Shown piece after piece: positions 1 to 36,785 of a stretch of DNA of 36,785 nt. Both the position numbers and the translations under genes were made by a program. Numbering within the stretch: the first letter of the stretch is position 1; each line of letters opens with the position of its first letter. The stretch comes from Bacteroidota bacterium (GTDB lineage: Bacteria > Bacteroidota > Bacteroidia > Chitinophagales > CAIODY01), in the NCBI GenBank assembly GCA_041192505.1, contig JBEEMV010000044.1, positions 1 to 36,785 of the forward strand, read 5' to 3'. Under the pieces are notes generated by a model. It was given only the letters and a program-made list of their open reading frames with translations. It had not been told where the DNA came from and made no database searches.

Positions 1-487
1 CTAAAAATCCTGTAACCAATCCTATCAATACACCATATTGCAAAAGCTTGAATTTATTGCTTTCGTTTTTATCAGTTGAAACAATTTCGATGGTTCTATT
101 TTTTATCATGGATACCGAAGCAAACAACATTAACACAGCAAACAAAATCATGATTAATAATGCTTGAGAAATTTGCCAACCAAATAAATTAAATAGCTGC
201 TGTGGTATTGTAGGAATTATAAATTTTCGGGTAACGAATACAACAGATATAGATGTTAGCCCAAAGAATAAGGCGGTTGAGATGCTTACATTATTTTTTC
301 GATAATTATTAATTGCACCAACTAAAGAAGTACTACCAACAATAAATAATGAATAAGCTGTGGCATGAGCTGGTACTAAAGCAAATATATATACCAATAT
401 TGGTACTGTAAGAATAGAGCCACCGCCGCCAATTAAGCCTAATGTAATGCCTACTAATCCAGCCAATAAATATCCTATAATTTCCAT
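1..487 (-). CDS. TauE/SafE (DUF81) family anion-exporter membrane protein, 3-prime end runs off the window
   Basis: Reverse-strand translation from the ATG at 487-485 reads MEIIGYLLAGLVGITLGLIGGGGSILTVPILVYIFALVPAHATAYSLF... The frame stays open to position 1. The Gly-rich first helix (GGGGSILTVP) and uniformly hydrophobic sequence are typical of TauE/SafE. It is absent from the ORF track because it is truncated. Confidence 0.75.
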   Translation of the reverse strand, partial: MEIIGYLLAGLVGITLGLIGGGGSILTVPILVYIFALVPAHATAYSLFIVGSTSLVGAINNYRKNNVSISTALFFGLTSISVVFVTRKFIIPTIPQQLFNLFGWQISQALLIMILFAVLMLFASVSMIKNRTIEIVSTDKNESNKFKLLQYGVLIGLVTGFL

Positions 488-541
488 GTGCTACAAAGAT
501 GAGTAAATATTTATCAATTACTTAGCAACCATTATCACAAA

Positions 542-567
542 TAAAAAAGGCAACTTTTACGTTGCCC
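542..567 (-). terminator. Rho-independent terminator candidate downstream of the S41 peptidase gene
   Basis: ggcaac (549-554) pairs with gttgcc (561-566) around a 6-nt loop. On the minus strand a T-run follows (A-run 543-548 on plus). It lies 16 nt past the peptidase stop. Confidence 0.5.
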
Positions 568-582
568 ATTTTATAAAATAAA

Positions 583-2706
583 TTAATCTTTTTTAGTAGC
601 TGCTGTGTTGGTTATTTCATAAACAATATTTGTTGTTTCAAAAATGTAAGCATCTTTTTTTAATGCCTTAAACCAATTTTTCATTTTATTGGTTTTATTC
701 GAATCCGCTTCTATTAAGGCTTTGTCGTCGGCTGTCCATTCAAAATTCATATCGTATTCTGTTTTAGTAAGCTCTTCTAATTTTTTCGAACGCTCTCTAT
801 TTTCATTTTGTTCTTGTACAAATTTTGCAAAATTTAAAGTTGATTTATTGTCATCTTGTTGCTTTTTTAAGCGCTGTGCATTTTTATCAATAGCAGTAAA
901 ATATTCGTTGTTTTGTAAACGCTGTTTACTGCTTTTTTTCAATTCATCTAAATTAAAACAACCCGATATTGGTGTGTAAATAGCTGGTTGAATTTGCGAC
1001 CATTTCATCGGGTGATCTTCTTTCTTTTCGCCGTATTCAATATATTCTAAATTATCGGGCAATATAATATCGCTTGCCACACCTTTTAATTGCGTAGCGC
1101 CACCATTTATTCTAAAGAATTTTTGATTGGTTAATTTAATTGTCCCTAACGGACGAATCTCGGCAGGTGCTGTCATGTTATACATATCCAAATCATAAAA
1201 CCGTTGAACACTGCCTTTACCAAAGGTTGTAGGACTTCCAACAATAATTCCACGATGATAATCTTGAATTGCTGCTGCTAAAATTTCGGAAGCACTGGCA
1301 CTAAATTCATTTACCATAATAGCCAATGGACCATCATACACCACATCATTATCTCTATCTGGATATACATACGGCATTCCTTCACGACTTTTTACTTGCA
1401 CAATTGGACCACCTTTTATAAACAATCCTGCTATATCCACCACATCATTTAACGAGCCACCAGTATTGTTTCTAAGGTCAATCATTATTCCATCTACTTT
1501 ATCTTTTTTCAATTTCTCAACTTCAATGCGCATATCTTTTCCGCATCTTCTACCAGTAGTAGGATTATTAAAATCTGCATAAAATTCGGGTAGGTTTATC
1601 AACCCAATTCGTTTGCCTTTATAATTGATGATTGAACTTTTTGCAAATGTTTCATCCATCACTACTACATCACGGGTTATTTCAACCTCTTCCGTATTTC
1701 CATCTGCATGTTTTACAAATAATCTTACAATAGTTCCCTTCTTACCTCTGATGTGTTTTACAGCATCATCCACTCTTACATCTTCTAATGCAAACCAATC
1801 TTTATCATCCTTTTCAGCCGCTTTCATAATTAAATCTTCGGCTTTTATTTTTCCATTTTTCCATGCTGGGCCACCCACCACAAGGCTTGTAATTTTTATA
1901 AAGCCATCTTTTTCTTGTAGTGTAGCACCAATGCCTTCAAGTCTTCCACTCATTCGTATATCAAAATTTTCTTTATCCTTTGGTGGAAAAAAATCGGTGT
2001 GTGGATCTAATACACCAGTAATTGTATTTACATATAAAGTAAAATAATCATCGGCTTCGGTTTTGTTTAATCGTGCAAAAAAATCTTCGTTACCTTTTAA
2101 TATTTTTTTTCTGGCATCTTCTTCTAATTCGGCAAATGATTTTACCTTTTTCAAAGTGGTGTCTTTCTTCTCAATTTGTTTGTCTTGTGTTTCTTTTAAT
2201 TCAAATACTCTTGCCATTACTTGATACTTCAAACTCTTACGCCAAGCCTCTTTCAGCTCATCCATATTTTTTGCATACACTAATTTTTTGCCATCCAATA
2301 TAATGTCTTCGTTAGTAGTTAAATCAAATGGTTTATCTAAAAATGATTTATAAAAACCTTCGGCATCCGCAGCCCGTTGTTTAAATACTTTAATGGTGGC
2401 TTCATAAAATTCGGTTGATGGATTATTTATTTCATCATCAATTTTCGATTTATATTTTTTCAAATCATCAATATCTGATTGTAAAAAAAACTTTTTATTG
2501 TAATCCATTCTTTGTAAAAAAAGAGTGAAAACATCGGCCGAAAAATCATCATTAATTTCTTTGGGCTGAAAGTGTTGGTCTTTCACACTCTCGGTTACAG
2601 CTTGTATAATTGCTTTTTGTTTTTGTGGATTTGTTTGTGCTTCAAAACTGAATGCAACCACACAAGGTATTAATGCCACCAACAAAACGAACGATAATTT
2701 TTTCAT
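583..2706 (-). CDS. Carboxy-terminal processing peptidase, S41 family (tail-specific protease), secreted
   Basis: 707-aa ORF with an N-terminal signal peptide (MKKLSFVLLVALIPCVVAFSFEAQ). A PDZ-like segment is followed by an S41 catalytic region (LINLPEFY, DLRNNTGGSL, NEFSASASEILAAAIQDY, GSPTTFGKGSVQ). Confidence 0.9.
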   Translation of the reverse strand: MKKLSFVLLVALIPCVVAFSFEAQTNPQKQKAIIQAVTESVKDQHFQPKEINDDFSADVFTLFLQRMDYNKKFFLQSDIDDLKKYKSKIDDEINNPSTEFYEATIKVFKQRAADAEGFYKSFLDKPFDLTTNEDIILDGKKLVYAKNMDELKEAWRKSLKYQVMARVFELKETQDKQIEKKDTTLKKVKSFAELEEDARKKILKGNEDFFARLNKTEADDYFTLYVNTITGVLDPHTDFFPPKDKENFDIRMSGRLEGIGATLQEKDGFIKITSLVVGGPAWKNGKIKAEDLIMKAAEKDDKDWFALEDVRVDDAVKHIRGKKGTIVRLFVKHADGNTEEVEITRDVVVMDETFAKSSIINYKGKRIGLINLPEFYADFNNPTTGRRCGKDMRIEVEKLKKDKVDGIMIDLRNNTGGSLNDVVDIAGLFIKGGPIVQVKSREGMPYVYPDRDNDVVYDGPLAIMVNEFSASASEILAAAIQDYHRGIIVGSPTTFGKGSVQRFYDLDMYNMTAPAEIRPLGTIKLTNQKFFRINGGATQLKGVASDIILPDNLEYIEYGEKKEDHPMKWSQIQPAIYTPISGCFNLDELKKSSKQRLQNNEYFTAIDKNAQRLKKQQDDNKSTLNFAKFVQEQNENRERSKKLEELTKTEYDMNFEWTADDKALIEADSNKTNKMKNWFKALKKDAYIFETTNIVYEITNTAATKKD

Positions 2707-2863
2707 TACAATATTTTAAAAAATGTTTACGCAATTTACAACCCAAGTGGATTAATAAGCAATGTAATTATACATAATAATTTGTGAATTGAAATTTTGC
2801 ATTAGAACACAGATGATACAGATTTAAAAGATAGACGCTGATATGATTTTATTTTTCCTATTC

Positions 2864-2871
2864 TATATTTG
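2864..2871 (+). promoter_or_regulatory. Bacteroidetes-type -7 promoter box (TATATTTG) for ybeY
   Basis: Exact match to TAnnTTTG, ending 5 nt before the ATG at 2876. Such octamers also occur by chance in AT-rich DNA. Confidence 0.35.
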
Positions 2872-2875
2872 CAAG

Positions 2876-3316
2876 ATGAAAAAAATAAGTTTCACAAACC
2901 ACCAAGCGCCTGCTTTTACATTTAAAAACAGAACTATTGTAAAACAGTGGTTAGAAAAAATAATGCGTCAATATGGTTATACAAGTTTTGAAATTGCTTA
3001 TATTTTTTCGAATGATGAATATGTTTTACAAATCAATCAACAATTTTTACAACACGATTTTTATACCGATATTATTACTTTTGATTATTCTACAAAACAA
3101 AAAATTGAAAGCGAAATTTATATTAGTATTGATAGAGTAAAAGAAAATGCTGTTCAGCTTTCTACTACATTTAATGAAGAGCTACATCGTGTAATGGCAC
3201 ATGGCGTATTGCATCTTTGTGGTTTAAAAGATAAAACCAAAACACAACAAACTGATATGCGAAATGCAGAAAATAATGCCTTATTATTGTTAAGAAAAAT
3301 GTTGTTGAAAAAATAA
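2876..3316 (+). CDS. ybeY: rRNA maturation endoribonuclease YbeY
   Basis: Contains the metal-binding motif HRVMAHGVLHLCGLKD (H-x3-H-type YbeY signature). Size is about 146 aa from the internal ATG at 2876. The 11 extra N-terminal codons in the track ORF (from 2843) overlap the promoter box and are probably not translated. Confidence 0.9.
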   Translation: MKKISFTNHQAPAFTFKNRTIVKQWLEKIMRQYGYTSFEIAYIFSNDEYVLQINQQFLQHDFYTDIITFDYSTKQKIESEIYISIDRVKENAVQLSTTFNEELHRVMAHGVLHLCGLKDKTKTQQTDMRNAENNALLLLRKMLLKK

Positions 3317-3364
3317 AATTTTAGCAACTACATTAGCAAAAAAATAGTTACCCAATAAAAATAT

Positions 3365-4150
3365 ATGATCATGAATTTTGAATTTATTTTAGTAAATCCG
3401 CAAGTAGAAAAACATATTGCTTTAATACAATTAAATAGACCAAAAGAACTAAATGCCCTAAACCTGCAACTGATGGGCGAATTAAGAGATGCGTTGAAAA
3501 TTTTAGATAATGATGATGAGGTACGATGCATTATTATTACTGGCAACGAAAAAGCATTTGCGGCTGGTGCCGATATAAAACAAATGGCTGGTAAAACGGC
3601 AATTGACATGTTGAATATTGACCAATTTAGCACATGGGATGGCATTAAAAAAACAAAGAAACCCATCATTGCAGCTGTAAGTGGTTTTGCTTTGGGCGGT
3701 GGTTGCGAATTGGTAATGACTTGTGATATGATAGTGGCAAGCGAAACTGCAAAATTTGGGCAACCCGAAATTAAAATTGGTGTAATGCCTGGTGCTGGCG
3801 GAACACAGCGCTTAACAAAAGCTGTTGGAAAAGCATTGGCAATGGAAATGGTACTTACGGGCAAATTTATATCGGCTGATGAAGCATTAAAAAATGGTTT
3901 GATAAATAAAGTTGTGCCTGTTGAATTATACTTAAGCGAAGCCATTAATTTGGCTAAAGAAGTAGCGGCTCAATCGCCTATAGCTGTACGATTGGCTAAA
4001 GAAAGTGTGTTGAATGCATTTAACTCAACATTAGATGAAGGCTTAGTTTTTGAACGAAAAAATTTCTATTTATTGTTTGCCAGTGATGACCAAAAAGAAG
4101 GCATGAATGCATTTGTAGAAAAGCGTAAACCAGCATTTACAGGAAAATAA
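3365..4150 (+). CDS. Enoyl-CoA hydratase/isomerase (crotonase family)
   Basis: 261 aa with crotonase signatures: ITGNEKAFAAGADIKQM, PIIAAVSGFALGGGCELVMTCD, FGQPEIKIGVMPGAGGTQRL, and C-terminal EGMNAFVEKRKPAF. Confidence 0.9.
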   Translation: MIMNFEFILVNPQVEKHIALIQLNRPKELNALNLQLMGELRDALKILDNDDEVRCIIITGNEKAFAAGADIKQMAGKTAIDMLNIDQFSTWDGIKKTKKPIIAAVSGFALGGGCELVMTCDMIVASETAKFGQPEIKIGVMPGAGGTQRLTKAVGKALAMEMVLTGKFISADEALKNGLINKVVPVELYLSEAINLAKEVAAQSPIAVRLAKESVLNAFNSTLDEGLVFERKNFYLLFASDDQKEGMNAFVEKRKPAFTGK

Positions 4151-4220
4151 AACAAAGTATTTAATTACATTTTATTGAGCCAATTTTTTGTTCAGTATCT
4201 CAACTAAATATAAAAATACT

Positions 4221-4610
4221 ATGATTAATAATTTTAAAATTGGCGACAAAAAATACTACCAGCATATAGTTCAAGCAACTGATGCTGCCACATTTGCATC
4301 GGGCAATATACATCCAGTATATAGCACTTTTGCATTGGCACGAGATGCTGAATGGTGTTGCAGATTATTTGTATTAGACATGAAAGAAGCCGACGAAGAA
4401 GGCATAGGCACTTTTATTAAAGTACAACACCAATCGCCAGCTTTAGTAAATTCGATAGTTGATTTTGAAGCCGAAATAATTTTGCAAGAAAAAAATAATG
4501 TGGTTTGCAAATTTATCGCAAAAGTGGGCAATAGAATTATTGCCACTGGCGAACAAGGACAAAAGATTTTGAAGAAAGAAAAATTGAATGATTTGTTTAA
4601 TAACTTGTGA
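4221..4610 (+). CDS. Small hotdog-fold (thioesterase-like) protein
   Basis: About 129 aa from the ATG at 4221 (the track ORF starts at a TTG at 4188). Size and pattern (single long helix region followed by beta-strand C-terminal half, ...GTFIKVQHQSPALVNSIVDFEAEII...) resemble hotdog thioesterases. The family is inferred, not proven. Confidence 0.55.
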   Translation: MINNFKIGDKKYYQHIVQATDAATFASGNIHPVYSTFALARDAEWCCRLFVLDMKEADEEGIGTFIKVQHQSPALVNSIVDFEAEIILQEKNNVVCKFIAKVGNRIIATGEQGQKILKKEKLNDLFNNL

Positions 4611-4624
4611 GCCAATTCTAATTC

Positions 4625-5596
4625 ATGTCATCATCATTATTTAACCAAACCAATTTATACATAGCCTTTGGCATTGTAATGCTTGTTGTAATTATTTTCG
4701 ATTTAGGATTATTTCAAAAAAAAGAACACATACCAACTTTTAAAAACACTTTAATTCAAACCAGTTTTTGGTTTGCCATTGCATGTATGTTTGGTGCTGC
4801 ATTATGGTTGGTAAAAGGACATGAAACTGGCTCACAATTTTTTAGTGGTTATTTAATGGAGTGGTCGTTATCAGCCGATAATATTTTTGTATTTATTTTA
4901 TTACTTAAATTTTTTCGAATGCCCGAAGCATCGCATCAACGGGTGTTGTTTTGGGGTATTATAGGCGCTATTATTTTTCGCATTATTTTTATATCGTTAG
5001 GAAGTACATTGGTTGCCAACTTTCATTGGATACTTTACATTTTTGGTGCTATATTAATTTACACTGGTGTGAAAATTTTTCTTGGAAATGGCGATGATGA
5101 CGAAGCCGAAGAAAGTTTTAAACCCGAACAAAATTTCATGTATAAATTCATGAAAAAATATTTACCATTTAGCGATAATGTAAATGAAACCAGCATGTGG
5201 ATATACGAAAATGGTAAACGATTTTATACGCCATTATTTTTTGTAATATGCATGATTGCTACAACTGATGTATTGTTTGCTATTGATAGCATACCAGCTG
5301 TATTCAGTATTACACAAGATAAATTAGTAATTTTTTCGAGCAATATTTTTGCGGTGATGGGTTTACGATCCATGTTTTTTTTATTAAGTAATATTGTAAA
5401 ACGATTTGATTATTTACAACAAGGCATATCATTTATTCTGATTTTTATTGGTATAAAAATGATGTTAGAATTATTCAGCGATTTAAATTGGTTTCATGTT
5501 CATATTTCAACAGGTTTATCATTAGCCATTATTATTATTGTGTTGGGTGGTTCAATTTTATTATCGTTGGCAAAAGAAAATAATTCAAAAAAATAA
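4625..5596 (+). CDS. TerC family integral membrane protein
   Basis: 323 aa with multiple TM helices. It carries the TerC hallmark EWSLSADNIFVF and a second repeat, ATTDVLFAIDSIPAVF. Confidence 0.85.
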   Translation: MSSSLFNQTNLYIAFGIVMLVVIIFDLGLFQKKEHIPTFKNTLIQTSFWFAIACMFGAALWLVKGHETGSQFFSGYLMEWSLSADNIFVFILLLKFFRMPEASHQRVLFWGIIGAIIFRIIFISLGSTLVANFHWILYIFGAILIYTGVKIFLGNGDDDEAEESFKPEQNFMYKFMKKYLPFSDNVNETSMWIYENGKRFYTPLFFVICMIATTDVLFAIDSIPAVFSITQDKLVIFSSNIFAVMGLRSMFFLLSNIVKRFDYLQQGISFILIFIGIKMMLELFSDLNWFHVHISTGLSLAIIIIVLGGSILLSLAKENNSKK

Positions 5597-5607
5597 AAAT
5601 TAATTAG

Positions 5608-6087
5608 ATGAAAATTAAAATAGGATTTGGATACGATGTGCATCAATTGCAGGAAGGAAGAGAGCTTTGGCTGGGTGGCGTAAAATTAGAACATACAAAA
5701 GGTGCATTAGGGCATAGCGATGCAGATGTAATTCTTCATGCCATTTGCGATGCCATTTTAGGCGCATTAAATGTGGGCGATATTGGTAAACATTTTCCTG
5801 ATACGGATAAACAATTTAAAAATATTGATAGCAAAATATTATTAAAAAGTGTTTTTGAATTGATGACAAAAATGAATTTTAGAATTGGCAATATTGATTG
5901 TTCGCTTACTTTAGAACGACCAAAAATTGCACCACACATTTCTAAAATGCAAACCTGCATTGCTGAAATTTTACAAACCGAAATAGAGAATGTATCAATT
6001 AAAGCAACCACATCCGAAAAGCTTGGCTTTGTGGGCAGAGAAGAAGGTGTATGCGCTTATGCTGTAGTGTTGATTGAAAAAATTTAA
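5608..6087 (+). CDS. ispF: 2-C-methyl-D-erythritol 2,4-cyclodiphosphate synthase
   Basis: 159 aa with GFGYDVHQL, GHSDADVILHAICDAILGA, HFPDTD and SIKATTSEKLGFVGREEG, all canonical IspF motifs. Confidence 0.95.
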   Translation: MKIKIGFGYDVHQLQEGRELWLGGVKLEHTKGALGHSDADVILHAICDAILGALNVGDIGKHFPDTDKQFKNIDSKILLKSVFELMTKMNFRIGNIDCSLTLERPKIAPHISKMQTCIAEILQTEIENVSIKATTSEKLGFVGREEGVCAYAVVLIEKI

Positions 6088-6121
6088 TTTTAAAAAAAAG
6101 TTGTAATAAATAAAAACCGAA

Positions 6122-6844
6122 ATGATAAAATACGTTATCAAGCTTAAAGAATTTTTGTTGTACACTCAATTGCTTAGCATATTCAAGCCTTTTAGCAATT
6201 TGTTTCATACGTTGTATTATTTTAATCGTTTAACCACATTTGTAAACCAACATAAAAGCGGATTGTTGCTAAATGATTTTTATGTTTCGAAACGTGATTA
6301 TAGCAAGCGTTATACCTTGTACGAAACGGTATCGTTAGCGCATCAAAAAAACAATACGGAATTAATGTATTTAGAATTTGGTGTAGCCTCGGCTTTATCA
6401 TTTAAATGGTGGTTGAATCATAACACTCATCAAAATTCGAAATTTTATGGCTTTGATACTTTTGAAGGCTTGCCCGAAAACTGGGGAAGCTTTTATGTAA
6501 AAGGCGATTTGGCGCATGGTGTACCCAATATTGATGATAAACGAGCTATGTTTTTAAAAGGGCTATTTCAAGATACTTTACCATCGTTTATTGAGCAACA
6601 TAAAGCCGAATTACAACAGCCTAAAATTATTCATTTAGATGCTGATTTATACACCGCTACTTTATTTGTGTTGATGCAGTTGTATCCTTATTTACAAAAA
6701 GGCGATTTAATTTTCTTTGATGAATTTTCGGTACCAACCCACGAGTTTAAAGCCTTTGATGAATTTACACAAACTTGTTATATAAAATTAAAACCCATTG
6801 CTGCAGTAAATAATTTTTACCAAACAGCATTTGTGGTAGAGTAG
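6122..6844 (+). CDS. Class I SAM-dependent methyltransferase, TylF/MycF-like
   Basis: 240 aa. FYGFDTFEGLPE and IIHLDADLYTAT resemble the macrocin-O-methyltransferase (TylF) family motifs. The substrate is unknown. Confidence 0.7.
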   Translation: MIKYVIKLKEFLLYTQLLSIFKPFSNLFHTLYYFNRLTTFVNQHKSGLLLNDFYVSKRDYSKRYTLYETVSLAHQKNNTELMYLEFGVASALSFKWWLNHNTHQNSKFYGFDTFEGLPENWGSFYVKGDLAHGVPNIDDKRAMFLKGLFQDTLPSFIEQHKAELQQPKIIHLDADLYTATLFVLMQLYPYLQKGDLIFFDEFSVPTHEFKAFDEFTQTCYIKLKPIAAVNNFYQTAFVVE

Positions 6845-6856
6845 TTTTGGGAAGTA

Positions 6857-7019
6857 TTTCCGCCAAGATGAGTGTCCTCACTCATCTCTAAATTGTTTCA
6901 TTAAAAGTAGTTTTTAAAAGTAATTTTATAAGCATTTTTCGTTTTCAATAAAGTATATTTGGTGAGTGAATACAATAAAATAATACAGTGGTGAGTGAGG
7001 ACACTAACCACGGCGAAAG
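6857..7019 (+). mobile_element. MITE-like element, copy 1 (about 155-165 bp with ~26-bp imperfect terminal inverted repeats)
   Basis: The left end cgccaagatgagtgtcctcactcatc pairs with the right end ggtgagtgaggacactaaccacggcg at 21 of 26 positions plus one G-T wobble. A second copy at 29717-29891 is roughly 85-90% identical with one ~11-nt indel. It has no coding capacity. Confidence 0.7.
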
Positions 7020-7028
7020 GGTAGAGTA

Positions 7029-7178
7029 ATGCTGAGGAACGAAGCATCTAAAACAATATCCAATATCCAATCATCAATAACCAATATCAAAGTAAATGAA
7101 TTGCCAAGTGGCATTTATTTTATAAAAGCCACTGATGTAAAAGGGAATGTGATGAATGGGAAGTTTGTGAAACAATAA
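7029..7178 (+). pseudogene. Remnant of a T9SS type-A C-terminal sorting domain (Por_Secre_tail-like), 49 codons
   Basis: Hand translation gives MLRNEASKTISNIQSSITNIKVNELPSGIYFIKATDVKGNVMNGKFVKQ*. The LPSGIYFIK...G...KFVKQ end is the classic last two strands of a type-A T9SS CTD. There is no upstream body, and it abuts the MITE. Confidence 0.6.
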
Positions 7179-7182
7179 TCAA

Positions 7183-10100
7183 TTATCTAATTAAAGTCAT
7201 ATTGCCCGAAATAGGAAAAATAGTTCCATCGGCGCATATTACTTGCATTTGATACATGTATATATCGCAGGTGCATGGTTTGCCATTAAAGTAGCCATCC
7301 CAGCCTACTTCGGGTTTGTTGATGGGTATATGTTCACGGCTATATACTTCGCTACCCCAACGATTATAAATTCTAATAAATTCTAATTCTTTAATGCCCT
7401 TGCCTTGTACATAAAAAAATCGGTTTTCGTATTTAGCATTTACTTTTGGTTCAAATGCGTTTGGAATAAACAATGAGTTTTCTTTATCGCATAATACTTT
7501 TATTTTAAATATAGTTGAATCGGTGCAGCCATGCAAATCTTCAGTAATTACATGGTAGGTAGTATTTATATCGGGCGATACATCAACCACATGACAAGTA
7601 TCGCAATTGATAAAATAATTGGGCCACCAATGCAATAAAGCGCCATTGGTATTGGGCTTAATGGTATAATGTTGCCCAGCAAAAATCTTTGCATTATCGG
7701 GGTCGATAATGATGTATGGCTTAGGTTTAAAAATATTGATATGAATAATGGTGGTGCTATCATTATTGCATTTTCCTAAAATCAATAATCTGTAATTAGT
7801 TGAATCGTTGGCTGCTACATACACATCAGCATGGGTAGATATGATTTCGTTGGTAGTCATATTTTTCCAGATATATGCATCGCCGCCATGTGCATACAAA
7901 TGAATAGTATCGCCATAACATACGGTGGTATCATGCCCAGCATCGGGCACTATTAATGGGCGCACATGAACTATAATGTTATTGGTATCCAAACAGCCGT
8001 ATTGATTTGATACAGCCAATGCAAAACTATCTTGCTGATAAATATTAATAGTGGGCTGTGCTACAAACGGGCCTGGTTTAAATGTATTAGGTGGTAAAGG
8101 ATGAAACCAATGATAATGATAGCCCGGCAATGGCGGACAACCTACCAAAGCATTTACGCCTGGGCATACGGTATCGTTATTACCCACACAAGCTACAGGC
8201 AATGGATATACTTTAAAGGAATCGTTGATAGATGCCGAACAATTAAAATTAGATGTGATAGTGTAATTAGCAATAAAAGTAGCCACATTGGTATGGCTGG
8301 TATTAGTATATTTTTTGATAAAATTATTAGGTGGTAATGTGCTGTTGTAATCGGGTGTGCCATCGCCAAAATCGATAGTATAATTGGTGATAGGAATATT
8401 GTTTACTACATTATTTGAAAACGAAGTAAGCAACGGCGAACAACCTTTATTAAGATGATTGATTAAAGCAGGCTGCGGCACAGCAGCTAAGCAAACTTGC
8501 TTGGCTAATGAATCGGCACAACCCGAAATGGTTCGAACAATTAACAACACTTTATAACAAGTATCAACTTTAGTAGGTGGCAAAATATAACTATGGTTTA
8601 CTTGTAAAAAAATGCCTGCTGGGGTTGATGTGCCATCGCCAAAAAACCATTGTTGTGTAACGCCTACCGAAGGCGAAGTGGTACTGTTAAAATGTACATT
8701 AGCGCCATTGCCACATATGGTATCTTTATCTTGTGTAAATGAAATATTAATACCCGAAAGCACTACTACCAAATGTTTCGAGCTGGTATCAATACAATTA
8801 TAAATTGAACTATCTAACAAAACTACATTGTAATTGCCCGGTATGGTATAGCAATATTGTGCATTAAAAGTGTGGGCTATAGGTGTAGGATTATTCCAAT
8901 CAAAAAACCAAGTATAATTTTTTACAGGGTCGGTATTAACGGATGTATTGGCAAACGATACACAATCATTAATACAAATAGTATCGGGCGAACTGATAAA
9001 TTGAGATAGCGGATTGGTATGAACTTTTACAAATGGTTTTTCGATGGTATCAACACAACCAAAAATTGTTTTTACAATCAACATCATGGTATAGCTACCG
9101 GGTGTAGTAATAATTACATGTGGGCTTTGATGCGAATAAATGGCAAACACATTGCCCGAGCTATTTTTTATTATCCATTTGTATTTAGTGGTATCTAAAT
9201 CATAAATGCCTTTAATAGATAAATCATTCATTACCACATCGGCTTTGTTGCAAAAATCTGTAATATGCGGTGTCCAAGTAAAATCGGCTATTGCGCCATC
9301 AATATGTACGGTATCGCTTAGCGGATAGCTGCACCCTATTCCATCATCAATAGTAGCTTGTACTAATTTATGCCCCAACACATTATAAGCATGGCAAAAA
9401 TTATATATGCCCGAAGAATTATGGTTCAATAAATCGAATGTGCCATCGGGATATTGAATGATAGGACTTAATACTGAATTGGTATTTAATGTACAGCAAA
9501 TAGTATCGCCTAAGCAACCATACACATTGCTACAGGCTAAATGCCCCAATGGGCCTTGTACATGCAAGGTTTTACAAATAGAATCGGTACAACCTGTAAT
9601 GCTGCTTATTTTCCAACAAATTACATAATCACCAGGATAACCGATAGGTATTCCAACTTTTTTGGGCAATCCGCCAGGGTCGTTGATGGAATATACAAAT
9701 GATGTAAAAAAATGTAATGGTGCCGATGACATGGTTACAGTTATTTTATCATAAGCACCCGAAGATAAATTAACTAAAGAATCGAAAATACCGGGGCATG
9801 AAAGTGTATCACGACCAAAGAAATTGGCATGAGGATTTGCTACATGAATGCGAATACAAGTATCATCAACACAACCATAAAAATTACTTACTTGTAAATT
9901 CAAATAATAATAACCCAGATTGCTAAATGTATAATTAAAATTGCCAAGTGTATTAGATGCACAAGTGGTGCTTTGATTACAAGCTCCATTATCAATTTTC
10001 CAACAAGCATTGGTTATAAAACCACCCGAACAATTATTAAATGTAATGGTTTTGCCTTGGCATACCACCGTATCGGGCAATGGAGCTGCACAAGCATGTA

Positions 10101-13100
10101 AACCAATAACATTGGGTGTGCTAATATATCCATCAGCATAGCATTTGCCTTTACTAAATAATTTGTAAAATGCATTGCTATTGGGTGGTACGTTGTAGCA
10201 TATGGTATCTAATGTCCAATTGCCTTTATAAGTTTTAGATGTGCTATTGCCTAAATACAAATAAGTAGAATCGGGGCTATCGCCACAATAAATAGTATTG
10301 TTGTGAAATATTAAACACAAGGCACAATTAGCCGATAATGGTGTGATAGAAATATTAGGTTTTATTTCTCTGATGGTTATGGTATCCATAGCCGAATCAA
10401 CACAGCTACCTATAATTTTTAGTTTAATAATATATACCCCACAGTTAGCATACGTATGGCATGGGCGAACCAACGAAGTATCGGCCGAACCTCTTAGCAT
10501 GGTATCTTTTATGCCATCGCCATAATCCCATACTATATCATAATTATAGGGTCTGCCGGGTTTTGAATGTGCCGACGAAAAACACCAAGTTTTTGTATTG
10601 CATTGTTTATGAATAGTGTTAGTAGGATTAAGTTCTAACACGGCTTTGTAAGCAATAGGCGAAACATATTGAATAACAGTATCAGGCGGACAATGCAATG
10701 AATCATTGCTCGAAATCATAGTTACTTTATAAGTACCCGTATTGCAAAAACAAAAATTAATTGGGCTGGGTTGATTGCCCGTAGTTACATTAAAATTATA
10801 TACCTGTGGTGATCCGCATGGCGATTGGTTGATAATTACTTTAATATGAGTGGGTGCAGATTGAACAGGAAACATTTTATAAGTAGGCACTATTTGCACA
10901 CAATAACCATTGGTATAATTACACGAATAGTTTACGCCTATTGAGCCAATAATACCTTTTACCGTAACGGCATTATGAACATAAAAACCGGTATCAATAC
11001 AACCATTATTATTAATTTGATAATGGGCATCAAACTGACCAATATCGCTAATGCAAACAATAGAAGTATCGCAACTAAATATTTCGGCCGATGGCTGTAG
11101 TGTGCCACTTTGCGAAAAAAACCAATGGCAATTAATAGTACAGCTACCATTTGTTTTACTATTAATATGTTGCGTAGGCACAACCGTAAAACAAGCATCT
11201 TTTTTTATTAAACATTGTTCTAAAGGAAAATAATTTGCATTAGGTACTACATGATGCCCAATACTTACATAACCTGTATTTGTCATCGTATCAGCACAAA
11301 AAGCACCGCCCATGCTATGTGTAATATGAATTACTTTTACTTTAAAACAAGTATCAATGGCGCTTGTATAACAATGTGTAACGGTAGTAAGATTAGTATG
11401 AAAAGGTGCTGTGCCATCGCCAAATAAATAAATATATGCCGAATCGGGTTGAGGATATAAAGTATCGGTAGCCAAGCCAATAATATTTATGGTAGCACAA
11501 CTGCTGCCACAGCTTTGTGGTGGTTGCGATACACTAAAATCACCAAATTGTTTCCATTGCGACATAGTAACCACATCATTACTACAACAGCCTCCGTTAG
11601 CAGCACTCTGACACACTTTTAAATAAACTGTTTGTCTGCCAAAATTAGCAAATGATGTACAAGCAGATGTAGTAGTAGCTATAGGCGAACCTAAAAAATT
11701 ATTTACATACCATGAATATAAACAGCCTGTATTGGTAGGCGCTTGATTAGCTTGAAAACAGAAATTATGTAAGGTTGAACAATGCACAGTATCGGTAACA
11801 GATTGCATAATATCGGCAGTAGGTGTAGGATATACTGTTACTTGCACACAGCCCGTAAAAGCAGTTGTACAACTATTACAGCTATTGCCTACTACACCGC
11901 CAACAAAACAAATATTGTAAGTAGTAGGTGTGGTAATAGTACCACATGGTATAGCAATATATTGATTTGAATTAGCTGTAATACCTTGTAATTGAATAGA
12001 TGCACCACCACCCACAGGTGTAGCCACCAACGAACCACTAATACTACAAGATTGATTAAGATTAGGATTATAATGCGCAAATAATTTAAGATGAAATGCC
12101 TGTCCGCAACATATTTTTGGTGTATGTGACACTAAACTATCTACCACAATAGTTTGCAAACAAACTGCATTTACCAATGTATCTTTTCCCTTACAACCAC
12201 TTAATGAATCGGTAACTTCTACAATTAAATTATAGCAACCATAATTATTATAAGTATGCGAAAAAGTAGATTGCGATGTAGGCCCAATCAAGGGTGTGGC
12301 TGGTGGTGCATTTAATGGCGGAAACCATATTTTATAAATACCTGTGCCTATTAATGGTGTAGCCGATACACTAAAATTTACAATGGCTGGCAGCGTACAT
12401 AAGCTGCCACCTGTTACCAATGCTGTAGGATGCGGTGCACAAGGCACATTAATATAACAAGGCTTTGTAATTACTTTCGAGCAGCCATGTGCATCGGTAG
12501 CAGACATTGTAATAGTATAACATGGCGGCGATGTAGTTTTGCAAGCATAAGTATGGGTAATAGGCGTAGCACCTGGTGTAGTAGCTGTAGTATTATCGCC
12601 AAAAAACCAATTGATAGGCCCATACGGCGTTGTGCCCGATACAATATTAGGTGTAAATATGGTAGTAAGGTTACCACAATTTAATGTATCGCTGGCAGCA
12701 AAATTTAAAATAGGAAATGGATACGAAATAGCCACACAGCTACAAGTTGAATCTCGGGCACCAGTTTGACGATTGAATATATACAAACACACTTTGTACG
12801 ACCCTGCTACCGTAAGCGAATAGCCTGTATTGGTATGTGCCAATGCGCCTACTTTGGTAGTTAAAAAGGTTAAGCCCCAAGGACCATTACAACCAAACGA
12901 CGAACTGATTTGCATTTTCCATACTACCGAATCGTAAGCGCCTGTTGAACAATTAGTAAGTGGTAAAAAGAAAGGGCCACACTGTGTTACAGGAAATGAT
13001 TGACCTGATGCTGCACCAAAACAAGCCACAGGTGCTTGCGCCTTTGCCTCAAAAAAGCAGCAGATGATTAGCAATAAAAATACGTGGCTAATTATTTTCA

Positions 13101-13101
13101 T
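7183..13101 (-). CDS. Giant secreted Cys-rich multi-PKD/Ig-like surface protein with type-B T9SS C-terminal domain (gliding-motility-associated CTD)
   Basis: 1,972 aa with signal peptide MKIISHVFLLLIICCFFEAKAQA. PKD-type signatures recur (WFFGDNTT, YLFGDGTAPF, WDYGDGIKD, WFFGDGTS, IDFGDGTP). The C-terminus IPNAFEPK...IRIYNRWGSEVY...GWDGYFNGKP...YMYQMQV matches the type-B CTD pattern. Confidence 0.9.
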   Translation of the reverse strand: MKIISHVFLLLIICCFFEAKAQAPVACFGAASGQSFPVTQCGPFFLPLTNCSTGAYDSVVWKMQISSSFGCNGPWGLTFLTTKVGALAHTNTGYSLTVAGSYKVCLYIFNRQTGARDSTCSCVAISYPFPILNFAASDTLNCGNLTTIFTPNIVSGTTPYGPINWFFGDNTTATTPGATPITHTYACKTTSPPCYTITMSATDAHGCSKVITKPCYINVPCAPHPTALVTGGSLCTLPAIVNFSVSATPLIGTGIYKIWFPPLNAPPATPLIGPTSQSTFSHTYNNYGCYNLIVEVTDSLSGCKGKDTLVNAVCLQTIVVDSLVSHTPKICCGQAFHLKLFAHYNPNLNQSCSISGSLVATPVGGGASIQLQGITANSNQYIAIPCGTITTPTTYNICFVGGVVGNSCNSCTTAFTGCVQVTVYPTPTADIMQSVTDTVHCSTLHNFCFQANQAPTNTGCLYSWYVNNFLGSPIATTTSACTSFANFGRQTVYLKVCQSAANGGCCSNDVVTMSQWKQFGDFSVSQPPQSCGSSCATINIIGLATDTLYPQPDSAYIYLFGDGTAPFHTNLTTVTHCYTSAIDTCFKVKVIHITHSMGGAFCADTMTNTGYVSIGHHVVPNANYFPLEQCLIKKDACFTVVPTQHINSKTNGSCTINCHWFFSQSGTLQPSAEIFSCDTSIVCISDIGQFDAHYQINNNGCIDTGFYVHNAVTVKGIIGSIGVNYSCNYTNGYCVQIVPTYKMFPVQSAPTHIKVIINQSPCGSPQVYNFNVTTGNQPSPINFCFCNTGTYKVTMISSNDSLHCPPDTVIQYVSPIAYKAVLELNPTNTIHKQCNTKTWCFSSAHSKPGRPYNYDIVWDYGDGIKDTMLRGSADTSLVRPCHTYANCGVYIIKLKIIGSCVDSAMDTITIREIKPNISITPLSANCALCLIFHNNTIYCGDSPDSTYLYLGNSTSKTYKGNWTLDTICYNVPPNSNAFYKLFSKGKCYADGYISTPNVIGLHACAAPLPDTVVCQGKTITFNNCSGGFITNACWKIDNGACNQSTTCASNTLGNFNYTFSNLGYYYLNLQVSNFYGCVDDTCIRIHVANPHANFFGRDTLSCPGIFDSLVNLSSGAYDKITVTMSSAPLHFFTSFVYSINDPGGLPKKVGIPIGYPGDYVICWKISSITGCTDSICKTLHVQGPLGHLACSNVYGCLGDTICCTLNTNSVLSPIIQYPDGTFDLLNHNSSGIYNFCHAYNVLGHKLVQATIDDGIGCSYPLSDTVHIDGAIADFTWTPHITDFCNKADVVMNDLSIKGIYDLDTTKYKWIIKNSSGNVFAIYSHQSPHVIITTPGSYTMMLIVKTIFGCVDTIEKPFVKVHTNPLSQFISSPDTICINDCVSFANTSVNTDPVKNYTWFFDWNNPTPIAHTFNAQYCYTIPGNYNVVLLDSSIYNCIDTSSKHLVVVLSGINISFTQDKDTICGNGANVHFNSTTSPSVGVTQQWFFGDGTSTPAGIFLQVNHSYILPPTKVDTCYKVLLIVRTISGCADSLAKQVCLAAVPQPALINHLNKGCSPLLTSFSNNVVNNIPITNYTIDFGDGTPDYNSTLPPNNFIKKYTNTSHTNVATFIANYTITSNFNCSASINDSFKVYPLPVACVGNNDTVCPGVNALVGCPPLPGYHYHWFHPLPPNTFKPGPFVAQPTINIYQQDSFALAVSNQYGCLDTNNIIVHVRPLIVPDAGHDTTVCYGDTIHLYAHGGDAYIWKNMTTNEIISTHADVYVAANDSTNYRLLILGKCNNDSTTIIHINIFKPKPYIIIDPDNAKIFAGQHYTIKPNTNGALLHWWPNYFINCDTCHVVDVSPDINTTYHVITEDLHGCTDSTIFKIKVLCDKENSLFIPNAFEPKVNAKYENRFFYVQGKGIKELEFIRIYNRWGSEVYSREHIPINKPEVGWDGYFNGKPCTCDIYMYQMQVICADGTIFPISGNMTLIR

Positions 13102-13285
13102 GTACGAGGCTAAAATACAATATTATTAATACTTTTAATAGAATGATATTCATCATAAGACTTAGCCTTGTTCAATTCTGTTGCATATAAATTTTTTGTG
13201 CTGATAAAGTACCCAACTTGTGACAAGGATTCACCTATACGCAATTTTTTTGTAGCGTTTTATTGAGCTAAAGAAATAAAATAAA

Positions 13286-13918
13286 TTAAGCCGAATATTT
13301 TTCCATTAATTGCTTTAATGAAAGATAAGTAGCGGTAATAAAATTCTTCATTTCATTTTTCGGAACCCACTTTACAGCCGTAATATTTTCGTTGGCTTGC
13401 GGTGTTAATGTGTTAGATGATGATGCCTTCATTTCAAACCAATGATTTATTTTTAAAATTTTATCATCAGCCTCTTTATAAGTATGATAAGTAATACAAA
13501 TGGGTTGATGTATGGCAACATCCGTTAATCCTGTTTCTTCTTGTACTTCACGTACAGCAGTTTGTTCAATAGTTTCGTTGGCTTCGGCTTTGCCTTTTGG
13601 CAAATCCCATTTGCCTTTTCGTTCAATCAACAACACTTCATTTTTTTCATTCAAAACCACACCACCAGCAGCATTGGATATTATATGCAAATCCCAAAAC
13701 ATTTTTTTTAATTCATCCATCGAATTATTAAACATTAAAGCCGTTTCTAACTTTTCATCCTTTTCGCAAATAGTAATAATGCGTTTTATATCTTCTTCGG
13801 TTTTTGCTTTGCAATACACATAGCTTTTATAATGAACCGGTGGCGGTGCAAAATAAATTTCTTCATCATCTGTTAGCATAACAGGTTTTTCGTTGATATA
13901 AATTGTAATGACCGACAT
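13286..13918 (-). CDS. NUDIX hydrolase
   Basis: 210 aa. The Nudix box GKAEANETIEQTAVREVQEETGL (G-x5-E-x7-REVxEExG) follows an ~80-aa N-terminal extension. Confidence 0.85.
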   Translation of the reverse strand: MSVITIYINEKPVMLTDDEEIYFAPPPVHYKSYVYCKAKTEEDIKRIITICEKDEKLETALMFNNSMDELKKMFWDLHIISNAAGGVVLNEKNEVLLIERKGKWDLPKGKAEANETIEQTAVREVQEETGLTDVAIHQPICITYHTYKEADDKILKINHWFEMKASSSNTLTPQANENITAVKWVPKNEMKNFITATYLSLKQLMEKYSA

Positions 13919-13971
13919 TAATTATGATTGAAGTGAAATTAATTAGTGCAAAAAATGTTTTTAAAATCAAT

Positions 13972-13979
13972 TAGTTTTG
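13972..13979 (+). promoter_or_regulatory. -7 promoter box (TAGTTTTG) for pyrE
   Basis: Exact TAnnTTTG ending 5 nt before the pyrE ATG. The spacing is the same as at ybeY. Confidence 0.3.
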
Positions 13980-13983
13980 GGGC

Positions 13984-14625
13984 ATGATAAACAATGAATC
14001 TGCTGCCGAAAAATTAGCTGAATATTTATTACAAATAAACGCAATAAAGCTAAGTCCGCAAACACCTTTCACATGGGCAAGCGGTTGGAAATCCCCAATC
14101 TATTGTGATAATAGGCTTACTTTGTCCTATCCAATAGTCAGACAGTGTATTAAAGCCGAGTTTTTAGCTGCTTTAAAAAAACAGTTTCCCGATGCACAAT
14201 CTATAGCAGGTGTTGCTACGGCTGGCATTCCGCATGGTGCTTTATTGGCCGATGCTGCAGAATTACCATTTTTATATGTACGAAGTGCACCTAAGCAACA
14301 TGGCTTAAGCAATCAGATAGAAGGCAAAATAAATGCTGGCGATAAAGTGGTGGTAATTGAAGATTTAATATCAACAGGTAAAAGCAGCTTAGAAGCTGTG
14401 GCTGCTTTGCGCAATGCTGGTGCCGAGGTGCTGGGCATGATGGCGATATTTACGTATGGTTTTGCAAAAGCCGATGAAGCATTTGCTAATGCCAATTGCA
14501 AATATGTAACCTTATCCGATTATCATCATTTAATTAAATTAGCAGTTGCCAAAAACTATGTGCAGCCGAACCAAATTGAAACCTTACAACAGTGGCGCAA
14601 CGCACCTGATACTTGGGGCGTTTAA
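13984..14625 (+). CDS. pyrE: Orotate phosphoribosyltransferase
   Basis: 213 aa with FTWASGWKSPIYCDNR and the PRPP-binding loop KVVVIEDLISTGKSS. Confidence 0.95.
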   Translation: MINNESAAEKLAEYLLQINAIKLSPQTPFTWASGWKSPIYCDNRLTLSYPIVRQCIKAEFLAALKKQFPDAQSIAGVATAGIPHGALLADAAELPFLYVRSAPKQHGLSNQIEGKINAGDKVVVIEDLISTGKSSLEAVAALRNAGAEVLGMMAIFTYGFAKADEAFANANCKYVTLSDYHHLIKLAVAKNYVQPNQIETLQQWRNAPDTWGV

Positions 14626-14651
14626 TATTTTTAAATAATCGAAAAGTGATT

Positions 14652-14659
14652 TAATTTTG
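14652..14659 (+). promoter_or_regulatory. -7 promoter box (TAATTTTG) upstream of the TA pair
   Basis: Exact TAnnTTTG in the intergenic region, 36 nt before the ATG at 14695. Confidence 0.3.
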
Positions 14660-14694
14660 TTGTCATCATTTATTCAAAACAATAAATATATTAT

Positions 14695-14928
14695 ATGAGC
14701 TTACAAATAATACAAGGTAATAATGGTAAAGCGGCTGGTGTTTTTATACCCATTAACGATTGGAATGCGCTAAAGAAACAATACAAGCAATTAGCTATTT
14801 TAGAAGATGTTGAACCCAGTAAAGAACAAATTTTGGCAGAACTAAAAGAGGCTGTTATTGAATTAAAGTTGATACATCAAGGCAAATTAAAAGCTAGGTC
14901 GGCAAAATTATTATTAGATGAATTATAA
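14695..14928 (+). CDS. Putative type II antitoxin (small acidic/helical protein)
   Basis: 77 aa, overlapping the downstream RelE/ParE-like gene by 11 nt, as expected for translational coupling. The C-terminal helix ...LKEAVIELKLIHQGKLKARSAKLLLDEL resembles antitoxins paired with such toxins in Bacteroidetes. Confidence 0.6.
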   Translation: MSLQIIQGNNGKAAGVFIPINDWNALKKQYKQLAILEDVEPSKEQILAELKEAVIELKLIHQGKLKARSAKLLLDEL

Positions 14929-15244
14929 AGTAGCCACCATTCCGCTTTTTGATAAACAAGCCAAACGGTTATCAAAAAAATATCCATCACTAAAAAAAGA
15001 ATTAGCAGACTTATTTGAATCACTTACCACAAAACCCGAACAAGGCAAATCGTTGGGTAGCAACTTTTATAAAATAAGAATTGCCATATCATCAAAAGGT
15101 AAAGGAAAATCAGGAGGGACAAGAGTTATTAGCTACGTAAAAATTATTGAAACAACAGTTTACTTAACTTCAATTTACGACAAATCAGATAAGTCATCTA
15201 TTGATGATAATGAGTTAGAAAATATTTTCAAATGGATTCCTTAA
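14918..15244 (+). CDS. RelE/ParE-superfamily type II toxin
   Basis: 108 aa. The N-terminal part F(D)KQAKRLSKKYPSLKKEL and the core motif YKIRIA...KGKSGGTRVISYV...VYLTSIYDKSD are typical of RelE/HigB-like mRNA interferases. Confidence 0.7.
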   Translation: MNYKVATIPLFDKQAKRLSKKYPSLKKELADLFESLTTKPEQGKSLGSNFYKIRIAISSKGKGKSGGTRVISYVKIIETTVYLTSIYDKSDKSSIDDNELENIFKWIP

Positions 15245-15260
15245 TAACAAGTATTTCATC

Positions 15261-15908
15261 TTGAAAAACATCTACTGTATTAGCGGTTTAGGAGCCGATA
15301 AACGAGCATTTCAATATCTTACCATTGATGATTGCCAATTACATTTTATTGATTGGATTATACCTTTATCTAACGAAACAATTGAACAATATGCTGGGCG
15401 ATTATTAACACAAATACATTCGCCCAAACCTATTTTAATAGGTATGTCGTTTGGTGGATTGATAGCTATTGAAATGGCAAAGCAAATAGAAACCGAACAA
15501 GTAATTTTAATTTCATCGGTAAAAACAAAATACGAAATACCATTATTTTATAGGCTGTTGGCTGGCATTGGTTTGCATTATGTATTTCCTTTAAAGCAAT
15601 TAAAGTATGCTTACAAAATTGCATTTTGGTTTTTTGGAATTAGCAACGAAAAAGAAAGGAAATTTTTAAAAACTATTTTGGTTGATACCAATGCCGATTT
15701 ATTTGCATGGTCTATTAGGCAGGCGGTAAGTTGGCGCAATACAATGGTGCTTAAAAATGTAAAACATATTCATGGCAATAAGGACAAAATTTTTCCATTA
15801 AAACCTATTATAGCCGATTATGAACTAAACAATGGTGGACATTTTATGATTGTAAACAAAGCCGCCGAAATTTCGAAAGTGTTGAATGGATGGTTGCAAC
15901 AAATCTAA
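15261..15908 (+). CDS. Alpha/beta-fold hydrolase
   Basis: 215 aa with a TTG start (no in-frame ATG near the 5-prime end). It has the nucleophile elbow GMSFGG and a late GGHFM histidine motif. Its stop overlaps the convergent fcl stop. Confidence 0.7.
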   Translation: MKNIYCISGLGADKRAFQYLTIDDCQLHFIDWIIPLSNETIEQYAGRLLTQIHSPKPILIGMSFGGLIAIEMAKQIETEQVILISSVKTKYEIPLFYRLLAGIGLHYVFPLKQLKYAYKIAFWFFGISNEKERKFLKTILVDTNADLFAWSIRQAVSWRNTMVLKNVKHIHGNKDKIFPLKPIIADYELNNGGHFMIVNKAAEISKVLNGWLQQI

Positions 15909-16837
15909 TCAAACCCTTTGTTCATCAGTTCTTCATAAGTAGTTTTTATTCCTTGTTCTAATTCAATGGTATGTTTCCAACCTAATTGATGCAGCTTATT
16001 TATAGCCAATAATTTACGTGGCGTTCCATCTGGCTTGGTGGTATCAAATTTTATTTCGCCTGTGTATCCTACTATTTTTTTTATTAAACAAGCTATATCC
16101 GAAATTGAAATATCGCTACCCATACCAATATTGATGGGCTGTATATCATCATAATTTTTCATTAAAAATATACAAGCATTGGCTGCATCCTTTACATGCA
16201 TAAATTCTCGTAAAGGTTTGCCCGTACCCCATACTATTACTTCATCAACTTGGTTTGCTTTTGCTTCTATAAACTTACGCAGCAAGGCAGGCAATACATG
16301 CGAATTGTTTAAATCATAATGATCATTAGTGCCATACAAATTGGTAGGCAATGCCGTTATAAAATTACAACCATGCTGTGTTCTGTATGCTTCGCACATT
16401 TTAATACCAGCTATTTTTGCAACGGCATAAGGCTCGTTTGTATATTCCAATGAACCCGTTAAAAGATAATTTTCGTGCAAGGGCTGTGGTGCTAATTTTG
16501 GATAAATACACGATGAACCAATGAACAATAATTTCTTTACTTTATGCATATACGATGCATGAATGATATTGCTTTGCATCATTAAATTATCATAGATAAA
16601 ATCGGCTCTATAAGTATTGTTTGCCAGTATGCCACCCACTTTTGCGGCGGCTATAAATACATATTCGGGTTGTTCATTTTCGAAGAAAGTATTTACTAAT
16701 TGTTGATTTCGTAAATCTAACTGTGTTGATGTTTGTAGCAGTAAGTTAGTATATCCATTTGCCGTTAATTGCCTTACAATGGCCGAGCCCAGCATGCCTG
16801 TATGCCCAGCTATATATATTTTGTTTGTGCTTTTCAT
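15905..16837 (-). CDS. fcl: GDP-L-fucose synthase (GDP-4-keto-6-deoxy-D-mannose epimerase/reductase)
   Basis: SDR fold with IAGHTGMLGSAI, YPKLAPQPL and YAVAKIAG (YxxxK), ending FDTTKPDGTPRKL. The start is placed at the ATG giving MKSTNKIYIAGH; the track ORF extends 9 codons further to 16864. Confidence 0.9.
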   Translation of the reverse strand: MKSTNKIYIAGHTGMLGSAIVRQLTANGYTNLLLQTSTQLDLRNQQLVNTFFENEQPEYVFIAAAKVGGILANNTYRADFIYDNLMMQSNIIHASYMHKVKKLLFIGSSCIYPKLAPQPLHENYLLTGSLEYTNEPYAVAKIAGIKMCEAYRTQHGCNFITALPTNLYGTNDHYDLNNSHVLPALLRKFIEAKANQVDEVIVWGTGKPLREFMHVKDAANACIFLMKNYDDIQPINIGMGSDISISDIACLIKKIVGYTGEIKFDTTKPDGTPRKLLAINKLHQLGWKHTIELEQGIKTTYEELMNKGFD

Positions 16838-17011
16838 TTCATTTATTTTATAGATGATAACCAATCAAATCTATGATTTATTTTTGTTACAAATACTGTA
16901 TTTATATTTCGGCATAAAAAATATTTTGTTTTTGTTTTCGAAAAATATTTTACTTTTACGTTAGTGTTTTCATAAAAGGTAAAGTTCTGATTGGGTTTGA
17001 GGAACTTTACG

Positions 17012-17050
17012 AACCCCGGCTTTTCAAAGTCGGGGTTTTGTGTTTTTATT
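17012..17050 (+). terminator. Orphan rho-independent terminator-like hairpin with no upstream plus-strand gene
   Basis: ccccggctt (17014-17022) pairs with aagtcgggg (17027-17035), giving a 9-bp stem with one G-T. It is followed by ttttgtgttttt and lies 90 nt upstream of holB. Confidence 0.45.
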
Positions 17051-17140
17051 ACGCCAGTAAAATTGTTGTTTGCTACATTTCCTATGTTATTTTCACGTAG
17101 CAATTAGCTATCTTTCAGCCATCAATAATTAACTTATTTC

Positions 17141-18268
17141 ATGCAGTTTAATCAAGTAATTGGTCAGCATTCGTTAAAGCAAAATCTTATTAGCAGTGTA
17201 AAATCGGGCATGATACCGCATGCACAATTATTTGTAGGCAATGAAGGTACAGGCGCTTTGCCATTGGCTTTGGCATACATTCAATACATAGTATGCGAAG
17301 AAAAAACAGATTTTGATTCGTGTGGTACATGCAGCGGATGCAAAAAAGTACAAAAACTAATTCATCCTGATATTCATTTTACCATGCCCGTAACCAAGCA
17401 TCCTAATAAAGAATATAAGGCTGGCGAAACACCCTATAGTATTGATTGGATAAAAGAATGGCGACAAACTGTAATTGAAAATGCGTATTTTAATTTTAAT
17501 GATTGGATGAAATTGCAAGCTGGCGAAACCAATACACAAGGCAACATTAATGCACATGAATGTAGCGATATACTTAACTTTTTAAATCTTAAAAGTTTTG
17601 AAAGCGGTTATAAATTTTTAATTATTTGGATGGCTGAATACTTGGGCAACGATGGCAACAGATTATTAAAACAGATTGAGGAACCCGAAGAAAAAACACT
17701 TATTATTTTAATAGCCGAAAACTACGAACAAATTTTAGGCACCATTCAATCACGAACACAGCTGGTAAAAATTGCACCCTTGCTGCCCCACGATATTAAA
17801 AATGGATTGATAGAACTAAAACAAATAGATGAGCAAAAAGCACTAACCATAGCCACCATAGCCGATGGCAATTTTAGATTAGCCCTGCAATTATTAGAAG
17901 AAAAAGATGATGAAACAGAAAAATTGTTTTTAGATTGGATGCAAATACTGATTAAAAAAAACAAGAAAGATTGGAACACCTTTAACGAACAGATGGTAAA
18001 ACTAAAACGTGATAACCAAAAGTATTTTGTAAAGTATGGCTTGCATTTAGTTAGAGAATCGTTTTTAAATAAAGAAAACAATTATACATCGGCGGCTTGG
18101 AATGATAGAGAAAAAGCTTTTTGCCCTTATATGGCACAACGTCTATCAGTAGATGGTTTTAACCAATTAGCTGATATATTAAATCAACTGCATTTTCATA
18201 TCGAACGAAATGCAAACACTAAAATATTATTTATGCATAATAGCTTTTTGATTTCAAATTTATTTTAA
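17141..18268 (+). CDS. holB: DNA polymerase III delta-prime subunit
   Basis: 375 aa with an AAA+-like N-terminus (PHAQLFVGNEGTGALPLALAY), the zinc module CGTCSGCKKV, and SRTQ in IQSRTQLVK. Confidence 0.85.
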   Translation: MQFNQVIGQHSLKQNLISSVKSGMIPHAQLFVGNEGTGALPLALAYIQYIVCEEKTDFDSCGTCSGCKKVQKLIHPDIHFTMPVTKHPNKEYKAGETPYSIDWIKEWRQTVIENAYFNFNDWMKLQAGETNTQGNINAHECSDILNFLNLKSFESGYKFLIIWMAEYLGNDGNRLLKQIEEPEEKTLIILIAENYEQILGTIQSRTQLVKIAPLLPHDIKNGLIELKQIDEQKALTIATIADGNFRLALQLLEEKDDETEKLFLDWMQILIKKNKKDWNTFNEQMVKLKRDNQKYFVKYGLHLVRESFLNKENNYTSAAWNDREKAFCPYMAQRLSVDGFNQLADILNQLHFHIERNANTKILFMHNSFLISNLF

Positions 18269-18269
18269 A

Positions 18270-18950
18270 ATGAAAAAACGAATTGTAGTATTAACAGGTG
18301 CTGGAATAAGCGCCGAAAGCGGCATACAAACATTTAGAGATAGCGATGGCTTGTGGGAAAACCATAAGATTGAAGATGTAGCTACGCCTCAAGCTTTTGA
18401 ACGAAACCCCCAATTAGTATTAAATTTTTATAACCACAGAAGGCAGCAGGTGTTAAACGCCCAACCCAATGTGGCGCATAAAATATTGGTTGAAATGGAA
18501 AGCAAATACGATGTACACATCATTACACAAAACATTGATGATTTGCACGAAAGGGCAGGTAGCAAAAATGTAATGCATCTACATGGCGAAATAGTTTTGT
18601 GTAGAACCACCAACCCCAGCAAACCCAAATTTTATGAATATAACAGCAATTTAAAAGTGGGCGATAAGGGCGAAGATGGCTTTCAGCTGCGCCCACATAT
18701 TGTATGGTTTGGCGAAGATGTGCCGATGATACAACCTGCATCAACCTTAGTTGCTACCGCCGATATATTTATTATTGTAGGTACTTCGTTAGTAGTGTAT
18801 CCTGCTGCTAATTTGGTAAATAGTGTTAGATACAATACACCGCTTTATGTGGTGGATAAAAAACTACCTAACCTGCCTACCTTAAAAAATTTAACTGCCA
18901 TCGAACAACCTGCTACCATTGGTATGCAACAGTTAATGAAACTGTTGTAA
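18270..18950 (+). CDS. cobB: NAD-dependent protein deacylase, Sir2 family
   Basis: 226 aa with GAGISAESGIQTFRD, ITQNIDDLHERAG, HLHG, LRPHIVWFGE and VGTSLVVYPAA. The ATG starts 1 nt after the holB stop. Confidence 0.9.
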   Translation: MKKRIVVLTGAGISAESGIQTFRDSDGLWENHKIEDVATPQAFERNPQLVLNFYNHRRQQVLNAQPNVAHKILVEMESKYDVHIITQNIDDLHERAGSKNVMHLHGEIVLCRTTNPSKPKFYEYNSNLKVGDKGEDGFQLRPHIVWFGEDVPMIQPASTLVATADIFIIVGTSLVVYPAANLVNSVRYNTPLYVVDKKLPNLPTLKNLTAIEQPATIGMQQLMKLL

Positions 18951-19002
18951 GGTGTGCCTAAATGTTCCGAAAGTTCGAAACAATAGCGGTAGTTACAGCT
19001 TA

Positions 19003-19035
19003 AATCCTGACAGGTTTTAAAAACCTGTCAGGATT
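19003..19035. terminator. Perfect 14-bp hairpin between convergent cobB and sprA (bidirectional terminator candidate)
   Basis: aatcctgacaggtt (19003-19016) pairs perfectly with aacctgtcaggatt (19022-19035) around the loop ttaaa. There is no long T-run on either side. Confidence 0.55.
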
Positions 19036-19042
19036 GCTTAAC

Positions 19043-22000
19043 TTACTGCGGCGCTAATGTAAATCTTACTTTTATACCAGCCTTTACAGCCGTGATTGGG
19101 AAGCTGGCAGAGGTAGCAGGAATGGTACGGCGGTAATCATAAAATAAGCGAATATTTACACGGTTGTTTACCACATAATCTATATAAGGTGCTATGCCTA
19201 TGCTTTTCATGCCTCGGGTAAAGCCTTGTATGTTTTGATCTAATTTATAGTTTGCCGTTTTATCATTGCGATACGAAAAATCGAATCGGAAAGTAAGATC
19301 ATTATCTAATTTTACTTTTTTCTTTCCGTTTTTAAAAGGCAATGTTATCCCTTTTCGTTTATAACCCATGCCTATCGTTATTTCTTGTCCACGGGTTTCA
19401 CTTAATTGATAATCGATAAAACTCATATTCAGTGTTCTATTTCGTTTATAATCTACTTTGGTTGTGATATTGTTTTTCCATGTAATATCAACACCAATTA
19501 ATGGGGCAAATTGTTCGGTAATGCTAATCATCGGAATATTTAAGTACGAAACAAAGTTGTGATTTAATGAATCGATGGCATAAGGCCACATCATACTATT
19601 TTGAAATGTGCCTAATAGAAAATCAGGATTAGTCATAAAACTACCCACATTAAATGTTGAATTGTAGGCATGATTTATATTGGCTTGCGTTATCAATTTT
19701 TTTAAGCCCGGCAATTTTGAAAGGCCTGTATAACTTACTCTCCAATTAGGTTTTGGTAATAATTTAAATAATTGATCAACAGTGCTATTAGCCAATTTAG
19801 GATTAGCATAAGTAGATAAAAATGCAGGGATTAAAACCGATTGTGAGTAGGGTCCATAGCCTTGATAATAACCTGGCAACGAATCAATTTCTTTTTGGCT
19901 ATAAGGATTTTGTGTACCTAACGATTTTGAAATTTCTTTTCGCTTGGCTTCAAATTGTTTAAACAATCCCGAAAAACCATCTTTATCCGTTTTATCAAAA
20001 AAAGTATTTAGGGCAATAAACGATACCGTCATACTGCCATTTACCACTTTGCTTAATGCAGCAAAATCACTAATACTATCTGGTCGTTTATAATTTTCCG
20101 ATAAATTTCGAGAATAGGTTCGGGTTACTGTTAAATCTACTCTCATATCCGTAATCGGTTCTAAATTAGCAGTAATATTCCATGTTTCGGTACTGCGCTG
20201 GGTAAAGGGTGTAAACAATTTTGTATCGCCCGATAAGGCATTAATTTGAACAGATGAAAGTGTATTCAAATAATTTGGCGAAATCTGTTGCCCAGTTAAA
20301 AACTGCCAACCCGGTTGTTGCCACGATGAGTCCATCCCCAAATATCTTGTACTGCGTAAATAGCCCGGCATCACGGTTCCATTATCTTGCGATAAGTTTA
20401 CCGATATTCTTTTCAAACTCATCATAGGTTTTAAAAGTGTATAAACCACTGGGTTTAATTTGGGTTCATCATTTTTCTTTTTCACTTTTCCTTTTGCATC
20501 TACTTCGGTAGTTGCTTTCTTCGGTCCTTTCTGCGATTCATCATCCTTAGGTGCAGCTTCGGCAGCTTTGCTTTTGTTTTGCTGCATCAATGTTTTGGTA
20601 TTGTATCGTTTTAAAAATTTTACTTTATTGTATAAATTATTAAAATTAAAATCGGTGTTTAATTGTTGGTTTTGTGTGTTCTGCAAAGTATTGCCCAAGC
20701 TTTCGTATGTAAGTGGCGCTGTAACCCATGTATAAGTTGATGCATAAGTAGCTTTCATGGTTATCCAATCGGTAAGCGGAAATTTACTAAGCGGCACCAT
20801 GTAGCTTGCGTTTAATGAATGATTGTATCCAATAGTTCGCTTTAATTGTTTGATGCGATTAATGATGGTATCTTTTTCGGCTTTGGTATCAATTTTACCA
20901 TATGGTTCATCAATTCTCGAATTGTTGGTAGCATTAAAATCAATAGATATACTTCGGGTTACATCCCATCGCATGGAGTAATTACGCATCATGGTAAAAT
21001 ACTTGTTATAAGTAGGTGGCAATGGAATTTCATCGGTACTAAATCGGCGCAAATGTGTTTCGCCGTATTGCCTATCGGCATCGGCTTTAAAGCTAAAGCT
21101 ACTTGGTAATATGTTAAAATTAAAATCACGAATAAGAGCTAAATATTTGCCACCAAATTTCACAAAACTAAATGGTGTAATATATTTTTGTTTGATAGCA
21201 TAATTATAGCCAATACCGCCTTTGTATTTTTTTAATACATCGCTTTCGTAAGTAGGGTTGTGTTTAAATGTTTCGGTAAATGAATAGCTAACATTAAAAT
21301 TTTCGATATTGGTAGGCAAATTAAGTTTGCCAAGTTTTGTTTTTTTAGGTCGGTTAATTCTTACATTGGTTAAATTCCAACTTTTAATACCTACATAATC
21401 TTGCGCAATGTATTTTAATGAATCAGCATAGCTTTTACCACGTAATACTTTTGCTTGCGCTAATTCATCTTTCAGTTTTACATCTAATTGATAAGGATCG
21501 TATTGCGGATTGCTAAATTGTTCGCTAATACTAGCATACAATGGCAATTTTAAACCCAATGCTTCGGGCAATAATTTTCCTAATTCTACATTACCCGATA
21601 CATTATATTGATAAAAATTATCCTTAAATCGTTGTGCTAATTTTTGTTCTAACGAGCCATAGCCAATAGTATGCATTGTACCCGATGCAGATATAGTTCC
21701 TAAATCGGCCAATTTAATATCGGTTCTTAATAATGCTGCATAGCCACCATTTTCATCAAAGCCACTTAATCGCAATTCATCAAACCATATTTCGCCACAT
21801 TTATTTTGTCCATCATCAACATCGGTAGTGCTGCCTCGTTGCGGATTACGAACCCCCATCATACATGTTTTTACTAATCCTAAATCGGGTGTGCCTTTTA
21901 CAGTAAGCGTAATACCATTAGCCAATATAACTTTAAAAGGTGCATACTGTGGCTTGTTTTGGGCAATTCGTTTTTGCTTTAATGCCGTAAGCGAATCTAA

Positions 22001-25000
22001 AAATAAATCTACAGTATTGGCATCGGGCCATACGGCGTATGGGTCGGTAGCGGCTGTGCCTGTTATTTTTAATGGTACTGCATATTCATAATAGTTATCT
22101 GTAAAATCGGTACCAAAGCGAATAAAACCATACAAATCATTATCTTTTAATGCCGTTTGCCCAACCGTAGATTCAGCATGAATAAAGAATTTTACTTCTT
22201 TAAAAGTTCGCATATCTAAATTCAAAGTTTTATAAACTGCTCTGGCATCGCCATCTTTTAAGCCGCAAACTTGTAATGAAATAGATTGTTCGTTTGCCAA
22301 CACATTGGCTTGTGTGGTTAATACATTGGTTCGTTCAATACCCGGCGGTAATATATAACCCACAGGTTGTTTTGATGCGTTCTCTTCTAAGTTTACCGAT
22401 GTTACATTAAAATAAGTTCCTGTATTATGGTCATCAATTAATTGTTCGCCAGCCGACTCTAACGAGAATGGATAACGGCGCCATTGATTACGGGTCATTT
22501 GCAGTTTTGCAAATCGGCAAATGACCGAATCCGAAAATCCATTCAAATACATTCTAATAAATCGAATAGATTTAAAATCATTAATCGTTCCTATCTTTTT
22601 TTCATAGCTGCTAATCGGTATTTTAAATTGATAATATTTGGCGGTAGCCGTTGATCCATCTTTTAATTTTACAGGTGCTTCACGAACATTGTTTACAAAG
22701 TTCGAACCTATTTGCATATTGGGTTGCAAGTGTACACGATATTGAAAATAATTTTCTGATTCGCTTAATGAATTGTCTTTATTAATGTCTTCGCTTTCAG
22801 GAATATTAGTAGCTGCTGTTGAGTATTTTTCAGGCGATTGCCCATCGGTAGGCGAATTGCCTTGGGCATTATTATATCTTTTATATCGTTCTAAAATGGG
22901 TGTAACGGCATTATCAAAATCAGTTCCTCTATAAAAATGGTAGTTATCGTTTGATGGATCTGCTTGAACACTGTTTACCGTTGAAGCTGCGAAAGGCTTG
23001 CCATCGGCGGCTGTAGCGGCTGTTGATATATTGCCTACATATCGGGCAAATGTAGTTCTTTCTAAATCATCAGTACAACCATCATAGCCCACATCTTGTA
23101 TAGCTCTTACATTTTGATCATTATCAAATGCATTGGTAATAGGTTGTTGATTGGTAGGCACAAAACCCCAAGTGGTAGCTTGTTTGGCGCTTACATCATT
23201 GGCATCACGTGGCAATCCATTTTCATAAAACTTACGATGATCTTTTAAAATATCTTCTGATACGGTTCCTAAATTAAAATACAAATCGCCCGTATTGCTG
23301 CTTAATGCACCATTAGTACTATAAGGATCAAGCATCCAAAATTCAACAAATTCAATATTTGCAGTTTCAAAATCGCTGTATTCAATACTTCGGGTAATGC
23401 CACCCCAACGCTTTGTAGGGTTAGCCAACGATCCATCGCTGTTCATTCCTTTATAATCAAAATTGTATGGCCCTTTTCGTTTCGGATTAAAAAACACATC
23501 GAAAGAAGTAAGCGTTAATGGTGTGCCAGGCGCTAATTGTTTATCAGGAAACAATTCTTTTTCTTCAATTTCACGAATAAATAAATTTGATTGCTCGGTA
23601 TTGCTGGTAAGGTTAGATGCAAAGCCATTAGCAGCTCGGGTAAAATATGGATCGATATTATACCAAGCTAATTTACCACGATTAAATCCATAATTTAATG
23701 AATCGGAATGTGATTCGGGAAATAGCTCTTGCCCTGCTGCACCACGGCTTGCATTCTGCGGTGTACTGGCAATAGCCCAACTTGTAAGCGGAAATTTTAA
23801 ATCATAATTACTTTGTGCCCCTTCAAAATCATCAATATACACTTGCCCTGCATCGCCAATGGCTTTGCTATGCCCAGGTATTAATTTAGCGGCTTCTATC
23901 GTTACATTAATATTAGATTTTTCTTTCGATTCATAAATTGGCAATTTATTTAAAGCCTTGGTTATAAATCCGCTTTTTTGCGAATAATGTACATCGCCGC
24001 CCACTACAGCATTGCTAATTGGATCATCGCCTACTAATACTTTTTGAGTAAATGGTCGTTCGCTTAAATGCAACCATGTAGCACCCAAATTCAAATGTTC
24101 GTTTACATAATAATCAAATCTATTTCCAATAAAAGTTTTTACTTGCCCTAATCCTGCAAAGGCATTATTTTCAAATTTTACTTTAATAGGTTGCCCACTA
24201 TTCATGATGCCTTCATTCAATATTTTCACTCTACCCAAATTATAATCTACCGAATAATCTACATTTTCTTTTAATTCTTGTCCGCCACTACTCACTTTTA
24301 CCGAGCCTTGCGGCAAATTAAATGCACCTAAATAAATTTCGCTTGCCGAGTTAGATTTATAACTGCCTTTAATATTGAATCTATTTTTTTCAGGATATTG
24401 TTGGGCTTCGGTTTTTGTTTTGTCATACAATTCTTGATACACATATTTGTTGGCTATAAATTGGTCATCTTGCGTATTCTGAAATTTTGCTTTTAAATCA
24501 TTTCCAAATGGTTCAATTACCGGAAATATTAATCTACCACTTTGCGGAATGATGGTAATGTTAGGAATGAAATCGAAAATACCATCGGGTGTTGGATCGT
24601 TTTGAGTATTTAATCTATCTAAATTTAATAACCTAATTAATGGCACACCCATTACCGAACCATCAGTTAAATAGCGCTTTTCGCCACCGCCCGATGTTAA
24701 GTAAGTTACATCTAATTTAAAATCGGTAGCCGATATTTGATAAGCGCCTAACGAATAAATATTTTTCATCATCAACTTCCATAGCGGCAAAGTAGTATTA
24801 GCAATTTGCGATTTTAATAATTTCAAAAACAATACATTTTGCGAAGTAGTAGTTGGCGTACCGCCTGTTCCTGTGGTAGCACCAGCGCCATTTACAGTAG
24901 GAATGTCTTCCGAAAATTCGCCTACTTTATAAGTCTTTCCATTGTAAGTATATTCGTAGGCCACCGCCAATACATCACTCGAATTTAAAGTTTGTTGTAA

Positions 25001-26341
25001 AGATAAAAAACCTAATTGCGGATATAATACATACTCGGTAGCAGCTAATTTACGAGCAAATGTTTTTTCGTAAATTAATGGATTAGGATCGTTTACAAAA
25101 ATACCAGTGGTAATAGAACTTACTACCGAATTTGTATTTCTACATCTTGCATCATTTTTTAAAGATGAATACAAACTATTGTTTTCGTTCTTTGGCAATT
25201 TATCTAAATTAGCTTTTTGCCAACGAGTTTGATAAGGTGAATATTCAGCCAAATCCATTGTACCTACTATATCTCTAACATTTTCGGTAACACCTGTTTT
25301 GTTTGTAATCCAAACCTCAACCCTTGTAATGTTTATACCCGATTGAACGATGGGTAATTTTTTTAACCATGTGTTGTAATTATCTCTAAAAAAATGAGAT
25401 AAAAAAAAGTGTTTGTTGTCTTCGTATTGGTCGGCTTGAATAGAATAGGTTTGAGTTTGAGCGCCGCCTTGAATATTTATTTCTTCCGATTTCGATTTTT
25501 GTTGCGATAAAACAGTGGTTACATTTAAGCGCCCAAATTTCATTTTTGTTTTAATACCAAACAAACTTTGATTGCCCGTTATCAACGAATTATTTAATGG
25601 CAAGCTTACATTACCAGCACCAATGCTTTGTATTATTTCATCATCATGGCCTGTATATTCTAATTTAATTTGATTTTCAAAATCGAAAGTAGCCTGCGTA
25701 TTATAATTGGTAGTAAGCTTCATCTTATCGCCTATTTTGCCTACCAAATTCATATTAATATTCATGTCAAAATCAAATCCGCCTTGCTTTTTTGCCGCTT
25801 GAATTAGGGTAGGATTTTCTACTTTCTGACGATTAACACCAAACGTTAATTCAACATTACCCGATGGACGAATATCTACACCACCAGGGCCAAATAATCT
25901 ATCAATCAGTTGGTTGCTGCCTGCAAATTTTGGTACTGCATTTTTGTTTTCAATTAAATTGTTGGCATTGTTTCTTTGCTTCCAATATTCTGTTTGATCT
26001 TTTTGATATTGATATTTCAAAAACTCATCAAATGTCATGTAGGTAGGGCTTCTATAAAATTTACCTCCAATTGTTTCCGTTAAAATATAACGTTTAGATG
26101 CTGGGTCGTAATCAACTTTTTGATCAATATTTGATGGATTTTTTAAATCTATATTATCCAAAGGTTTATCGTTTATAAAATCGCCACCTTGATCTTGAAT
26201 GGGATAATGCAATTTAATAGAATCTTCTTGCGGCAAATAATTATCTGTAATAATAATTGGCTCGGCAACAAACATGGCTCTACTGCTGTAAATAACCAGC
26301 AATAGCACCATCATAAAACATATTCGAAATACTTTTTTCAA
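19043..26341 (-). CDS. sprA: T9SS translocon SprA (Sov)
   Basis: 2,432 aa with an N-terminal signal peptide. Size and beta-rich composition match the giant outer-membrane barrel SprA, with conserved stretches such as VDIRPSGNVELTFG and a C-terminal beta-barrel closing ...AVKAGIKVRFTLAPQ. The apparent start is a TTG; ATG ATG nine codons in is an alternative. Confidence 0.93.
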   Translation of the reverse strand: MKKVFRICFMMVLLLVIYSSRAMFVAEPIIITDNYLPQEDSIKLHYPIQDQGGDFINDKPLDNIDLKNPSNIDQKVDYDPASKRYILTETIGGKFYRSPTYMTFDEFLKYQYQKDQTEYWKQRNNANNLIENKNAVPKFAGSNQLIDRLFGPGGVDIRPSGNVELTFGVNRQKVENPTLIQAAKKQGGFDFDMNINMNLVGKIGDKMKLTTNYNTQATFDFENQIKLEYTGHDDEIIQSIGAGNVSLPLNNSLITGNQSLFGIKTKMKFGRLNVTTVLSQQKSKSEEINIQGGAQTQTYSIQADQYEDNKHFFLSHFFRDNYNTWLKKLPIVQSGINITRVEVWITNKTGVTENVRDIVGTMDLAEYSPYQTRWQKANLDKLPKNENNSLYSSLKNDARCRNTNSVVSSITTGIFVNDPNPLIYEKTFARKLAATEYVLYPQLGFLSLQQTLNSSDVLAVAYEYTYNGKTYKVGEFSEDIPTVNGAGATTGTGGTPTTTSQNVLFLKLLKSQIANTTLPLWKLMMKNIYSLGAYQISATDFKLDVTYLTSGGGEKRYLTDGSVMGVPLIRLLNLDRLNTQNDPTPDGIFDFIPNITIIPQSGRLIFPVIEPFGNDLKAKFQNTQDDQFIANKYVYQELYDKTKTEAQQYPEKNRFNIKGSYKSNSASEIYLGAFNLPQGSVKVSSGGQELKENVDYSVDYNLGRVKILNEGIMNSGQPIKVKFENNAFAGLGQVKTFIGNRFDYYVNEHLNLGATWLHLSERPFTQKVLVGDDPISNAVVGGDVHYSQKSGFITKALNKLPIYESKEKSNINVTIEAAKLIPGHSKAIGDAGQVYIDDFEGAQSNYDLKFPLTSWAIASTPQNASRGAAGQELFPESHSDSLNYGFNRGKLAWYNIDPYFTRAANGFASNLTSNTEQSNLFIREIEEKELFPDKQLAPGTPLTLTSFDVFFNPKRKGPYNFDYKGMNSDGSLANPTKRWGGITRSIEYSDFETANIEFVEFWMLDPYSTNGALSSNTGDLYFNLGTVSEDILKDHRKFYENGLPRDANDVSAKQATTWGFVPTNQQPITNAFDNDQNVRAIQDVGYDGCTDDLERTTFARYVGNISTAATAADGKPFAASTVNSVQADPSNDNYHFYRGTDFDNAVTPILERYKRYNNAQGNSPTDGQSPEKYSTAATNIPESEDINKDNSLSESENYFQYRVHLQPNMQIGSNFVNNVREAPVKLKDGSTATAKYYQFKIPISSYEKKIGTINDFKSIRFIRMYLNGFSDSVICRFAKLQMTRNQWRRYPFSLESAGEQLIDDHNTGTYFNVTSVNLEENASKQPVGYILPPGIERTNVLTTQANVLANEQSISLQVCGLKDGDARAVYKTLNLDMRTFKEVKFFIHAESTVGQTALKDNDLYGFIRFGTDFTDNYYEYAVPLKITGTAATDPYAVWPDANTVDLFLDSLTALKQKRIAQNKPQYAPFKVILANGITLTVKGTPDLGLVKTCMMGVRNPQRGSTTDVDDGQNKCGEIWFDELRLSGFDENGGYAALLRTDIKLADLGTISASGTMHTIGYGSLEQKLAQRFKDNFYQYNVSGNVELGKLLPEALGLKLPLYASISEQFSNPQYDPYQLDVKLKDELAQAKVLRGKSYADSLKYIAQDYVGIKSWNLTNVRINRPKKTKLGKLNLPTNIENFNVSYSFTETFKHNPTYESDVLKKYKGGIGYNYAIKQKYITPFSFVKFGGKYLALIRDFNFNILPSSFSFKADADRQYGETHLRRFSTDEIPLPPTYNKYFTMMRNYSMRWDVTRSISIDFNATNNSRIDEPYGKIDTKAEKDTIINRIKQLKRTIGYNHSLNASYMVPLSKFPLTDWITMKATYASTYTWVTAPLTYESLGNTLQNTQNQQLNTDFNFNNLYNKVKFLKRYNTKTLMQQNKSKAAEAAPKDDESQKGPKKATTEVDAKGKVKKKNDEPKLNPVVYTLLKPMMSLKRISVNLSQDNGTVMPGYLRSTRYLGMDSSWQQPGWQFLTGQQISPNYLNTLSSVQINALSGDTKLFTPFTQRSTETWNITANLEPITDMRVDLTVTRTYSRNLSENYKRPDSISDFAALSKVVNGSMTVSFIALNTFFDKTDKDGFSGLFKQFEAKRKEISKSLGTQNPYSQKEIDSLPGYYQGYGPYSQSVLIPAFLSTYANPKLANSTVDQLFKLLPKPNWRVSYTGLSKLPGLKKLITQANINHAYNSTFNVGSFMTNPDFLLGTFQNSMMWPYAIDSLNHNFVSYLNIPMISITEQFAPLIGVDITWKNNITTKVDYKRNRTLNMSFIDYQLSETRGQEITIGMGYKRKGITLPFKNGKKKVKLDNDLTFRFDFSYRNDKTANYKLDQNIQGFTRGMKSIGIAPYIDYVVNNRVNIRLFYDYRRTIPATSASFPITAVKAGIKVRFTLAPQ

Positions 26342-26411
26342 CTACTTGATTTAGGTTTTTTTTATCTTTTTCGGTTTTATTAATTCAGGCTTATGTTTGC
26401 ATACCAAACCA

Positions 26412-27002
26412 CTACATTGCCTTCAAAGCCTCTTTAATTAACACTTCCACTGTATTTATATCAGGTTTAGTTTTTGTAATTTTTGCCACCGCATTATCGG
26501 CTTGGGCTTTATTAAATCCTAAAGCCATCAATGCTGATAACGCCTCTGCTTGAATATTATTGTATGCAAAATGATTGGCAGGCATATTTTTCATATCGGC
26601 TGTTTTTAGCATTTTATCTTTCAGCTCTAAAATCATGCGCTTGGCTGTTTTGGGTCCTATGCCTTTTATTTTTTCTAACAATTTTTCATTTTCCTGAATT
26701 ATGGCTTGTTGAATTTCGTTGGGCTGAATAGATGATAAAATTATTCGAGCCGTAGAACAGCCTACACCACTTACACTTATTAATTGTTGAAATAAAATCT
26801 TTTCCGATTCATCGGCAAAGCCATATAATGTATGAGCATCTTCGGTAATTTGCTGATGAACATGCAGCAAAACAATCTTCTCGTTTTGTATTTTCGAATA
26901 ACAGTTTAATGAAATATTGATGAGATAACCCACACCATTATTTTCTACAATTACCGAAGCTGGGTTTTTTTTGGTAAGCTCCCCTTTTATATATGCAAAC
27001 AT
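26412..27002 (-). CDS. ruvA: Holliday junction branch-migration complex subunit RuvA
   Basis: 196 aa: MFAYIKGEL..., LISVSGVGCSTARIILS, IKGIGPKTAKRMILELKDK (HhH motifs), and a C-terminal domain III. Confidence 0.95.
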   Translation of the reverse strand: MFAYIKGELTKKNPASVIVENNGVGYLINISLNCYSKIQNEKIVLLHVHQQITEDAHTLYGFADESEKILFQQLISVSGVGCSTARIILSSIQPNEIQQAIIQENEKLLEKIKGIGPKTAKRMILELKDKMLKTADMKNMPANHFAYNNIQAEALSALMALGFNKAQADNAVAKITKTKPDINTVEVLIKEALKAM

Positions 27003-27080
27003 AGGTTAATGACTAATTTAATTAACAAGATAAAAAACTCTGATTATTATTTTTGCTATACCAGCAATTTTTTGAAAAGG

Positions 27081-27434
27081 CTATTTTCTAACCCAAATTA
27101 TAGTACCCTTATATTCAGTTTGAAAATCCAAACATTTTCCGTCGCCGCCTTTTATCATTCCACCATTTGGGTGGCAAATTAATTCGTCTTTGGCATTTCG
27201 TAAATCATTTAATTGATCACAACAAGGCGATATAATATAATATGCCACTTCGCCATGATACTTGCCTTGCATCACTTTTTGAATGGATTGATTGTTAGGC
27301 AATTTTTCATTACTTGCAATTTTTTCGGCAAGCCAATTCGGTAATTTTGTATTCGATTCAACTTTTTTTGATGAATGGCAAGCCATCATAAAAATTACAC
27401 CTATTGCAATTAGTAAACTATTTATTTTATTCAT
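27081..27434 (-). CDS. Small lipoprotein of unknown function
   Basis: 117 aa. A signal peptide ends in a Cys (VIFMMAC), and four further Cys residues follow in PCCDQ...C...C. I cannot assign a family. Confidence 0.55.
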   Translation of the reverse strand: MNKINSLLIAIGVIFMMACHSSKKVESNTKLPNWLAEKIASNEKLPNNQSIQKVMQGKYHGEVAYYIISPCCDQLNDLRNAKDELICHPNGGMIKGGDGKCLDFQTEYKGTIIWVRK

Positions 27435-27460
27435 AATGGTTAAAAGTAAGGGTAATTCAA

Positions 27461-27502
27461 TTAAAATAAAAAACCCCGATGAAGAAAACTTACATCGGGG
27501 TT
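27461..27502 (-). terminator. Orphan minus-strand rho-independent terminator-like hairpin just upstream of the lipoprotein gene
   Basis: aaccccgatg (27472-27481) pairs with catcggggtt (27493-27502). On the minus strand the hairpin is followed by ttttttatttt. No minus-strand gene lies upstream of it. Confidence 0.45.
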
Positions 27503-27707
27503 AAAATCAACTACTATTCACCCTGAGTCAAAAGTAATACAGCCATATTGGGTATATAAAAAATACACCTATCTTTTATAGACAATAAATGTGGATTGTA
27601 TGCTGAAATAAACAAAATCGAGATTGGTAAAATAGGCTGCTGCTACAATAAATTAGGTATAAATTAATTTTCTGTGATTTTATGTAAACAAATACACAAA
27701 ATTTACA

Positions 27708-27715
27708 TACCTTTG
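27708..27715 (+). promoter_or_regulatory. -7 promoter box (TACCTTTG) for the yceD-rpmF-plsX cluster
   Basis: Exact TAnnTTTG, 19 nt before the GTG start at 27734. Confidence 0.35.
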
Positions 27716-27733
27716 CCCTCCTTTTAAAAAGCG

Positions 27734-28267
27734 GTGGAAAAAGAATTGAGATTATATGATATTCATTACGTTGGTTTAACAACCGGCGAACACGTTTTCA
27801 ATTATGAAATCACTGATTCTTTTTTTAAATTAATTGAAGAATCGCCGTTACAAAAAGGAGATTGTAATGTGAAGCTTGTTTTTGAAAAAGAAGCCACACA
27901 TTTTGTTCTTAGTTTTAGTGTTGAAGGAAATGTAGAAGTAGAGTGTGATAGATGCACCGCCGACATTAAATATCCAATTTACAATAATTTTAAATTGTAT
28001 ATTAAATTTGATGACCAACGTGATACTGGTACAAGCGAAGATGATGATGAGATGATCTACATTCCTAGAAGCGATTCAACTATTAATGTAGCTCAGTTTA
28101 TTTATGAATATATTAGTTTGAGCATTCCGATGGTACGAAATTGTGATTTTTTAGAAGAAAAATATAAAAATTGCAATCAGGAAATTTTAAAAAAATTAAA
28201 AAACGAATCTACCGAGCATGAAACAGATGCAAGGTGGGAAAAATTAAAAAACATAAAACTTAAGTAA
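27734..28267 (+). CDS. yceD: YceD/DUF177 family protein (large-subunit rRNA accumulation protein)
   Basis: 177 aa with a GTG start. The Cys-containing core VEVECDRCTAD and the position immediately upstream of rpmF-plsX follow the conserved bacterial arrangement. Confidence 0.85.
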   Translation: MEKELRLYDIHYVGLTTGEHVFNYEITDSFFKLIEESPLQKGDCNVKLVFEKEATHFVLSFSVEGNVEVECDRCTADIKYPIYNNFKLYIKFDDQRDTGTSEDDDEMIYIPRSDSTINVAQFIYEYISLSIPMVRNCDFLEEKYKNCNQEILKKLKNESTEHETDARWEKLKNIKLK

Positions 28268-28315
28268 CACTAAGTTGATTAACATAAAAATTTAACATTT
28301 AACTATTTATAAGTT

Positions 28316-28507
28316 ATGCCAAATCCTAAAAGACGACATTCAGCATCAAGACGTGATAAACGCCGTACACATTACAAAGCCGTAGCACCAACAATTGCAA
28401 CTGATAAAAATACTGGTGAAGTATATTTAAGTCATCGTGCTTATTGGAGTACTGATGGTAAATTAATATACAACGGACAAACGGTAATGGAAAGATCTTC
28501 TAAATAG
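28316..28507 (+). CDS. rpmF: 50S ribosomal protein L32
   Basis: 63 aa, MPNPKRRHSASRRDKRRTHYK..., matching the canonical L32 N-terminus. Confidence 0.95.
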   Translation: MPNPKRRHSASRRDKRRTHYKAVAPTIATDKNTGEVYLSHRAYWSTDGKLIYNGQTVMERSSK

Positions 28508-28565
28508 ATTTTTCTTAGCAACAATATTTTTCGAAAAAATCCGAGTAAAAGTTTTAACCAAATTG

Positions 28566-28573
28566 TATATTTG
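28566..28573 (+). promoter_or_regulatory. Possible internal -7 box (TATATTTG) ahead of plsX
   Basis: Exact TAnnTTTG in the rpmF-plsX spacer, 54 nt before the ATG at 28627. Confidence 0.3.
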
Positions 28574-28626
28574 GCTGAAAATTTTTGCTTGGATTTTTTA
28601 TTTATGCAAATTTCAAAACAACCAAC

Positions 28627-29568
28627 ATGATAAAAATAGGAATTGATATGATGGGTGGCGATTTTGCCCCACAAGCTACTGCCAAAGGTGTTGCAATGGC
28701 TCAAGCCGAATTAGCTGCCGATAACCATTTGGTGCTGATTGGCAACCAAGATATTATTAAAGCCGAATTGCAAAATGCTGGTGCCGATGCTTCAAAGTTT
28801 ACTATTGTACATGCACCCGATATTATTGAAATGGGCGAACATCCTGCCAAAGCATTTCAACAAAAACCGCATTCATCAATAAGCATAGGTTTTCATTTAT
28901 TAAAAGAAAATAAAATTGATGTATTTGCAAGTGCTGGTAATACAGGCGCTATGTTAGTAGGTACATTATTTAGCGTAAAAGCTATTGAAGGTATAAGCCG
29001 CCCTTGTATTGCATCGGTAGCACCAAAATTAAATGGTAGCACTGGCGTAATAGTAGATGTAGGCGCTAATGCAGATGTAAAACCCGAACACTTAAACCAG
29101 TTTGCATTATTGGGAAGCATTTATGCCGAGGCTGTTTTAAAATGCAACAACCCTAAAGTTGGATTATTAAATTTGGGCGAAGAAGAAGGTAAAGGCAATT
29201 TGATTTTACAAGCTGCTTATCCATTATTAAAAGAAAACAGCAAGATTAATTTTATTGGCAATATTGAAGGCAGAGATATTTTTAATGATAAAGCCGATGT
29301 AATTGTTTGCGATGGTTATGTAGGTAATGTGGTATTAAAAATGGGTGAAAATATTTATGATATTTTAAAAGAACAAAATGCTATTACCCCATTTTTTGAA
29401 AGAGTAAATTATGAAAACTATGGTGGTATGCCCATCTTAGGCGCTAATGCTGCTGTGGTAATTGGTCATGGTGTATCAAATGCTAAAGCAATAAAAAATA
29501 TGATTTTACACAGCCGTGATATTGCAGCATCGGGCATGGTGCAATTAATTAAAAATGCAATGGCTTAA
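28627..29568 (+). CDS. plsX: Phosphate acyltransferase PlsX
   Basis: MIKIGIDMMGGDFAP..., SAGNTGA, DVGANAD and VCDGYVGNVVLK are canonical PlsX motifs. The start is placed at the ATG at 28627, 14 codons inside the track ORF, which begins at a TTG. Confidence 0.95.
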   Translation: MIKIGIDMMGGDFAPQATAKGVAMAQAELAADNHLVLIGNQDIIKAELQNAGADASKFTIVHAPDIIEMGEHPAKAFQQKPHSSISIGFHLLKENKIDVFASAGNTGAMLVGTLFSVKAIEGISRPCIASVAPKLNGSTGVIVDVGANADVKPEHLNQFALLGSIYAEAVLKCNNPKVGLLNLGEEEGKGNLILQAAYPLLKENSKINFIGNIEGRDIFNDKADVIVCDGYVGNVVLKMGENIYDILKEQNAITPFFERVNYENYGGMPILGANAAVVIGHGVSNAKAIKNMILHSRDIAASGMVQLIKNAMA

Positions 29569-29578
29569 AGATAGCACC

Positions 29579-29677
29579 TACAGAGCTTGAGATGTTGTTG
29601 GGTTGCTGCTGCTATTAACAGGGCACTTAATAATACAAAGTAGTTTTGCTACTTTAGGAGCTTACTGTTAATAGAAA
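29579..29677 (+). repeat. Left arm of a ~90-100-bp inverted repeat pair
   Basis: 29579-29668 matches the reverse complement of 31801-31890 at 85 of 90 positions (hand alignment), with about 10 further nt of weaker similarity. Internal hairpins: aaagtag/ctacttt and ctattaacag/ctgttaatag. Confidence 0.8.
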
Positions 29678-29716
29678 AATAAATGGGCGTAAACCCCAAA
29701 GCTCCATTGGATCGAC

Positions 29717-29891
29717 CTTTTCGCCGAGATGAGTGTCCGCACTCATCTCTAAATTGATTCGATAAAAGTAGTTCAAAAAAATATTTTCATAAGCGCTTTT
29801 TATTTTCAATAAAGTATATTTGTAGCTTTCATTTTAACATGAAACAATAAAATAATACAGTGGTGAGTGAGGACACTAACCACGGCGGAAA
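29717..29891 (+). mobile_element. MITE-like element, copy 2
   Basis: Same terminal repeats as copy 1 (cgccgagatgagtgtccgcactcatc ... ggtgagtgaggacactaaccacggcg). It shares the internal ttcaataaagTATATTTG and a near-identical right ~46 nt. It has an extra small hairpin (tttcat/atgaaa) relative to copy 1. Confidence 0.7.
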
Positions 29892-30067
29892 ATACAATTC
29901 AACATTCATTAATTGATACATATAGATTTAGATTTTTAAGAAAAGGTCTAAAATCAGATGTTGGTTGGACAAAAAAATATAATTGGTTCACTAAGTTTAA
30001 TAAATAATATTCAATATATGTTTAATTTTTTCAGAAAAAAAATGATTTTTTATGGACACTTGATTTT

Positions 30068-30652
30068 TTGAAATTTATTCTTCAAAATATTGATTCTGTT
30101 AAGTTAAGTCAATTTATAAAACAAATTGAAGATGGGCTTATACAAGGGGAATTGAAAAACTTAAGTGACATAAAAGATTATATTGCTTTCAGTTTTGATA
30201 GAACAAAGCATAAACAATATTTTAATAAATTAGGGGAATGTTTTTCTATTTCAAATATTATAATTAGAGATAAGCTGTCTTCAAACAGATTTGAAGTTGC
30301 ACTTTATTTTGCACATAATATATTTTGTGGATATGTTTTTTCAAGCCCTGTTCAAGACAGAAGGCATATTACCGACTATTTAGTTGATATTTCTTTAATT
30401 AATGAAGGGAAAATTGGAGAAAATGAATTTGAGAGTATTAAACAATTATTTAGTAATGAAGAATTAGAAAGAATTAACAAAAACGATATTTATTCTTCAA
30501 ACATTAATGGGGTTTTATATTATCATATTAAAGAATTAGATGATGGAAATTTTATTGGAATAAACATAGATAATAATATTTATAAAATAAGCCACGACCC
30601 TTTTGAAGTCATTCTACTAGAAAGGAATAATTTGATTAATATTCTCAAGTAG
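30068..30652 (+). CDS. Hypothetical protein, possible polymorphic-toxin immunity protein (SUKH/SMI1-like by loose resemblance)
   Basis: A 194-aa ORF in very AT-rich DNA is unlikely by chance. It has a TTG start, no in-frame ATG and no signal peptide. It sits immediately upstream of an Rhs toxin-tip fragment. The C-terminal part ...DDGNFIGINIDNNIYKISHDPFEVILLERN... loosely resembles SUKH-type immunity proteins. The family is not verified. Confidence 0.5.
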   Translation: MKFILQNIDSVKLSQFIKQIEDGLIQGELKNLSDIKDYIAFSFDRTKHKQYFNKLGECFSISNIIIRDKLSSNRFEVALYFAHNIFCGYVFSSPVQDRRHITDYLVDISLINEGKIGENEFESIKQLFSNEELERINKNDIYSSNINGVLYYHIKELDDGNFIGINIDNNIYKISHDPFEVILLERNNLINILK

Positions 30653-30706
30653 AAGTTGGTAGTTTTGCCGAGTTTAGTATAGTAAAAATAAAAACTATAA
30701 ATTATA

Positions 30707-31645
30707 GTGATGAAAACCACCCAATCCCCAAACCCTTTCGGGATGCTAATGCCAGGCAGGTCATTTAGCAACGGAACAGGTTATAGATTTGGGTTTAATG
30801 GGCAAGAACAAGATAACGATATAAACGGAAAAGGCAATTTAAACACCGCCACTTTTTGGGAATATGATACAAGGTTGGGTAGAAGGTGGAATGTTGATCC
30901 TGTGGTGAAATTATTTGAAAGTTCATATCTGACATTTGCGAATAATCCAATACTTTTTAAAGATTCAAATGGAGATGACCCCTCTACAGAAGTAGAAAAA
31001 CAAAAAGATGGTACTTATAAGGTTGTCAATGCCAAAAACGATGGCGATAATAATATTTATGAAGTAAACAAAAAAGGACAACGATTAAAGACAACTGATC
31101 CAGTTTCAAAAAAAGAAAGTTATAAAGTTTTAGGGCAAACGTTAAATGCTTGGGATTTTATGTTAACAAATGATAATACTGGGGAACTTTATAGTCATGC
31201 TGACGTAAATATTGATTTTAGCAATGGAAAAGTTCAAGGAAGTTTGCCAGAAGTTACACTCCCAAAGTCTGGTGTAAAAATAAGTGATGTTAAATTAAAT
31301 ATGTACGGCAGTAATTTGATAGTATATTTAAATCAGTATTTTTTGGATGCTGTTAAGTATGAAGGTCTTCTTGATCCTTATAATCAATGCCTTCTTTTGC
31401 AAGATTTAAGTGGAAATGCTAAGGCTTTAGATATTAAAGCATTTTTTGGGGCTTATACTCCTATAAAATTATCAGAAAAATCAAATACTTTTACAACGAT
31501 AAGAGCAATTGGAAATCTTGCTTTTGGAATGAATTTAAGAGCTACTTTTCCTGGCCCATCGTCATCTTTAAGATTCTATTATAATAAAACAATGGAAAAA
31601 GTCGGAGCATATAATCAATCTCAAGCCCTGCTGGCGAAAGTCTGA
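30707..31645 (+). CDS. Orphan Rhs/YD-repeat toxin C-terminal fragment (end of RHS core plus unassigned toxin tip)
   Basis: The N-terminus NPFGMLMPGRSFSNGTGYRFGFNGQEQDNDI...WEYDTRLGRRWNVDPV...FANNPILFKDSNGDDP matches the conserved C-terminal end of the RHS repeat-associated core domain. About 220 aa of unrecognised sequence follow. No YD-repeat shell is present upstream; an in-frame stop lies 9 nt before the GTG/ATG start. Confidence 0.75.
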   Translation: MMKTTQSPNPFGMLMPGRSFSNGTGYRFGFNGQEQDNDINGKGNLNTATFWEYDTRLGRRWNVDPVVKLFESSYLTFANNPILFKDSNGDDPSTEVEKQKDGTYKVVNAKNDGDNNIYEVNKKGQRLKTTDPVSKKESYKVLGQTLNAWDFMLTNDNTGELYSHADVNIDFSNGKVQGSLPEVTLPKSGVKISDVKLNMYGSNLIVYLNQYFLDAVKYEGLLDPYNQCLLLQDLSGNAKALDIKAFFGAYTPIKLSEKSNTFTTIRAIGNLAFGMNLRATFPGPSSSLRFYYNKTMEKVGAYNQSQALLAKV

Positions 31646-31790
31646 CGCTGAGCCATTGAGCGCTTGCCGACTTGTGCCTTTACTGTTGTTGATACCTTGG
31701 TACAACTTGTCCCGATGAAAAATCGGGAAGTTCGCCACACACAAACCTACGCTGCAAACTTGCGCTAGCCCTGTTTATAAATATTCATTT

Positions 31791-31890
31791 TTCTATCAAT
31801 ACAGTAAGCTCCTAAAGGAGCAAAACTACTTTGTATTTTAAAGTGCCCTGTTAATAGCAGCAGCAACCCAACAACATCTCAAACTCTATA
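31791..31890 (-). repeat. Right arm of the ~90-100-bp inverted repeat pair
   Basis: Its reverse complement aligns with 29579-29677 (85/90 identical over the core). Confidence 0.8.
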
Positions 31891-31920
31891 CATATTTCTC
31901 ATGTTCCAAACACCTGTGGT

Positions 31921-31940
31921 GCGTACACTCATCTTGGCTA
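31921..31940 (-). repeat. Solo fragment of the MITE left terminal repeat, inverted orientation
   Basis: acactcatcttggc (31925-31938) is the exact reverse complement of gccaagatgagtgt from the copy-1 left end. The match to copy 2 extends to about 18 of 20 positions. A 14-mer match is not expected by chance in 37 kb. Confidence 0.5.
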
Positions 31941-31976
31941 AAACATTAACGATAACTGTATAAGGATAGTGCAATC

Positions 31977-32012
31977 ATAAAAAATCCCCGATAAAATTTA
32001 TCGGGGATTTTT
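31977..32012 (-). terminator. Rho-independent terminator of nrdJ
   Basis: aaaatccccgata (31981-31993) pairs with tatcggggatttt (31999-32011). On the minus strand a T-run follows (A-run 31979-31984 on plus). It lies 23 nt past the nrdJ stop. Confidence 0.6.
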
Positions 32013-32034
32013 AATTCTAAATTATCTTATTAAA

Positions 32035-35000
32035 TTATACGCAACCTGTAGTGGTGCCGCAGTTTAAACATTTATAACATGTACCGCTTCGTACCGTAGT
32101 ATGACCACATGTAGAACAAGCAGGTGCATCACCCGATGTATGCTTTATAAGTTTTACTTGTTTCATTCCATTAGTCGATTTTACTAATGATGTAGTTAAT
32201 TCTAATTCGTTTGCTTTTACGGCTGTAGCTTCAAAGTTTCCTTCAGCTTGCATTTCGCTTACAAATTCGTTTTCTACTTCATTTTGTACATGTACTAAAT
32301 CTGTACGATTCAAATATTCATATCCTAATAATCGGAAGATAAAATCAACTACTGATGTACCGCTTTTAATATTCGGATGATCAATTCTTCCTGCTGGTTC
32401 AAATCGGGTAAAAGTAAATTTATCTACAAATTCTTCTAATGGCACACCATATTGTAAACCAACCGATACTGCAATAGCAAAGCAATTTAGCATACTGCGG
32501 AAGGCTGCACCTTCTTTATGCATATCAATAAATAATTCGCCAATTGTACCATCGCTGTATTCGCCAGTGCGAACAAATACGGCTTGTCCGTCAATCTTAG
32601 CTTTGTGTGTATATCCGTGGCGTTTAGATGGTAATGATTTGCGTTCTACTACTCTTGCCAATGCACGTTTTAATTGTGTATCGGGGCTTGCTTGTACACG
32701 TTTGGTTACTTCTTCTAATAATTCATCAACGGTTAATGAACTCATTTCTAATGGAGCTGCACCACCTTCCGATTTTTTATCGTCTTTTTTATTGTTTAAT
32801 GGTTGGCTCATTTTGCTACCATCACGGTATACAGCATTAGCCTTTAAACATTGTTCCCAGCTTAATTTGTAGCAGCTTTGAATATCTTCTAAAGTTGCTT
32901 CATTAGGTAAATTAATAGTTTTTGAAATAGCACCACTAATAAATGGTTGTACGCTACCCATCATACGTATATGACCATGTGCATGAATAAATCTTGTACC
33001 TGTAACACCACATTTGTTAGCCGTATCAAATATTGGTAAGTGTTCTTCTTTAAGCATCGGCGCACCTTCCACAGTCATAGTACCGCATACATAAATATTG
33101 GCTTCGTTTATTAGTACTTCACTAAAGCCTAAAGATTCTAATAAATGAAAATTAGGATTGCTATACACATCTTGGCTATAACCTAAGCGTTGCATAGTTT
33201 CTTCGCCCAATGTATAAGGATTAATGGCAAAGCCAATATCAAAAGCACCAGGTAAAGCCGATTCTATTTTTTCAATATCTTTTTCGTTGAAACCTTTACT
33301 ACGTAAAGCATCTAACGAAATAGATTTACAACCATTTAATGTACCATGTCCTTTTGCATAATTTACAATACCTTCTACTTGATCAGCCGTATAGCCTAAC
33401 GTTCTTAAAGCCCAAGGCACCGATTGGTTAATAATTTTAAAATATCCACCACCCGATAATTTTTTGAATTTAACCAAAGCAAAATCAGGTTCAACACCTG
33501 TTGTATCGCAATCCATAACTAATCCGATAGTTCCTGTTGGCGCAATTACAGTAGTTTGAGCATTTCTATAACCATATTTTTCGCCTAATTGTAAAGCATC
33601 ATCCCAAGCTTTACAAGCAGCATTTAATAAATAATCGGGGCAGTATTTAGCATCAATACCTTGTGGTGTAATGCTTAAGCCTTCATAGTTTTCTTTTGAA
33701 TCATAAGCGGCATAACGATGATTGCGCATTACTTTTAACATATCATCTTTATTCTCTTCGTATCTTGGAAAAGCACCTAAATGTTGAGCCATTTCAGCCG
33801 ATGTTTTGTATGAAACACCTGTCATTACAGCACTTAAAGCACCAGCAATACTTCTTGCTTTATCGCTATCGTATGGTATGCCCATTACCATTAAGCAAGC
33901 ACCTAAATTGGCAAAGCCTAATCCTAATGTTCTGTATTCGTAAGATAATTGTGCTACTTCTTTTGATGGAAATTGAGCCATCAAAACAGATATTTCTAAT
34001 ACGGTTGTCCATAAGCGGTTAACGTGTTCGTATCCTTTAATATCAAATGTTAGGCTTATTGGGTCTAACAATTTCATTAAGTTTACCGAAGCTAAATTAC
34101 AAGCTGTATTATCTAAAAACATGTATTCGCTACATGGGTTTGAAGCTCTAATAGCACCACCTTGTGGGCAAGTATGCCATTCGTTAATGGTTGTATCGTA
34201 TTGTACGCCAGGATCAGCACAACGCCAAGCTGCATAAGCTATTTTATCCCAAAGTTCAGTAGCTGGAATAGTGCTCATTACTTCGCCATTCGAACGGGCT
34301 TTAAATTCCCAATCAGCATTTTGTTCTAATTTTTCGAAAAATGAATTTGGAATACGAACCGAGTTATTACTATTTTGTCCGCTAATGGTTCTGTATGCTT
34401 CGCCTTCGTAATGGCTATCGTAGCCAGCAGCAATTAATGCAGCTACCTTTTTCTCTTCTTCAACTTTCCAATCAATAAATTTTAATGCTTCAGGATGATC
34501 TAAATCTAAACAAACCATTTTAGCAGCTCTACGAGTAGTACCACCTGATTTAATAGCACCTGCCGAACGATCTCCAATTTTTAAGAAGCTCATTAAGCCG
34601 CTTGAAGTACCACCGCCGCTTAATTTTTCGCCTTCGCCACGAATGTTAGAAAAGTTTGTTCCTACACCACTACCATATTTAAAAATACGAGCTTCACGAA
34701 CCCATAAATCCATAATACCACCTTCGTTTACCAAATCATCATCAACACTTAATATAAAGCAAGCATGTGGTTGAGGACGTTCGTATGCCGAAGTAGATTT
34801 TTTTAATTTTCTATCAATAGGGTCAACATAATAATGACCTTGTGGTTTGCCAGTAATACCATAGCTTTCGTACAAACCAGTATTAAACCATTGTGGTGAG
34901 TTTGGCGCTGCAAATTGCCCAACGATTGAATACACTAATTCATCATAGAATACTTGTGCATCTTGTTCGGTAGCAAAATAGCCATATTTTTCGCCCCATA

Positions 35001-35307
35001 CTCTCCAACAATTAGCCATACGATGAGCTACTTGTTTAATAGATTTTTCGCTGGTTGTTGTACCATCAGCTTGTGGCACACCAGCCTTACGGAAATATTT
35101 TTGTGCTAAAATATCAGTAGCAGTTTGGCTCCATTGTTTCGGAACTTCAACGCCAGTCATTTCAAACACATTTTTGCCGTTGGTGTCTTTAATTACCGAA
35201 GTACGCATATCGTATTCAAACATATCAAATACGTTTATACCCTCTACGGTATAATAGCGGTTATACTTCATTCCGCTGCTTACATTTTCTTTTTCTTTTT
35301 TACTCAT
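32035..35307 (-). CDS. nrdJ: Class II (adenosylcobalamin-dependent) ribonucleotide reductase
   Basis: 1,090 aa with RNR active-site stretches (SNPCSEYMFLDNTACNLAS, VIAPTGTIGLVMDCDTTGVEPDF, ISKTINLPN). The Cys-rich C-terminal tail CSTCGHTTVRSGTCYKCLNCGTTTGC is typical of class II enzymes. Confidence 0.95.
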   Translation of the reverse strand: MSKKEKENVSSGMKYNRYYTVEGINVFDMFEYDMRTSVIKDTNGKNVFEMTGVEVPKQWSQTATDILAQKYFRKAGVPQADGTTTSEKSIKQVAHRMANCWRVWGEKYGYFATEQDAQVFYDELVYSIVGQFAAPNSPQWFNTGLYESYGITGKPQGHYYVDPIDRKLKKSTSAYERPQPHACFILSVDDDLVNEGGIMDLWVREARIFKYGSGVGTNFSNIRGEGEKLSGGGTSSGLMSFLKIGDRSAGAIKSGGTTRRAAKMVCLDLDHPEALKFIDWKVEEEKKVAALIAAGYDSHYEGEAYRTISGQNSNNSVRIPNSFFEKLEQNADWEFKARSNGEVMSTIPATELWDKIAYAAWRCADPGVQYDTTINEWHTCPQGGAIRASNPCSEYMFLDNTACNLASVNLMKLLDPISLTFDIKGYEHVNRLWTTVLEISVLMAQFPSKEVAQLSYEYRTLGLGFANLGACLMVMGIPYDSDKARSIAGALSAVMTGVSYKTSAEMAQHLGAFPRYEENKDDMLKVMRNHRYAAYDSKENYEGLSITPQGIDAKYCPDYLLNAACKAWDDALQLGEKYGYRNAQTTVIAPTGTIGLVMDCDTTGVEPDFALVKFKKLSGGGYFKIINQSVPWALRTLGYTADQVEGIVNYAKGHGTLNGCKSISLDALRSKGFNEKDIEKIESALPGAFDIGFAINPYTLGEETMQRLGYSQDVYSNPNFHLLESLGFSEVLINEANIYVCGTMTVEGAPMLKEEHLPIFDTANKCGVTGTRFIHAHGHIRMMGSVQPFISGAISKTINLPNEATLEDIQSCYKLSWEQCLKANAVYRDGSKMSQPLNNKKDDKKSEGGAAPLEMSSLTVDELLEEVTKRVQASPDTQLKRALARVVERKSLPSKRHGYTHKAKIDGQAVFVRTGEYSDGTIGELFIDMHKEGAAFRSMLNCFAIAVSVGLQYGVPLEEFVDKFTFTRFEPAGRIDHPNIKSGTSVVDFIFRLLGYEYLNRTDLVHVQNEVENEFVSEMQAEGNFEATAVKANELELTTSLVKSTNGMKQVKLIKHTSGDAPACSTCGHTTVRSGTCYKCLNCGTTTGCV

Positions 35308-35563
35308 AATAGGTAAAATGGTTTTGATGGTTTCTTCTATATTTTTATGGTTGCCTTAATGCAAGAAAAGTATAACGGATACAATTTCCTGCCGGGCTTT
35401 ACCAGCTTTTTAAAATTAGATTATTCAGCTATTTAACTTTGAATAATCAGAACTAATATAACTTTGATTTTCCTCTTTAAACTTCAACTAACTTATTGCT
35501 TCTCTCATTAGAACACTCTTTTTCGCTTTGAATGATTTAGTAAAAACTTTTTTAGAGGGACGA

Positions 35564-35571
35564 CAAATATA
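35564..35571 (-). promoter_or_regulatory. -7 promoter box (TATATTTG on the minus strand) for nrdJ
   Basis: The plus strand reads caaatata, an exact TAnnTTTG on the minus strand. It implies a ~250-nt 5-prime leader before the nrdJ ATG at 35307. Confidence 0.35.
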
Positions 35572-35831
35572 TATCCAAACTTAGCCCTAAAAGAAGCCGA
35601 AAACATTTTTAATTTTTACACATTGTGTGGATAAGAAATACTTGACAATTGAAACGCTTTTGTGTGTTGAGTTACAGCCCGAAACGCTGATTTGAAAAGC
35701 ACTTCAATCGTTTTTGTGGATTAAATGTGGGTAAAAAAATATTGCCCTATTGGATACAAAAAGATACATGCCACATTTTAATATATAAATTAAATTGCAT
35801 GAATGTTGGTGGGGTTGATTTTGAAGCTAAA

Positions 35832-36524
35832 TTAATGTGAGTTTGTTTTTGATTTCAATCTATCCTTAAACACTTTTTCAAATTTATCCTTCTTAGGTTT
35901 GATAACATAAGCGCAGTAGGCTTGTTCGGGATTAGCATTAAAATAATTTTGATGATAATCTTCGGCAGGGTAAAATTTTGCAAATGCTGATACTTCGGTA
36001 ACTATTGGCTGTTCATAAGCCTTTGCAGCATTTAATTCGGCAATTATTTTTAACGATTCTTGTTTTTGAAATTCATCATGGTAGAATATTGCCGACCTAT
36101 ATTGTGTGCCTTCATCATTGCCTTGGCGATTAAGTTGTGTAGGGTCGTGGGTTACAAAAAATGCTTTTAATAATTCAGCAAACGAAATTTTTGTAGTATC
36201 AAAATAAACTTGGCAAACCTCTGCATGCCCTGTTGTGCCAGTACATACATCTTTGTACGTTGGGTTTTCAACCTGCCCACCGCTATACCCCGAAACTACT
36301 GTATCTACGCCTTGTAATTGCATTAATTGTGTTTCTACACACCAAAAACAGCCAGCGCCAAATGTGGCTACACTTAATTTTTTATCTTTTGCGTATTGTT
36401 CCATTTTATCCATTTTGGTTGAAATTTTTTTTGGTTGATTTTTATTTTGAGCACAAGCCTGAAACACAATAAAGCCACACAAAAGTAAGCAAGCAATTGC
36501 TATTGATTTTAAATTAAACATCAT
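35832..36524 (-). CDS. msrA: Peptide-methionine (S)-S-oxide reductase MsrA with N-terminal export signal
   Basis: 230 aa with the catalytic motif GAGCFWCVE and the conserved GYSGG, HAEV, YRSAIFY and YHQNY. An N-terminal hydrophobic signal, MMFNLKSIAIACLLLCGFIVFQAC, precedes them. Confidence 0.9.
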   Translation of the reverse strand: MMFNLKSIAIACLLLCGFIVFQACAQNKNQPKKISTKMDKMEQYAKDKKLSVATFGAGCFWCVETQLMQLQGVDTVVSGYSGGQVENPTYKDVCTGTTGHAEVCQVYFDTTKISFAELLKAFFVTHDPTQLNRQGNDEGTQYRSAIFYHDEFQKQESLKIIAELNAAKAYEQPIVTEVSAFAKFYPAEDYHQNYFNANPEQAYCAYVIKPKKDKFEKVFKDRLKSKTNSH

Positions 36525-36785
36525 TTTTAATTATTTAAATAACATAAACGTAAAAGCAAATGAAATGGTTTTGTGATGATTGAAAATATTAATGTCTTTG
36601 CCTGCCATCAAAACATAAATTCAGAAAATCAAAGTATGATTTTGTGCGGTGGCATTGCGTTAGGGAAATCATAGCTAACGAAATGTTTCAAGTTTAAATT
36701 TAACACAAAGTGAATTAGAACTATTGATTTCGCTGCAAAAAAATCAGACTGTAGTATTTTCAAATTTATGTTTTGGAGGCTTGAT

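What the first reader, a model, noticed from the sequence alone, without database searches (positions are those of the whole stretch)
29579..31890. Paired ~90-bp inverted repeats bracket a 2.1-kb recombinase-less cassette between plsX and nrdJ
29579-29668 and the reverse complement of 31801-31890 are identical at 85 of 90 positions by hand alignment. Together they enclose almost all the non-housekeeping DNA in this part of the window: a MITE copy, a putative immunity gene, an orphan Rhs toxin tip and a GC-rich patch. The coding part is visibly more AT-rich than the flanks. No transposase, integrase or invertase ORF lies inside or beside the cassette. Three readings are possible:
- a non-autonomous, TIR-bounded mobile insertion cassette moved in trans;
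- an invertible segment;
- two neighbouring copies of a dispersed REP-like unit.
Each arm also folds on itself (aaagtag/ctacttt; ctattaacag/ctgttaatag), so it could be a structured RNA or a protein-binding site.
Basis: partly seen in the sequence, partly recalled or inferred. Interest (0 to 1): 0.7.

Follow-up and report, generated by a model that had tools for sequence, protein, structure and literature searches.

The report
Inverted short repeats at rearrangement scar
Two inverted copies of a roughly 110-base non-coding repeat really do bracket 2.1 kb between plsX and nrdJ, but the DNA between them is a patchwork of broken pieces at a place where the genome was rearranged, so this looks like an ordinary repeat-marked scar, not a working mobile cassette or genetic switch.

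Summary
29579-29668 and the reverse complement of 31801-31890 match at 85 of 90 positions. With two indels the match extends to about 106-118 nt. These are the only two copies in the window.

The "cassette" reading is only partly supported.
- **Strain-specific DNA.** Homology to the closest relatives stops exactly at the plsX stop codon (29568) and at the far edge of the nrdJ terminator (31977).
- **No empty site.** plsX and nrdJ are not neighbours in any relative. In the closest species they lie about 30-40 kb apart on one contig, and each gene has a different downstream neighbour in every relative, so an empty site cannot be found.
- **Broken content.** Inside are a complete MITE, an ORF of unknown function, an Rhs tip that has lost its last ~35 codons at a junction with an unrelated GC-rich fragment, and a MITE-end fragment just outside the right arm.
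- **No mobility signs.** There is no target-site duplication and no recombinase in the 36.8 kb. All three assemblies show one orientation.
- **Age.** A 95%-identical sister MAG carries the nrdJ-side copy at the same place.

Best reading (about 0.45): two copies of a small lineage-specific interspersed repeat at a rearrangement junction. The copy number in the source genome could not be measured.

The parts
28585..29568 (+). plsX. Homology to relatives L003, L004 and L005 ends at its stop codon.
   Evidence: Pfam FA_synthesis E=1.2e-89. BLASTN alignments end at 29568/29569.
29579..29696 (+). Repeat unit A1 (plsX side). The core is 29579-29668. Similarity with indels runs to 29684, with a weak tail to about 29696.
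29718..29890 (+). Complete MITE copy of about 173 nt with terminal inverted repeats TTTYCGCC...GGCGRAAA.
   Evidence: 80-85% identical to 6857-7018. Internal TIRs reported.
30068..30652 (+). ORF194 of unknown function. It is possibly shortened at the N-terminus: a T6 run lies at 30064-30069 and an out-of-frame ATG at 30042.
   Evidence: No Pfam or NCBIfam hit. 175 distant homologues of about 210 aa. AF2 pLDDT 94.6 with no PDB match. The closest homologue sits among housekeeping genes.
30685..31625 (+). Orphan Rhs tip (ORF 30707-31645). The conserved 5' module starts at about 30685. The last ~35 codons are lost at the 31625/31626 junction.
   Evidence: Homologues named 'RHS repeat-associated protein'. 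In the alignment they continue ..YNQSQN.GNGYN..YGEHTYSG.. where the window diverges. Weak TIGR03696 hit. 79-87% nt match to tip starts in L093.
31626..31770 (.). GC-rich fragment of unknown origin that replaces the 3' end of the tip gene.
   Evidence: GC 0.42-0.60. No long ORF. No Rfam hit. Fold z-scores about -1 on both strands.
31771..31890 (-). Repeat unit A2 (nrdJ side). It is also present in sister MAG L098.
31919..31945 (-). Fragment holding the first ~27 nt of the MITE left end, outside the right arm.
   Evidence: I5; I4. Conserved in L098.
31977..32034 (-). nrdJ terminator hairpin and 3' trailer. Homology to the ~90%-identity relatives L084 and L091 ends at 31977.
32035..35307 (-). nrdJ, the class II B12-dependent ribonucleotide reductase.
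   Evidence: Pfam hits.
6857..7018 (+). Second full MITE copy. It lies about 96 nt from another synteny breakpoint at 7114.

Best explanation
The two arms are copies of a roughly 106-118-nt non-coding repeat unit ('A'). The unit is confined to this species-level lineage. It most likely belongs to the small, non-autonomous interspersed repeats that these Chitinophagales genomes accumulate in 3' intergenic regions.

One copy starts 10 nt after the plsX stop codon. The other lies 86 nt beyond the nrdJ terminator. Each reads in the same direction relative to its gene, so they appear inverted only because the two genes converge.

The DNA between them is not a designed cargo. It is a scar left by one or more rearrangements that joined two formerly separate gene ends. 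The rearrangement trapped a MITE, an orphan ORF and a piece of an Rhs orphan-tip array. That piece was cut inside the toxin gene at 31625/31626 and joined to an unrelated GC-rich fragment.

- **Shown:** the repeat, the boundaries of the strain-specific DNA, the lack of plsX-nrdJ adjacency in relatives, the truncated tip, the absence of a recombinase or target-site duplication, and the presence of the nrdJ-side copy in a sister MAG.
- **Inferred:** that further copies exist elsewhere in the genome, and that the repeat is passive.
For: - **Boundaries.** Homology to relatives ends at 29568 on the plsX side (L003 at 91.6% nt, L004, L005). It ends at 31977 on the nrdJ side (L084, L091).
- **No conserved adjacency.** In the closest species plsX (L003) and nrdJ (L084) appear to lie on one contig: both records are 164,256 bp long and both are numbered scaffold 8. 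They would then be about 30-40 kb apart. The gene downstream of plsX is a radical-SAM-like gene, a 327-aa ORF or a 411-aa membrane ORF in L003, L004 and L005 (names are my reading of the translations). The genes downstream of nrdJ differ in each of L084, L087, L091 and L092.
- **Broken cargo.** The tip ORF loses about 35 C-terminal residues exactly where the GC patch starts.
- **Such repeats are normal here.** The window holds a MITE family. In a sister MAG, an unrelated 145-nt MITE-like repeat (95% identical copies) lies just downstream of both plsX (L004 3219-3363) and nrdJ (L092 5154-5298), in the same orientation relative to each gene.
- **Age and copy number.** Sister MAG contig L098 (95.2% nt) has the order nrdJ, terminator, MITE fragment, A at the same place. 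The contig ends inside A exactly where the window's two copies first differ after a shared stretch. That is what an assembly-graph branch at a repeat would give.
- **No machinery.** No recombinase or transposase domain in the window ORFs scanned. No target-site duplication.
Against: - Only two copies are seen, 2.1 kb apart, with none in the other ~34 kb of the window. For independently scattered copies this clustering is unlikely; my rough likelihood is 0.05 or less. That favours some local or paired origin.
- No copy was found in 1.24 Mb of related loci with a profile search.
- A 20-mer gave no true hit in the GTDB representative genomes, the JGI metagenome contigs or the viral contigs. That 20-mer lies in the part that varies in L098, and the metagenome collection lacks this organism (MITE control). 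These negatives are therefore weak.
- The unit has no terminal inverted repeats of its own, and its inner end is fuzzy. Both are atypical for a transposable unit.
- The central segment is identical in the two window copies but differs in the L098 orthologue. This suggests a recent local copy or gene conversion.
Confidence: 0.45

Rival explanations
1. Composite or TIR-bounded non-autonomous element. The two A copies act as the ends of a 2.3-kb unit. A transposase encoded elsewhere moved it, with a captured fragment of an Rhs orphan array, into a pre-existing plsX-nrdJ junction.
For: - The long inverted repeat encloses almost all the strain-specific DNA.
- The tight pairing of the only two copies seen.
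- Pairs of MITEs are known to flank and apparently mobilise cargo such as class 1 integrons and a 76-kb mer region in Acinetobacter (PMC6382973).
- Both arms begin with TA, which would fit a 2-bp TA duplication.
Against: - There is no duplication beyond the ambiguous TA.
- The terminal 10 nt differ at positions 3 and 8.
- The right boundary of the strain-specific DNA lies 86 nt outside the arm.
- The cargo is truncated junk.
- No relative has plsX next to nrdJ, so no empty site supports an insertion.
- No second instance of the cassette or of ORF194 at high identity exists among 5.8 billion proteins.
Confidence: 0.2
2. Local inverted duplication. The rearrangement that joined plsX and nrdJ copied the ancestral nrdJ-side unit in inverted orientation. 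Possible routes are a staggered-break inversion, template switching or an intramolecular replicative event. Gene conversion has since kept the copies similar.
For: - The nrdJ-side copy is older than the 95% split, while no relative shows a copy at plsX.
- The two window copies share a central segment that differs in the L098 orthologue.
- The pair sits exactly at a double synteny breakpoint.
- The similarity decays gradually at the inner end.
Against: - The gene order cannot be derived from the L003-type order by one inversion with A at its ends; by my block analysis, at least two events are needed.
- The L098 contig break inside A is equally consistent with many copies.
- The 6-8% divergence argues against a very recent event.
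Confidence: 0.2
3. Programmed invertible segment, flipped by a site-specific recombinase encoded elsewhere.
For: Inverted repeats flank a 2.1-kb segment. Trans-acting invertases exist in Bacteroidota (my own knowledge, for example Mpi of Bacteroides fragilis).
Against: - No recombinase in 36.8 kb.
- The arms are 90-118 nt and diverged, not short conserved core sites.
- Both neighbours present their 3' ends, so flipping would regulate nothing obvious.
- The content is a MITE plus a truncated gene.
- The window, L001 and L002 all show one orientation.
Confidence: 0.05
4. Functional 3' element: a structured RNA or protein-binding site placed after both genes.
For: Both copies lie downstream of their gene in the same relative orientation. 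The plsX-side copy folds into a nested hairpin.
Against: - The stems are not conserved in the second copy.
- Fold z-scores range from -0.05 to -1.9.
- There are no Rfam hits.
- The L098 orthologue carries an 11-nt insertion in the stem region.
- The unit is absent after plsX and nrdJ in all species at about 90% identity.
Confidence: 0.05

Closest known systems
MITE pairs forming composite-transposon-like structures (Acinetobacter MITE-flanked class 1 integrons; MITE-297 pair around a 76-kb mer region; PMC6382973)
   Same: Two copies of a short non-coding repeat bracket unrelated genes. No transposase lies inside.
   Different: In those cases the copies are bona fide MITEs with their own terminal inverted repeats, and the units are treated as composite transposons. 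Here the unit has no terminal repeats of its own, no target-site duplication is seen, the cargo is truncated, and mobility cannot be shown.
REP/BIME/REPIN extragenic palindromes (own knowledge)
   Same: Non-coding repeats lie in 3' intergenic regions between convergent genes. They are lineage-specific and turn over quickly.
   Different: REPs are 20-40-nt imperfect palindromes in hundreds of copies. REPIN pairs are tens of bases apart. This unit is about 110 nt, its hairpins are not conserved, only two copies are seen, and they are 2.1 kb apart.
Orphan Rhs toxin-tip and immunity arrays (own knowledge; compare arrays in L093 and L094)
   Same: The ORF at 30707-31645 starts with the Rhs core end and carries a variable C-terminal domain. 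Its 5' module is 79-87% identical in DNA to tip starts in another array.
   Different: It is a single tip with no parent rhs gene in the window, it is truncated at the 3' end, and no downstream immunity gene is present.
Site-specific invertible DNA segments (Hin/Gin, Bacteroides invertible promoters, shufflons; own knowledge)
   Same: Inverted repeats flank a segment.
   Different: There is no recombinase nearby. The arms are long and diverged. No promoter or alternative coding end is inside. Only one orientation is observed.

Membership tests
MITE / TIR-bounded non-autonomous transposon | Terminal inverted repeats at the ends of the element | tested here: inconclusive
   The 2.3-kb unit as a whole has 90-nt inverted ends. 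The ~110-nt unit alone has none by my reading. The terminal 10 nt of the two arms differ at two positions.
MITE / TIR-bounded non-autonomous transposon | Target-site duplication flanking the element | tested here: not met
   The outer flanks are ...GATAGCACC and CATATTTCT.... They share no direct repeat. Only the ambiguous TA remains, and it may be part of the arms.
MITE / TIR-bounded non-autonomous transposon | Empty site in a relative, or several insertions at different sites | tested here: inconclusive
   The flanks are not adjacent in any relative, so no empty site can exist. No other copy occurs in the window or in 1.24 Mb of loci. The source genome could not be reached.
MITE / TIR-bounded non-autonomous transposon | A cognate transposase with matching ends in the genome | not testable with these tools
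   None is in the window. The rest of the genome was not available.
REP / REPIN | Short (20-40 nt) imperfect palindrome conserved among copies | tested here: not met
   The unit is about 106-118 nt. Its hairpins are present in one copy only.
REP / REPIN | High copy number and a RAYT transposase | not testable with these tools
   There are two copies in 36.8 kb. The whole-genome count is unavailable.
Invertible DNA switch | Site-specific recombinase adjacent to the segment | tested here: not met
   No recombinase domain was found in the window ORFs scanned.
Invertible DNA switch | Both orientations present in the population | tested here: inconclusive
   Three consensus assemblies show the same orientation. 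Reads were not available.
Rhs orphan toxin module | N-terminal Rhs core-end motif followed by a variable toxin domain | tested here: met
   TIGR03696 hit at E=2e-4, below the curated cut-off. Alignment with proteins named 'RHS repeat-associated protein', with the ..YDTRLGRRWNVDP.. motif conserved.
Rhs orphan toxin module | Intact toxin followed by a cognate immunity gene | tested here: not met
   The toxin lacks about 35 C-terminal residues. No ORF follows it. The upstream ORF194 has no demonstrated link to toxins.

The most novel reading that the evidence does not exclude
Pairs of the A unit could be the ends of a trans-mobilised composite element. Such an element would carry orphan Rhs toxin modules between genomic sites in these freshwater Chitinophagales. 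That would be a way to move polymorphic-toxin cassettes without a resident recombinase. The tight pairing of the only two copies seen, and the capture of an array fragment between them, do not exclude this.
Probability: 0.1. Interest if true: 0.6.

Novelty: new member of a known kind. Interest (0 to 1): 0.25.

Why it matters
As it stands it matters little. It is one more case of short lineage-specific repeats and gene fragments collecting at a rearrangement junction.

It is a useful marker of how scrambled these freshwater Chitinophagales genomes are. At only about 90% identity, the genes next to plsX and nrdJ differ in every relative examined.

If the repeat pair proved to mobilise Rhs toxin modules, it would add a route for spreading polymorphic toxins.

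Tried and rejected
**Searches that found nothing useful**
- Exact 20-mer scans for the unit found nothing in the GTDB representative genomes or the JGI metagenome contigs.
- The same scan gave one viral hit, which was a chance match inside a GC-rich coding region.
- Two other unit segments found nothing in the viral contigs.
- A MITE 22-mer used as a positive control also found nothing in the metagenome contigs. That collection therefore lacks this organism, and the negative result for A says little.
- The 20-mer I chose turned out to lie in the segment that varies in L098.
- Exact-protein look-ups to extend the genome beyond the window failed for PlsX and for the 707-aa protease.

**Ideas tested and dropped**
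- Known RNA family: no Rfam match to the unit at E below 1, and none anywhere in the window at gathering scores.
- Homology between A and the 145-nt repeat of the sister MAG: the alignment is forced and not convincing.
- GC patch as a diverged A copy: only one shared 12-mer with the L098 variant, shuffle p about 0.02.
- ORF194 as an immunity protein:
  - The family gave no Pfam hit below E=0.008; one of 60 members hit SMI1_KNR4 at E=0.009.
  - There is no PDB fold match.
  - The nearest homologue lies among housekeeping genes.
- Single-inversion model: the window's gene order cannot be derived from the L003-type order by one inversion.
Full report
**Observation**

The inverted repeat is real. 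The repeat finder gives arms 29579-29668 and 31801-31890, 90 nt, 94% complementary, with 2132 nt between them. BLASTN extends the match with two indels to 29579-29684 versus 31890-31783 (108 columns, 91.7%, E about 1e-37). A weak tail reaches about 29696/31771. A core 21-mer occurs exactly twice in the window and never in 100 shuffles. A sensitive comparison of all intergenic regions finds no further copy.

The flanking genes are plsX (28585-29568, +) and the class II ribonucleotide reductase nrdJ (32035-35307, -). They converge. Each copy of the unit, which I call A, therefore lies downstream of its gene and reads in the same direction relative to it.

**What lies between and beside the arms**

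Reading from left to right:
- 10 nt of spacer, then A1.
- 33 nt, then a complete ~173-nt MITE at 29718-29890. A second copy is at 6857-7018.
- ORF194 at 30068-30652.
- An Rhs tip ORF at 30707-31645.
- A GC-rich patch at about 31626-31770.
- A2.
- 28 nt, then the first ~27 nt of the MITE left end at 31919-31945 on the minus strand.
- The nrdJ terminator hairpin.

*The Rhs tip.* Its homologues include proteins that their sources name "RHS repeat-associated protein". It hits TIGR03696 weakly. Its 5' module from about 30685 is 79-87% identical in DNA to tip starts in another array, L093. The gene is broken. Full-length homologues continue for about 35 residues (..YNQSQN.GNGYN..YGEHTYSG..) beyond the point where the window switches to ALLAKV and a stop codon. 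That point, nt 31625/31626, is where the GC patch begins.

*The GC patch.* It has no long ORF, no Rfam match and unremarkable folding.

*ORF194.*
- A word-based search finds only itself.
- A full HMMER scan finds 175 distant homologues of about 210 aa.
- A 60-sequence alignment gives a confident AlphaFold model with pLDDT 94.6, but no PDB match at E below 0.01.
- Its nearest homologue sits among housekeeping genes with no toxin nearby.

The "immunity" label is therefore only a guess from position.

*Recombinases.* No recombinase or transposase domain occurs in any window ORF scanned.

**Relatives**

The window is a whole contig of a freshwater Chitinophagales MAG. Two other assemblies of the same strain are 99.9% identical and carry the same structure in the same orientation (L001, L002).

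Related species found through PlsX match the window up to the plsX stop codon and no further (L003 at 91.6% nt, also L004 and L005). Downstream of plsX they carry three different genes.

Relatives found through NrdJ match up to 31977, the distal edge of the terminator, and no further (L084, L091). Downstream of nrdJ there are four different neighbourhoods.

In the closest species, plsX (L003) and nrdJ (L084) appear to lie on one contig, since both records are 164,256 bp long. They would then be about 30-40 kb apart, with further breakpoints at window positions 7114, 13189 and 36572. Everything from 29569 to 31976 is thus specific to this lineage. It sits where two synteny breakpoints meet.

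**The sister MAG**

The contig L098 (GCA_046045845.1, 95.2% nt identity over 3.9 kb) has the order nrdJ, terminator, MITE-end fragment, 28 nt, A at the same position. The nrdJ-side copy is therefore older than that split. It is absent at about 90% identity.

The L098 unit carries an 11-nt insertion and four substitutions in its centre. The two window copies are identical there. That points to a recent copy or to gene conversion between the window's copies.

The L098 contig stops inside A, directly after ...GTTTTGCT. That is exactly the position where the window's two copies differ (A versus C). An assembly-graph branch at a repeat would give this result, which suggests at least two copies in that genome as well.

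**Structure and function tests**

In A2 a substitution and an indel break them, and the L098 insertion falls in the same region. Fold z-scores range from -0.05 to -1.9. There is no target-site duplication; the flanks are ...GATAGCACC and CATATTTCT.... The arms differ at positions 3 and 8 of their termini.

**Context that makes a repeat family plausible**

The window has its own MITE family. In the MAG of L004 and L092, an unrelated 145-nt MITE-like repeat (95% identical copies) lies just downstream of both plsX and nrdJ. It has the same orientation relative to each gene, and in both cases it sits between convergent genes. Small, quickly replaced repeats in 3' intergenic regions appear typical of this clade.

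**Limits**

I could not reach the rest of the source genome.
- The 20-mer scans of the large collections were negative.
- The MITE control showed that the metagenome collection lacks this organism.
- My 20-mer lay in the part of A that varies.
- A profile of the three copies found nothing in 1.24 Mb of related loci.

**Verdict**

My best reading, at about 0.45, is this: two copies of a small lineage-specific interspersed repeat mark a rearrangement junction, and the "cassette" is a scar made of fragments.

The tight pairing of the only two copies seen is the main argument against independent insertions. It keeps two rivals alive at about 0.2 each: a trans-mobilised composite element (compare the MITE pairs around integrons, PMC6382973) and a local inverted duplication made during the rearrangement. 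An invertible switch and a functional RNA or binding site are each unlikely, at about 0.05.

Noticed in passing
window 6857-7018, 29718-29890, 31919-31945: A MITE family of about 165-173 nt with ~25-45-nt terminal inverted repeats (TTTCCGCCAAGATGAGTGTCC...). There are two full copies at 80-85% identity and one 27-nt end fragment. Each lies within about 100 nt of a synteny breakpoint (7114, 29568, 31977). The family is absent from all related loci.
   Followed up: partly
window 7114, 13189, 29568, 31977, 36572 versus L003/L084; also L004, L005, L087, L091, L092: Gene order is heavily scrambled among MAGs that are only about 10% diverged in DNA. plsX has three different downstream neighbours and nrdJ has four. 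Breakpoints fall about every 5-10 kb, exactly at gene or terminator ends.
   Followed up: partly
L004 3219-3363 and L092 5154-5298 (same MAG, JBDKJJ01): An unrelated 145-nt MITE-like repeat (95% identical; short terminal repeats AATACCGATT/AATTGGTATA by my reading) lies just downstream of both plsX and nrdJ in a sister species. This mirrors the placement of unit A in the window.
   Followed up: partly
window 30068-30652: ORF194 belongs to a family of about 175 cluster representatives of ~210 aa with no Pfam or NCBIfam assignment. The AlphaFold model is confident (pLDDT 94.6) but has no PDB match at E below 0.01, so it may be an undescribed fold. The window copy seems to lack about 9-16 N-terminal residues, perhaps through a one-base loss in the T run at 30064-30069 (out-of-frame ATG at 30042).
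   Followed up: partly
L098 3888-3899 and window 31701-31712 (minus strand): The 11-nt insertion in the L098 copy of A creates the 12-mer ACAAGTTGTACC. The same 12-mer occurs in the same orientation in the window's GC-rich patch next to A2 (shuffle p about 0.02). It may hint that A is a deletion derivative of a longer element, or it may be chance.
   Followed up: partly
L084 272-412 and 631-769: In the closest species, a 140-nt direct repeat (88% identical) overlaps both ends of a small GIY-YIG domain gene at 385-642.
   Followed up: no
window 36570-36785: Three independent assemblies of this strain end within about 200 nt of each other (36570, 36663, 36785). Homology to L084 stops at 36572. 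A repeat or mobile element probably lies just beyond the window's right end.
   Followed up: no
window 14918-15244 and 15261-15908: A RelE-family toxin ORF (Pfam E=1.1e-8) is followed by a 215-aa ORF with no Pfam hit. This could be a toxin-antitoxin pair with an unusual partner.
   Followed up: no
L094 6509-14936: An array of five short Rhs-tip-like ORFs (329-363 aa), four of them followed by a small ORF (99-208 aa), in an unrelated metagenome contig. It shows what an intact orphan-tip array of this type looks like.
   Followed up: no
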